A DNA stretch of 44,934 bases from an uncultured Candidatus Saccharibacteria bacterium (GTDB lineage: Bacteria; Patescibacteriota; UBA1384; XYA2-FULL-43-10; 1-14-0-10-43-13). Where the stretch lies: the NCBI GenBank assembly GCA_964364265.1, contig CAYILA010000002.1, positions 7,573 to 52,506 on the forward strand, in the 5' to 3' direction. Positions 1 through 44,934 of this stretch are shown here, in pieces; positions within the stretch are counted from its first letter, which is position 1, and the number at the start of each line of letters is the position of its first letter. A model generated the notes under the pieces. The model ran no database searches. It saw nothing but the letters and a program-made list of their open reading frames with translations, and was not told where the DNA came from. A program made the position numbers and the translations under genes.

Positions 1-1
1 T

Positions 2-1837
2 GTTACCGTAAATCTGGCAAATTTTTCGATGAGCACGGCGGTTCCGGCGGCCGATAATTTTCATCAAGTCGATTCGACTCATCCGACTTCTATCACCCAT
101 TCAAAGTTTACGCCCGCCGCCTCCAATAGTTTTTCAATTACTTTGGCGCCTTACTCAATGCAGCTTTTGACAATTAAATCAGCCGCCGGTTCAATAGATA
201 CCGGTACGCCATTTATCAATAAGGGCGCCTTTAACCCCGGAACCGGCTCGGTGCGCTACTCCGGCATCAGCGCCGCCGGCGATATAACAATCGGTAACGG
301 CCCTTACTACAATTTTGAAACTGTCGGGACGGAAACCTACAACAATCCCGTCCCGATATCGATTAATAATAATTTGAATATCGCCTCCGGCGCCACCCTA
401 AACTGCGCCGATAATTATGAGATTGGCGGCAATTTGGCAATCGCCTCCGGCGCAAGGCTTTTCTTAAACGACAAAACTATTAATATAAAAGGCGGAAGCA
501 GTATCTTTTCAAATTCCGGCGCCTTTACGGCCGGAACGGGGACGGTAATATTTTCCGGCCCTGATAATTCAAATCAGCAGATTAACGGAAACAGCACTTT
601 TAATAATCTCTCAATCGAAAATAGCTCGAATTCGGCCGGCCGGACCCTGACATTTGCGGCCGGTTCAACCCAGACCGTAACCGGCATCTTTTCCGCAAAA
701 GGGGGAAGCGGAAAATTGTTATTGCTAAAATCTTCCCAGGTTAAAAAAAGATGGACAATCAATGCCGCCGACAGCGCATTGATATATCTGAATGTTAGCG
801 ATTCAAACAACACCGGTCCCGCAGTTTTGTTGCCGGCAAGATCGGTTGACGGCGGAAATAATCTGCGCTGGAATTTTACGGCCGCCCCCGATCTGCCGAC
901 TGTAGATTCTGTTTCGGTCCAAAACGGTTACGGAGGATCGGGGAGTAAGATACTGGTCACTGACAATTACACCGAGTGGGATATTCTGGTCTCGACATCC
1001 AGTCTGGCCGGACCGGCCGATATTAATTTAGTGGAACTGGGATTAGCCAATTTTGCAGACGATACTCTTCCGTATGATTCATTAAAATTCAGGTGGGAGA
1101 GAGGAGCGACACCATCGTTTAGCGAAATGTTCGACACTCAAAACTGCGCCACCCTGACATCGCTTAGCACCGATCTATCGTCAACAGCCAGTTCCCTTAA
1201 CTTGCATTTTAAATTTAAATTAAATTCCAGTTTTATCAACAAAGATGTTGACTACAATATCGAGGCCTATGCCAAAAATTCGGTCGGTGGCGCCACCGAC
1301 GCGCCGTTTGCCGCTGTTTATAAAGCGACACCGACATTTCTCTCGGTTTCACTTGATCAATCGTCGATTACCTTTGAAAAACCCGGTCGTTTGGGCGGCT
1401 GGATAGATAAAATAATCTCGGCTGTTTCAACCAACAGCGGGGACGGTTATCAGGTATCGATTAGAAACGACCATTACTATCCCGCAAATCCGGTTGTTTT
1501 GGTTAATTCATCCGATCAAGTAACTCCCTTGCCAAACTATGCCGCCGCCATTGAAACTCCGACAAAATGGTTGCAATCAAATCAGACCGGTTTTGGTTTT
1601 TCAATTTTTGGCAACAGATCGATAAATTCAAAGTGGGGGAATGGGACGAGCATGGATGATCCGAAAAACCGCTACGCCGCCGTGCCGGAAATAAATACGG
1701 CTATCTTCGCCTCCCCCGGAGTAAAAACGGCTTACGATTACTTGAATTACAGTTTGAAGCTGATACCGTCCGCCGACCAGAAGATGGGAACATATAACGG
1801 GAGAATATTATTGACCATCACTTCCGCTTTTCATTAA
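2..1837 (+). CDS. Large surface/adhesin protein, 5'-truncated by the window; beta-rich repeats and a C-terminal WxL/pilin-like domain
   Basis: Frame open from position 2; S/T/G/N-rich; C-terminus (PTKW...GFGFS...YAAVP...GTYNGRILLT) parallels the downstream small protein. Confidence 0.7.
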   Translation, partial: VTVNLANFSMSTAVPAADNFHQVDSTHPTSITHSKFTPAASNSFSITLAPYSMQLLTIKSAAGSIDTGTPFINKGAFNPGTGSVRYSGISAAGDITIGNGPYYNFETVGTETYNNPVPISINNNLNIASGATLNCADNYEIGGNLAIASGARLFLNDKTINIKGGSSIFSNSGAFTAGTGTVIFSGPDNSNQQINGNSTFNNLSIENSSNSAGRTLTFAAGSTQTVTGIFSAKGGSGKLLLLKSSQVKKRWTINAADSALIYLNVSDSNNTGPAVLLPARSVDGGNNLRWNFTAAPDLPTVDSVSVQNGYGGSGSKILVTDNYTEWDILVSTSSLAGPADINLVELGLANFADDTLPYDSLKFRWERGATPSFSEMFDTQNCATLTSLSTDLSSTASSLNLHFKFKLNSSFINKDVDYNIEAYAKNSVGGATDAPFAAVYKATPTFLSVSLDQSSITFEKPGRLGGWIDKIISAVSTNSGDGYQVSIRNDHYYPANPVVLVNSSDQVTPLPNYAAAIETPTKWLQSNQTGFGFSIFGNRSINSKWGNGTSMDDPKNRYAAVPEINTAIFASPGVKTAYDYLNYSLKLIPSADQKMGTYNGRILLTITSAFH

Positions 1838-1897
1838 TAAGTATTATAATGAATGGAGAATCGTTTCGTGTTTTTTGGAAGTAATTAGGGAGGAAAT

Positions 1898-2503
1898 ATG
1901 AAGAAAGTAATTGCCGGCGGCATATTTATCCTGGCAGTGATGGCAATCGGACTCTATCTAGGAAATTCGAACAATGGTAAAATCGGCGCCGACACCTGGC
2001 CTGGAACGGTTTCGCTTTCGGCTAGCGTCGCGACGCAGCTGACCTGCGCTTTTAGCGGAGAAACAGCAGTTGCCTTCGGGACTCTGGTTTCAGGAACGCC
2101 GAAATCTTCGGCCGGCACGACTTTGGCTTGTTCGACTAACGCCGCGAACGGCTACACTTTGGGTTTGGATGATGCCGGACCAACCGCCGCCGATTCCGCC
2201 TTAAAAAATACCACTGCCGATGTTTATATTCCGGATTACTCCGGCACCCTCGCGATTCCGACCGCTTGGACCGGGACCGGGTTGGGCGTTACCATGACTT
2301 CGGCAACCACCAACTATCTGGCAAAATGGAGTGACGGCGCAAATTATATGGGCATACCTTCAACCACCACAACCGCCCATACCGTAAACGCTCCGGCCGT
2401 TTCCGATGCTTCGAGCTGGAAATTTCAAATCGATGTTCCGGGAAATCAAAAAGCCGGAACATATTCCGGAACGGTCAATTTTACTATCAACACGGTTCTA
2501 TAA
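1898..2503 (+). CDS. Small secreted WxL-like / Csu(SCPU)-pilin-like protein
   Basis: SD GGAGG; N-terminal hydrophobic signal; ASV..C......FG...C motif; C-terminal AGTYSGTVNFTI. Confidence 0.65.
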   Translation: MKKVIAGGIFILAVMAIGLYLGNSNNGKIGADTWPGTVSLSASVATQLTCAFSGETAVAFGTLVSGTPKSSAGTTLACSTNAANGYTLGLDDAGPTAADSALKNTTADVYIPDYSGTLAIPTAWTGTGLGVTMTSATTNYLAKWSDGANYMGIPSTTTTAHTVNAPAVSDASSWKFQIDVPGNQKAGTYSGTVNFTINTVL

Positions 2504-2519
2504 AAAATAGGAGGGAATT

Positions 2520-3458
2520 ATGAAGAAAACAAAGTTACTGCTTTGGCTGGCCGCGGCCGTGTTAATCGCAATGCCGCTGTTCGTCGGAGCCCAGCAAAAA
2601 GGTGTTCAGATATCACCTTTATCGTATGAATTTACGATTGCGAAGGGAGCGGCTCAAACTGCCACTCTGACAGTTAAAAATCTCAATACCAGTGACTTAA
2701 ACTATGTCGCCGAGGCGCAAAATTTCGCCGAAATCAGCGATGACGGCGCGCCGGTATTTGATGAATCAACCACTGACACTTCCGGGGCAAAACTGGCCGG
2801 CTGGATTAACTTTGGCGCCGCCGCCAAGGGGACAATCAAAGCCGGCGAGTCAAAGGAAATCATCTTTACAATCACCGTTCCGGAGAACGCCTCGGCCGGC
2901 GGCCATTACGCCGGTGTCTTTGCCAAAGAGGTCAAGTCGCTAAACAGCGACCTGACCGAAGTTGGTGTAGCGAGTCGAATCGGCGCCCTGCTTTTAGTTA
3001 CCGTCCCCGGCGATGTGGTAAAATCAGCGTCCATCAACGAACTTAAAACACCCGGATTTATAACCAAGGGGCCTGCCAATTTCAGTGTAGTGGTTAAAAA
3101 TACCGGAACGGTCCATTATGATTCCGATGTCTCGCTTGAAATAAAACCGATGATTGGAAAATCAACCACTATCAGTATGGGTTCGCACACGATTCTGCCG
3201 AGCGGCACCAGATCTTACACCGCTTCCTGGAATAAAAATTATCCGATTGGTTATTACTCTGTAAAAGCAATTGCTACCGATCCGGACGGCAACGAAATGA
3301 CTAAAACTTCCACTTTCTGGGCTCTTCCGATTATGATAGTTGTGCCGGCGGTTGTTCTAATAATCATCCTAATCATAATTTTGTCGCTGATTGGAAAAAA
3401 GAAGGAACAGGAACTCGAAAACACTCCTTCGTCGTCTCAACCTCCCAGCCAGCAATAA
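2520..3458 (+). CDS. DUF916-like (WxL-interacting) membrane-anchored protein
   Basis: Signal peptide; ISP...LTVKN; FTITVPENASAGGHYAGV; KNTGTVH; C-terminal TM followed by KKK. Confidence 0.75.
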   Translation: MKKTKLLLWLAAAVLIAMPLFVGAQQKGVQISPLSYEFTIAKGAAQTATLTVKNLNTSDLNYVAEAQNFAEISDDGAPVFDESTTDTSGAKLAGWINFGAAAKGTIKAGESKEIIFTITVPENASAGGHYAGVFAKEVKSLNSDLTEVGVASRIGALLLVTVPGDVVKSASINELKTPGFITKGPANFSVVVKNTGTVHYDSDVSLEIKPMIGKSTTISMGSHTILPSGTRSYTASWNKNYPIGYYSVKAIATDPDGNEMTKTSTFWALPIMIVVPAVVLIIILIIILSLIGKKKEQELENTPSSSQPPSQQ

Positions 3459-3459
3459 G

Positions 3460-3490
3460 CAAAAAAGTCCCCCGCAAGGGGACTTTTTGT
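3460..3490 (+). terminator. Intrinsic terminator, probably bidirectional
   Basis: aaaaaagtcccc-cgcaa-ggggactttttg. Confidence 0.85.
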
Positions 3491-3541
3491 ATTTGAAAAA
3501 ATGATATAATCTGATAGTGGAAATTAGTTTAAGGAAATAAT

Positions 3542-4312
3542 ATGGAAAAAATTGCTGCCGTGATATTAGCCGCCGGCAAGGGGACTCGTATGAACGAGGG
3601 AAATGCTTCGCCAATCCCAAAGGTAATGTTTGAGATTAATAAAATCCCAATGATCAGATATTCTGTCGATAATGTCAAAAAGGCCGGCATTTCAAATATC
3701 GTCGTAGTTGTCGGGTATAAGAAAGAATTAATAGAGAACTACTTGGACAGTGAAGTGGAATATGCGATCCAGGAAGAACAGAAGGGAACCGGTCATGCCG
3801 CCATGGCAGCCGAAGAAATATTACAGAGCAAGACTGAATCGTTGTTAATTTGTTACGGAGATATGCCGCTTTTTAAACCGGAAACGATCAGAAATCTCAT
3901 TGATGTATACGAGAATCCGCCAGCTGGCGGCAAACCGACTATCGCCATGCTTTCGGTAAAGCTTAAGGATCCGGTTTCCTGGGCCTACGGTCGCATTATC
4001 AGAAACTCCGCCGGCGAGGTTGAATCGATAGTCGAACAAAAAGATTGCACGGAAGAGCAGTTGAAAATCAAAGAATCAAATCCCGGTTTCTATATCTTTG
4101 ATGCCGGTTGGTTTTGGAATAATTGTCACAAATTGACATCTAAAAACATTCAGGGGGAGTATTACCTCACCGACATGATTGGGATTGCCAAAGAGCAAGG
4201 TAAAAAAATCGTGGCCATTCCGGTCTCTGATGAATCGGAGGCGTTAGGCATCAATAATCCGGAACAGCTTAAGATTGCAGAGGAGCTCCTTTCTGGCCCA
4301 AATAAATCCTAA
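3542..4312 (+). CDS. GlmU N-terminal-type sugar-phosphate nucleotidyltransferase (no acetyltransferase domain)
   Basis: LAAGKGTRM..PKV, QEEQKGTGHA, GDMP, YGRI, EQKD, QGEYYLTD, GINN. Confidence 0.9.
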   Translation: MEKIAAVILAAGKGTRMNEGNASPIPKVMFEINKIPMIRYSVDNVKKAGISNIVVVVGYKKELIENYLDSEVEYAIQEEQKGTGHAAMAAEEILQSKTESLLICYGDMPLFKPETIRNLIDVYENPPAGGKPTIAMLSVKLKDPVSWAYGRIIRNSAGEVESIVEQKDCTEEQLKIKESNPGFYIFDAGWFWNNCHKLTSKNIQGEYYLTDMIGIAKEQGKKIVAIPVSDESEALGINNPEQLKIAEELLSGPNKS

Positions 4313-4427
4313 GCACTAAATACCAAATCCTAAAGAAATTCCAATGTTTAAATATCAAAATGTTTTGTATTTTGATATTGATAATTAAGTCATTATTTAG
4401 GATTTAGAGATTAGAATTTAGGATTTG
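4303..4427. repeat. Imperfect AT-rich inverted repeat made of aaatcct/aggattt heptamers
   Basis: aaatcctaag...aaatcctaaa pairs with tttaggattt...tttaggattt. Confidence 0.7.
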
Positions 4428-4443
4428 CTATACTGTTAGAGTT

Positions 4444-5181
4444 ATGAACTATAAGACTCTTGGCGTGGTTGTCAAAAGGCAGGATTTTTTGGAATCTGAC
4501 CGAATTTTGACGATATTTACCGAAAGATTCGGCAAGGTAAAAGCAATCGCCAAGGGGGTCAGGAAAATCAGTTCAAAATTAGCCGGTTCTCTTGAACCTT
4601 TTATGATAATAAATCTAATACTTTACGAAGGAAAAACCTTCTATACCGTTACCGGATCGGTAATTGAAAAAGAATTTCCAGATGTGCACGATGATCTTAA
4701 AAAAATGGCCGATGCCTTCTATATCGGCGAGATGATCGATAAGTTTGAAGAGGAAAGACAAAAATCAGGTGAGGTCTTTTCGCTACTCTGTAAAACGTTG
4801 GAAGCTCTCAATAAACATGACGAGAAGATAGTCTTGAGAATTTTCGAAGTTTTAATATTGAAGGCCGGTGGCTATTGGGGCGATCTTTCAACTTGCATTC
4901 ACTGCCGAAATCCATTGACTCCGACTATTAATTTCTGGGACGGGGAGGAGGGCGGAATAATTTGCGAAATCTGCCAGAAACAATTTCATCACGGACTTTC
5001 GATTTCGAACGACGCTATTAAAGTTTTGCGCCTTATTGAATCCGATGGATTCAAAATAATAAATCGGCTTAGAGTTAAGGATGAGATATTTGAAGAACTG
5101 TCGCGGCTTTTGTCGCTCTATACCCACCGAATCTTGGAATCCGATCTAAAAAGCGAAAAATTTCAAAAAGAAATCCGATAA
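4444..5181 (+). CDS. recO: DNA repair protein RecO
   Basis: ESDRILTIFT..GKV.AIAKGVRK..SKL; CxxC...CxxC zinc site. Confidence 0.95.
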   Translation: MNYKTLGVVVKRQDFLESDRILTIFTERFGKVKAIAKGVRKISSKLAGSLEPFMIINLILYEGKTFYTVTGSVIEKEFPDVHDDLKKMADAFYIGEMIDKFEEERQKSGEVFSLLCKTLEALNKHDEKIVLRIFEVLILKAGGYWGDLSTCIHCRNPLTPTINFWDGEEGGIICEICQKQFHHGLSISNDAIKVLRLIESDGFKIINRLRVKDEIFEELSRLLSLYTHRILESDLKSEKFQKEIR

Positions 5182-5190
5182 TAGTTAATA

Positions 5191-5252
5191 CTTGGTCAAA
5201 ACACACGCCACAAAGTGGCCCCTTTGGGGCTGCATCGTGTGTTTTGACCAAG
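5191..5252. repeat. Perfect 17-bp inverted repeat enclosing two small hairpins; likely terminator between convergent genes
   Basis: cttggtcaaaacacacg / cgtgtgttttgaccaag. Confidence 0.8.
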
Positions 5253-5265
5253 ATGGAAAGGCCGC

Positions 5266-5667
5266 CTACGGAAGGCGGCCCGGTGTTTTGACCCGGCATA
5301 TTTCGTGAAGAACGAATTTTTGCCGTCTTAGTTTGGCGTGGAAGAGCGTGCAATATCGCTTATTTACGCTAAGATAGAAAGCCCTTCGTTCGCCCGGTTT
5401 TTCCTTTTCGGCATACGGTTTTAGGAACCTCTCACCCTCCTTGAAGTCCGGATTCGAGTCTTCGACTTCTAAAAATCCATAGATCCCAATTCCTCCCTGC
5501 CATGAGTGAAAGGGTCGACGCTCTGCCTCTTCTTGATTGACGGCGTCGTAACTTTCCAAGCCGGACAGTTCTGGCAGATGCCAGAACAACATTAATGAGG
5601 GAAATCCTTTCTCCTCCATCCACTTGTCACCGCAGATCAGGAGAGCCAGTCGTGTGCCATTCAACAT
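5266..5667 (-). CDS. Hypothetical protein
   Basis: 133-aa ORF filling the recO-glyS gap; SD AAGGGAG before the ATG. Confidence 0.55.
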   Translation of the reverse strand: MLNGTRLALLICGDKWMEEKGFPSLMLFWHLPELSGLESYDAVNQEEAERRPFHSWQGGIGIYGFLEVEDSNPDFKEGERFLKPYAEKEKPGERRAFYLSVNKRYCTLFHAKLRRQKFVLHEICRVKTPGRLP

Positions 5668-5786
5668 CGCAAAATCTCCCTTCTGTGTTATCGAATGTAG
5701 GATAGCAGAAAAAGGCGGTAATGTTTATCTTTGTTTGGATATTTGGTACTATTAGATAGCGAAAACCAATTAAATTGGGCTTTTTG

Positions 5787-7109
5787 ATGGATAATAATTT
5801 GATGGAAAAGATAATCTCTCTTTGCAAACGGCGCGGTTTTATTTATCCCGCTTCCGAAATTTACGGCGGTTTTGCCAACGCCTTTGATTTCGGGCCGCTG
5901 GGTTCGCAAATGAAAAAGAATATCAAGGATATTTGGTGGAGGGAGTTCGTGACAAAACGGGAGGATATTGTCGGCCTTGATTCGGCTATTATCCAAAATC
6001 CCAAGATCTGGGAGGCGAGCGGACACTTAAAATCCTTCTCCGATCCGCTTGTTGAATGCCGCAACTGCCACCAACGGTTCCGCGCTGATAAATTGGATGA
6101 AGCCAGTCCCTGTCCTTCGGGTAGCGACCACGATTTTACCGAGGCCAAGGACTTCAACTTAATGTTTAAAACCTTTGTTGGAGTAACCGAGGGATCAAGC
6201 AACACGGCATATCTGCGTCCCGAAACGGCGCAGGGGATTTTTGCCGATTTCCAAAATGTTTTGCAGTCAACCCGCCTTAAAATTCCCTTCGGTATCGCCC
6301 AAATCGGCAAGGCCTTTCGAAACGAGATAACTCCAGGTAATTTTATATTTAGAACCAGAGAATTTGAACAGGCCGAGATTGAGTATTTCGTCAAACCGGA
6401 CAAAACCGAATCGCAAAAAGTATACGAGATGTGGGTTAAGACGATAAAGGATTTTTATATCAATTTGGGCATCAAGCCGGAAAATATTAAAATCCGCGAA
6501 CACGACAAAGAGGAGCTCTCGCATTACTCTTCCGGTACATCCGACATTGAGTACAATTTCCCCTTTGGCGTTTCGGAATTAGCCGGCGTTGCCCAGCGGA
6601 CCGATTACGATCTAAAACAACACTCGCAATTTTCTGACATCGAATTGAAATATTTTGATGAATCGGGCGGTGAGAAATTTACGCCTTATGTCGTCGAACC
6701 CTCGATCGGTATTGAGCGGGCGATGCTGGCGTTTCTTTGCGATGCTTACGATGAATCAGACGGCTCGGACGGCCGCGCCGCCAGTGAGGTCACATTGCGC
6801 TTAAATCCGCGCCTTGCTCCGATCAAAGTCGGTATCTTTCCGCTTGTTAAGAAAGAGGGATTACCCGAGATTGCCAAAAAGATTGGGAAAGATCTTCGCG
6901 ATTCGGGCATCAAAGTATTCTACGATGAATCCGGGTCTGTCGGCCGCCGCTACCGCCGCCAGGACGAGATCGGTACGCCATGGTGTGTTACGGTTGATTT
7001 TGACACTATAAAAGATGAGACGGTCACCATCCGCGACCGCGACACGATGAAACAGGAACGGGTGGGGATTGACACGGTAACCGAGTTTATAAAATCAAGA
7101 TTGATATAA
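5787..7109 (+). CDS. glyQS: Glycine--tRNA ligase (alpha2 type)
   Basis: [52 protein letters not shown]. Confidence 0.97.
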
Positions 7110-7110
7110 T

Positions 7111-7287
7111 AAAGAAGTTGCGGCAATAATAGCCGATGAGGGTGGGATAACCTGTCACGCTGCAATAATTTCCAGAGAGTTGAATAAACCCTGTGTTATT
7201 GGAACAAAAAATGCCACAAAGGTTCTAAAAGACGGCGACTTAATCGAAGTCGATGCTGATAAGGGGATTGTGAAAATCATAAAATAG
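7111..7287 (+). pseudogene. Start-less fragment of a PEP-utilising enzyme mobile (phospho-His) domain
   Basis: Manual translation [58 protein letters not shown]; in-frame TGA just upstream at 7102. Confidence 0.85.
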
Positions 7288-7289
7288 AT

Positions 7290-7816
7290 ATGGCCAAGAA
7301 GTACCCGACAATTTACGCATTTATAGATAGCCAGAATTTAAATCTTGGTACAAGCAAGGATCTTTTAATAAACAGAAGAAAAAGATTTATAAGGGATGGA
7401 CACTGGATTTCAAAAAGTTCAGAGTTTACTTGGCTGATAAATTCCGGGTTTCAAAAGCGTATTTATTTATCGGATACATAAAAGAAAACGAACGGATGTA
7501 TCGGCAATTGAGATCTTTCGGTTATGAATTAGTATTCAAGCCAACAACCAAAGACGGATTCGGCAAACCAAAAGGTAATATCGATGCGGAGCTGGTCCTG
7601 CATTCGGCCGCAATAGAGTATAAAAATTATGAAAAAGCAGTAATTGTTTCAGGAGACGGCGACTTCTATTGTTTACATAACTTTTTACTGTCAAATAATA
7701 AGCTTGCAGGGATTGTCATTCCGAACCGTCTAAGTGAGTCTTCCCTGTTGAAAAAATTCCACAAACACAAGACTTTTCTTATTCGGGACAGGGATAAATT
7801 AAAAAGAGAGGCATAA
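7290..7816 (+). pseudogene. NYN (LabA/PIN-like) domain protein split by a 1-nt frameshift near 7360
   Basis: YAFIDSQNL in frame 1; GWTLDFKKF...KGNIDAEL...VSGDGDF in the -1 frame. Confidence 0.8.
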
Positions 7817-8192
7817 ATCTTTCGATCCAGCCTCTCTTGAGAGGCGTCGCTATATGACACGTAGTCATATGGTCGTATTCTCTCTCATGATGATTGAATT
7901 ATAGCAAAAATCGTCTGGAAATGTCAATAAAGTTGATGCGGACAAGGGGGATTGTTAGGATAATTAATAAATAAACAGATTGCCACGGCCTTTGGCTTCG
8001 CAGTGACAAATTGAGAGGAACAATGGAATTCGTAAAATTTTTAAAGATACATCAGTGGGCTATGGAAGACGATAATATTTTCATTGTCCAAAGTAGACCG
8101 ATAACTACACTTGGTAACAATAATTAAGCAGTAGCGAATAAATATAGTACTAGAGAACAAAATATCGCTATTTTATCGTATATTACTCTTAC

Positions 8193-8275
8193 TTATCCAC
8201 AAAAAGTGGGGGGTATTGTGGTTGACTTGATTTTATTAACTCTTTAATATGTTGAGTAGTGGGAAAAAGTGGGAA
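8193..8275 (+). promoter_or_regulatory. mraZ/dcw promoter with MraZ-type GTGGG repeats and a DnaA box
   Basis: TTATCCACA 8193-8201; TTGACT-17-TAATAT 8222-8250; GTGGG at 8206, 8259 and 8269 (10-bp spacing). Confidence 0.7.
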
Positions 8276-8486
8276 GCCACCAATCAGAAACGGATGACGG
8301 ATTATACTAATAACTAATGAACGACTATTGGTTATTAGTTATTTGTAAGATTAGTTATCCATTCCTGGGTTCGGAAACAAAAAACAATTTAAACAAAAAT
8401 GTTATTTAACAAGTCGAGGGATGAAGATTTGGCTTTTGCCATCTTCGGCCAAAGGCCGATCAGCCTCGGGCTGAGAAATGAGAATA

Positions 8487-8582
8487 ATGTTTATAGGAGA
8501 ATACAGTCATAATATTGATCCAACTTCGCTAAAGCTACGCTGGACGAGATGTGGAAAGATAATCCCTATCTCGGAGATATAA
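8487..8582 (+). other. 31-aa uORF duplicating the MraZ N-terminus
   Basis: MFIGEYSHNIDPTSLKLRW... versus MraZ MFIGEYSHSIDEKGR. Confidence 0.75.
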
Positions 8583-8586
8583 TCAG

Positions 8587-9018
8587 ATGTTTATTGGAGA
8601 ATATTCACATAGTATTGATGAGAAGGGTAGAATTTCTGTGCCGGTCAAGTTTCGGGCGGAGCTGGCTTCCGGCTGTGTCGTCACCCGCGGTTTAGACCAT
8701 TGTTTATGGGTATATCCGTTCACGGATTGGGAGGTGATGGCCGAAAAGATTGCCCAACTCTCAATCACCTCCAAAGATGCCAGAAGTTTTTCCCGGCTGA
8801 TGCTCTCGGGCGCCGTCGATCTTCATTTAGATAAAGCGGGACGCATCAATCTGCCCGGTTATTTGAAAGAGTATGCCGGCATCAAAAATAAAGTGGTGGT
8901 AGCCGGCGTTTATAATAGGATAGAAATCTGGCCGGAGGATGGTTGGGATCAGTTCAAAAAGAATATGGAGGACAATTCGGACGCAATCGCCGAGAATTTG
9001 TCCGAAATCGGATTTTAA
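8587..9018 (+). CDS. mraZ: Transcriptional regulator MraZ
   Basis: MFIGEY.H.IDEKGR..VP.KFR; DKAGRI.LP; RIEIW. Confidence 0.97.
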   Translation: MFIGEYSHSIDEKGRISVPVKFRAELASGCVVTRGLDHCLWVYPFTDWEVMAEKIAQLSITSKDARSFSRLMLSGAVDLHLDKAGRINLPGYLKEYAGIKNKVVVAGVYNRIEIWPEDGWDQFKKNMEDNSDAIAENLSEIGF

Positions 9019-9116
9019 GAAGTAACCTAAATCCTACAAAATTACGAATAGCCGCACGAAAGTACGAATATTACGAATTTTAAAATAATTTGTAACAAAG
9101 GAATTGATTAACATTA

Positions 9117-9290
9117 CGTCATTTTAGTAGCCAGCACAAAAAATTCAAATTGATTTATGCCTAGCGGAGGAGGGTAAGTGAATTTGAGCAATACCGCCCT
9201 GTCTGCCGACAGGCAGGCAACAGGCGGGCAAAAACAAAAATTTAAAAATTGTGCAAACAAATATAAAACTAGCTGGCTACTAAAATGACG
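9117..9290 (+). ncRNA. Candidate structured RNA element closed by a perfect 19-bp stem
   Basis: cgtcattttagtagccagc / gctggctactaaaatgacg with a GC-rich internal core. Confidence 0.4.
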
Positions 9291-9317
9291 AAATAAAAGT
9301 AATCAAACGGAGGGTTC

Positions 9318-9656
9318 GTGCAAAGAGTGGTCTCAATATCAGCTACAAATAGGAATATTTTAGGCAGAAGAAATAAAACGGTCGGTCGGGAGATTACGAT
9401 CGGTCCGAACGCCATTAAATTCATAACCATCGCAATTTTTGCAGTCTTGGCGATAGTTTATTTGACACAATCAACTTCCGGCGCCAACCGAGGAATCAAG
9501 ATCAGGGATCTTCAGGACAAGGAAAGCCAAATCTCATTGGAAAAAGAGCGGTTGGAGGTTGAGCAGACCAGATTGCAATCATTGCAAGAGATTGATAACG
9601 GCACCGAAAAGAATGTTATGGAGTCCGTAACCGAAGTCGGTAGGGTAAATCCTTGA
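9318..9656 (+). CDS. ftsL: FtsL-like cell division protein
   Basis: Basic N-terminus, single TM, coiled coil; lies directly before ftsI. Confidence 0.7.
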   Translation: MQRVVSISATNRNILGRRNKTVGREITIGPNAIKFITIAIFAVLAIVYLTQSTSGANRGIKIRDLQDKESQISLEKERLEVEQTRLQSLQEIDNGTEKNVMESVTEVGRVNP

Positions 9657-9697
9657 CATATTGTCCAATCGGCGCAGCTGTTCTATTATATTAATAT

Positions 9698-11425
9698 ATG
9701 AGTGATTTCGAAAAAATGGTAAAAGGGCGTCTTTCCAAGATGGGCGGCCTCGTTATTGTGATTTCATTGGCGCTGCTTTGGCGTTTTTTTGATATCTCGG
9801 TGATTCAACATTCTCGTTTCCTGGCGGAAGCGGAAAAACAGCAACGATATGAGAAAAAAGAGATCGCCCAACGGGGAAAAATTTATGTTCACGACTCATA
9901 TTCCGACCAGAACAAGCTCTATCCTCTAGCTTTTGATGTTAAAAAATTCGAAATCAGTTCTTCTCCTAAAATAATTTTAGAGAGAAAGGGAGTATCCGAA
10001 AAACTTGCCGGTGCGTTGGGCATGAAACAGGATGAGGTTTTCGATAAAATCAATAACGACAAGATTTACGCAAATATCAAAAACTTTGCTTCTCTTGACG
10101 AGGCCAGAGAAGTCGAGGATTTAAATCTGGTCGGTGTTTCAGTCACCCCGCAGTACAGCCGCTACTATCCGGAAAACAACCTCGCCTCGCATGTCTTGGG
10201 TTTTGTGAACCGGGAAAGTAACGGAAACTACGGTTTTGAGGGTCATTATAATAATGAACTTCGCGGTCTGCCGGGGGAGATAGTTGGAATACAGGACTCG
10301 TACAAACGGCTGATTAATTTTGTCGACGAAAAACAGCCGCAGGACGGAACCAGCTATATATTGACAATTGACCGCTCGGTCCAATATTTTGTCGAAAAAA
10401 AACTAAAAGAATATATCGAGAGCACCAAATCTGATTCTGGATCGGTCGTTATCATGGACGTAAAAACCGGTGGAGTCGTGGCGATGGCGGCTCTGCCCAA
10501 TTTCGACCCCAATAAATACTATGAATTTGCCGATCTCAACTCAAACCTCTTTGTTAATCCTGTCATCGCTGGTTTGTATGAACCGGGCAGTATTATCAAG
10601 CCGATTGTCATGTCGGGAGCTTTAAGCGAGGGAGTCGTGACCAAGGACACCAAAGAAACTTTCTCAAATATGACTGTTGTCGATGGATATGAGATTCACA
10701 CCGCCGAAAACACCGCTTTCGGAGAGGAGACAATGAGCGATATCATTAAAAACTCCGATAATGTCGGTATGGTCTGGGTTTCGGAAAAACTGGGCAAAGA
10801 TAATATCTACAAATATGTCAAGGATTTTAATTTGTTGGACAAGACCAGAATCGATCTCGACTCGGAGGTTGTCGGAAACGTGCCGGAATTCAAATACTGG
10901 AAAGACATTAACCGTTCGACAATTGCTTTTGGACAAGGTGTCTCGGTGACACCGATTGCTCTTGTGTCGGCATATGCCGCAATTGCCAATAAAGGCGTCT
11001 ATATTTATCCACACATAGTTGATAAGATGGTCTCTGAAGGGGGGCTTGCCAAGAGCGTGGATAAACAAGAGGGCAAAAGAGTGATCAAGGAAGAGGCGGC
11101 CCGCGACGTTATCGCGATGATGGTAAGAGCGGTGGATGAAGGTCACGCTAAGAAAGCCGGTGTGGCAGGTTTTGATGTGGCTGCTAAAACCGGAACGGCT
11201 CAAATTTCAACAGCAAACGGATATGATTTTTCTGAAAGCGGTTTAGGTATATACAACCACTCTTTGGCCGGCATCGCTCCGGCTTCAGATCCGAGATATG
11301 CCATGATAGTCAGGTTGGAGCGGCCAAAGCTGTCGAAGTACGCCGAATCAACGGCCGCCCCGCTTTTTGGAGATATCTCATCCTTTTTGTTAAATTATTA
11401 TTATCGGCTTAACCCGACAAGATAG
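9698..11425 (+). CDS. ftsI: Class B penicillin-binding protein (FtsI/PBP2 family)
   Basis: RGKI, RYYP, YEPGSIIK (SxxK), SDN, KTGT. Confidence 0.9.
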   Translation: MSDFEKMVKGRLSKMGGLVIVISLALLWRFFDISVIQHSRFLAEAEKQQRYEKKEIAQRGKIYVHDSYSDQNKLYPLAFDVKKFEISSSPKIILERKGVSEKLAGALGMKQDEVFDKINNDKIYANIKNFASLDEAREVEDLNLVGVSVTPQYSRYYPENNLASHVLGFVNRESNGNYGFEGHYNNELRGLPGEIVGIQDSYKRLINFVDEKQPQDGTSYILTIDRSVQYFVEKKLKEYIESTKSDSGSVVIMDVKTGGVVAMAALPNFDPNKYYEFADLNSNLFVNPVIAGLYEPGSIIKPIVMSGALSEGVVTKDTKETFSNMTVVDGYEIHTAENTAFGEETMSDIIKNSDNVGMVWVSEKLGKDNIYKYVKDFNLLDKTRIDLDSEVVGNVPEFKYWKDINRSTIAFGQGVSVTPIALVSAYAAIANKGVYIYPHIVDKMVSEGGLAKSVDKQEGKRVIKEEAARDVIAMMVRAVDEGHAKKAGVAGFDVAAKTGTAQISTANGYDFSESGLGIYNHSLAGIAPASDPRYAMIVRLERPKLSKYAESTAAPLFGDISSFLLNYYYRLNPTR

Positions 11426-11427
11426 AT

Positions 11428-12687
11428 ATGAAGAATACATTTAAAAATATAATATATAAAGTTTTGAAAAAAAACGCCCGGAGGGTGATCGTAGAACACG
11501 ATCCTTTTGTTATAGCCGTTACCGGTTCGGTCGGAAAGACCTCAACCAAGGAAGCGATTTATCAAGTTTTATCTGACCAATATGGCGCGGATGTTCGAAA
11601 AAATTACGGCAATCTAAACACTGAAATCGGTCTGCCTCTAACGATACTGGGATATGAAAAGGTGCCCTCTAGAATTCTTTGGCCTATTTTTCTGGTTTCC
11701 GCTTATTTCAAACCGGTTTTCATTAAAAAATACCCAAAATATCTGATTCTGGAAATGGGAGTTGAGAAAGAGGGTGATATTGAATATTTGACCGGTATTG
11801 TCCAACCGGACATTGCCATCATTACTTCGGTTTCTGGCGCCCATCTTGAAAATTTTTCAGATCTTTCTCAATATCAAAATGAGAAAATCTCAATTATCAA
11901 GGACATAAAGGATAATGGAACGGTCTTTGTAAACGCCGATGATCCGGAACTGGACAAGATCGAATCAGCACAAAAAATTGGCATAAACAAAAGCAATGTT
12001 GACTATCATGGCGAGATTATTAATCTTGGGATTGACGGGACGGAAATTCGAATCTCTTGCACCGGCCACAAGATATCGGTCAAGTCAAAATTGCTTGGCG
12101 CCCAGCTGGCTTATTCCTCGCTATTCGCTTTTGCTGTCGCCAGTTGGATGAAAATATCGCTGTTGAAAGTCGGTAAATCTTTAGAGAAGATAAAACCGGT
12201 CCCGGGTCGGATGAACTATATCGAGGGGGAGGGAAATATCAAGATAATTGATGATACCTACAATTCAAATCCACAGTCGGCAAAATACGCGATTGATTTT
12301 ATGGATGCCTTGAAATATTCGGGGCGGAAAGTAATTATTTTTGGCTCAATGAATGAATTGGGCGGGGAGTCGGAGAGTCACCATCTTGAGGTAGCGAAAT
12401 ATGCCAAAGGTAAGGTTGATATGGCTATATTTTGCGGCGATAATGCAAAAAAACAAGTCGAGACATTCGGAGAATCCGGTACCGCTTTTCCAAACCGAAA
12501 AGAGTTAACTTCAAAAATAAAAACTCTTTTGAAAGAAAATGATTTGGTTTTAATAAAGGCCTCTCAAAACAGGAATTTTTTTGAAGAAGTGGTTAAAGTA
12601 TTAATGAAAGATAAGAATAAAGCAAAAGAATTATTGGTCAGACAAAATAAAATTTGGATCTCTAAAAAAGATAAGAAAGGAGCCTGA
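11428..12687 (+). CDS. murF: UDP-MurNAc-tripeptide--D-Ala-D-Ala ligase
   Basis: VTGSVGKTSTKE, NTEIGLP, LEMG, DDTYNSNP, KAS. Confidence 0.93.
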   Translation: MKNTFKNIIYKVLKKNARRVIVEHDPFVIAVTGSVGKTSTKEAIYQVLSDQYGADVRKNYGNLNTEIGLPLTILGYEKVPSRILWPIFLVSAYFKPVFIKKYPKYLILEMGVEKEGDIEYLTGIVQPDIAIITSVSGAHLENFSDLSQYQNEKISIIKDIKDNGTVFVNADDPELDKIESAQKIGINKSNVDYHGEIINLGIDGTEIRISCTGHKISVKSKLLGAQLAYSSLFAFAVASWMKISLLKVGKSLEKIKPVPGRMNYIEGEGNIKIIDDTYNSNPQSAKYAIDFMDALKYSGRKVIIFGSMNELGGESESHHLEVAKYAKGKVDMAIFCGDNAKKQVETFGESGTAFPNRKELTSKIKTLLKENDLVLIKASQNRNFFEEVVKVLMKDKNKAKELLVRQNKIWISKKDKKGA

Positions 12688-13700
12688 TGGAATTATTGTT
12701 GATTTCGACAAGCGATGTGGTAAAAATGCTTTGGCTAGCTTTAGCGTCATTCTTGATTGCTTTTACCCTGACTCCAATGTTTACCAATTTTTTATATAAG
12801 AATAATTTAGGCAAAAGGATACGGACCGGTAAAGAGACGCCTGTCTATTCAGAGTTACATGCCAAGAAAGAGGGAACCCCGACGATGGGGGGTATCCTGA
12901 TCTGGGTTACAGTGGCGATATTAACTTTGTTATTCAATTTGGAACGAAGTTCGACCTGGCTGCCGCTTTTTGCTCTCGTTGCGACCGGAGTGGTTGGAGC
13001 AGTTGATGATTTGATGAATGTCCGCGGACAGGGACCGAATGGCGGAGGAATGAGATTTTGGGATAAATTTATCTTGTATACCGTAATTGCCGCCGCCGGT
13101 GCTTGGTGGTTTTATACCAAATTAGAATGGAATCAAATCCATATTCCAGGTATGGGTGATTATGTAATCGGTTTTTGGTATGTGCCACTATTCGTAGCCG
13201 TTTTAGTCTGGATGGCCTTTTCCTCAAATGAGACCGACGGCCTGGACGGTTTAGCCGGCGGCATCTTCGCTTATTCATATGGCGCCTACGCTATAATCGC
13301 CCTAATGCAGGGTCGAGAGGGCTTGGCCGCTTTCTGCGCCACGGTTATGGGAGCGCTTCTTGCTTTCCTTTGGTTCAATATCCCTCCGGCCAGATTCTTC
13401 ATGGGCGATACCGGCTCGATGGCGCTTGGAATTACACTGGGCGTCATTGCTTTTATGACTAATTCTGTCGTCCTGTTGCCGATAATTACGCTTGTATTCT
13501 TAATCGAGGGATTGAGTTTTGTGGTTCAATATTTGTCAAAAAAAATCAGAGGTAAAAAAATTTTTATTTCGTCGCCCCTTCATCACCATTTGGAAGCAAT
13601 CGGTTGGCCAGAATATAAAATCACCATGAGGTTTTGGATTATCGGCATGGTGGCCGCCGCCGCCGGTATTGTGATCGGGATTATCGGCAGAGGCAACTAA
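12687..13700 (+). CDS. mraY: Phospho-MurNAc-pentapeptide transferase
   Basis: KEGTPTMGG, NETDGLDGL, FMGDTGS, PLHHH. Confidence 0.97.
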   Translation: MELLLISTSDVVKMLWLALASFLIAFTLTPMFTNFLYKNNLGKRIRTGKETPVYSELHAKKEGTPTMGGILIWVTVAILTLLFNLERSSTWLPLFALVATGVVGAVDDLMNVRGQGPNGGGMRFWDKFILYTVIAAAGAWWFYTKLEWNQIHIPGMGDYVIGFWYVPLFVAVLVWMAFSSNETDGLDGLAGGIFAYSYGAYAIIALMQGREGLAAFCATVMGALLAFLWFNIPPARFFMGDTGSMALGITLGVIAFMTNSVVLLPIITLVFLIEGLSFVVQYLSKKIRGKKIFISSPLHHHLEAIGWPEYKITMRFWIIGMVAAAAGIVIGIIGRGN

Positions 13701-15109
13701 TGAAAATAGCAGATCTAAAAGATAAGAAGATCGGAATCCTGGGCCTCGGAGTCGAGGGTCTTTCCCTGTATCAAAAATTAAAAAATGAAGTGAAAAACAT
13801 CGCCGTTTTTGATCAATATACCGAAGAAGAACTTGTGTCCAAATCAGAGCCGGAGAACCTGGATTTAATCAAAAATATATTGGAAGACCCAAAAACAGTT
13901 AAATTTCTTGGACCGGAATATCTCAAAAATATTGGCGACATCGATGTCCTGTTTCGTTCTCCTGGAATTTCATATCTCAATCCGGAGATAGTAGCGGCAA
14001 AAGAGCGAGGCGCAATAATATCGAGCCAGATTAAACTGTTTATTGAAAATTGTCCGGCCCAGATTGTGAGCGTTACCGGTACAAAAGGAAAGGGCACAAC
14101 CGCAACTTTAATTAAAGAACTCCTGGTTCGCGGTTTGGGCAGAAAAATATATCTGGCCGGCAATATCGGCTTGCCGGCTATCACCTTGCTTGACGAGACC
14201 ACTCCGGACGACATAGTCGTTCTTGAATTATCCAGTTTTCAGCTGATGGATTTGGAGATCAGCCCAAGCGTTGCCGTTGTTACAAACCTTTACGAAGAAC
14301 ATCTCGATTACCATAATGATGATAATGAATACATTCAGGCCAAATACAATATAATAGCCCATCAAAATCCCGACGATATAGCAATTCTAAATATCAATTC
14401 AACTTTTCCAAAGGAGATGTTATCTGGCTCCAAAAGCCAGAAACAATATTTTTCAAAAGATGAAAATAAGAAGTGTCGAGCGTATATTCGCCAGAATAAC
14501 GATAAAATAGCCGAGGTTATTTTAGTTCTCAATCAAGAAGTCATAATCTGTAACCAAAAGGGGATTAAGTTATTGGGGCGCCACAATCTTGAAAATATCG
14601 CCGCCGCCGCGCTGGTAGCCGATAATTTCGGAATCAAACCGAAGTTAATTAAAAGCGTGGTATCGGAATTCAGAGGTCTGCCGCACAGGTTGGAGCTGGT
14701 GGCGATAAAAGATGATATCACATACATTGATGATTCTTTTGGAACAAATCCCGGCCCCGCCATTGCCGCCATCAAAGCGTTTTCAGAAGATAAAATCCTG
14801 ATATTGGGGGGCAGTAGCAAAAGCGCTGATTTTACGGAAATGGCAAAAGAAATTACGGGCACAAATGTTGTTGGCGTTGTTCTTGTTGGTGACGAAGGTT
14901 CAAAAATCGGCGATACTCTGGTCAAGAACGGTTTTGCCGGTTCCGCAATCGAAGGCGGCAACGATATGGTCTCGATTGTTCAAAATGCCAAGAAAATCGC
15001 CAAATCTGGACAGGTCGTTATTCTTTCACCGGCCTGCGCCAGTTTCGGATTATTTAAAAACTATAAAGATAGAGGAGAACAGTTTAAAAAAGCGGTGGAG
15101 AATTTGTAA
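13700..15109 (+). CDS. murD: UDP-MurNAc-L-Ala--D-Glu ligase
   Basis: GLGVEG, SPG, GTKGKGTT, GNIG, ELSSFQL, HLDYH, HRLE, LSPACASF; start taken at the ATG overlapping the mraY stop. Confidence 0.96.
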   Translation: MKIADLKDKKIGILGLGVEGLSLYQKLKNEVKNIAVFDQYTEEELVSKSEPENLDLIKNILEDPKTVKFLGPEYLKNIGDIDVLFRSPGISYLNPEIVAAKERGAIISSQIKLFIENCPAQIVSVTGTKGKGTTATLIKELLVRGLGRKIYLAGNIGLPAITLLDETTPDDIVVLELSSFQLMDLEISPSVAVVTNLYEEHLDYHNDDNEYIQAKYNIIAHQNPDDIAILNINSTFPKEMLSGSKSQKQYFSKDENKKCRAYIRQNNDKIAEVILVLNQEVIICNQKGIKLLGRHNLENIAAAALVADNFGIKPKLIKSVVSEFRGLPHRLELVAIKDDITYIDDSFGTNPGPAIAAIKAFSEDKILILGGSSKSADFTEMAKEITGTNVVGVVLVGDEGSKIGDTLVKNGFAGSAIEGGNDMVSIVQNAKKIAKSGQVVILSPACASFGLFKNYKDRGEQFKKAVENL

Positions 15110-15111
15110 AT

Positions 15112-16206
15112 ATGGATTGGATAAAAAGAAAACAAGATTTCATTTTGTCTTTAGCGGTCTTTTCGCTGGTCGTTATCGGTTTAGTGATGATTTACTCGGT
15201 CTCAAAATATTATTCGCTCCAGATTACAAATGAAGCGAGCGATAAACTATATCTAAAAAAACAATTAATCTTTGTGGTAGTCGGTATATTCTTCTGGATA
15301 ATACTCCAATCGGTTAATTATCAGGTTTGGAAAAGGTATTCTCCCTGGATGTTGCCGGTCACGATCATGTTGTTGTTGATTCCATATATTACCGGAGGCG
15401 CTTCCGAAAGATGGGTTGATTTGAAATTATTTAATTTTCAACCCTCGGAGTTGGCAAAATTAACCATGATAATTTATCTTTCGGGTTGGTTTGCGGGCAA
15501 AGAAGAGAATTACGAAAAGATAAAAAGAATGTTTTTTCCTTTTGTAATCACAATGTCTTTGATATGCTATTCTCTATTTTTACAAAAAGATTTGGGAACC
15601 ATGGCTATATTTGTGGTGGTCGCCAGCGTCATCTTTATGGTCGCCGGGTCTTCGGCCTATCATCTGATTTCGGTTGGCGGTATAATAGCCCTTCTGGCCT
15701 ATCTGATGATCAAATTTGAACCCTATCGAATGCAAAGATTGCTTACTTTCCTAAATCCCGAAACCGATACATCTTCGACCGGCTATCACATCAATAACGC
15801 CCTGATCGCCATTGGTTCAGGAGGGTTATGGGGTTTGGGATTCGGACAAAGCCGGCAAAAATTTCTCTACCTGCCGGAAGCCCATACCGACTCGATCTTC
15901 GCCATAATCGCTGAGGAAAACGGGTTTCTTCGGACCTCGTTACTGATTATTTTGTTTGGACTGTTGGCTCTTCGGGGATATAAAATTGCTTCTGAAGCGC
16001 CCGACACATTTTCAAGATTACTGGCTACCGGCATTACCACCTGGATTATCATCCAAGCTTTTATAAACATCGGCGCTATGCTTTCGGTCGTTCCCTTGAC
16101 TGGCATACCGATACCCTTCATCAGCTACGGTGGAACTTCCCTGACAGTTCTCTTAGCGGCAGTCGGGATATTAATAAATATTTCAAAATATAAGGCGTCA
16201 AAATGA
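15112..16206 (+). CDS. ftsW: SEDS peptidoglycan polymerase FtsW
   Basis: RW..QPSELAK, LPEAHTDSIFA, PLTGIP.PFISYGG. Confidence 0.95.
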   Translation: MDWIKRKQDFILSLAVFSLVVIGLVMIYSVSKYYSLQITNEASDKLYLKKQLIFVVVGIFFWIILQSVNYQVWKRYSPWMLPVTIMLLLIPYITGGASERWVDLKLFNFQPSELAKLTMIIYLSGWFAGKEENYEKIKRMFFPFVITMSLICYSLFLQKDLGTMAIFVVVASVIFMVAGSSAYHLISVGGIIALLAYLMIKFEPYRMQRLLTFLNPETDTSSTGYHINNALIAIGSGGLWGLGFGQSRQKFLYLPEAHTDSIFAIIAEENGFLRTSLLIILFGLLALRGYKIASEAPDTFSRLLATGITTWIIIQAFINIGAMLSVVPLTGIPIPFISYGGTSLTVLLAAVGILINISKYKASK

Positions 16207-17336
16207 ATAACAATATGCCCCCAAAATTATTATTGGTTGGCGGCGGCACCGGCGGACATGCCGGCCCGATAATAGCTCTCTATAATCAATTAATAAAAGA
16301 TGATTCGGATATGGACATAACAATTGTTGGTTCCGGTACACCAGAGGAGATGTATTTTTACAAGGATTTGAAAAATTATCTCGTAATCAAATCAGGGAAA
16401 CTTCACCGATATTTGACTACGAAAAATATCATAGAACTTTCAAAAGCAATTATTGGCTTTGCTCAATCAATATCGTTGCTTAGAAAAATCAAACCGGACT
16501 ATGTTTTCTCGAAGGGTGGTCATGTTTCTCTTCCAATCGTTAGGGCTGCTATTTTGCTTAATATTCCTTATTCAATTCACGAATCCGATATTTCAATCGG
16601 AAAAACCAATTTAGTGTTTTCCAAAAAAGCCGATAAAGTATTTGTTTGTTACCCGCTTAAATACTTTCCGCAAGTTAAGAAGGAGAAGTTAGTACAAAGC
16701 GGGCCGATTTTACGGGAAGGTTATGAAATCGGCAAAACCGGCGAGAAAAAACATTTTGGTTTTAAAGATGACAAACCGGTTTTATTATTGACCGGTGGCA
16801 GTCAGGGATCATTAAAATTAAGCGAAACATTCATTGAGATAGTTCCGAAATTACTTAAAGATTTTAACATCATCCATCAAGCCGGAAAACACAGTATTGA
16901 AATTTCAAGAGAATTTAAAAGCAAATTAACAGAAGAAGAAAAACGAGGTTATTATTTGACAGAGATGCTCTCAAAAATAGATTCAATCGATTATATGTCT
17001 GAAGCATTGGATTTGGCAAATATCGTCATTACCAGGGCTGGTAGCACAATCCTGGAGGTAGCCGTCAAATCAAAACCGATGATTATTATCCCATGGAAAG
17101 ATGCGGCCCAAAATCATCAGGATAAAAATGCCGAGTATTTCGCAACAAATAAAGCGGCAATTATCATCAAGGAAAATGAATTAAGATCTGAAACGTTATT
17201 AAAAACTGTAGAGGACCTTTGGAAAGATGAGGAGGAACGGGAAAAAATAATAACCAACATTTCAAAACTATTCCCCAATAATGGAGTAAAAATTGTTGCC
17301 CGAGAAATTATTGAAAGGCTGAAAGCCGGAAAGTAA
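16203..17336 (+). CDS. murG: Lipid II GlcNAc transferase
   Basis: GGGTGGH, KGGHVS.P, HES, GGSQG, RAG, HQ..NA. Confidence 0.95.
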   Translation: MNNNMPPKLLLVGGGTGGHAGPIIALYNQLIKDDSDMDITIVGSGTPEEMYFYKDLKNYLVIKSGKLHRYLTTKNIIELSKAIIGFAQSISLLRKIKPDYVFSKGGHVSLPIVRAAILLNIPYSIHESDISIGKTNLVFSKKADKVFVCYPLKYFPQVKKEKLVQSGPILREGYEIGKTGEKKHFGFKDDKPVLLLTGGSQGSLKLSETFIEIVPKLLKDFNIIHQAGKHSIEISREFKSKLTEEEKRGYYLTEMLSKIDSIDYMSEALDLANIVITRAGSTILEVAVKSKPMIIIPWKDAAQNHQDKNAEYFATNKAAIIIKENELRSETLLKTVEDLWKDEEEREKIITNISKLFPNNGVKIVAREIIERLKAGK

Positions 17337-17340
17337 ATAT

Positions 17341-18600
17341 ATGAGGTATCATTTCATCGGCGATCAAGGAATCTCGATGAGGGGTCTGAAAGAATATCTA
17401 AAAAACCTTGGCAATGAGGTCAGCGGTTCAGATATCAAAACCGGAGGCCATAGTCCGGAGAATATCGGATCCGACATTGATGTCGTAGTCAGGACATCGG
17501 CTGTTAATCCCGGTTCTCCCGGTTGGATTGAGGTTGAGCAAGCCCAAAAAAAAGGGATCAAGGTTATTAAAAGATCGGAACTCTTGGGAGAAATCACTCA
17601 AGATAAGAAATTAATTGCCGTTTCCGGAATGCATGGAAAAACAACCATTACTGCCATGGTCGGTCTGACGATGGTGAAGGCCGGCCTTGATCCGATTATA
17701 CTGGTTGGAGAAGAGGTTAAAGATTTGGGGGGAGTATTAAAAATTGGTAAAAGCGATTGGTTTGTAGCCGAGGTCTGTGAGTATGACAAAAGCTTTTTAG
17801 ATGTTAACCCATATATATTAATATTGACTAACATTGAAGAAGAACATCTCGACACTTTTCCGGGAGGAATAGAGGAGATTAAAGATAACTTTGTACAATA
17901 TTTAGGGAGGGTGGCGAAGGATGGTCTGATTATTGCCTGCGCCGATGATGAAAATGTCAAAGAGGTAATTTCAGAATCAGACACCGAAACAAAAGTTGTT
18001 TATTATGGATTCAAATCCGATAAATACAATAAATTAAAATTTGAACTCTCTATTCCCGGGGAACATAACCGCAATAACGCACTTGCGGTAACTGCCCTAT
18101 CTGATTATCTAAATATTGATCAAGAAGTTACAAAAGAAGTCCTTTCAAATTTCAAGGGGGCGCGTCGCAGATTTGAATATCGCGGACGATATAACGGTGC
18201 CGATATGATTGATGATTACGGTCATCATCCGACCGAGATAAAAAAGACGATCGAAGCGTTAAATGAAAAATATCCTGACAAAAAGAAGATTGTTGTATTT
18301 TGGCCCCATCAATATAAAAGAATATTACCGCTTTTGACACAGTTCGGAGAGGCTTTCGGATCGGCTGATGAGGTAATAATCAAACCGATATATTTCGTAC
18401 CGGGCAGGGATAAAAAACTGGATGTTTCATCGGAAAGTCTGGCAGAAAAAGTCAATCAAAACAAGGGTAAAGCCAAAGTTATGCAAACCGACCGGGAGAT
18501 TGCCGATTATTTAAAATCAAAATTGAACACAAATACGGTTTTACTAACAATCGGAATCCCGCCGATTTACAAGGTGATTGATTTATTAATAAATGAATGA
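17341..18600 (+). CDS. murC: UDP-MurNAc--L-Ala ligase
   Basis: GMHGKTT, TNIEEEHLD, GEHN..NA, RRFE, DDYGHHPTEI. Confidence 0.92.
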   Translation: MRYHFIGDQGISMRGLKEYLKNLGNEVSGSDIKTGGHSPENIGSDIDVVVRTSAVNPGSPGWIEVEQAQKKGIKVIKRSELLGEITQDKKLIAVSGMHGKTTITAMVGLTMVKAGLDPIILVGEEVKDLGGVLKIGKSDWFVAEVCEYDKSFLDVNPYILILTNIEEEHLDTFPGGIEEIKDNFVQYLGRVAKDGLIIACADDENVKEVISESDTETKVVYYGFKSDKYNKLKFELSIPGEHNRNNALAVTALSDYLNIDQEVTKEVLSNFKGARRRFEYRGRYNGADMIDDYGHHPTEIKKTIEALNEKYPDKKKIVVFWPHQYKRILPLLTQFGEAFGSADEVIIKPIYFVPGRDKKLDVSSESLAEKVNQNKGKAKVMQTDREIADYLKSKLNTNTVLLTIGIPPIYKVIDLLINE

Positions 18601-19531
18601 CGAGATTTACAAAGAACTTCAAGCCGAACTGGGTGAAACTGTCGAGTTTAACTATCTATTATCTAATCTTTCCAAAATCGGTGTCGGCGGGGTTTGCACA
18701 TATTACTATCTGGCCATAGATATTAAAAGCGTAATTAAAGCGGTATCATTGGCCATTCAATATGAAATACCGTATCTGGTAATCGGACAGGGTTGCGATG
18801 TCGTTCCCTCGGACAGAGGATTCTTCGGGTTGGTAATCAAGAATATCAGCAATAATATAATATTCGGTCCGGATGGTTCGGAGGCAATTGTTGATTCCGG
18901 AGTGACCCTTCCTTCTTTTATCAATTACTCTGCAGGAAGAGACTTGGGAGGATTGGAGTTTTTAAATGGTTACGACGGATCAGTCGGAGGTGCAATCTAT
19001 GGCAATTATAAATATAAAGATTATTCAATAAGCGACTTTGTCAAATCAGTAACAGTCCTGATCCAAGACGGAAAAGACATTAAATACGAAAATATTTCCT
19101 GCAACAGGATGGAGTTTTGTCTGAATTCGTCGTTTATTAAAGATATTAGCAATACTCACAAACCGATAATTCTTACGGCAAGAGTCCAATTGATAAAGAG
19201 ACGGAAGGATGAAATATTGCGTTTAATGAAGGAGTCCTTAGTCGCCAAGAAGTTCAGCAGGGTCGAGACACAACAAAGCATAATCAATTTCTTTCTTGAT
19301 ACGGATCTTGAAAGTGAAGAAAAAATCGATCAATTATTAGAGGGAGTAAATAATAAGAAACAAAAGATTGGAGGAGCGCAATTTTCCAGAGAAATCCCAA
19401 ATTGCATCATCAACCGTAAAAACGCCCGGGCCGAGGATATTAGAGCGCTAGCCGATTTAGCAAGGGATAATATCTTAGAAAAATGTGGGCATAGTATTAC
19501 TGAAAGAATTGAGTATATCGGACAATGGTAA
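18593..19531 (+). CDS. murB: MurB-family flavoprotein with degenerate catalytic motifs
   Basis: VGG, DSGV, GLEF..G..GSVGGAI.GN, IGGAQ.S...N.IIN...A.AEDI; position after murC. Confidence 0.8.
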   Translation: MNDEIYKELQAELGETVEFNYLLSNLSKIGVGGVCTYYYLAIDIKSVIKAVSLAIQYEIPYLVIGQGCDVVPSDRGFFGLVIKNISNNIIFGPDGSEAIVDSGVTLPSFINYSAGRDLGGLEFLNGYDGSVGGAIYGNYKYKDYSISDFVKSVTVLIQDGKDIKYENISCNRMEFCLNSSFIKDISNTHKPIILTARVQLIKRRKDEILRLMKESLVAKKFSRVETQQSIINFFLDTDLESEEKIDQLLEGVNNKKQKIGGAQFSREIPNCIINRKNARAEDIRALADLARDNILEKCGHSITERIEYIGQW

Positions 19532-20337
19532 AGTTTCGATTTAAAAAAAGAAGCCGGTTATTTTCAACAAAGGACAGAGCATTCTCTTCCTCTTTTATCA
19601 ATACCGGAGATCTCCGATCTAAAAACGATACCGCGCGGTACAGAATAATTTATAAAATAATTCTTGCAATGTTAATTATTTCAACTTCCGGCTATTTCTT
19701 ATTCTTTTCAGGCGTTTTTAAAATCAAGGATGTAATTATTGAGGGAAACACCAATATTTCGTCGGAAGATTTGATGTCAAAATTGTCGAAGGGAAGCAAT
19801 GTATTTTTATTTGATATTGAAAAAGCACAAAGCGATATATTGAAAAATACGCCTCAAATAAGAGAGCTTAAAATATATCGGGGCTTGCCCAACGCTCTGA
19901 AAATTATTGTGGTTGAACGGGAGAGTAAAATTATCTGGCAGACCAATAATGAAAAATACCTGATATCCTCACAGGGAGAAATTGCTAAAAAATTAAATAG
20001 CGACATAGAAATCGGTACGATGCCGGTCGTAACCGATAAATTAAACCGACCGGTGGAATTATCGATGAAATTGGTTCCGTCCAGTTTTGTCGTCTTTATA
20101 GAAAATATTTACAGTCAGTTTGAGGGTTACTCGGGGACAAAACCGAAATATTTTGAAGTCGAGGAGACAACCTTTGATGTCAATCTGTTCACAGAAGCCG
20201 GTTATTATGTAAAGTTCAATACCACAAGAAGCAGCAGAAAACAGTTGGAAAATCTCAAGAGGGTGATTGTGGCGAAAGGCGGTGAAGTCAAGGAGTACAT
20301 TGATCTTCGAATCGACGGCTGGGCCTATTTTAAATAA
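19525..20337 (+). CDS. ftsQ: FtsQ/DivIB POTRA-domain protein
   Basis: TM, IKDVIIEGN, LPNALKI.V.ER, C-terminal YIDLR. Confidence 0.85.
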   Translation: MVKFRFKKRSRLFSTKDRAFSSSFINTGDLRSKNDTARYRIIYKIILAMLIISTSGYFLFFSGVFKIKDVIIEGNTNISSEDLMSKLSKGSNVFLFDIEKAQSDILKNTPQIRELKIYRGLPNALKIIVVERESKIIWQTNNEKYLISSQGEIAKKLNSDIEIGTMPVVTDKLNRPVELSMKLVPSSFVVFIENIYSQFEGYSGTKPKYFEVEETTFDVNLFTEAGYYVKFNTTRSSRKQLENLKRVIVAKGGEVKEYIDLRIDGWAYFK

Positions 20338-20355
20338 TAATACGCGGATAACAAT

Positions 20356-22020
20356 ATGGATAAATTGTGGGAAGTGGCGGAAAGAAAATATCACAATCTC
20401 CTCGATCAGATACTTTTCAATAGATCTATAGAAAAAGGGGATAGGGAAGAATTTCTAAATCCCGATTTTGAAATTCTTCTGAACAATGATGAGAAAATCA
20501 AGGATCAGGAGATATTTGTTGAAAAAATTATAGAGGCGAAAAGGAATGGTATTAAAATCGGGATTTTTGCCGACTATGACGCCGACGGGATTCCGGGTGC
20601 CGCCTTGCTGTATAGGACACTTACAAAAATCGGTATTACGGCCTATTTTTATATTCCGGGCAGGGATGAGGGTTATGGCCTAAACAAGAAAGGAATTGAT
20701 TATCTGATTGGAAAAGAGTGCAAAATTGTTATTACTGTTGATTTAGGGATAAAGAATATCGATGAAGCAAAATACTGCCGTAATAAAAATATTGATTTGA
20801 TTATCACCGACCATCATCTCTCGGGAGAAAAGATACCGGAAGCGGCGGGGGTTATCAATCCCAAACTTAGAGTAAATAAAAATGTTACCGAATACTGCGG
20901 ATGCGGCGTGGTCTATAAATTAATCACCGGTCTATCAAATAAATTTCCGGAAATAGACGAGAAGTTTATCAAATGGAATCTTGATCTGGCGGCGATTTCG
21001 ACTATTTCCGATATGGTTCCTCTGGTCAAAAATAACAGGGTAATGGCCAAATACGGTTTGGTTGTAATTTCAAAAACGAAAAATCTTGGCCTGAAAGAAC
21101 TGTTAGCCGCCGCCGGAATTGATCCGGGAAAAATTAATACTTACACGGTAGGATTTCAAATCGGTCCAAGGATTAACACGCCGGGCAGAATTGATCATGG
21201 TGTCAGATCATTGGAATTATTGATAACAGAAGACAAAATGGAAGCTAAAGAACTCGCCGTTTGGTTGAACGAGAAAAATATTGAACGGCAAGAACAGATG
21301 GACAAGGTTTATGCCGAAGCCGAAAACATAATTGAAAAGAATGAATACCAGAAAAATAATATCATCATTCTGGCCGGTGATTGGCCGAAGGGTATAATCG
21401 GGCCGCCCGCAAGCAAACTGGTTGAAAAATATTCCAGGCCGGTGATAATATTTTCGGAATCAAAAAAAGAGTATTCAGGAAGTGCTAGGAGTGTGGTCGG
21501 CGTAAATATAATTTCCCTCTTGGATAAAGCAAGCGACCTGTTGCTTAAATACGGCGGCCATAGCGGCGCGGCTGGTCTATCGGTAACGAAAAATAATTAT
21601 GAAATATTCTCTAAAAGATTAACCGAGATATCGGCAAAAGAAATAAATCCGGAACAATTAATAAAAAAACTTAAGATAGACGCTGAAATAAATATCGAAG
21701 ATTTGAATCGAAAGTTGTATAAAACATTGGAGCAATTGGAACCATTTGGTTTAGGCAATCCGAGGCCGGTGTTCCTACTCTCGGCCGTAACATTTAACCA
21801 GTTACGGTTAGTCGGTGGAACTAAAAAACATTTGTCTTCATATATCGGCAAAAAGTCGCAAAGAATCAAGACAATCTTTTTTAATTTTGACAATATCAGT
21901 TATTTTGACTCATCGGGAGAATTGTATGATATAGTATTTTCGATTGATGAGGATAATTGGAACGGCCGGGAGGATATTTCCCTAAATATTATTGATATAA
22001 GAAAACATGAAGAAAAATAA
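20356..22020 (+). CDS. recJ: ssDNA exonuclease RecJ
   Basis: DYDADG, EGYGL, TVDLG, TDHH, GSARS, GGH.GAAG, LEPFG.GNP. Confidence 0.96.
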   Translation: MDKLWEVAERKYHNLLDQILFNRSIEKGDREEFLNPDFEILLNNDEKIKDQEIFVEKIIEAKRNGIKIGIFADYDADGIPGAALLYRTLTKIGITAYFYIPGRDEGYGLNKKGIDYLIGKECKIVITVDLGIKNIDEAKYCRNKNIDLIITDHHLSGEKIPEAAGVINPKLRVNKNVTEYCGCGVVYKLITGLSNKFPEIDEKFIKWNLDLAAISTISDMVPLVKNNRVMAKYGLVVISKTKNLGLKELLAAAGIDPGKINTYTVGFQIGPRINTPGRIDHGVRSLELLITEDKMEAKELAVWLNEKNIERQEQMDKVYAEAENIIEKNEYQKNNIIILAGDWPKGIIGPPASKLVEKYSRPVIIFSESKKEYSGSARSVVGVNIISLLDKASDLLLKYGGHSGAAGLSVTKNNYEIFSKRLTEISAKEINPEQLIKKLKIDAEINIEDLNRKLYKTLEQLEPFGLGNPRPVFLLSAVTFNQLRLVGGTKKHLSSYIGKKSQRIKTIFFNFDNISYFDSSGELYDIVFSIDEDNWNGREDISLNIIDIRKHEEK

Positions 22021-23281
22021 GACAGCATATATTTGCAACGATTGCGGCAATGAATTCGCGGCTTGGTCCGGGCAGTGCGGCGCCTGCGGCGCCTGGAATA
22101 CTATAATTGAATTTAAAGTTAGCGGGAAAACCGGTTCGCAGAAAAGAGAGATTAAGGTTTCAAAAATTATCGCTAAGAGGGATAACAATTTTGAAAGAAT
22201 AAAAACCGAAATTGCGGAGTTCGATCGCGTTGCCGGCGGCGGAATTACCCCCGGATCATTAATTCTATTTGGCGGGGAACCGGGAATCGGTAAATCGACG
22301 CTTGTTCTTCAACTTTGCGCCAAAATTTCGAATACTTTTTATATCTCGGCCGAGGAATCGGTCGAACAAATCAGCGAACGGGCCAGAAGGTTGGGAATTG
22401 CCGATTCAGATATAGATATTGTTTCAGACGGCGATTTGGAAGCGATAAAGCACGAAATACTAATCAATAAACCGCGACTCTTAATCGTCGATTCAATTCA
22501 GACCGTTTGTCTGTCTTCAATCGATTCAACGGCCGGTAGCATTGTCCAAGTCAAGGAATGCGGTTTGTATCTTCAGCGATTATCAAAAGAGGAAAATATC
22601 CCGATTATTATTATCGGCCATGTGACCAAAGAGGGGAATCTGGCCGGACCGAGGATGCTGGAACACCTGGTCGATGTGGTTTTATATTTCGAGGGGGATA
22701 GATATCACGATCTTCGAATACTGCGGGGAGTCAAAAACCGTTTTGGACCGACAAATGAAGTCGGAATATTCTCAATGGATGAAAAGGGATTGGTTGAGGT
22801 TCCCAATCCATCTGATGTATTTTTGAAAGAAAGACAAAACTCGCCGGGGAGCGCCGTTACCGTGACTCTTGAAGGCACCAGGCCTCTCCTTGTCGAGGTT
22901 CAAGCTTTGGTTGCGCCATCCAACTTCGGCTATCCGCGCCGGATGAGTTCGGGTTTTGATCTGAACCGTTTGAACCTCCTCGCAGCGGTCATCACCAAGA
23001 CAACTAAAATCAACCTTTCGAGTTTTGATGTCTATATCAATGTCACCGGCGGTATGAAAGTGGATGAACCGGCGGTTGATTTGGCGGTGGTTTCAGCTAT
23101 TGTTTCGTCTTTTAAAAATGTCCCGCTTCCTAAAAAAATCGTAATCTTTGGCGAGGTCGGTTTGTCGGGCGAGGTTAGGAGTGTAAAGCGAGAAAGGGAC
23201 AGAATAAAAGAAGCCAAAAAACTTGGTTTCAACACAATCGAAAACATTAAAAACATCGGCAATTTATTGGAGAAGATCTAA
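22007..23281 (+). CDS. radA: DNA repair protein RadA/Sms
   Basis: C4 zinc finger, GEPGIGKST, KNRFG, Lon-like C-terminal domain. Confidence 0.97.
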   Translation: MKKNKTAYICNDCGNEFAAWSGQCGACGAWNTIIEFKVSGKTGSQKREIKVSKIIAKRDNNFERIKTEIAEFDRVAGGGITPGSLILFGGEPGIGKSTLVLQLCAKISNTFYISAEESVEQISERARRLGIADSDIDIVSDGDLEAIKHEILINKPRLLIVDSIQTVCLSSIDSTAGSIVQVKECGLYLQRLSKEENIPIIIIGHVTKEGNLAGPRMLEHLVDVVLYFEGDRYHDLRILRGVKNRFGPTNEVGIFSMDEKGLVEVPNPSDVFLKERQNSPGSAVTVTLEGTRPLLVEVQALVAPSNFGYPRRMSSGFDLNRLNLLAAVITKTTKINLSSFDVYINVTGGMKVDEPAVDLAVVSAIVSSFKNVPLPKKIVIFGEVGLSGEVRSVKRERDRIKEAKKLGFNTIENIKNIGNLLEKI

Positions 23282-23324
23282 ATATGCTCACTTCTGTTTT
23301 TTGGGAGCAGTTATTAAACAGGCT

Positions 23325-26147
23325 CTAGCTGCCGGTTGTAAAATTCTTCTCCTCCGATGTCGCAGTATTGCCATTGGCATCAATTGAGACAACCCGATAG
23401 TAATATTGTGTGCTAGGACTTAAAGTAGTCAGAGTAGCGTTGTGGTTTTTGGTATAGACGGTCGATTGAGCAGTTTTACTGATGTAATTGCTGGTATCGC
23501 TTCTGGAAATGATGTCATAAAAAACTTGAGAGGTGGCATTTTCATCCGTCGACCAGCTTATTGTCGCCGAATTGGAGAGAGGAACCGAGACGATATTACT
23601 GATTGTCGGAACGGTTGTATCAGTATCGATATAAAAACTTATTTCATTTTTATTCGTTACTCCAAATTCGCTGGTTACTATCACGGTTAATTTGTGGGCC
23701 GAAGATGTTGATAAGCTCCCGGTGTCGTAGACCAGTGAAAAAGGCGACGATTCGCTTCTGCCGACCGAGACACTATCCACAAAATATTCAGCCGAGGTTA
23801 TATTAATCGAATTATTTATTGAGATTTTAAAAGTATAGTTTCCGCTGATTTTGTCGTTGTTTCCCGGAGCGGTGATTGAAACAGCCGGTGTAACCTCTTC
23901 GGTATTGCAGAAATCCTTTGGAATGTTACCGGTAAAAAACCCATTGGCTTGAGCCCAAGCGACGACCGGATTTTCCCAGTTTGGGTAATCGGGCCGTTCG
24001 GAGTGGATTATGGAAATTACTTTAGTATCGGTCAGGGCCTCGGGGAAACCGTCTGGCGCCAATTTGTTCGAACCCTTGCAAAATCTTAGTTGCAAATTGA
24101 CACCATCTGTATCATCCGGAACTTGCCAGCTGGCAAAGATATCCTTTGTCTTTTCTTTTGAGAATTGACTTGGTTTTTTATTGGAATATTTTTCAACCTC
24201 CATCTCGACGATGCCGTCCGGTTTGACGAATTCTTCCGAGGGGATGCCCTCCAGCGCTTTGTCGATAAAAGCGCGAAATATCGGGGTGGCGACAACCGAA
24301 CCGTCGGCGGCCGAACCCATCGGTTTGGCATTATTATTCCCGACCCAAACAGCAACCGAAAGAGAGGGGGTGTAACCGACTGTCCAAGCATCCTTAAAAT
24401 CAGAAGTGGTTCCGGTCTTGGCCGCTACAGTCCTGTTGGGGAAATTAAGCAGAGTGCCGGCGCCGAATACCATTGTTCTAGTTATCTTGTCTGACAGAAT
24501 ATTGGAAATTTCATAAGCGATTTGCGGGTCGAGCACCTCTTTGCCCTTATCTTTTTCGGCGTTGTATTCATATACAGTTTTATTCTTTGAATCGGAAATC
24601 TTTAATATCGGATTTATGTCATGCTTGACACCGCCGTTGGCAAAAACGGCGAAAGCGCCAGCCATCTCAATTGGTTTTACTTCGCCGGAACCAAGAACCA
24701 ATGAAAGTCCGTAACGTTTCCTTTGAGTTAAAGTGGTAATTCCCAAATCTTCCGCCGTTCGCAGAGTGTTGTCCATTCCGGCCAGAGAGAGAATTTTTAC
24801 GGCCGGCACATTCAAAGAGTTAGAAAGAGCGGTTCGGATTGTAACCGGACCGAAGTTGTTGTGAGTGTAGTTTCTGGGTATATAACCATTAAAATCGGTT
24901 TGGACATCATAAATGATTCGCGAGGGAGAAAACTCCTTTTTCTTAAATGCGGTGGCATAGGCGAAAGGTTTGAAGGAAGAACCGGGCTGACGCAGGGAAT
25001 CGGTAACATTTACATTGCCGTCAATTTCAGTATTAAAATAATCGCGGGATCCGACCATTGAAAGAATCTGACCGGTTTTGGGATCAACCGCCACCATCGC
25101 GGCATTACTTCCGCCGTGTTTCAAAATTTTAGCGGTGCCGTCATTAACCGCCCGCTCAGCTTTTTTCTGCATTTCATAATCAAGCGTTGTGATAATTTTT
25201 AAGCCCTCTTTTTGGATCTTTTCCTCACCGTATTCATCAGCCACTTTTTCCAAAACATACATTGCAAAGTGGGGAGCCAGCATATTGTCCCGTCTTGGCT
25301 TCAGGGCCGTGCCGATTGTTGTCGTATCCTCCTGTTTGGCTTTCTCGGCCTCATCTTTTGAGATTTTTCCGGCGCTGACCATCCGGTCCAAGACATAGTT
25401 TTTTCGATTAACCAATTCTTTAGCGTGCACGCCGTAGGGGGAGTAATAAGTCGGTGCCTTTGGAATGGCAGCCAGCGTGCCGGCTTGGGCCAGAGTTAGA
25501 TCTTTTGCCGGTACGCCGTAATACATTCTGGCCGCCGCTTCCGCGCCGGCGGTGTTGTTGCCGTAGGGGATTTCATTTAAATACATTGTCAAAATCTCAT
25601 CTTTTGAAAACATCATCTCAAGTTCGACAGACAAAATTACTTCTTTTATTTTTCGGGTCAAAGTCCGGTTTGAGCTCAAAAGGGCATTTTTTACATATTG
25701 CTGGGTGATGGTCGATCCACCGCGAGTCAACACCCTTTTCCCAGTCACTTTTTCAATGACGGCGGCGGCGATCGCCTTCGGATCGACACCATGATGGTCG
25801 TAAAAATTGGCATCCTCGGTCGAAATCGTAGCGTCTTTTAGATATTGGGAGACCTGATCGCTTGTAACCAGTGTTCTTTTCTGCTCGCCGGTCTCGTAAA
25901 GAAGAATTTTGCCGGTTTTGTCAAACAGTTTTGTCGATTCGGTCGCTTTTCTGTTCGCAATCTTGGTCGGAGTCGGCAGGTCTTTTGAGAACCAGGCAAA
26001 GGCGCCGCCGGTCAAGAGAAGCATAGCTATGAAGAAGACAAAAAAATACTGTCCGACTTTTTTCCAGGTAATTTTGCGTTTTTTCAGAATTTTTGGCGAA
26101 AAATGCAGTATTTTTATTTTATTTTTGAAAGAGATCAGTTTCTTCAT
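23325..26147 (-). CDS. Class A PBP (PBP1A family) with C-terminal Ig-like and FN3-like domains
   Basis: EDANFYDHHG, GGSTITQQ, RKIKE, RQPGSSFK, SLN, KTGT; tail with SWSTDE...YYYRVVS.D. Confidence 0.93.
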   Translation of the reverse strand: MKKLISFKNKIKILHFSPKILKKRKITWKKVGQYFFVFFIAMLLLTGGAFAWFSKDLPTPTKIANRKATESTKLFDKTGKILLYETGEQKRTLVTSDQVSQYLKDATISTEDANFYDHHGVDPKAIAAAVIEKVTGKRVLTRGGSTITQQYVKNALLSSNRTLTRKIKEVILSVELEMMFSKDEILTMYLNEIPYGNNTAGAEAAARMYYGVPAKDLTLAQAGTLAAIPKAPTYYSPYGVHAKELVNRKNYVLDRMVSAGKISKDEAEKAKQEDTTTIGTALKPRRDNMLAPHFAMYVLEKVADEYGEEKIQKEGLKIITTLDYEMQKKAERAVNDGTAKILKHGGSNAAMVAVDPKTGQILSMVGSRDYFNTEIDGNVNVTDSLRQPGSSFKPFAYATAFKKKEFSPSRIIYDVQTDFNGYIPRNYTHNNFGPVTIRTALSNSLNVPAVKILSLAGMDNTLRTAEDLGITTLTQRKRYGLSLVLGSGEVKPIEMAGAFAVFANGGVKHDINPILKISDSKNKTVYEYNAEKDKGKEVLDPQIAYEISNILSDKITRTMVFGAGTLLNFPNRTVAAKTGTTSDFKDAWTVGYTPSLSVAVWVGNNNAKPMGSAADGSVVATPIFRAFIDKALEGIPSEEFVKPDGIVEMEVEKYSNKKPSQFSKEKTKDIFASWQVPDDTDGVNLQLRFCKGSNKLAPDGFPEALTDTKVISIIHSERPDYPNWENPVVAWAQANGFFTGNIPKDFCNTEEVTPAVSITAPGNNDKISGNYTFKISINNSINITSAEYFVDSVSVGRSESSPFSLVYDTGSLSTSSAHKLTVIVTSEFGVTNKNEISFYIDTDTTVPTISNIVSVPLSNSATISWSTDENATSQVFYDIISRSDTSNYISKTAQSTVYTKNHNATLTTLSPSTQYYYRVVSIDANGNTATSEEKNFTTGS

Positions 26148-26275
26148 TTGGTTTCCTTTACATTATACCACCATATTGGTAATATGAAAAACGAGAAAAT
26201 CGTTATATAGTATAGTTTGAAACTAACTAAATATCAAGTCAGATTGAATCGATTTAAGCGTCGGGAGGAATATAA

Positions 26276-27430
26276 ATGAACATTGAATTTTTCAGTCGCG
26301 GAGTTATTGAAATTATCGATCGAAACTCGCTCGAATCGAAAATCCAATCCGGAAAAAAATTGCGGGTAAAATTGGGAGTCGATCCAACCAGTCCGGACAT
26401 TCACCTCGGTCACACGGTGGCTCTCCGTAAAATGAAGGAACTTCAGGAAGAGGGTCATCAGATTGTATTTTTGATCGGCGACTATACGACCAAGATCGGC
26501 GACCCATCAGGAAGAAGCAAAACGAGGCCGATGTTGACCGATGAGGAGATTGAAACTAACGCCAAAACTTATCTTGATCAAGTCGGGAAAATTTTAGATG
26601 TCGATAAATCGGAGATTCGGAGAAATTCGGAATGGTTTTCAAAAATGAGTTTCAACGATCTTTTGCAGCTTCTCTCCAAATTCACGGTAGCCCAAATTAT
26701 GGAGCGGGATGATTTTTCTAATAGGACTAAATCCGGCATCGACATCAGTATTCACGAAATCATCTACCCGATTATGCAAGCATACGACTCGGTAACGCTG
26801 AAAGCTGATCTGGAAATGGGCGGAACCGATCAAAGATTCAATCTTCTGGCCGGAAGACATCTCCAAAAGAAAATCGGACAGACCCCGCAGGAAATCATGA
26901 TGATGAAACTACTCGTCGGACTAGACGGCAAAGAGAAAATGAGCAAATCGCTTGGAAACTATGTCGGTATCACCGAATCGCCGCCGGTGATGTTTGGTAA
27001 GATTATGTCTATTCCCGATTCATTATTAAAAGATTATTTTGAGCTTTGCACCGATTTTCCCGAGGCCGCAGTCGGGGCGGAGATGTCGAAAGGTCCGAGA
27101 GAGGCCAAGGAATCACTTGCCTTGGAAATAGTTAAAATTTACCATAGCGCCGAGGCGGCCGAATCGGCAAAAAACAGTTTTATAGATCAGTTTAAGAATA
27201 AAGAAACTCCGGAAAACATTCCAGAAGTTGAATTAACCGGGACATTCAAAATTCCTCTCTTTCTGATTAATATTGGAGCAGTTGCCGGGAGTTCGGAGGC
27301 GTACCGATTGATCGAACAGGGCGGAGTTAAGATTGACGGCGCCAAAATAACCGATCCCTTTTCCGATATTACCACCAAACCGGGGATGATAATCCAGGTC
27401 GGGAAGTTAAAGTATTACAAGATAAAATAA
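26276..27430 (+). CDS. tyrS: Tyrosine--tRNA ligase
   Basis: GVDPT..DIHLGH, QAYD, GGTDQ, KMSKS, S4 domain. Confidence 0.97.
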   Translation: MNIEFFSRGVIEIIDRNSLESKIQSGKKLRVKLGVDPTSPDIHLGHTVALRKMKELQEEGHQIVFLIGDYTTKIGDPSGRSKTRPMLTDEEIETNAKTYLDQVGKILDVDKSEIRRNSEWFSKMSFNDLLQLLSKFTVAQIMERDDFSNRTKSGIDISIHEIIYPIMQAYDSVTLKADLEMGGTDQRFNLLAGRHLQKKIGQTPQEIMMMKLLVGLDGKEKMSKSLGNYVGITESPPVMFGKIMSIPDSLLKDYFELCTDFPEAAVGAEMSKGPREAKESLALEIVKIYHSAEAAESAKNSFIDQFKNKETPENIPEVELTGTFKIPLFLINIGAVAGSSEAYRLIEQGGVKIDGAKITDPFSDITTKPGMIIQVGKLKYYKIK

Positions 27431-29121
27431 TGATTACTGAACTATTAAAAACCGAAATAGAAAAGGCCGTCAGATCGGTTGGTTTTGCGATGCCGGCTGA
27501 TTATTCACTTCTTGCTCCGCCCAAAAAAGAGATGGGGGACTTTGCGACCAATATCGCATTGATAATTTCAAAAGCAAACCGGGAAAATATGTCCAAGGAT
27601 GTAGCTGACAAATTGATTTTGGAGTTGGACAAGTCGGAAATAATCAGATCCGTAACGGCGGCCGGTCCGGGATTTATCAACATCTTTTTAAAAGATAAGC
27701 TTTTCTACGATGAATTAAAGAAAATACTCGACATTCAGGAAAACTACGGGAGATCTAATATCGGAAATGGCAAGACGGCAAATGTCGAATATGTTTCAGC
27801 AAATCCGACCGGTCCCCTGCATATCGGTAACGCCAGAGGCGGTCCGATTGGCGAATCGATCGCCAACCTGTTTACCTTTTACGGTTTCAGGGTGAGGCGG
27901 GAGTTTTATATCAATGATGTCGGTGTCCAGATTGAGAAATTGGGGAGCGCCCTTTGTTATTGGTATGAGGTAAAACATGATGAGCGAACCGAATTCCCGG
28001 TCGGCGGATATCCGGGGGACTATGTCAAAGAAATTTCAGAAGAAATTCAAAAGACTAAAAAGGATGAACTTAAGAATATTGAGGATCACACCCAACTGGT
28101 TGAATATTTTGCCAAAGAGGGACTTCTGATATTAATCAGACAAATTAAAGAGGCCTGCGAGCTGATCGGTATTTCTTACGATGAATGGATGGAGGAAAGC
28201 GAGATACAAAGTTCCGGCAAAACCGATGAGGTCATAGAACTATTGCAAGAGAAGGATTTTACCGTCAGAAGAGAAGGGGCTTTGTGGTTCAAGCGGGAAA
28301 ACGATCCGGAGTTTTCGGATAAGGAAAGCGTTTTGAAACGAAGCGACCAGGGGCAGACCCCGACCTATTTTGCCGATGATATCGCTTATCACAAAGATAA
28401 ATTCGATCGCGGCGCCGATATTTTGGTTGATGTCTGGGGCGCAAACCACCATGGCCATATCGACCGTCTGAAATCGGCGGTTGAAGCCCTCGACTACGAT
28501 GTTAAAAATTTCCATATCATTCTATACCAATATGTCCGACTCAAAAATGCCGGTGAGATTTTAAAAATGAGTAAAAGAGAAGGCAACTTCGTAACTCTAA
28601 AAGAGGTGATTGAAAACGGCGTGGCGCCGGACGCCTTTAAATATTTTATTCTAGCCCAAAATCCGAACACTCCTTTTGATTTTGACATCAAAGAAGCGGC
28701 CGATACTTCGGAAAAAAACCCGGTTTATTACATCAAGTACGCCCATGCCAGAATTTGCAGTATCTTGGCCAAGTCCGGCACCGGCCGGATCGGTTCAATT
28801 TCAGCGGGGGAGATTGACGGCTCTTATATCAAAAACGCCGATCTGAAATTATTGAAAGAAAACTCGGAGATGGATTTGATCAAAGGGATTTTGGAATTTC
28901 CGGAAATATTAGATGATATTATCGAAAATTATCAAATTCAGCTGCTCCCCCACTATACTTACAAAATTGCCTCTCTTTTCCACAACTTTTACACCAAATG
29001 CCAAGTATTGACGGAAGATAAAGAATTAACCAACGCCCGCCTTGCTCTGATTACCGCCACAAAACATACAATCGCCAACGCTCTACAAATTCTCGATATC
29101 GAAGCCCCGGAAAAAATGTGA
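27430..29121 (+). CDS. argS: Arginine--tRNA ligase
   Basis: GPGFINI, EYVSANPTGPLHIGN, MSKR.G, NPVYY..YAHAR.SI, ends EKM. Confidence 0.97.
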   Translation: MITELLKTEIEKAVRSVGFAMPADYSLLAPPKKEMGDFATNIALIISKANRENMSKDVADKLILELDKSEIIRSVTAAGPGFINIFLKDKLFYDELKKILDIQENYGRSNIGNGKTANVEYVSANPTGPLHIGNARGGPIGESIANLFTFYGFRVRREFYINDVGVQIEKLGSALCYWYEVKHDERTEFPVGGYPGDYVKEISEEIQKTKKDELKNIEDHTQLVEYFAKEGLLILIRQIKEACELIGISYDEWMEESEIQSSGKTDEVIELLQEKDFTVRREGALWFKRENDPEFSDKESVLKRSDQGQTPTYFADDIAYHKDKFDRGADILVDVWGANHHGHIDRLKSAVEALDYDVKNFHIILYQYVRLKNAGEILKMSKREGNFVTLKEVIENGVAPDAFKYFILAQNPNTPFDFDIKEAADTSEKNPVYYIKYAHARICSILAKSGTGRIGSISAGEIDGSYIKNADLKLLKENSEMDLIKGILEFPEILDDIIENYQIQLLPHYTYKIASLFHNFYTKCQVLTEDKELTNARLALITATKHTIANALQILDIEAPEKM

Positions 29122-29162
29122 CGCGAAAAACCCAGGACATTAGAGCCCGTTTAATAAGATTT

Positions 29163-29981
29163 CTATAAACTCTTTAAGCTCTTGGCCATATACTGGAAAA
29201 TATCGTTAAAGTTGGTGACGACCGTTTCATCTGAAGCGGTTGTAAGCGCTTTGACATAGGTCAAGAAGGGCGAGTTCTCGCCAAGACCGGTTTGGTATTG
29301 AGCCGCTTTCTTTGAGTCCTGGCTGAATAAGAATTGGACGATATTATTTGTGCCGTCCGTCATTTGAACAACGCAGGAAACATATGATGTATAGGCCTGC
29401 CCGATATTGGCGAAGTAATAAACCCCGCGCCATTTGCCGTCATCGGTGGCAATGTAAGTTGGGGCGGTATTGGCCAAAATACCGGCGTTGACTCCCGGCA
29501 GCATCAATTTCTCGGCTCCAGCAGCGCTTTTATTGTTAAAGACATTTTTCATTTTTGTCAGAGTGGCGGCAGAGGTATTGGGATAATCGGAATATTTTGT
29601 GACGGTCGCGCCACGGATATAATATCCGTTTCCCTCTGATTTTCCACCAAACAAAATACTATCTTGATTAACCGGTTGGGGTGAATCGGCCACTCCCGCT
29701 TCATATGTGGCGGCGCCATCCGGCCAAGTGTCGGGATATTCAAAACTCAAATTGTAGGTTTTATCGGTCAGCGTCTTCCAATTGACGGTTTTTTCAGCTT
29801 GATTATTTTCATCCGGCGCCGGTTTGCTAAGGGCTTTAAACTCCTTTTCCAGATCAGCGATCTGGCTCTTGTATGTTTCCTTCTGCTTCTCAAATTTTTT
29901 ATCCATATAGTACCAAACGCTCCCGCCAACGACTCCCATCGACAGGATCAGGGACAGAATATATTTCAATATCGGGTTCAT
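29163..29981 (-). CDS. Membrane-anchored exported protein (PsbP-like SFEYPxxW motif)
   Basis: SD AGGAG before MNPILK; TM, coiled coil, WKT..D..YNLSFEYPDTW. Confidence 0.7.
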   Translation of the reverse strand: MNPILKYILSLILSMGVVGGSVWYYMDKKFEKQKETYKSQIADLEKEFKALSKPAPDENNQAEKTVNWKTLTDKTYNLSFEYPDTWPDGAATYEAGVADSPQPVNQDSILFGGKSEGNGYYIRGATVTKYSDYPNTSAATLTKMKNVFNNKSAAGAEKLMLPGVNAGILANTAPTYIATDDGKWRGVYYFANIGQAYTSYVSCVVQMTDGTNNIVQFLFSQDSKKAAQYQTGLGENSPFLTYVKALTTASDETVVTNFNDIFQYMAKSLKSL

Positions 29982-30006
29982 AAAACTCCTTTGCTTAATT
30001 AATAAT

Positions 30007-30657
30007 TTAAGGAACCAAACCAAGTGTTCCGACTAATTGATCAAGTTGTGCCGCAAACGCGGTCGCGATATTTGTCGGAAAACCGTAGAAAATAATTGAA
30101 TTAACATTGTCTGAGCTGATATTTGACGAAGCGGCTGAATAAATCCAGTTGCTTTCGGTATTGATCACTCCGTCGGCCGCGCCGTAGGTGCGACGGAAAG
30201 ATAAACCGGAAGTTGAGGTAATATCTTTTTCATTTGTCGTATTGTAGCCCTCGGCACCCATAGTTGGAACCGGATTATAGATCGTAAAACTATGGCCATC
30301 AGCGGTGGTTACTTTAGCGTAATGAGCTACTCCGCCTGGTTTATTTGTGGGAGTGGTTACGGTCCAATCGGAAGGATAGCAGAAAGTAAATCCGGTTGTT
30401 GCCGCCGCCGCGGTTTTGCCGGTTCCGCAGGTTGAGGTCGTTGCTGATGTCGAGCTCGCAGAAGTATTCGAACTGGCAGATGTTGTCGATGTCGAATTGC
30501 CGGCGGCGTTTTTCACAGCTTTAATTTTAGTTTCCAAGGTGGTCTTTTGGGATTCGAGATCACTCTTGTCTTTTTCGAACTTGTAATCGGCGTAGTACCA
30601 AGCGCCCCCGCCGGCAATTCCGGCTCCGATTAATATCGTTAATAAAATTCTCCACAT
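30007..30657 (-). CDS. Membrane-anchored exported protein, probable paralogue of the adjacent gene
   Basis: SD GGAGG before MWRILL; GGGAWYY.D.KFEK, S/T linker, GFTFCYPSDW. Confidence 0.7.
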   Translation of the reverse strand: MWRILLTILIGAGIAGGGAWYYADYKFEKDKSDLESQKTTLETKIKAVKNAAGNSTSTTSASSNTSASSTSATTSTCGTGKTAAAATTGFTFCYPSDWTVTTPTNKPGGVAHYAKVTTADGHSFTIYNPVPTMGAEGYNTTNEKDITSTSGLSFRRTYGAADGVINTESNWIYSAASSNISSDNVNSIIFYGFPTNIATAFAAQLDQLVGTLGLVP

Positions 30658-30679
30658 AAACCCTCCGATTAAATTGTTA

Positions 30680-32812
30680 TTAAATATCAATTTCATAAAT
30701 CTTGCTGCCAGAAAGCGCCCAGACCTTTTGCGATTTGGAGTTGACATAAAATTTGTCAATTAAGACCCCGTCGATTATATATTGGCGGTTGAATACTCCC
30801 TCCTTGGAGAATCTGACAATTCGATTCATTTTTTTATCTAAAATGTATAAATAAGGCGTATCGGCGTCGGTAAATATTTGGGTTGGAGATTCTATTTTAT
30901 CGTAAGGAACGGGTAGGCCCTTGATTGAAAATGCGGCATCAACGGCGCCTTTGGAGAATTTAGCCACGCTGGAATCGGCTTGTAAGATATAAATGTCTCC
31001 ATCAATAGCAAAACCGACCGCCTCTTTAATGCCGACCTTCCTGGTATCAAGATAGGCCGAACCTTTTGAAAATCCCGTCGCCGATTCGGTATGTTTCCAA
31101 ACCTCGCCGTTTATTTTATCCAAGAGGTAGATGTTTGAAACATAACTTTGGATTTTATCGGCCTCTTCCCATTTGTCGGTATCGGCATTTTTCTCGGCAT
31201 TAAATGTTTTTGCGGCAATATCAAACGTCAAAACCTTTTGTCCGTTGGTCAGTATTACTAATTTATTGCCGGTTTTGGTATAGGAAATATCTATCGCCTC
31301 GCCGTTGGTTTTTCCGATCGAAGAAACCAGCGTTACCTCCTTTTCTCTTGTATTGGAGCTAAAGATTTTACCCTCCGGATTAATAATAAAGATTTCCATG
31401 CCTACTGCAATGCTGGCGCTAACGGTATTGTTAAAATCGAACAGAGCATTTTGGTCGTAAGATCTGGTAGTTCCGGTTTTCTGGTCAAGAGTTTTATTTA
31501 TATCCCTTATTAGAATTGTCGCTTTCTCCTTCATCGCGTCTTTTGTAGCCGCCTTTTGGGCCAGAGCGAGAGCGTCAACCAATTCAGTCAGCCCCTCGCT
31601 TTTGCCAAGCGAGAGATCGTCTTTCGCTTTTGAGTAAAGCTCTTTGGCCCGGTCGTATGATTCGGAGATCGAAAGCTGTTCGTTTTGTTTTGTTTTGGCT
31701 TCGTTATTTTCCTTAATCTTTAAATAGCCGAATGAAAGGATTATCACTATCAACACGGCATATAAGTATTTGCGGTTTTCCGGAAGCAGAGATTTTGTAA
31801 TGAAGTTTGTGGTCAATTTTAATATTTTATTTAGAACATTAATGACCGGTTTTGATTTGTCGGAGTACTTATTCACACTTATTCCGGAGTGGCGTTCTGT
31901 TTTTCCTTCCGGAGGAGTGTCTGTGTTTGAATAATCAGCGTGGGACTGGGTTATTTGCGCTCCGTGTTTTTCGACCCGTTTTTCCTTGAGATGATGGTAG
32001 CAGACCTTAATATTTTCAACAAGTTTTCCACTGTAAACTTTTGATTTTTCATATACCGGCTTCAAGGTTTTTTTGGTCTTGGCCAGTATAGTTTCCTCGG
32101 CTTGGTCGATATAGAAGACCTCCGGAAGATCATTTAACTCTCGCCCCTCAATCTCCTCTCGGCTGTTGGCTTCGATTGAGAGGGCGTTGACCGAGGTGTT
32201 CTTGAGCCGCTTGAAAAAGCGGTCAATATCCAAGATTAATTCACGAGAAGAGCGGTTTTCGGAAAAACTTTTAATCCTGTCCAATGACAAATGGTTGTAC
32301 AGTTCCGTGTTTCCGAAAACCAGCCGGTCGCCTTTGACGATTATTCCATTAGTTATGTCGGTGAAAGTATTAATCGGCAGGGGAGCGGAGGCGGGAATAT
32401 TTTTTTCGGTGATTGCCGAAATATTGCCTTTTCGAAAAATATAGCCGGCGATCGTACCGGTCTGGGCAATATATAGATCATTTTCAGAAACCAAACCGAC
32501 CAGAGCGTTGAGATTTCCAATCCATTCTTTTTCGCCCGATTGAGTCAGCTGGTCAAGGGCTTCATTGATTTTGACTATCGTAGATTCAAAAAATATCTCG
32601 TTTCCTTCCTCGTCGGTTGCTTGTTCGAGAACAGCTAGAATTTCTTTCTTGACTTTTGAGGAAGGAAACCAGGGGGAGAGAATCTCAATAATATAGAAGA
32701 AAAAGCCGTTAAACTTAGGTTTATCCACTTTTCCAGCGAAAAGGAACCTGTCGTCTAATTTGTCTTTTGATGTCAGATAGGCCGAATGGACTTTTATCTG
32801 CGACTCCGCCAT
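30680..32812 (-). CDS. Bitopic membrane protein: degenerate PP2C-like N-terminal domain and extracellular beta-propeller-like domain
   Basis: Single central TM; NIYLLD, IDGDIYIL, LYILD...RIV blade-like repeats. Confidence 0.6.
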   Translation of the reverse strand: MAESQIKVHSAYLTSKDKLDDRFLFAGKVDKPKFNGFFFYIIEILSPWFPSSKVKKEILAVLEQATDEEGNEIFFESTIVKINEALDQLTQSGEKEWIGNLNALVGLVSENDLYIAQTGTIAGYIFRKGNISAITEKNIPASAPLPINTFTDITNGIIVKGDRLVFGNTELYNHLSLDRIKSFSENRSSRELILDIDRFFKRLKNTSVNALSIEANSREEIEGRELNDLPEVFYIDQAEETILAKTKKTLKPVYEKSKVYSGKLVENIKVCYHHLKEKRVEKHGAQITQSHADYSNTDTPPEGKTERHSGISVNKYSDKSKPVINVLNKILKLTTNFITKSLLPENRKYLYAVLIVIILSFGYLKIKENNEAKTKQNEQLSISESYDRAKELYSKAKDDLSLGKSEGLTELVDALALAQKAATKDAMKEKATILIRDINKTLDQKTGTTRSYDQNALFDFNNTVSASIAVGMEIFIINPEGKIFSSNTREKEVTLVSSIGKTNGEAIDISYTKTGNKLVILTNGQKVLTFDIAAKTFNAEKNADTDKWEEADKIQSYVSNIYLLDKINGEVWKHTESATGFSKGSAYLDTRKVGIKEAVGFAIDGDIYILQADSSVAKFSKGAVDAAFSIKGLPVPYDKIESPTQIFTDADTPYLYILDKKMNRIVRFSKEGVFNRQYIIDGVLIDKFYVNSKSQKVWALSGSKIYEIDI

Positions 32813-32935
32813 AGATATGTGCCTGTATTAATAATCTAAGTTATTGATTCGTGGCAATACAAATAAAAAATCACAACAAAACTGGTTCTTTTTTAATTCT
32901 ATCAAATATTGGCAATTAGTAAAACATTTAAAAAC

Positions 32936-32961
32936 AAAAAAACTGCCCAAAGGCAGTTTTT
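32936..32961 (-). terminator. Intrinsic terminator after tRNA-Pro
   Basis: aaaaaactgcc-caaa-ggcagttttt. Confidence 0.8.
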
Positions 32962-33038
32962 GGTCGGGGAGAGAGGATTTGAACCTCCGATCTCTGGACC
33001 CCCAGCCCAGCGCATTAACCGGACTATGCTACTCCCCG
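32961..33038 (-). tRNA. tRNA-Pro(GGG)
   Basis: Reverse complement CGGGGAG...CTGGG-CTGGGGG-TCCAG...GGTTCAAATCC...CCCCGACCA. Confidence 0.95.
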
Positions 33039-33051
33039 TATTGAACATAAA

Positions 33052-33218
33052 GCCCCGCCCGAACTATAAATTGGCCGTTATAAACCAAGTGGGTAACCGC
33101 ACAGCCGGACCAAGGTCCGGCTAAATATTGGTCCAGCCCCGTCATCCGACAGGGTCGCTCATCGATATGATGAAATCCTAATTTAACGTGTTCGCCCAAT
33201 TTAAGCCACAGACGGAGC
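33052..33218 (-). ncRNA. Candidate structured ncRNA, possibly 6S RNA
   Basis: Paired termini GCTCCGTCTG/CGGGCGGGGC; TAAATTGG/CCAATTTA; extended -10 TGcTATAAT immediately upstream. Confidence 0.55.
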
Positions 33219-33317
33219 ATCTGTATTATAGCATTTCGGTCAAGCCGCCTAACAGCACCATAAGTCCACTCCGGGGGTGTACTTATTTGGTATAATCATC
33301 AGGACGGAAGGAGTAAG

Positions 33318-33497
33318 ATGATATTTAAAGAAGGTATTGCCGGAAAGATTCAGGTGGAGGCGGACGAAACGGTCGCCTTAAATGTTCCTCTTGAATTTAT
33401 GGGCGCGGTTGGCGCCTACTATGAAGAATTTGATCAAGTGAGCGACGAAGAGGTAATATCTTTATTGCGCCATGTCCCGTCTAACCAAAAAAAATGA
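33318..33497 (+). pseudogene. 59-aa ORF matching the C-terminal end of a phosphoribosyltransferase
   Basis: ADETVALNVPLEFMGAVGAYYEEFDQVSDEEVISLL; SD AGGAG; TGgTATAAT upstream. Confidence 0.65.
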
Positions 33498-33504
33498 TAT
33501 AAAA

Positions 33505-34107
33505 ATGAGCCAAATAAAATTACTTGGAAAAATTGAAAATGTTTTTGGCCTGGATTTATCATGCAGTATTTATGAAAGCGGGAGAGCCCGATATTCTCGT
33601 CTTTCAATAAGTCGAAACGACGGTTTGAAAATCGTCTTGCCGAAAAGAGTTTGGCACAAAGAAAATCTGGTTTCAGAAATGTTACGCCAGCGGCAGGATT
33701 GGATCATTAAACATTGGAAGAAAATCTTGTCACGACCGCAAAATAATTTTGATGAATTGGATCAATTCGAAATTGACGGCCAAATTATTAAAAAAGAAAA
33801 TTTAGGACGGTTTGCCAAAATCTCAATCGTAAAAAGAGTGGCCGAACTATCCAAAATACACGGCTTAGAATATATGGAGATAAAAATCAGGAATAACAAA
33901 AGGACCTGGGGGACTTGCCACCGCAACCGCAATTTATCGTTTAGCCAGAAATTGGTTTTGCTTCCGGAGCATTTACGCGACTATGTTATCTGCCATGAGT
34001 TGGCGCATTTGATAGAATTCAACCATTCGAAAAAATTTTGGCGGGAACTGGAAATAATCTGCCCAAACTCGAAAAAACTTCGCAAAGAACTCAAGAATTT
34101 CGAGTAA
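33505..34107 (+). CDS. YgjP/DUF45 (M48-like) metal-dependent hydrolase
   Basis: WGTC, DYVICHELAHL...NHS..FW. Confidence 0.9.
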   Translation: MSQIKLLGKIENVFGLDLSCSIYESGRARYSRLSISRNDGLKIVLPKRVWHKENLVSEMLRQRQDWIIKHWKKILSRPQNNFDELDQFEIDGQIIKKENLGRFAKISIVKRVAELSKIHGLEYMEIKIRNNKRTWGTCHRNRNLSFSQKLVLLPEHLRDYVICHELAHLIEFNHSKKFWRELEIICPNSKKLRKELKNFE

Positions 34108-34134
34108 AATTTTCGAGATAAAGTTCCGAACCAA

Positions 34135-34337
34135 ATTCCAATTTGTATCCTGGATCGGAACATTTTTGGGTGCTGTCGGGATTATCAGCTTAATTATTTC
34201 GGGAGCGATAATTTCGATATTCGGCTACTTTTACGACTTCGACAAACTCCGGCTTGGCCTTCAATCCGTCCTCGGCTTCGTCAGGAGGAAGCGGATTTTC
34301 CGGTGGTGGAGGAGGTGGCGGTGGCGGTAGCTGGTAG
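34135..34337 (+). pseudogene. Remnant of a DUF2207-like membrane protein gene
   Basis: TM segment FLGAVGIISLIISGAIISIFGYF, then SSGGSGFSGGGGGGGGSW* in a shifted frame. Confidence 0.6.
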
Positions 34338-34458
34338 ACTGTGGATAACTTATCATCTGGCTCTATTTCAGAATTATTTAAGCTTTAAGTAATTCTTTTG
34401 CAATTTCGATAAATCTTATGATAGTTTGGTAGTGTGGAAACAAGGGAGGGCTTGTTCT

Positions 34459-34650
34459 ATGAGATTAGGGAAATGCCGGAGGAACGGGAATTATTTTCGG
34501 ACGACCAATGGCCAACCTTGCCTTTGCGCCGACTGCCGAGCCATATGTCCCCTCAAGGCGCCGAAGTGTTACGGTGCCTGCATTGGCCCGGTTTTAGCCT
34601 GCGACGGTGTCAGGCGAAAGGTTTTGGTTGAGTCGGCGGTTCCGGTTTAA
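34459..34650 (+). CDS. Cys-rich 63-aa peptide (8 Cys)
   Basis: SD GGGAGG; TTGCAA promoter-like sequence upstream; hairpin 34667-34696 and T run downstream. Confidence 0.55.
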   Translation: MRLGKCRRNGNYFRTTNGQPCLCADCRAICPLKAPKCYGACIGPVLACDGVRRKVLVESAVPV

Positions 34651-34713
34651 GGGGCGACAGCACTGGGGTGAGCCGGGCCGGTATTCCCGGCTCACCTGTG
34701 CATTTTTTTTAAT

Positions 34714-35508
34714 ATGAAAAAATATTTATCATATTTTAAAGTAAGTTTGAAAAACACGACGGCTTATAAAGTCGATTTTGTGATGTTTATTATCATCAAT
34801 ATGGTATTTTTCTACATCTTCTTCGCTCTATGGAAAACTATCTATACAGAAAGTGGAGTTACTCAAATCAACAGTTACTCCCTTACCAACACTGTCACTT
34901 ACTATTTTATAACCTCGTTCATATTCAGATTTGACCTCGCTGGTGCAATTTATATGGGAGAAAATATTTGGGATGGTTATTTTACAAATGATTTGATCAA
35001 ACCATGGAGCGTCAAAGCGATCGAATATATTTACACTTTCGCAGAGATACTTTTGAATGTTTTAATTTATCTCCCGTTCTGGTTTTTCATGTACCTAACA
35101 GCACGGCCCTACATCTCATTTCCAACATGGCAGAACGCAGTGTTTTTCGTTATCACACTGCTTTTAGCATTTCTAATGAACATGGCATTTAATCTAATTT
35201 TTCACTCTCTGACTTTTTACTACGGCGATCAGGATTCGACAATCAATTTGGTCAACTACCTTGGATCATTCTTGGGCGGGGGAGTTTTCCCACTCATCTT
35301 TTTGGCAGGCGCCGCCGGTAGAATATTCAACATCCTTCCCTTCAAATATCTCTTCGACATACCGGCCGGAATATATCTTGGAAAGTTAAGTTTAACCCAG
35401 ATTTACCAGGCCTGGGGCTGGATACTTATTTGGACAGCAGTATTTTATATTATCTTCTATTTTGTTTATAAAAATGGCCTTAAACGATACACCGGGACGG
35501 GAAGATGA
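34714..35508 (+). CDS. ABC-2 type (DUF990-like) permease
   Basis: About 6 TMs; I.DG...DL.KP; GGVFPL; LPF. Confidence 0.88.
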   Translation: MKKYLSYFKVSLKNTTAYKVDFVMFIIINMVFFYIFFALWKTIYTESGVTQINSYSLTNTVTYYFITSFIFRFDLAGAIYMGENIWDGYFTNDLIKPWSVKAIEYIYTFAEILLNVLIYLPFWFFMYLTARPYISFPTWQNAVFFVITLLLAFLMNMAFNLIFHSLTFYYGDQDSTINLVNYLGSFLGGGVFPLIFLAGAAGRIFNILPFKYLFDIPAGIYLGKLSLTQIYQAWGWILIWTAVFYIIFYFVYKNGLKRYTGTGR

Positions 35509-36296
35509 ATAAATACCTAAAAATAAATTGGCGGCTTTTGAAAAACGCCTACATCCGCGATTCAAAGATGCCGGCTTATCTGATTTCGGGCATTGCATTT
35601 CATATCGTTGAAATCGCGGTGGCGATCGTCTTTTTTGATGTCTTATTCAGCAATACCCAAAATCTGGCCGGTTGGAATTTCTATCAGGTGTTGTTTCTGT
35701 ACGGTTTCGGCGGCTTTGTAGTTGAAATAAATAACGGTTTTACTAGAGGCGGAATCCGGAAAATGGCCAGTGAGCTTGTCCGGACTGGGGAATACGATTT
35801 CTATGTCACCAAACCGATCGACTCTATGTTCCTGGTTTCATTCAGCCGCCCCCGCGTTTTTGATTTCATTACGGCAATTTTTTATCTCGGAATTCTTGGC
35901 TACGCCTTGGAGAAGGGGAATTTTGAATTGGGCTTCATCAATATTATATGGTTTCTTTTCCTGACAATATTTTCATTTATCTTGTTTTATTTTCTTCAGG
36001 CCCTACCAATTATCCCAATATTTTGGACAGTGAAGGGTTTTTCTCTGCAATTTATGATGGGCCGGATGAGCCAGTTTATGAAGTATCCAATCGGTGTTTT
36101 CCCGCGACTGATTAAAATCGGGTTAATGACACTTTTTCCGATTATGGCCGTCTCATATCTACCGGTGCGGACACTTTTCTACCCTCCCGAACCGGAGTAT
36201 ATTGTTTATATGGTTCTTGTAACATTTGCCTTTTCGGTAATTACCAAAATGCTCTGGCAGTTTGGCGAAAAAAATTATGGATCAGCATCCAGCTGA
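35505..36296 (+). CDS. ABC-2 type (DUF990-like) permease
   Basis: GWN, VRTGEYDFY.TKP, KYP..VFP, Y.SASS terminus. Confidence 0.9.
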   Translation: MNKYLKINWRLLKNAYIRDSKMPAYLISGIAFHIVEIAVAIVFFDVLFSNTQNLAGWNFYQVLFLYGFGGFVVEINNGFTRGGIRKMASELVRTGEYDFYVTKPIDSMFLVSFSRPRVFDFITAIFYLGILGYALEKGNFELGFINIIWFLFLTIFSFILFYFLQALPIIPIFWTVKGFSLQFMMGRMSQFMKYPIGVFPRLIKIGLMTLFPIMAVSYLPVRTLFYPPEPEYIVYMVLVTFAFSVITKMLWQFGEKNYGSASS

Positions 36297-36348
36297 CAAC
36301 CAGGAATGGATAACGAATTTTACCAATAACAAATAGACGAATCTAACC

Positions 36349-36726
36349 ATGAGAGAATTAATCTATCCCGAATTGAGTTATAAGTTGGTCGGGATGGCCT
36401 ACAAGATTGACAATGAAATCGGGTTTGGTCAGAACGAGAAAATATATTCTGATGTTTTTGAATCTCTACTAAAGGATACAAAGTTGGAGTATAAACGCGA
36501 ATTATATTGTCCATTGAAGCTAGATGACAAAGTTATAGCGAAAAGATATTTTGATTTTCTGGTAGAGGAAAAAATAATTATAGAATTTAAATCCGGTACC
36601 CAAGGTTACAGAGATGCCTGCACCCAAATATTCCAATATCTAAAATCAAGCGGAATCAAATTGGGGTTGGTCTTCAGGTTCACAAAAAATGGCGTGAAAA
36701 TAAAAAGAATACCATGTTTTAATTAG
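36349..36726 (+). CDS. GxxExxY (PD-(D/E)XK-like) protein
   Basis: LSYKLVG...GFGQNEKIY; DFLVE.KIIIEFK; Q...YLK...LG. Confidence 0.9.
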   Translation: MRELIYPELSYKLVGMAYKIDNEIGFGQNEKIYSDVFESLLKDTKLEYKRELYCPLKLDDKVIAKRYFDFLVEEKIIIEFKSGTQGYRDACTQIFQYLKSSGIKLGLVFRFTKNGVKIKRIPCFN

Positions 36727-36765
36727 TTTATTAGATATTAGTATAATTAGTCATCCGTTCCTGTT

Positions 36766-37725
36766 ATGCCGATAATAGAATCAAAAAATCTGACCAAATC
36801 ATTTGTAAAAAAACGGTTTAATCCATCCGATGTTTTTCATATGCAACGCGAGGAAAAAGTAGCGGTCAACAAATTATCAATCGAGATCGAAGAAGGGGAG
36901 TTTATCGGTTTTCTGGGCCCAAACGGAGCCGGCAAAACAACATATTTGAAAATGTTATCCGGTATCATTTATCCAACTTCCGGAGAGGCAAAAGTCCTCG
37001 GTTTCACTCCATGGGAAAAGGATTACCGATTCCTCGGCCAGATCGCCATCGTAATGGGTCAGAAAAATCAGCTCTGGTGGGATCTGCCGGCGATTGATTC
37101 ATTCCATTTATTGAAAGATATTTACTCGATTTCGGAAAATGATTTCAAGAAAAATCTTGATGATATGATCGAGATTCTCGGCATGAAAGAGGTCATTAAC
37201 AGAAGACTTCGCAATATGTCGCTAGGCGAGCGGATGAAATGCGAACTGGCGGCTTCGTTCCTGCATAACCCGAAAGTGATATTTTTAGATGAACCGACAA
37301 TCGGGCTCGATGTCGTCTCCTCACAGGCAATCAGGAAATTTTTGATCAATATCAACAGGGAGCGGAAATGCACGATGATCTTAACCAGCCACTATATGGG
37401 CGATATCGAGGAGATGTGCAAACGGGTGGTGATTATCAATAAAGGTGAGAAGATTTATGACGGGGAATTATCAAAATTAAAAGAAAAGTATGCGCCGGAG
37501 AAAAAAATCCAGATTTATCTCAAAGATGTGGCCGAAAAAGAGAAGTTCGCCAAAATGTCGGGCAAGAAAAATCTAGAGGACAATCTTGGCACCATCCGAG
37601 CGTCGAAAAGTGAACTGGGAAGCATTGTTAAAGATGTTTTTTCAACTTTTGATATTGAAAATATCACAATCTCCGATCCTGATACCGAAGAGGTAATTAC
37701 CAAAATATTCGGTGAGAACCGCTAA
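36766..37725 (+). CDS. ABC transporter ATP-binding subunit
   Basis: GPNGAGKTT, GQKNQLWWDLP, SLGERMK, LDEPTIGLD, TSH. Confidence 0.95.
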   Translation: MPIIESKNLTKSFVKKRFNPSDVFHMQREEKVAVNKLSIEIEEGEFIGFLGPNGAGKTTYLKMLSGIIYPTSGEAKVLGFTPWEKDYRFLGQIAIVMGQKNQLWWDLPAIDSFHLLKDIYSISENDFKKNLDDMIEILGMKEVINRRLRNMSLGERMKCELAASFLHNPKVIFLDEPTIGLDVVSSQAIRKFLININRERKCTMILTSHYMGDIEEMCKRVVIINKGEKIYDGELSKLKEKYAPEKKIQIYLKDVAEKEKFAKMSGKKNLEDNLGTIRASKSELGSIVKDVFSTFDIENITISDPDTEEVITKIFGENR

Positions 37726-37752
37726 TTATTCCAATAACTATCCCGATACGAC

Positions 37753-37920
37753 TTGACATGCTCCGACTGATTGTTTAGAATGGCATCACAATGAGACAAG
37801 CAACCTTACTCATTATTAAAGTCGCCAAGAATATCCACGGAACCGCGGACGCTTTTTGATAAGTTAAGGCAAGGATTGGAATAGAAGCAACCGCGGCAAG
37901 CCCGCGGATTTTTGTTTTTT
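37753..37920 (+). promoter_or_regulatory. Attenuator cassette A: promoter, 22-aa uORF (37791-37859), antiterminator/terminator
   Basis: TTGACA-17-TAGAAT; MRQATLLIIKVAKNIHGTADAF*; ccgcgg-caagc-ccgcgg then atttttg. Confidence 0.7.
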
Positions 37921-38109
37921 ACGGGAGTAAAAAACAACCCTCCGAAGCGAAGATTTGTTTGCGAACCCGTAGGATTCGAAACAAACCTGAGCCCCAAAGG
38001 GGACCCTTTGGGTTGGCGGAGGGGTATTCAATAACGCTGTCAAATAGGTAGTTTTTGGTTCCCGATTTGCCGACTGTGGCAGGTCGAGATGCCGGAAAGG
38101 AGGGGTAGG

Positions 38110-38307
38110 ATGGAAAGCGGATATGTTACGGTAATAAGGGAGGGAAACGATAATCATGTCGTTTTCTTTCCTTACGGCAAAGAAGGGGTCGGTAAAATTA
38201 TCGGTTCCTTTGACGAGTCGGGGGCGGCTTGGAAAGCCGTCTGCGACTATAGAAATAGAACCGGTTCGGTTATCAAACCTCCCGACGGACAAGCGGGGGA
38301 GGATTGA
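38110..38307 (+). CDS. Small hypothetical protein (65 aa)
   Basis: SD AAAGGAGG; terminator agcccagccc/gggctgggct downstream. Confidence 0.65.
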   Translation: MESGYVTVIREGNDNHVVFFPYGKEGVGKIIGSFDESGAAWKAVCDYRNRTGSVIKPPDGQAGED

Positions 38308-38476
38308 GGCGATGCCAATTCGCTCCGGCAAATTCGAGCCCAGCCCTTTTTAGGGCTGGGCTATTGCATAATTATTGAAAATATGTTTTAATTATAGAAG
38401 TTTTCGGGTTCGAATATTGCCCGCAATCGGGTGGACGATGTAACAGATTCGAACGAAAGAAAGGAGGGCACAGGAA

Positions 38477-38884
38477 ATGCCCCAAGGATTAAAAGTTTTG
38501 TTGTTGGATGACGGAGACCGTGAAACGATCTCGTTCCTAAAAGGTCTCCTTTCTTCCCGCTTCCAGGTTGAGCTTGTTCCGCTTGGCCTCGACGCGGAAG
38601 AGATCGCCGAGCGGGCAAGGCCGTGGGAGATCGGGCTGGTGGTACTGGGCCACCGCTGGCTGACCGATATCCAATACCACGGGCAGGGGACTAGAATCCT
38701 CCTTGCCTGTTCACGGGCGTATGCCCAGGTAGTTATCTATCTGGAAAACCCCCCGGCACGGTATGGGGAGCACCTCCTCGATTTGCTAAAGGAAAGCGGC
38801 GCCGAGGCCGTTTACGGCCCGGACATCCTCGAACAGGTCGAAAGTTGCGTCCCGGCCGGCTGCAAGGGCGGGACGATTTGGTAG
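38477..38884 (+). CDS. Atypical receiver-like domain protein
   Basis: SD AAGGAGG; KVLLLDD, LVVLG, VVIY, SGA pattern of a REC fold. Confidence 0.55.
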   Translation: MPQGLKVLLLDDGDRETISFLKGLLSSRFQVELVPLGLDAEEIAERARPWEIGLVVLGHRWLTDIQYHGQGTRILLACSRAYAQVVIYLENPPARYGEHLLDLLKESGAEAVYGPDILEQVESCVPAGCKGGTIW

Positions 38885-38947
38885 GACGGGAAGAACCGAT
38901 TTCTAATCTGCTCATTTGCAGGTTAGAGTTCGGCCTTTCCGCCCATA

Positions 38948-39128
38948 TTGACAAAAGTTATCCACAGGATTAGTATATTAAAGTATGAAAAATACAACTG
39001 CAAAAAACTGGTTTGGTCACAAGAAATGTCTCATTATGCCCCAGATAACGGGTGGTTTTTGCAGGTTGAATATGTAGATGTATCGGAAAGTTAATGTGCA
39101 AAATCACCCCGGTCAGCGGGGTTTTTTG
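38948..39128 (+). promoter_or_regulatory. Attenuator cassette B: promoter with DnaA box in the spacer, 30-aa uORF (38985-39077), 1:2/2:3/3:4 helices
   Basis: TTGACA-17-TAGTAT; MKNTTAKNWFGHKKCLIMPQITGGFCRLNM*; accccg-gtcag-cggggtttttt. Confidence 0.75.
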
Positions 39129-39255
39129 ATGGCCTTCGGCCATCAACCTCGCCGTAGCGAAGACAATGAGCGTAGGCGGGTATTTCCTTGAGTAGGCGGA
39201 TTGGATGTAAAAATTATATTCAGCCCGCCCATTCCGGGCCTGAAAGGGGCAAGGC

Positions 39256-39450
39256 ATGCCGATAGATATAGTGCCTCGAAAAAACGGTGGATTTGGAGTC
39301 TCGGATCCCGATAATCCGGGCTCAATCATCCTTTCTCTTGACGAAGAGTCAGAGAAAAAAACCATGGCTGAGGTTGAAGAGGAAGTGCGGCGCATCCTCG
39401 AGAATCGCCGCAAGAACCCGCCCCGCACATCCCGCAAGGGGGTGCGATAA
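39256..39450 (+). CDS. Small protein with a HicB-N-like pattern
   Basis: SD AAAGGGG; NGGFGVSDPDNPG...EEEVRRILE. Confidence 0.55.
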   Translation: MPIDIVPRKNGGFGVSDPDNPGSIILSLDEESEKKTMAEVEEEVRRILENRRKNPPRTSRKGVR

Positions 39451-39510
39451 GTGCGAAGTGTACCGAACCCCGTAAGCGTTTTATCCGCGTCGGGGCTCGA
39501 CCATTGCGCA

Positions 39511-39549
39511 TTTAACCAATGTACACTTCCAAGGTGTACATTGGTTAAA
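39511..39549. repeat. Perfect 16-bp inverted repeat
   Basis: tttaaccaatgtacac-ttccaag-gtgtacattggttaaa. Confidence 0.85.
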
Positions 39550-39552
39550 GTA

Positions 39553-39726
39553 TTGATATTAATGAAACTTTTCTATAGTATGAAAGCCAATGTTAGTAAA
39601 TCAATTAAAATCTAGCCGCAATATTTTCTACACCTGGCTCTTTTCACAAAGCATCGCGGTAGGTTTTATTGAGTGAAATTATATCAATTGCTCAACAAAA
39701 TCAAACCGCGGGAACGCGGTTTTTTG
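39553..39726 (+). promoter_or_regulatory. Attenuator cassette C: promoter, 28-aa uORF (39590-39676), 1:2/2:3/3:4 helices
   Basis: TTGATA-17-TAGTAT; MLVNQLKSSRNIFYTWLFSQSIAVGFIE*; aaaccgcg-ggaa-cgcggtttttt. Confidence 0.75.
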
Positions 39727-39816
39727 GTAAATATTTAGTTTCTCTCCGAGCTTTATGGCTCAAAGAGCCGGAGGCTAAATCGGGAAGCTAAATCGTTCAC
39801 CGAAAGGAGATAGGGG

Positions 39817-40065
39817 ATGTGGATTGAACTGTGGTCGAGGGACAATCGGATCTATTTTCAGATCTATAATCCAGATGGGGAGAAGAAGGCCGAGGTTGGC
39901 CTTTCGATCGACTATGAGCAGGCAGAACGGATCGCCAACGAGGCGGTCAGAAAACCGACTGCCGAGGAGGCAGCTGAGTATATCTTGCGGGCGTATATGG
40001 TTTTGCCCGGACCGAATGAAGTGGCGGCGGAATACCGGGCCGAAGCATTTTGGGCAGAAAGGTAG
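39817..40065 (+). CDS. Small hypothetical protein (82 aa)
   Basis: SD AAAGGAG. Confidence 0.65.
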   Translation: MWIELWSRDNRIYFQIYNPDGEKKAEVGLSIDYEQAERIANEAVRKPTAEEAAEYILRAYMVLPGPNEVAAEYRAEAFWAER

Positions 40066-40072
40066 GAAATGA

Positions 40073-40423
40073 ATGGTGATGCTAGGTTCGCTAAGTCCCT
40101 CGGAATTGGCGACATTAAATCTTCTCGCGATGGAAGACGAGCGGTTCAAAGTCGTTGGAAGGATCAACCAGCAGATATTGGCTCGGGTATTAGGGTTTTC
40201 CAGCCTTGCCGTCATCGATCCGGACTCAATTCAGGATCACATTGTGGTTACCGGTATACCCGAGACCAGAAACGGAGTGCCGTACCTAACGAGGTTGATC
40301 CGATCTAAAGATCGGATGCCGCTTTACTCCCACAAGCACAACACGCTTGAGGAGGGTGAGCGGATACGAAAGGACATTATCGAATGTGTTCAAAACGGGA
40401 AGCCCCTTGCCGGGATTCCCTAA
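40073..40423 (+). CDS. Hypothetical protein (116 aa)
   Basis: Tightly follows the previous ORF; hairpin terminator 40428-40462 downstream. Confidence 0.6.
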   Translation: MVMLGSLSPSELATLNLLAMEDERFKVVGRINQQILARVLGFSSLAVIDPDSIQDHIVVTGIPETRNGVPYLTRLIRSKDRMPLYSHKHNTLEEGERIRKDIIECVQNGKPLAGIP

Positions 40424-40514
40424 ATCAGGCCCCTTGCCCTCTCCTAGGGTGAGGGGCTTTCTCGTTCAAACAAAAAAGCCCCCTTAGGGGGCTAAATATT
40501 AGAAATATAAATTA

Positions 40515-41159
40515 CTAAAAAGTAAAGATTGTTCCCTTAACCAAGAACGAGAAAACCCGCAGGATCGGCTCCATTATAGTGGAGATAATCGAGGTGCCGG
40601 TCAGGGGCCCGATTACTAATAGGCCGATCAGGATGACCGGACCTACTGATTGGTAGGTCTCCTGCATGTCGGGGCTTAAGAAATATTCGACGATGTGAGA
40701 GCCGTCCAGGGGGTAAATTGGCAGCAGGTTAAAGGCGGCCAGCATCAGGTTCAACTCAACGATGAAATTCAAAAACGACAAAGCGGCCGAGGAATCAATC
40801 GTGTGTCCGGTCATCAGAGCGTATCTGATCGGTAAAGCGAGCGCGAAAGCAACTATTAAATTGGCAATGATTCCGGCCAAGGCGACTTTGATTTCATCCG
40901 ACCGTTTATGGAAATTGCGGGGGTCGATCGGAACCGGTTTGCCCCAGCCGAATCCGGCGATCAAAATAAAAATCGTGCCGATCGGGTCAAAGTGGGCGAA
41001 GGGATTTAGGGTCATCCGGCCGTTTAACTTGGCGGTGGCGTCGCCGGATTTGTAGGCGACAAAGGCGTGGGCGAATTCATGAATTGTCAGACCAATGCCA
41101 AAAGCGACGATAAAAGCGACAACATAGATTGGATTTTGCAGGATATTGGATAGGAACAT
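40515..41159 (-). CDS. Site-2 protease (M50 family)
   Basis: HEFAH, GDAT...GR.TLNP, GWGKPVP, FNLLPIYPLDG; start moved to MFLSN. Confidence 0.93.
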   Translation of the reverse strand: MFLSNILQNPIYVVAFIVAFGIGLTIHEFAHAFVAYKSGDATAKLNGRMTLNPFAHFDPIGTIFILIAGFGWGKPVPIDPRNFHKRSDEIKVALAGIIANLIVAFALALPIRYALMTGHTIDSSAALSFLNFIVELNLMLAAFNLLPIYPLDGSHIVEYFLSPDMQETYQSVGPVILIGLLVIGPLTGTSIISTIMEPILRVFSFLVKGTIFTF

Positions 41160-41200
41160 ATAAGTCTGTAAAGTCGAAAGTCTGTAAAGTGATACATCAG

Positions 41201-41294
41201 TGTCATCCCGACTGATCCGCCAGCTGGCGGAGAACGGAGGGATCCCTCGGTTCGCTATACTCGCTCGGGATAACATTCGTCACTTTTGACTGAT
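41201..41294. repeat. REP-like palindromic element, copy 1
   Basis: tgtcatcccgac...gatccctcg...tatactcgctcgggataacattcgtcacttttgactga. Confidence 0.8.
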
Positions 41295-41375
41295 TTTACT
41301 CTTGCGCAAAGGCGCTTTTTTTGTTAATATATCAAAGTAACATAATAATAGTATCAAAAAACGGGAAATAAAACT

Positions 41376-41591
41376 ATGGCCAAGTGCGCCCTCTGTCAAA
41401 AAAGAGCCGCGAGCGGAAATGCCGTTTCTCACTCGCAAATTCATACCAAAAGAAAATTCAAACCCAACCTCCAGAAAGTCAATGGAGTGGTTCTTTGTAC
41501 CAAGTGCCTCCGGACTATCAGGAAAGAAAACAAGGTAATTGAGGACCTTGAGCAAATAGTCGAGGAAAAAGTTGAGGAAGCAAAGGAATAA
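41376..41591 (+). CDS. rpmB: 50S ribosomal protein L28
   Basis: C..C.K....GN.VSHS..HTKR.FKPNLQ...CTKCLR. Confidence 0.95.
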
Positions 41592-41607
41592 CCAAAGCCC
41601 TACCAAA

Positions 41608-41725
41608 TTACGAATAAAACTAAAATACGAAATTACAAATAAACGCGATTAACACAGAAAATGTCAATTGCGGATATGAATAGTTTCGTATTTTTGTAAT
41701 TTCGATATAATTTGTACTTTCGTAG
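41608..41725. repeat. Imperfect inverted repeat of tacgaa/ttcgta units
   Basis: ttacgaat..tacgaaattacaaat versus ttcgtatttttgtaatttcg..ttcgtag. Confidence 0.65.
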
Positions 41726-41734
41726 GAAATTTGG

Positions 41735-42073
41735 TTACTCCGGGACTTTTTCGCCGAGCGCTTCAATCGCCTTGTTGCGATTCTCAATTTCTTTATTAAA
41801 ACAGCTTTCGCAGAGGATGTCTTCGGTCTTCGGCTCAAAGGGCACCTCGGCTTTTTTGCCGCACTTCTTGCATTTGATAGTCCAGACGGGGTGTTTTTCG
41901 TGTAGTTTTTTCTTATAAACATCGACGCAGACCTTGCAGCGTTTCGGAATATTTTGCAATCCTTTATCTAAGAAGAATTTTTGCTCGCCGGCAGTCCACA
42001 AAAACTTGTTGCCGCAATCCTGGCAAAGCAGTGTCTTATCTTCTAAATCTTTTTCTTTGACTTTTGATCCCAT
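41735..42073 (-). CDS. Zinc-ribbon / CxxC-x17-CxxC protein
   Basis: DK.L.C.DCG..F.WTAGEQ.FF..KG..N.PKRC..C; CKKCG...VPF.P.....C..CF. Confidence 0.9.
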   Translation of the reverse strand: MGSKVKEKDLEDKTLLCQDCGNKFLWTAGEQKFFLDKGLQNIPKRCKVCVDVYKKKLHEKHPVWTIKCKKCGKKAEVPFEPKTEDILCESCFNKEIENRNKAIEALGEKVPE

Positions 42074-42079
42074 TGTGTA

Positions 42080-42118
42080 AAATCCTAAATCCTAAATCCT
42101 AAATCCTAAAATCTAAAT
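42080..42118. repeat. Tandem heptamer (aaatcct) x4-5
   Basis: aaatcctaaatcctaaatcctaaatcctaaaatctaaat. Confidence 0.85.
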
Positions 42119-42235
42119 AACTCTCGACCGGTCATCGCAAAAGGCAATGCGCTGAACATTGTTATTGGACTATTCTAATTTTAGCTACGAATCCATCGCT
42201 TGTCAATCGAAGCTCCGGATGATACTTTGGATAAT

Positions 42236-42931
42236 ATGAAGCCAAAAGAACTTTTGGAATATGAATCAAAAAATAACTCCTGGAGCCACGCATATCTGTT
42301 TGTCGGTACTGACAGGGGAGAAATCGACTCATTGATTGATTATTTTATTGAAAAGAAAAACATTCTACCCTCCGATACTGAAAGATATGAACCAGAGGAA
42401 GCGACGGGGAAGGAGGGAGAAATTAAGGTAGAGGACTTAAGAAATTTGATCCATAAAATAAATCTCTCCTCGACCAACGGCCGACTGGCCGTAATCTATG
42501 GCGCCGAGAAACTGAACCGGTCCTCGGGAAATATTCTTCTAAAAACTTTGGAGGAGCCGCCCGAAGATTCTACCGTAATATTGGTCTCCAGAAATCAAAA
42601 AATTCTTCCGACAATCAAATCACGCTGCCGGATGATCCAAATTTTGCAGGATGGTAAAAATAAAGAATTAGAGTATAATTTTAAACAGTTGTTCGAGGGA
42701 ACATTCTTTGAATTTTCCAAGTTTGCCGAGGAGATTTCAAAAGTGGAAAAAACGGAACAATTTTTAGAAGAACTCACACGGTATCTGCGCCAGGAAATGC
42801 TCAACACCGGAGAGTCAAAATACTCGAAATTGATTAGGGAGGTAGAAGAGAATAAGCTGGCATTGCAAAATAATGCCAACCCTCGTTTGCTTCTGGAAAA
42901 TTTGTATATTAAGATAAAAAATGATATGTAA
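42236..42931 (+). CDS. holB: DNA polymerase III delta' subunit (short form)
   Basis: HAYLF.G, N.LLKTLEEPP, ILPTIKSRC. Confidence 0.88.
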   Translation: MKPKELLEYESKNNSWSHAYLFVGTDRGEIDSLIDYFIEKKNILPSDTERYEPEEATGKEGEIKVEDLRNLIHKINLSSTNGRLAVIYGAEKLNRSSGNILLKTLEEPPEDSTVILVSRNQKILPTIKSRCRMIQILQDGKNKELEYNFKQLFEGTFFEFSKFAEEISKVEKTEQFLEELTRYLRQEMLNTGESKYSKLIREVEENKLALQNNANPRLLLENLYIKIKNDM

Positions 42932-42948
42932 AATGTGCTGGAGGCATT

Positions 42949-43695
42949 GTGCTTGAGGTATTCATAATAATTTGTTTGGCTCTTGCCTTTTTCTTGGTGA
43001 TGAGAAGATTTCCTAAAGATTTGGACAACAATGTTTCGAATATCGACCCTGAAAAGATCGAAAAGGAAACAATCGTGAAGTGGAATTTTTTTAAAAAGCG
43101 AGAAAATGAGCTTGATAATATAAAAGATGAGATAAGCCGGGGACAGGAACAGGTCGTCGCTCCTTCTGATATTGACACAGCCCAGCGCCGTTATATGGAA
43201 GAAGATCCGCTTCTGGCCAGGGAATTGCTTGAGGCGGACAAGGCGATTGACGCCGGCGATCTTCGGACGGCCGAGGATATCGCTATCGCCGCCATCAAGC
43301 AGAATAAACGCTGCGCTCAGGCCTATGTAATCATCGGCCGGGTGGCGCAGCAAAGAGGCGTATTTGATGAGGCGAAGGAGGCCTACAAAGTAGCCAAAAA
43401 GTGCAATTCGGAGCTGGCAGAACCGTATTATGGTTTGGGTCAGATTGATCTTAAAGATGAAAATTACTCCGATGCGATTGAAAATTTGCAAAGGGCGGTG
43501 ATATTGGATAGGAGCCGACCCGATTGGTATGCCACGCTCGGCAAGGCCTATATGGAGGTTCGTCAATTCGCCCGCGCCGCCAAAGCATTAAAACGGGCCG
43601 CCTCGCTAGATATGGATAATAAAGAATACAAAGACCTGGCCGCCGAGGCGGAGGAGAAGCAACGCACCCATTCCCAGGCGTTTAGGTCGCGGTAA
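42949..43695 (+). CDS. Membrane-anchored TPR protein
   Basis: N-terminal TM; YYGLG..A..; LGKAY...A..AL..A repeats. Confidence 0.85.
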   Translation: MLEVFIIICLALAFFLVMRRFPKDLDNNVSNIDPEKIEKETIVKWNFFKKRENELDNIKDEISRGQEQVVAPSDIDTAQRRYMEEDPLLARELLEADKAIDAGDLRTAEDIAIAAIKQNKRCAQAYVIIGRVAQQRGVFDEAKEAYKVAKKCNSELAEPYYGLGQIDLKDENYSDAIENLQRAVILDRSRPDWYATLGKAYMEVRQFARAAKALKRAASLDMDNKEYKDLAAEAEEKQRTHSQAFRSR

Positions 43696-43715
43696 ATATT
43701 TAATAAACTCAAACA

Positions 43716-43747
43716 AAAATATCTCAGCTCTTGGCTGGGATATTTTT
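43716..43747. terminator. Bidirectional terminator
   Basis: aaaaatatctcagc-tcttg-gctgggatattttt between convergent genes. Confidence 0.8.
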
Positions 43748-43820
43748 GGCAGGGGCTAGAGGAGTCGGACCTCTGACTGGGGTTTTGGAGACCCTTATTA
43801 TACCGTTTAACTAAGCCCCT
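43747..43820 (-). tRNA. tRNA-Trp(CCA)
   Basis: AGGGGCT...GGGT-CTCCAAA-ACCC...AGCCCCTGCCA; downstream of rpmG. Confidence 0.93.
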
Positions 43821-43854
43821 AAATAAGTCAAAAAGTCTGATAGCAACACTATTG

Positions 43855-43950
43855 TGTCATTCCGACCGACCGAATGGAGCGGAGGAATCTTTCAAAAGAT
43901 CCCTCGACTCGTTATACTCGCTCGGGATGACATTCGTCACTTTCGACTGA
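43855..43950. repeat. REP-like palindromic element, copy 2
   Basis: tgtcattccgac...gatccctcg...tatactcgctcgggatgacattcgtcactttcgactga. Confidence 0.8.
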
Positions 43951-43952
43951 TG

Positions 43953-44120
43953 TTATTTTGACTCTTTGTGAACAGTTTTCTTGCGATCCTGCTGGCAGTA
44001 TTTAGAAAATTCCAAACGAGCAATAACGCCTTGTCCTTTCAGGCGTTTCTCTGTGTGATAATTTCTACTCTTGCATTCTGTGCATTCGAGAGTAACTAGT
44101 TTTCTTGCTTCTTTTGCCAT
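43953..44120 (-). CDS. rpmG: 50S ribosomal protein L33 (not in the ORF track)
   Basis: MAKEARKLVTLECTECKSRNYHTEKRLKGQGVIARLEFSKYCQQDRKKTVHKESK*. Confidence 0.93.
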   Translation of the reverse strand: MAKEARKLVTLECTECKSRNYHTEKRLKGQGVIARLEFSKYCQQDRKKTVHKESK

Positions 44121-44213
44121 GATATTCCTATCTGTATATTACTAATTCTGCCCTTCGATAAACTCAGGGCATTCTCCTCGCTGGCCTGCCATGAGCGAGC
44201 AAAGCGAGTCGAA

Positions 44214-44288
44214 TGGAGCCAGTGGAGGGATTTGAACCCACGACCTTCGCTTTACAAAAGCGCTGCTCTACCACTGAGCTACACTGGC
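44214..44288 (-). tRNA. tRNA-Thr(TGT)
   Basis: GCCAGTGTAGCTCAGTGGTAGAGC..CGCT-TTTGTAA-AGCG..GGTTCAAATCC..CTGGCTCCA. Confidence 0.95.
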
Positions 44289-44555
44289 ATTAACTATATT
44301 AATCGAACCTTCAATAAGCCACTTTTTCTTTTCTGCTCGCCAACCTTTAACCTGAATTTCTCTCTTGCGAGCTTCGGATTTCGTATTGTATGGAGCAGAA
44401 ATATAAACAAGTTTCATCGGGCCTTGGTCAATCGCAAACTTAGCTCCTTGTCCGGAATTATGCAACTCAATCCTTTTTAAAGGGTTTGGTGAAATTCCAG
44501 TGTAATATCGCTTTGTCTTGCTGGACTGAGCTATATACAATTTCCATGATTCCAT
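44268..44555 (-). CDS. Small standalone GIY-YIG nuclease
   Basis: LYI......YYTG.....RI..HNSG.GAK...A.KRE.QVK. Confidence 0.9.
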   Translation of the reverse strand: MESWKLYIAQSSKTKRYYTGISPNPLKRIELHNSGQGAKFAIDQGPMKLVYISAPYNTKSEARKREIQVKGWRAEKKKWLIEGSINIVNASVAQW

Positions 44556-44667
44556 TGACTGGTCCTTCGACTTCGCTCAGGATCATTCGACTTTGACCAT
44601 GAATACACTTATTTTTCTAACATGGCTTGCCATGAGCGAGGAGTTAACTTGTTAACGACGAGTCGAA

Positions 44668-44753
44668 TGGTGCTGGGAGTAGGATTCGAACCTACGAAGG
44701 CATAAGCCGTGTGATTTACAGTCACATGCGTTTGACCGCTTCGCTATCCCAGC
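44668..44753 (-). tRNA. tRNA-Tyr(GTA)
   Basis: CTGTAAA loop, long variable arm, GGTTCGAATCC, CCA end. Confidence 0.95.
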
Positions 44754-44754
44754 A

Positions 44755-44830
44755 TGGAGCCGTTGACGGGAATCGGACCCGTGACCTCACCCTTACCAAG
44801 GGTGTGCTCTGCCAACTGAGCTACAACGGC
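44755..44830 (-). tRNA. tRNA-Thr(GGT)
   Basis: GCCGTTGTAGCTCAG..CACCC-TTGGTAA-GGGTG..CAACGGCTCCA. Confidence 0.93.
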
Positions 44831-44934
44831 AATGGTTATGTGCTCTGCCTCGACCAGAGGCCGATGGGCCTTTGGCCCAAACTGAGCTACAACGGCAATG
44901 GTTATGTGCTCTGCCTCGACCAGAGGCCGATGGG
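44814..44934. repeat. 66-bp tandem repeat containing the 5' end of tRNA-Thr(GGT); runs off the window
   Basis: aactgagctacaacggcaatggttatgtgctctgcctcgaccagaggccgatggg at 44814 and 44880. Confidence 0.85.

Follow-up and report, generated by a model that had tools for sequence, protein, structure and literature searches.

Candidate ribosome-mediated attenuators with leaderless leader peptides before small orphan genes of a Candidatus Saccharibacteria genome

Classical leader-peptide transcription attenuators are those of the amino-acid operons, of the trp, his, leu, ilv and pheA type. To our knowledge, hardly anything is known of how candidate-phyla-radiation bacteria regulate their genes, and in the accessible portions of the literature that deals with leaderless translation or with structured RNA motifs of this group no report of attenuation was found. 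Leaderless short ORFs acting as attenuators are described, in the parts of the reports that were available, for mycobacteria, where they encode polycysteine (bioRxiv 10.1101/834739), and for Corynebacterium (PMC3890552, PMC11857589). Antibiotic-sensing attenuators or regulatory uORFs, again as far as the available text of the sources goes, include those of vmlR (PMC9226507), msrD (10.1101/2021.11.29.470318) and toiL, which lies upstream of topAI-yjhQ (PMC12121999).

The DNA analysed here, termed the window, is a stretch of 44,934 nucleotides from the 0.76-Mb genome of an uncultured Candidatus Saccharibacteria bacterium, and it contains an array of three cassettes that had been noticed in a first-pass annotation. 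As judged from their sequence, these cassettes are likely to be ribosome-mediated transcription attenuators with leaderless leader peptides, standing before GC-richer, mostly orphan accessory genes.

Layout of the cassettes and its rarity in the genome

Each of the three cassettes consists of a promoter-like site with a 17-bp spacer, an ATG, a short ORF and a predicted intrinsic terminator (Table 1). The coordinates bear out the layout described in the first-pass annotation, with uORFs of 22, 30 and 28 codons that begin 9, 8 and 8 nt past the −10 in cassettes 1, 2 and 3, so close that no room is left for a Shine-Dalgarno sequence before the ATG. The terminator hairpins, composed of GC-rich stems followed by T runs, have predicted energies of −9.8, −10.5 and −11.9 kcal/mol in cassettes 1, 2 and 3; the third was listed by the program on the minus strand only, and the plus strand reads a stem and then six T. 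A small gene with a strong Shine-Dalgarno sequence follows every leader, as had been claimed: P1, P3 and P4 are preceded by GGAGG-like or AAGGAG-like sequences. The gaps between terminator and gene, of 90-200 nt, are long for attenuators. No Rfam match was found in 37753-39830, whether the gathering score or an E of up to 10 served as the cut-off, and the sub-threshold matches to Trp, His and Phe leaders lie outside the cassettes, on the opposite strand at 40469-40588.

Table 1. Positions of the array's features within the window
Feature	Position	Strand	Details
Cassette 1 promoter-like site	37753..37781	+	TTGACA-17-TAGAAT, 11/12
Cassette 1 putative leaderless uORF	37791-37859	+	22 codons, MRQATLLIIKVAKNIHGTADAF; region 2 = last codons, 37843-37857 (predicted antiterminator 5' arm)
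Cassette 1 predicted terminator	37883..37920	+	region 3 = 37883-37896; stem-loop 37891-37907; T run 37909-37920
Hairpin H0, cassette 1	37912..37937	+	terminator T run pairs with downstream A run
R1, full copy	37938..38024	.	74.1 bits; extra hairpin inserted at 37992-38012
Hairpin before P1 Shine-Dalgarno	38052..38097	+	whole UTR z = −3.67
P1, small orphan gene	38110..38307	+	65 aa; in-frame upstream ATG at 38089 would give 72 aa
P2, orphan gene	38477..38884	+	135 aa
Cassette 2 promoter-like site	38948..38976	+	TTGACA-17-TAGTAT, 10/12
Cassette 2 putative leaderless uORF	38985-39077	+	30 codons; region 2 = 39050-39069; stop at 39075 in predicted antiterminator apical loop
Cassette 2 predicted terminator	39090..39127	+	region 3 = 39090-39109; stem-loop 39106-39122; T run to 39127
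Hairpin H0, cassette 2	39128..39144	+	from fold
R1, minimal copy, cassette 2	39147..39180	.	21.3 bits, E 6e-4, weak
P3, small gene	39256..39450	+	64 aa, no family
Palindrome, 16-bp stem	39511..39549	.	separates P3 from cassette 3; further copies in genome and relatives
Cassette 3 promoter-like site	39553..39581	+	TTGATA-17-TAGTAT, 9/12
Cassette 3 putative leaderless uORF	39590-39676	+	28 codons; region 1 = 39605-39619, region 2 = 39655-39673
Cassette 3 predicted terminator	39691..39725	+	region 3 = 39691-39710; stem-loop 39703-39722; T run
Long hairpin, cassette 3	39723..39804	+	T run pairs with stretch before P4 Shine-Dalgarno; z = −3.09
P4, orphan gene	39817-40065	+	82 aa
P5, orphan gene	40073-40423	+	116 aa

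A scan of the genome gave 1966 promoter-like sites (at least 9/12) and 52 rows in which a terminator lies 60-200 nt downstream. Among these 52, the combination of an ATG at 8-9 nt with an ORF of 22-30 codons is found only in the three units of the island, the remaining rows with an ATG opening 8, 6 and 683 codons. No genome-wide enrichment of ATG at 8-9 nt after promoter-like sites was seen, and the 6-kb region holds 14 such sites versus 9.1 expected (sd 3.4), an enrichment that is not significant. The latter figure, as well as the fact that the pattern was defined after its sighting, would suit a chance co-occurrence, in which promoter-like, ATG and terminator-like strings merely fell together in AT-rich spacers. 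Such a coincidence is hardly credible in view of the restriction of the full layout to three of 52 rows, and it is opposed also by the rank of the competing pairings, the member-specific pairing in relatives and the openness of the start-codon frame, which are given below.

Alternative pairings and the proposed switch

Folding of all three leaders confirmed that the 3′ part of each uORF pairs with its own terminator, namely with the A-tract and the 5′ arm, which had been read from the sequence at first sight. The antiterminator folds in every cassette when the transcribed prefix ends at the terminator loop, and the imposition of a ribosome footprint at the stop codon makes the terminator form in cassettes 1 and 3; in cassette 2 a ribosome placed there shields no more than the apical portion of the antiterminator, so that occlusion is partial. 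A region 1 is clear in cassette 3, inside the ORF, and is not evident in cassettes 1 and 2. The competing duplex of cassette 1 reaches −18.5 kcal/mol, and the competing upstream pairing of cassettes 1, 2 and 3 ranks 3rd, 7th and 28th among the 203 terminator-like sites of the genome. A 6-bp hairpin predicted at the 5′ end of cassette 1 includes the AUG and might impede leaderless initiation.

The trp/his-type attenuator geometry proposed in the first-pass annotation, with a leaderless uORF, is supported by these folds and by the comparison of 14 leaders and 17 units described in the next section. In the mechanism that may be envisaged, RNA polymerase would start at a strong sigma-70-type promoter, at a transcription start site inferred from the distance between −10 and ATG, and a ribosome would load on the AUG at the 5′ end of an mRNA that is leaderless or nearly so. 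Region 2, with which the leader ORF ends, is an imperfect copy of the terminator 3′ arm and U tract (the arm being region 4), and it can pair with region 3, made up of the A-tract and the 5′ terminator arm. A ribosome that has reached the stop codon would cover region 2, letting the 3:4 terminator form and the transcript end after ~130 nt, while a ribosome that lags or stalls earlier would leave region 2 free for 2:3 pairing, and the polymerase would continue into the small gene. In cassette 3, region 1 would hold region 2 when the leader is untranslated, which makes up a full trp-type 1-2-3-4 scheme; cassettes 1 and 2, having no clear region 1, would be read through when nothing is translated. 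The likely outcome is that a slowdown of protein synthesis turns on the small accessory genes behind the three leaders, and the signal presumed to be sensed is slow translation, be it due to scarce charged tRNA or to ribosome inhibition. Termination and translation of the uORFs, like the signal, are deduced in this scheme from the sequence and its predicted folds.

The same anatomy of a promoter, ~130 nt and a strong terminator would also fit a stand-alone sRNA gene, with the downstream genes expressed independently, and the order does possess a conserved ncRNA of ~100 nt with its own promoter and terminator before a copy of the palindrome R1. This reading is distinctly improbable, since no promoter-like site was found between terminator and gene in any of the three cassettes, which would leave P1, P3 and P4 without a promoter, and since an sRNA would need neither a frame-specific openness nor a region 2 that mimics region 4. 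The sRNA and attenuator readings are not mutually exclusive. Attenuator-derived RNAs can also act in trans, according to the part of the source that was available (PMC6614838).

Leaders, peptides and cargo across the order

The pattern TTGACA-N17-TARWWT-N6-9-RTG, which misses cassette 3, was searched in 44 genomes of the order and gave 84 matches versus 6 for the reversed control. Examination of 81 distinct matches showed that 19 either open an ORF of more than 45 codons or extend beyond the available sequence. As about 9 long ORFs of the genome under study begin 6-10 nt past a −10, and in view of the 84 versus 6 matches, leaderless starts are plausible in this order. Related groundwater bacteria with tiny genomes share the layout: across the 44 genomes, a terminator is present 60-190 nt past the start codon in 17 of the 81 matches. 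The first stop falls 15-50 nt before the terminator arm in 14/17 units in the start-codon frame, versus 1/17 in the +1 frame, a control that is biased because this frame begins with TG, and 4/17 in the +2 frame. In G009, a relative from another genus, two further cassettes with different cargo lie downstream of the orthologous ABC ATPase gene.

For covariation, 14 leaders from 11 genomes and three families were used, i.e., 13 of the 17 terminator-bearing units and cassette 3, selected by the author on promoter, ORF length and terminator distance. The start codon lies 6-9 nt from the −10 in all 14. When region 3 of each leader was paired with its own ORF tail, the mean 2:3 duplex energy was −13.7 kcal/mol, versus −8.1 (sd 2.6) with the tails of other members; the own tail ranked first in nine leaders, second in four and third in one, and none of 20000 permutations reached the observed mean. 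The 1:2 duplex behaved alike (−15.2 with own versus −11.3, 0/20000 permutations). The 2:3 pairing, on whose conservation the initial proposal had depended, is hence specific to each leader. As for direct homologues, no sequence homologue of cassettes 2 and 3 was found; homology of cassette 1 with the first G009 leader was considered and set aside as weak, the resemblance being slight. One low-depth contig of a related strain, which is weak evidence, differs only in the loop and T run of terminator 1, whereas the stems are kept, as is the ORF as far as the contig covers it, and the island is present unchanged in two of four DNA runs examined. The attenuator reading thus draws on the layout, the alternative pairings, their recurrence, their covariation within each leader among the relatives, and ORFs that stay open in the start-codon frame, all of which are observed.

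The leader peptides themselves are not conserved across the 14 leaders, except for the segments that coincide with regions 1 and 2 at the nucleotide level. Same-residue runs sum to 57 over the 14 peptides versus 39.3 (sd 2.5) in shuffles (0/5000), and repetitive nucleotides yield residue runs in other frames too. Five of the 14 leaders reach p ≤0.036, with Ile, Leu and three aromatic runs, and the runs of relatives are clear for Ile, Leu and aromatic residues and weaker for His. The absence of tandem amino-acid codons remarked in the first-pass annotation therefore holds for the three peptides of the window (p 0.57, 0.70 and 0.21), but not for some of their sister leaders, and because of the runs in the latter, amino-acid sensing is a live option beside general stalling. 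One may also ask if the short ORFs encode functional leaderless micro-proteins, e.g., membrane peptides or toxins, with terminators of their own. The ORFs are open, with their first codon at the predicted start site, and several peptides are hydrophobic; nevertheless, this is very improbable, as the peptide sequence is unconserved and the mimicry of the terminator determines how the ORFs end at the 3′ side.

The cargo is GC-richer and mostly orphan, in agreement with the earlier statement that the targets are not biosynthetic genes. Nothing credible was found for P1-P5 in Pfam, PHROGs and NCBIfam, and no relative of P1 and P4 among the 43 other genomes of the order. P2 has one homologue, of 73% identity, among the proteins searched and none in metagenome contigs; its protein-atlas model resembles a receiver (CheY-like) fold, which is a lead only, and the protein atlas gave nothing for P5. 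When relatives are included, the cargo classes comprise a nucleoside hydrolase, a GNAT acetyltransferase, an MFS transporter and unknowns. MFS transporters and GNAT acetyltransferases are kinds of genes often regulated by antibiotic-sensing uORFs.

The resemblance of this cargo to mobile DNA, together with a large serine recombinase-like gene ~1.6 kb beyond the G009 island, the reality of the alternative pairings and the lack of a clear region 1 in cassettes 1 and 2, would also accord with a terminator/antiterminator switch operated by a protein, small RNA or metabolite sensor (e.g., phage-like processive antitermination), the uORFs being incidental. That alternative is unlikely: it leaves unexplained the start-codon frame that stays open until 15-50 nt before the terminator in 14/17 units, the placement of the start codon 6-9 nt from the −10 in all 14 leaders and the residue runs, and the three leaders have no conserved aptamer-like sequence in common, nor any Rfam match in the cassettes. 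Under the attenuator reading, a broader and tentative proposal, which falls somewhat short of an even chance, is that leaderless attenuators form a diversified family in this order of tiny-genome bacteria, serving as plug-in switches for GC-richer accessory genes gained by horizontal transfer, with leaders tuned to Ile, Leu, aromatic residues, His or general ribosome slowing, and stackable as arrays at a variable locus beside a conserved ABC transporter operon. In organisms unable to make amino acids, such switches would report the supply from the host or the environment. Working attenuators would imply tight transcription-translation coupling and routine leaderless initiation in these cells; they would also provide a sensor from which the translational or amino-acid state of cells that rely on the building blocks of others could be read, and they would show how newly acquired genes come under control. 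Since the leaders are short and self-contained, they can be tested cell-free, without culture.

The R1 palindrome and comparison with described systems

Further hairpins do follow the terminators, as the first-pass annotation stated; part of those in cassettes 1 and 2, however, is formed by a dispersed element, R1, and is not cassette-specific. R1 is an order-wide conserved imperfect palindrome of ~80 nt, separate from the attenuators, that folds into a rod hairpin closed by a CCCUCC/GGAGGG helix, with internal loops GAA/GAA and GA/GA and a distal helix that covaries; the minimal copy of cassette 2 keeps the closing helix and both purine-rich internal loops and is without the distal helix. In the covariance model, 9 of 23 pairs change on both sides and 90.7% of cells are paired (0/500 shuffles). 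R1 occurs in 1-12 copies per genome, is intergenic, in either orientation relative to neighbours, and highly conserved across genera, with the hairpin H0 as a fixed partner and with positions that are orthologous from family to family, namely in front of 16S, behind the His tRNA gene and in the secA 3′ end. Neither strand is favoured as the functional one: G-U and A-C occur equally often (type A 14:14, B 6:9, C 3:3, D 1:1, other 15:6), and the contexts are in both orientations. Rfam gave nothing at R1 copies and upstream units in relatives apart from rRNA and tRNA. Elsewhere in the order, the conserved ~100-nt RNA stands directly before an R1 copy and has an anti-Shine-Dalgarno-like loop; together with R1 it is a new candidate for study, separate from the attenuators. 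A part of R1 in the attenuator decision is ruled out, since R1 lies downstream of the terminator and therefore cannot act on it. Also considered and rejected were an rRNA-site mimic for R1 (the genome has no second match beyond C8), a K-turn (the 3-nt bulge is missing), integron attC sites (R′/R′′ boxes are absent by eye) and a retron, bridge RNA or omega RNA (the vicinity lacks a gene for a reverse transcriptase or a transposase). R1 resembles the ERIC, REP and Correia-type palindromes in being a ~80-nt imperfect palindrome, intergenic, dispersed and in either orientation, and differs from them by its conserved purine-rich mismatches, fixed H0 and orthologous positions; its copies showed neither terminal inverted repeats nor short duplications of the target.

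As regards the cassettes, they share with the classical attenuators a promoter-proximal short ORF whose end overlaps region 2, a predicted intrinsic terminator, 2:3 and 3:4 pairings that exclude each other, joined by a 1:2 pairing in cassette 3 and across the 14 leaders, and, in the peptides of some relatives, runs of Ile, Leu, aromatic residues or His. Unlike the classical systems, they have no Shine-Dalgarno sequence, the AUG being placed at the predicted transcript start, their targets are orphan or accessory genes of a 0.76-Mb host genome, the peptides of the window carry no significant runs, and no Rfam leader family matches them. The vmlR, msrD and toiL systems, as far as the available text describes them, are alike in what is proposed, namely that stalling on a uORF relieves termination or repression of accessory genes; the cassettes differ in that no known arrest motif was recognised in them and no resistance gene was identified in the window.

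The attenuators of Actinobacteria, in the portions of the reports at hand, likewise have a leaderless short ORF as the first cistron, with downstream genes under amino-acid control, while the cassettes belong to another phylum, lack Cys runs, have a clear U-tract terminator and form a tandem array with orphan cargo. The first-pass annotation knew of no description of such a repeated system. To the extent of these sources, leaderless leader-peptide attenuation as a mechanism is already known from Actinobacteria, and what is new here is the lineage, the cargo and the tandem array.

Architecture and folding of the three cassettes

Every element that the first-pass annotation had described for the three cassettes was found in its place: the promoter-like sites (all with a 17-bp spacer), the ATGs, the putatively leaderless upstream ORFs (uORFs), the intrinsic terminators, which are GC-rich hairpins followed by T runs, and the pairing of the 3' part of each uORF with the 5' side of its own terminator. 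A genome-wide scan for this layout, in which at least 9 of 12 matches defined a promoter-like site (1966 sites) and the terminator had to lie 60-200 nt downstream, returned 52 rows with both elements, and only the three island units among them combine an ATG at 8-9 nt with an ORF of 22-30 codons. Since ATG is not generally enriched 8-9 nt past the -10 (5-8 cases per offset, for offsets of 4-11 nt, among 373 sites), the cassettes stand out as exceptions in this genome rather than as its usual arrangement. When the 203 terminator-like sites of the genome were ranked by the strength of competing upstream pairing, the cassettes came 3rd, 7th and 28th. Promoter-like sites between the terminator and its small gene were absent from all three cassettes, so that the small genes are predicted to depend on read-through.

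Features of the island, its surroundings and related elements (window positions unless a contig is named)
Feature	Position	Strand	Remark
PD-(D/E)XK_3 gene	36349-36726		
ABC transporter ATPase gene	36766-37725	+	upstream flank of island
Island	37726-40514		
uORF, cassette 1	37791-37859	+	22 codons; ATG 9 nt from -10
R1 copy, just past terminator 1	37938-38024		found by covariance model
Cargo gene P2	38477-38884		135 aa
uORF, cassette 2	38985-39077	+	30 codons; ATG 8 nt from -10
Minimal R1 copy, cassette 2	39147-39180		21.3 bits
16-bp-stem palindrome, core CCAATGTACAC..GTGTACATTGG	39511-39549; C1:17240-17274; C10:26093-26128		three copies in own genome; intergenic
uORF, cassette 3	39590-39676	+	28 codons; ATG 8 nt from -10
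M50 peptidase gene	40515-41276	-	downstream flank of island
Dispersed repeat GTCATCCCGA..GAGCG.AG..GGAGGGATC	~44558-44641	-	motif scans; further copies at C4:35753, C5:63420, C5:67207, C10:16128, C11:608, C14:5504
Second R1 copy	C8:24275-24354	-	found by covariance model; between genes for ribosomal proteins S2 and L31
~100-nt RNA gene	C13:3973-4076	-	

In the attenuator scheme four leader segments form alternative pairs: 1:2 (anti-antiterminator), 2:3 (antiterminator, region 2 being the uORF tail) and 3:4 (terminator). In each cassette the prefix ending at the terminator loop folded into the antiterminator. Placing a ribosome footprint on the stop codon gave the terminator in cassettes 1 and 3; in cassette 2 it masked only the apical part of the long antiterminator. 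Cassette 3 has the full four-segment arrangement: region 2 pairs with codons 6-10, and the whole leader adopts 1:2 together with 3:4 in its minimum-energy fold. As read from the sequence, region 2 in each cassette is an imperfect copy of the terminator 3' arm with the U tract.

Recurrence, pairing specificity and leader peptides

The window cargo proteins, used as queries, offered no route to orthologous leaders in relatives. The flanking ABC ATPase, the closest named public match of which is in a Candidatus Berkelbacteria genome (65% protein identity), yielded an ortholog in 11 of the family's 22 other genomes, and in the eight recovered loci that were read its downstream neighbours vary. At one of these eight, in genome G009 of another genus, two cassettes with this layout lie downstream of the ortholog. 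The first (TTGACA-17-TAAATT) has a GTG 7 nt on, an Ile-rich uORF of 23 codons, a terminator and then a 140-aa orphan gene; the second, with the same promoter type, has an ATG 7 nt on and 25 codons, Leu-rich, precedes a 135-aa orphan gene, and contains a region 2 that is perfectly complementary to the terminator 5' arm over 9 nt. About 1.6 kb beyond the latter gene lies one for a 416-aa, large serine recombinase-like protein carrying Recombinase and zinc-ribbon recombinase domains (L196, G009:C2:61500-66800), which hints that a mobile element shapes this variable locus; no recombinase-like gene was seen among the scanned neighbours in the window.

The pattern TTGACA-N17-TARWWT-N6-9-RTG was searched for in 44 genomes of the order and gave 84 matches in 38 of them, versus 6 for the reversed pattern, a strong enrichment of start codons 6-9 nt past a consensus -10, which argues that leaderless starts are common in the order. 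About nine long ORFs of the own genome start 6-10 nt after a -10, and leaderless mRNAs seem to be common in this lineage. Among 81 distinct matches examined, 62 open ORFs of at most 45 codons and 19 open longer ones or run beyond the sequence end; 17 of the 81 are followed by a terminator-like hairpin with its 5' arm beginning 60-190 nt past the start codon. In 14 of these 17 units the first stop in the frame of the start codon falls 15-50 nt before the arm, compared with 4/17 in the +2 frame and 1/17 in the +1 frame, the latter being a biased control because it starts with TG.

Pairing specificity was assessed on 14 leaders from 11 genomes and three families, namely 13 of the 17 terminator units plus cassette 3, which the search pattern had missed because its -35 is TTGATA. 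The four units left out of the 17 were L117 (10 codons), L123 (stop within the terminator), L146 (5 codons, ending 88 nt from the terminator) and L172 (10 codons, 100 nt); L149, L162 and L107, from the wider set of examined matches, were omitted likewise. In the 2:3 pairing each region 3 strongly prefers the tail of its own ORF: the mean is -13.7 kcal/mol with the own ORF tail versus -8.1 with the other 13 tails, the own tail ranks first in nine leaders, second in four and third in one, and none of 20000 permutations reached the mean. The 1:2 pairing behaves in the same way (-15.2 versus -11.3 kcal/mol; 0/20000). Since the stems differ among the leaders, this preference for the own tail is covariation in a practical sense.

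It had also been stated that the uORFs lack tandem amino-acid codons. This holds for the three window peptides, which singly are non-significant (p 0.57, 0.70, 0.21), but not for the relatives, several of whose leader peptides carry residue runs of a kind similar to those of classical attenuators: Ile (..TIIISAIII..), Leu (..NLLLVL.., ..LVLGLLLL..), aromatic residues (..NWFYFF.., ..NFWFYFF.., ..NYWFF..) and, more weakly, His (..SHDTQHSH.., ..RHHR..). The run score, i.e., the largest count of the same residue (or of F/W/Y) per 8-residue window summed over the 14 leaders, is 57 versus 39.3 (sd 2.5) in nucleotide shuffles (0/5000); other reading frames also give runs through repetitive nucleotides, but smaller ones. 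The window peptides give weak hints of a branched-chain (..TLLIIKV..) and an aromatic (..NIFYTWLF..) signal; alternatively, the cassettes there may sense general slowing.

The R1 element, the cargo and the surroundings

The extra hairpins reported behind the terminators are present, the post-terminator UTRs being strongly structured overall (z = -3.67, -3.47 and -3.09 for cassettes 1-3), but in cassettes 1 and 2 they include a separate element, termed R1, an order-restricted, conserved imperfect palindrome of ~80 nt. Its copy past terminator 1 matches other genera at 74-93% identity. R1 folds into a rod-like hairpin, closed by the helix CCCUCC/GGAGGG, in which two purine-rich internal loops (GAA/GAA and GA/GA) are followed by a covarying distal helix; 9 of its 23 pairs change on both sides, and the observed score is reached by 0/500 shuffles. 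With the covariance model 66 copies were located across the order: 24 of the 44 genomes carry between 1 and 12 each, the own genome two. When 151 genomes sampled from the whole phylum were scanned, four had a match: the own genome, G004, which belongs to the same family, and two from other orders (weak). No Rfam family matches R1.

Reading of neighbourhoods sorted 65 copies. Of these, 37 immediately precede a gene start or 16S rRNA, opposite to the model orientation and with a covarying small hairpin between, often directly behind the preceding gene, e.g., between tpiA and gap; R1 is present before highly expressed genes. Ten stand in model orientation right behind an intrinsic terminator, the T run of which forms the small hairpin; these include cassettes 1 and 2, and others precede rplJ or pcrA. 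Five follow a tRNA gene (L021, L038, L048, L066, L076) and are succeeded by a 12-13-nt repeat of the tRNA 3' end, four lie in the secA 3' end (L022, L050, L053, L054), where the stretch encoding the SecA C-terminal zinc motif is duplicated, and nine are elsewhere. The tRNA and secA duplications look like the footprint of an insertion replacing the 3' end of its target, conserved across families. No class shows a difference between G-U and A-C counts, which therefore single out neither an acting strand nor a role at the DNA level. Lying downstream of the terminator, R1 cannot influence whether transcription ends there; it is an independent element that stands in two of the three leaders by happenstance.

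Two observations were made beside R1. At L018 (G037:C25) the spacer from the 16S 3' end to the Ile tRNA gene contains an R1 copy together with a short ORF that has its own promoter-like site; displacement of the Rfam 16S match by ~900 nt there points to an insertion close to the 16S 3' end. Upstream of R1 in L017 and L062, a conserved RNA gene of ~100 nt has its own promoter and terminator; the RNA is closed by a long covarying helix, and its C-rich loop, UUCCCCCUCCG, is complementary to Shine-Dalgarno sequences. The gene has DNA matches in half of the order's genomes (22 of 44) and none in Rfam.

No family was found for any of the five window cargo proteins (P1-P5). The Atlas model of P2, a protein without a Pfam match, resembles a receiver (CheY-like) domain (TM ~0.7), and this putative fold is a lead only. 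Among ten cargo proteins of relatives, three pass the Pfam cut-off (nucleoside hydrolase, GNAT acetyltransferase, MFS transporter), one matches flavodoxin families just under it and six have no Pfam match. The relatives' genes behind leaders are GC-richer than their surroundings (e.g., 0.59 versus 0.42; 0.54-0.55 versus 0.43; 0.58-0.59 versus 0.43), and the G+C of the island, set between the ABC ATPase and M50 peptidase genes, is ~0.50 versus ~0.40 around it. The assembly comprises 763,632 bases in 18 contigs, the window lying on contig 2, and the DNA runs containing the window stretch are labelled groundwater metagenome. Judging from the closest match of the ABC ATPase, the organism most likely belongs to the candidate phyla radiation. 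The palindrome before cassette 3, which recurs in four or more relatives, could act as a terminator or as a protein site. The window holds both a copy of the dispersed repeat and a PD-(D/E)XK_3 gene, a family which repeats of this type often accompany.

Comparison with known attenuators

The cassettes are very likely cis-acting terminator/antiterminator leaders of some kind, and they are probably ribosome-mediated attenuators with leaderless leader peptides. The trp/his-type core originally proposed is thereby kept as the best-supported interpretation of the layout, folds, recurrence and pairing specificity, while we infer its functional steps. The proposed mechanism is that of classical amino-acid attenuators and is known in other bacteria: leaderless short-ORF attenuators are reported from Actinobacteria, and antibiotic-sensing uORFs are a further instance. 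What is new is the lineage, a cargo of accessory or orphan genes, leader peptides that have diversified, and cassettes arrayed in tandem at a variable locus.
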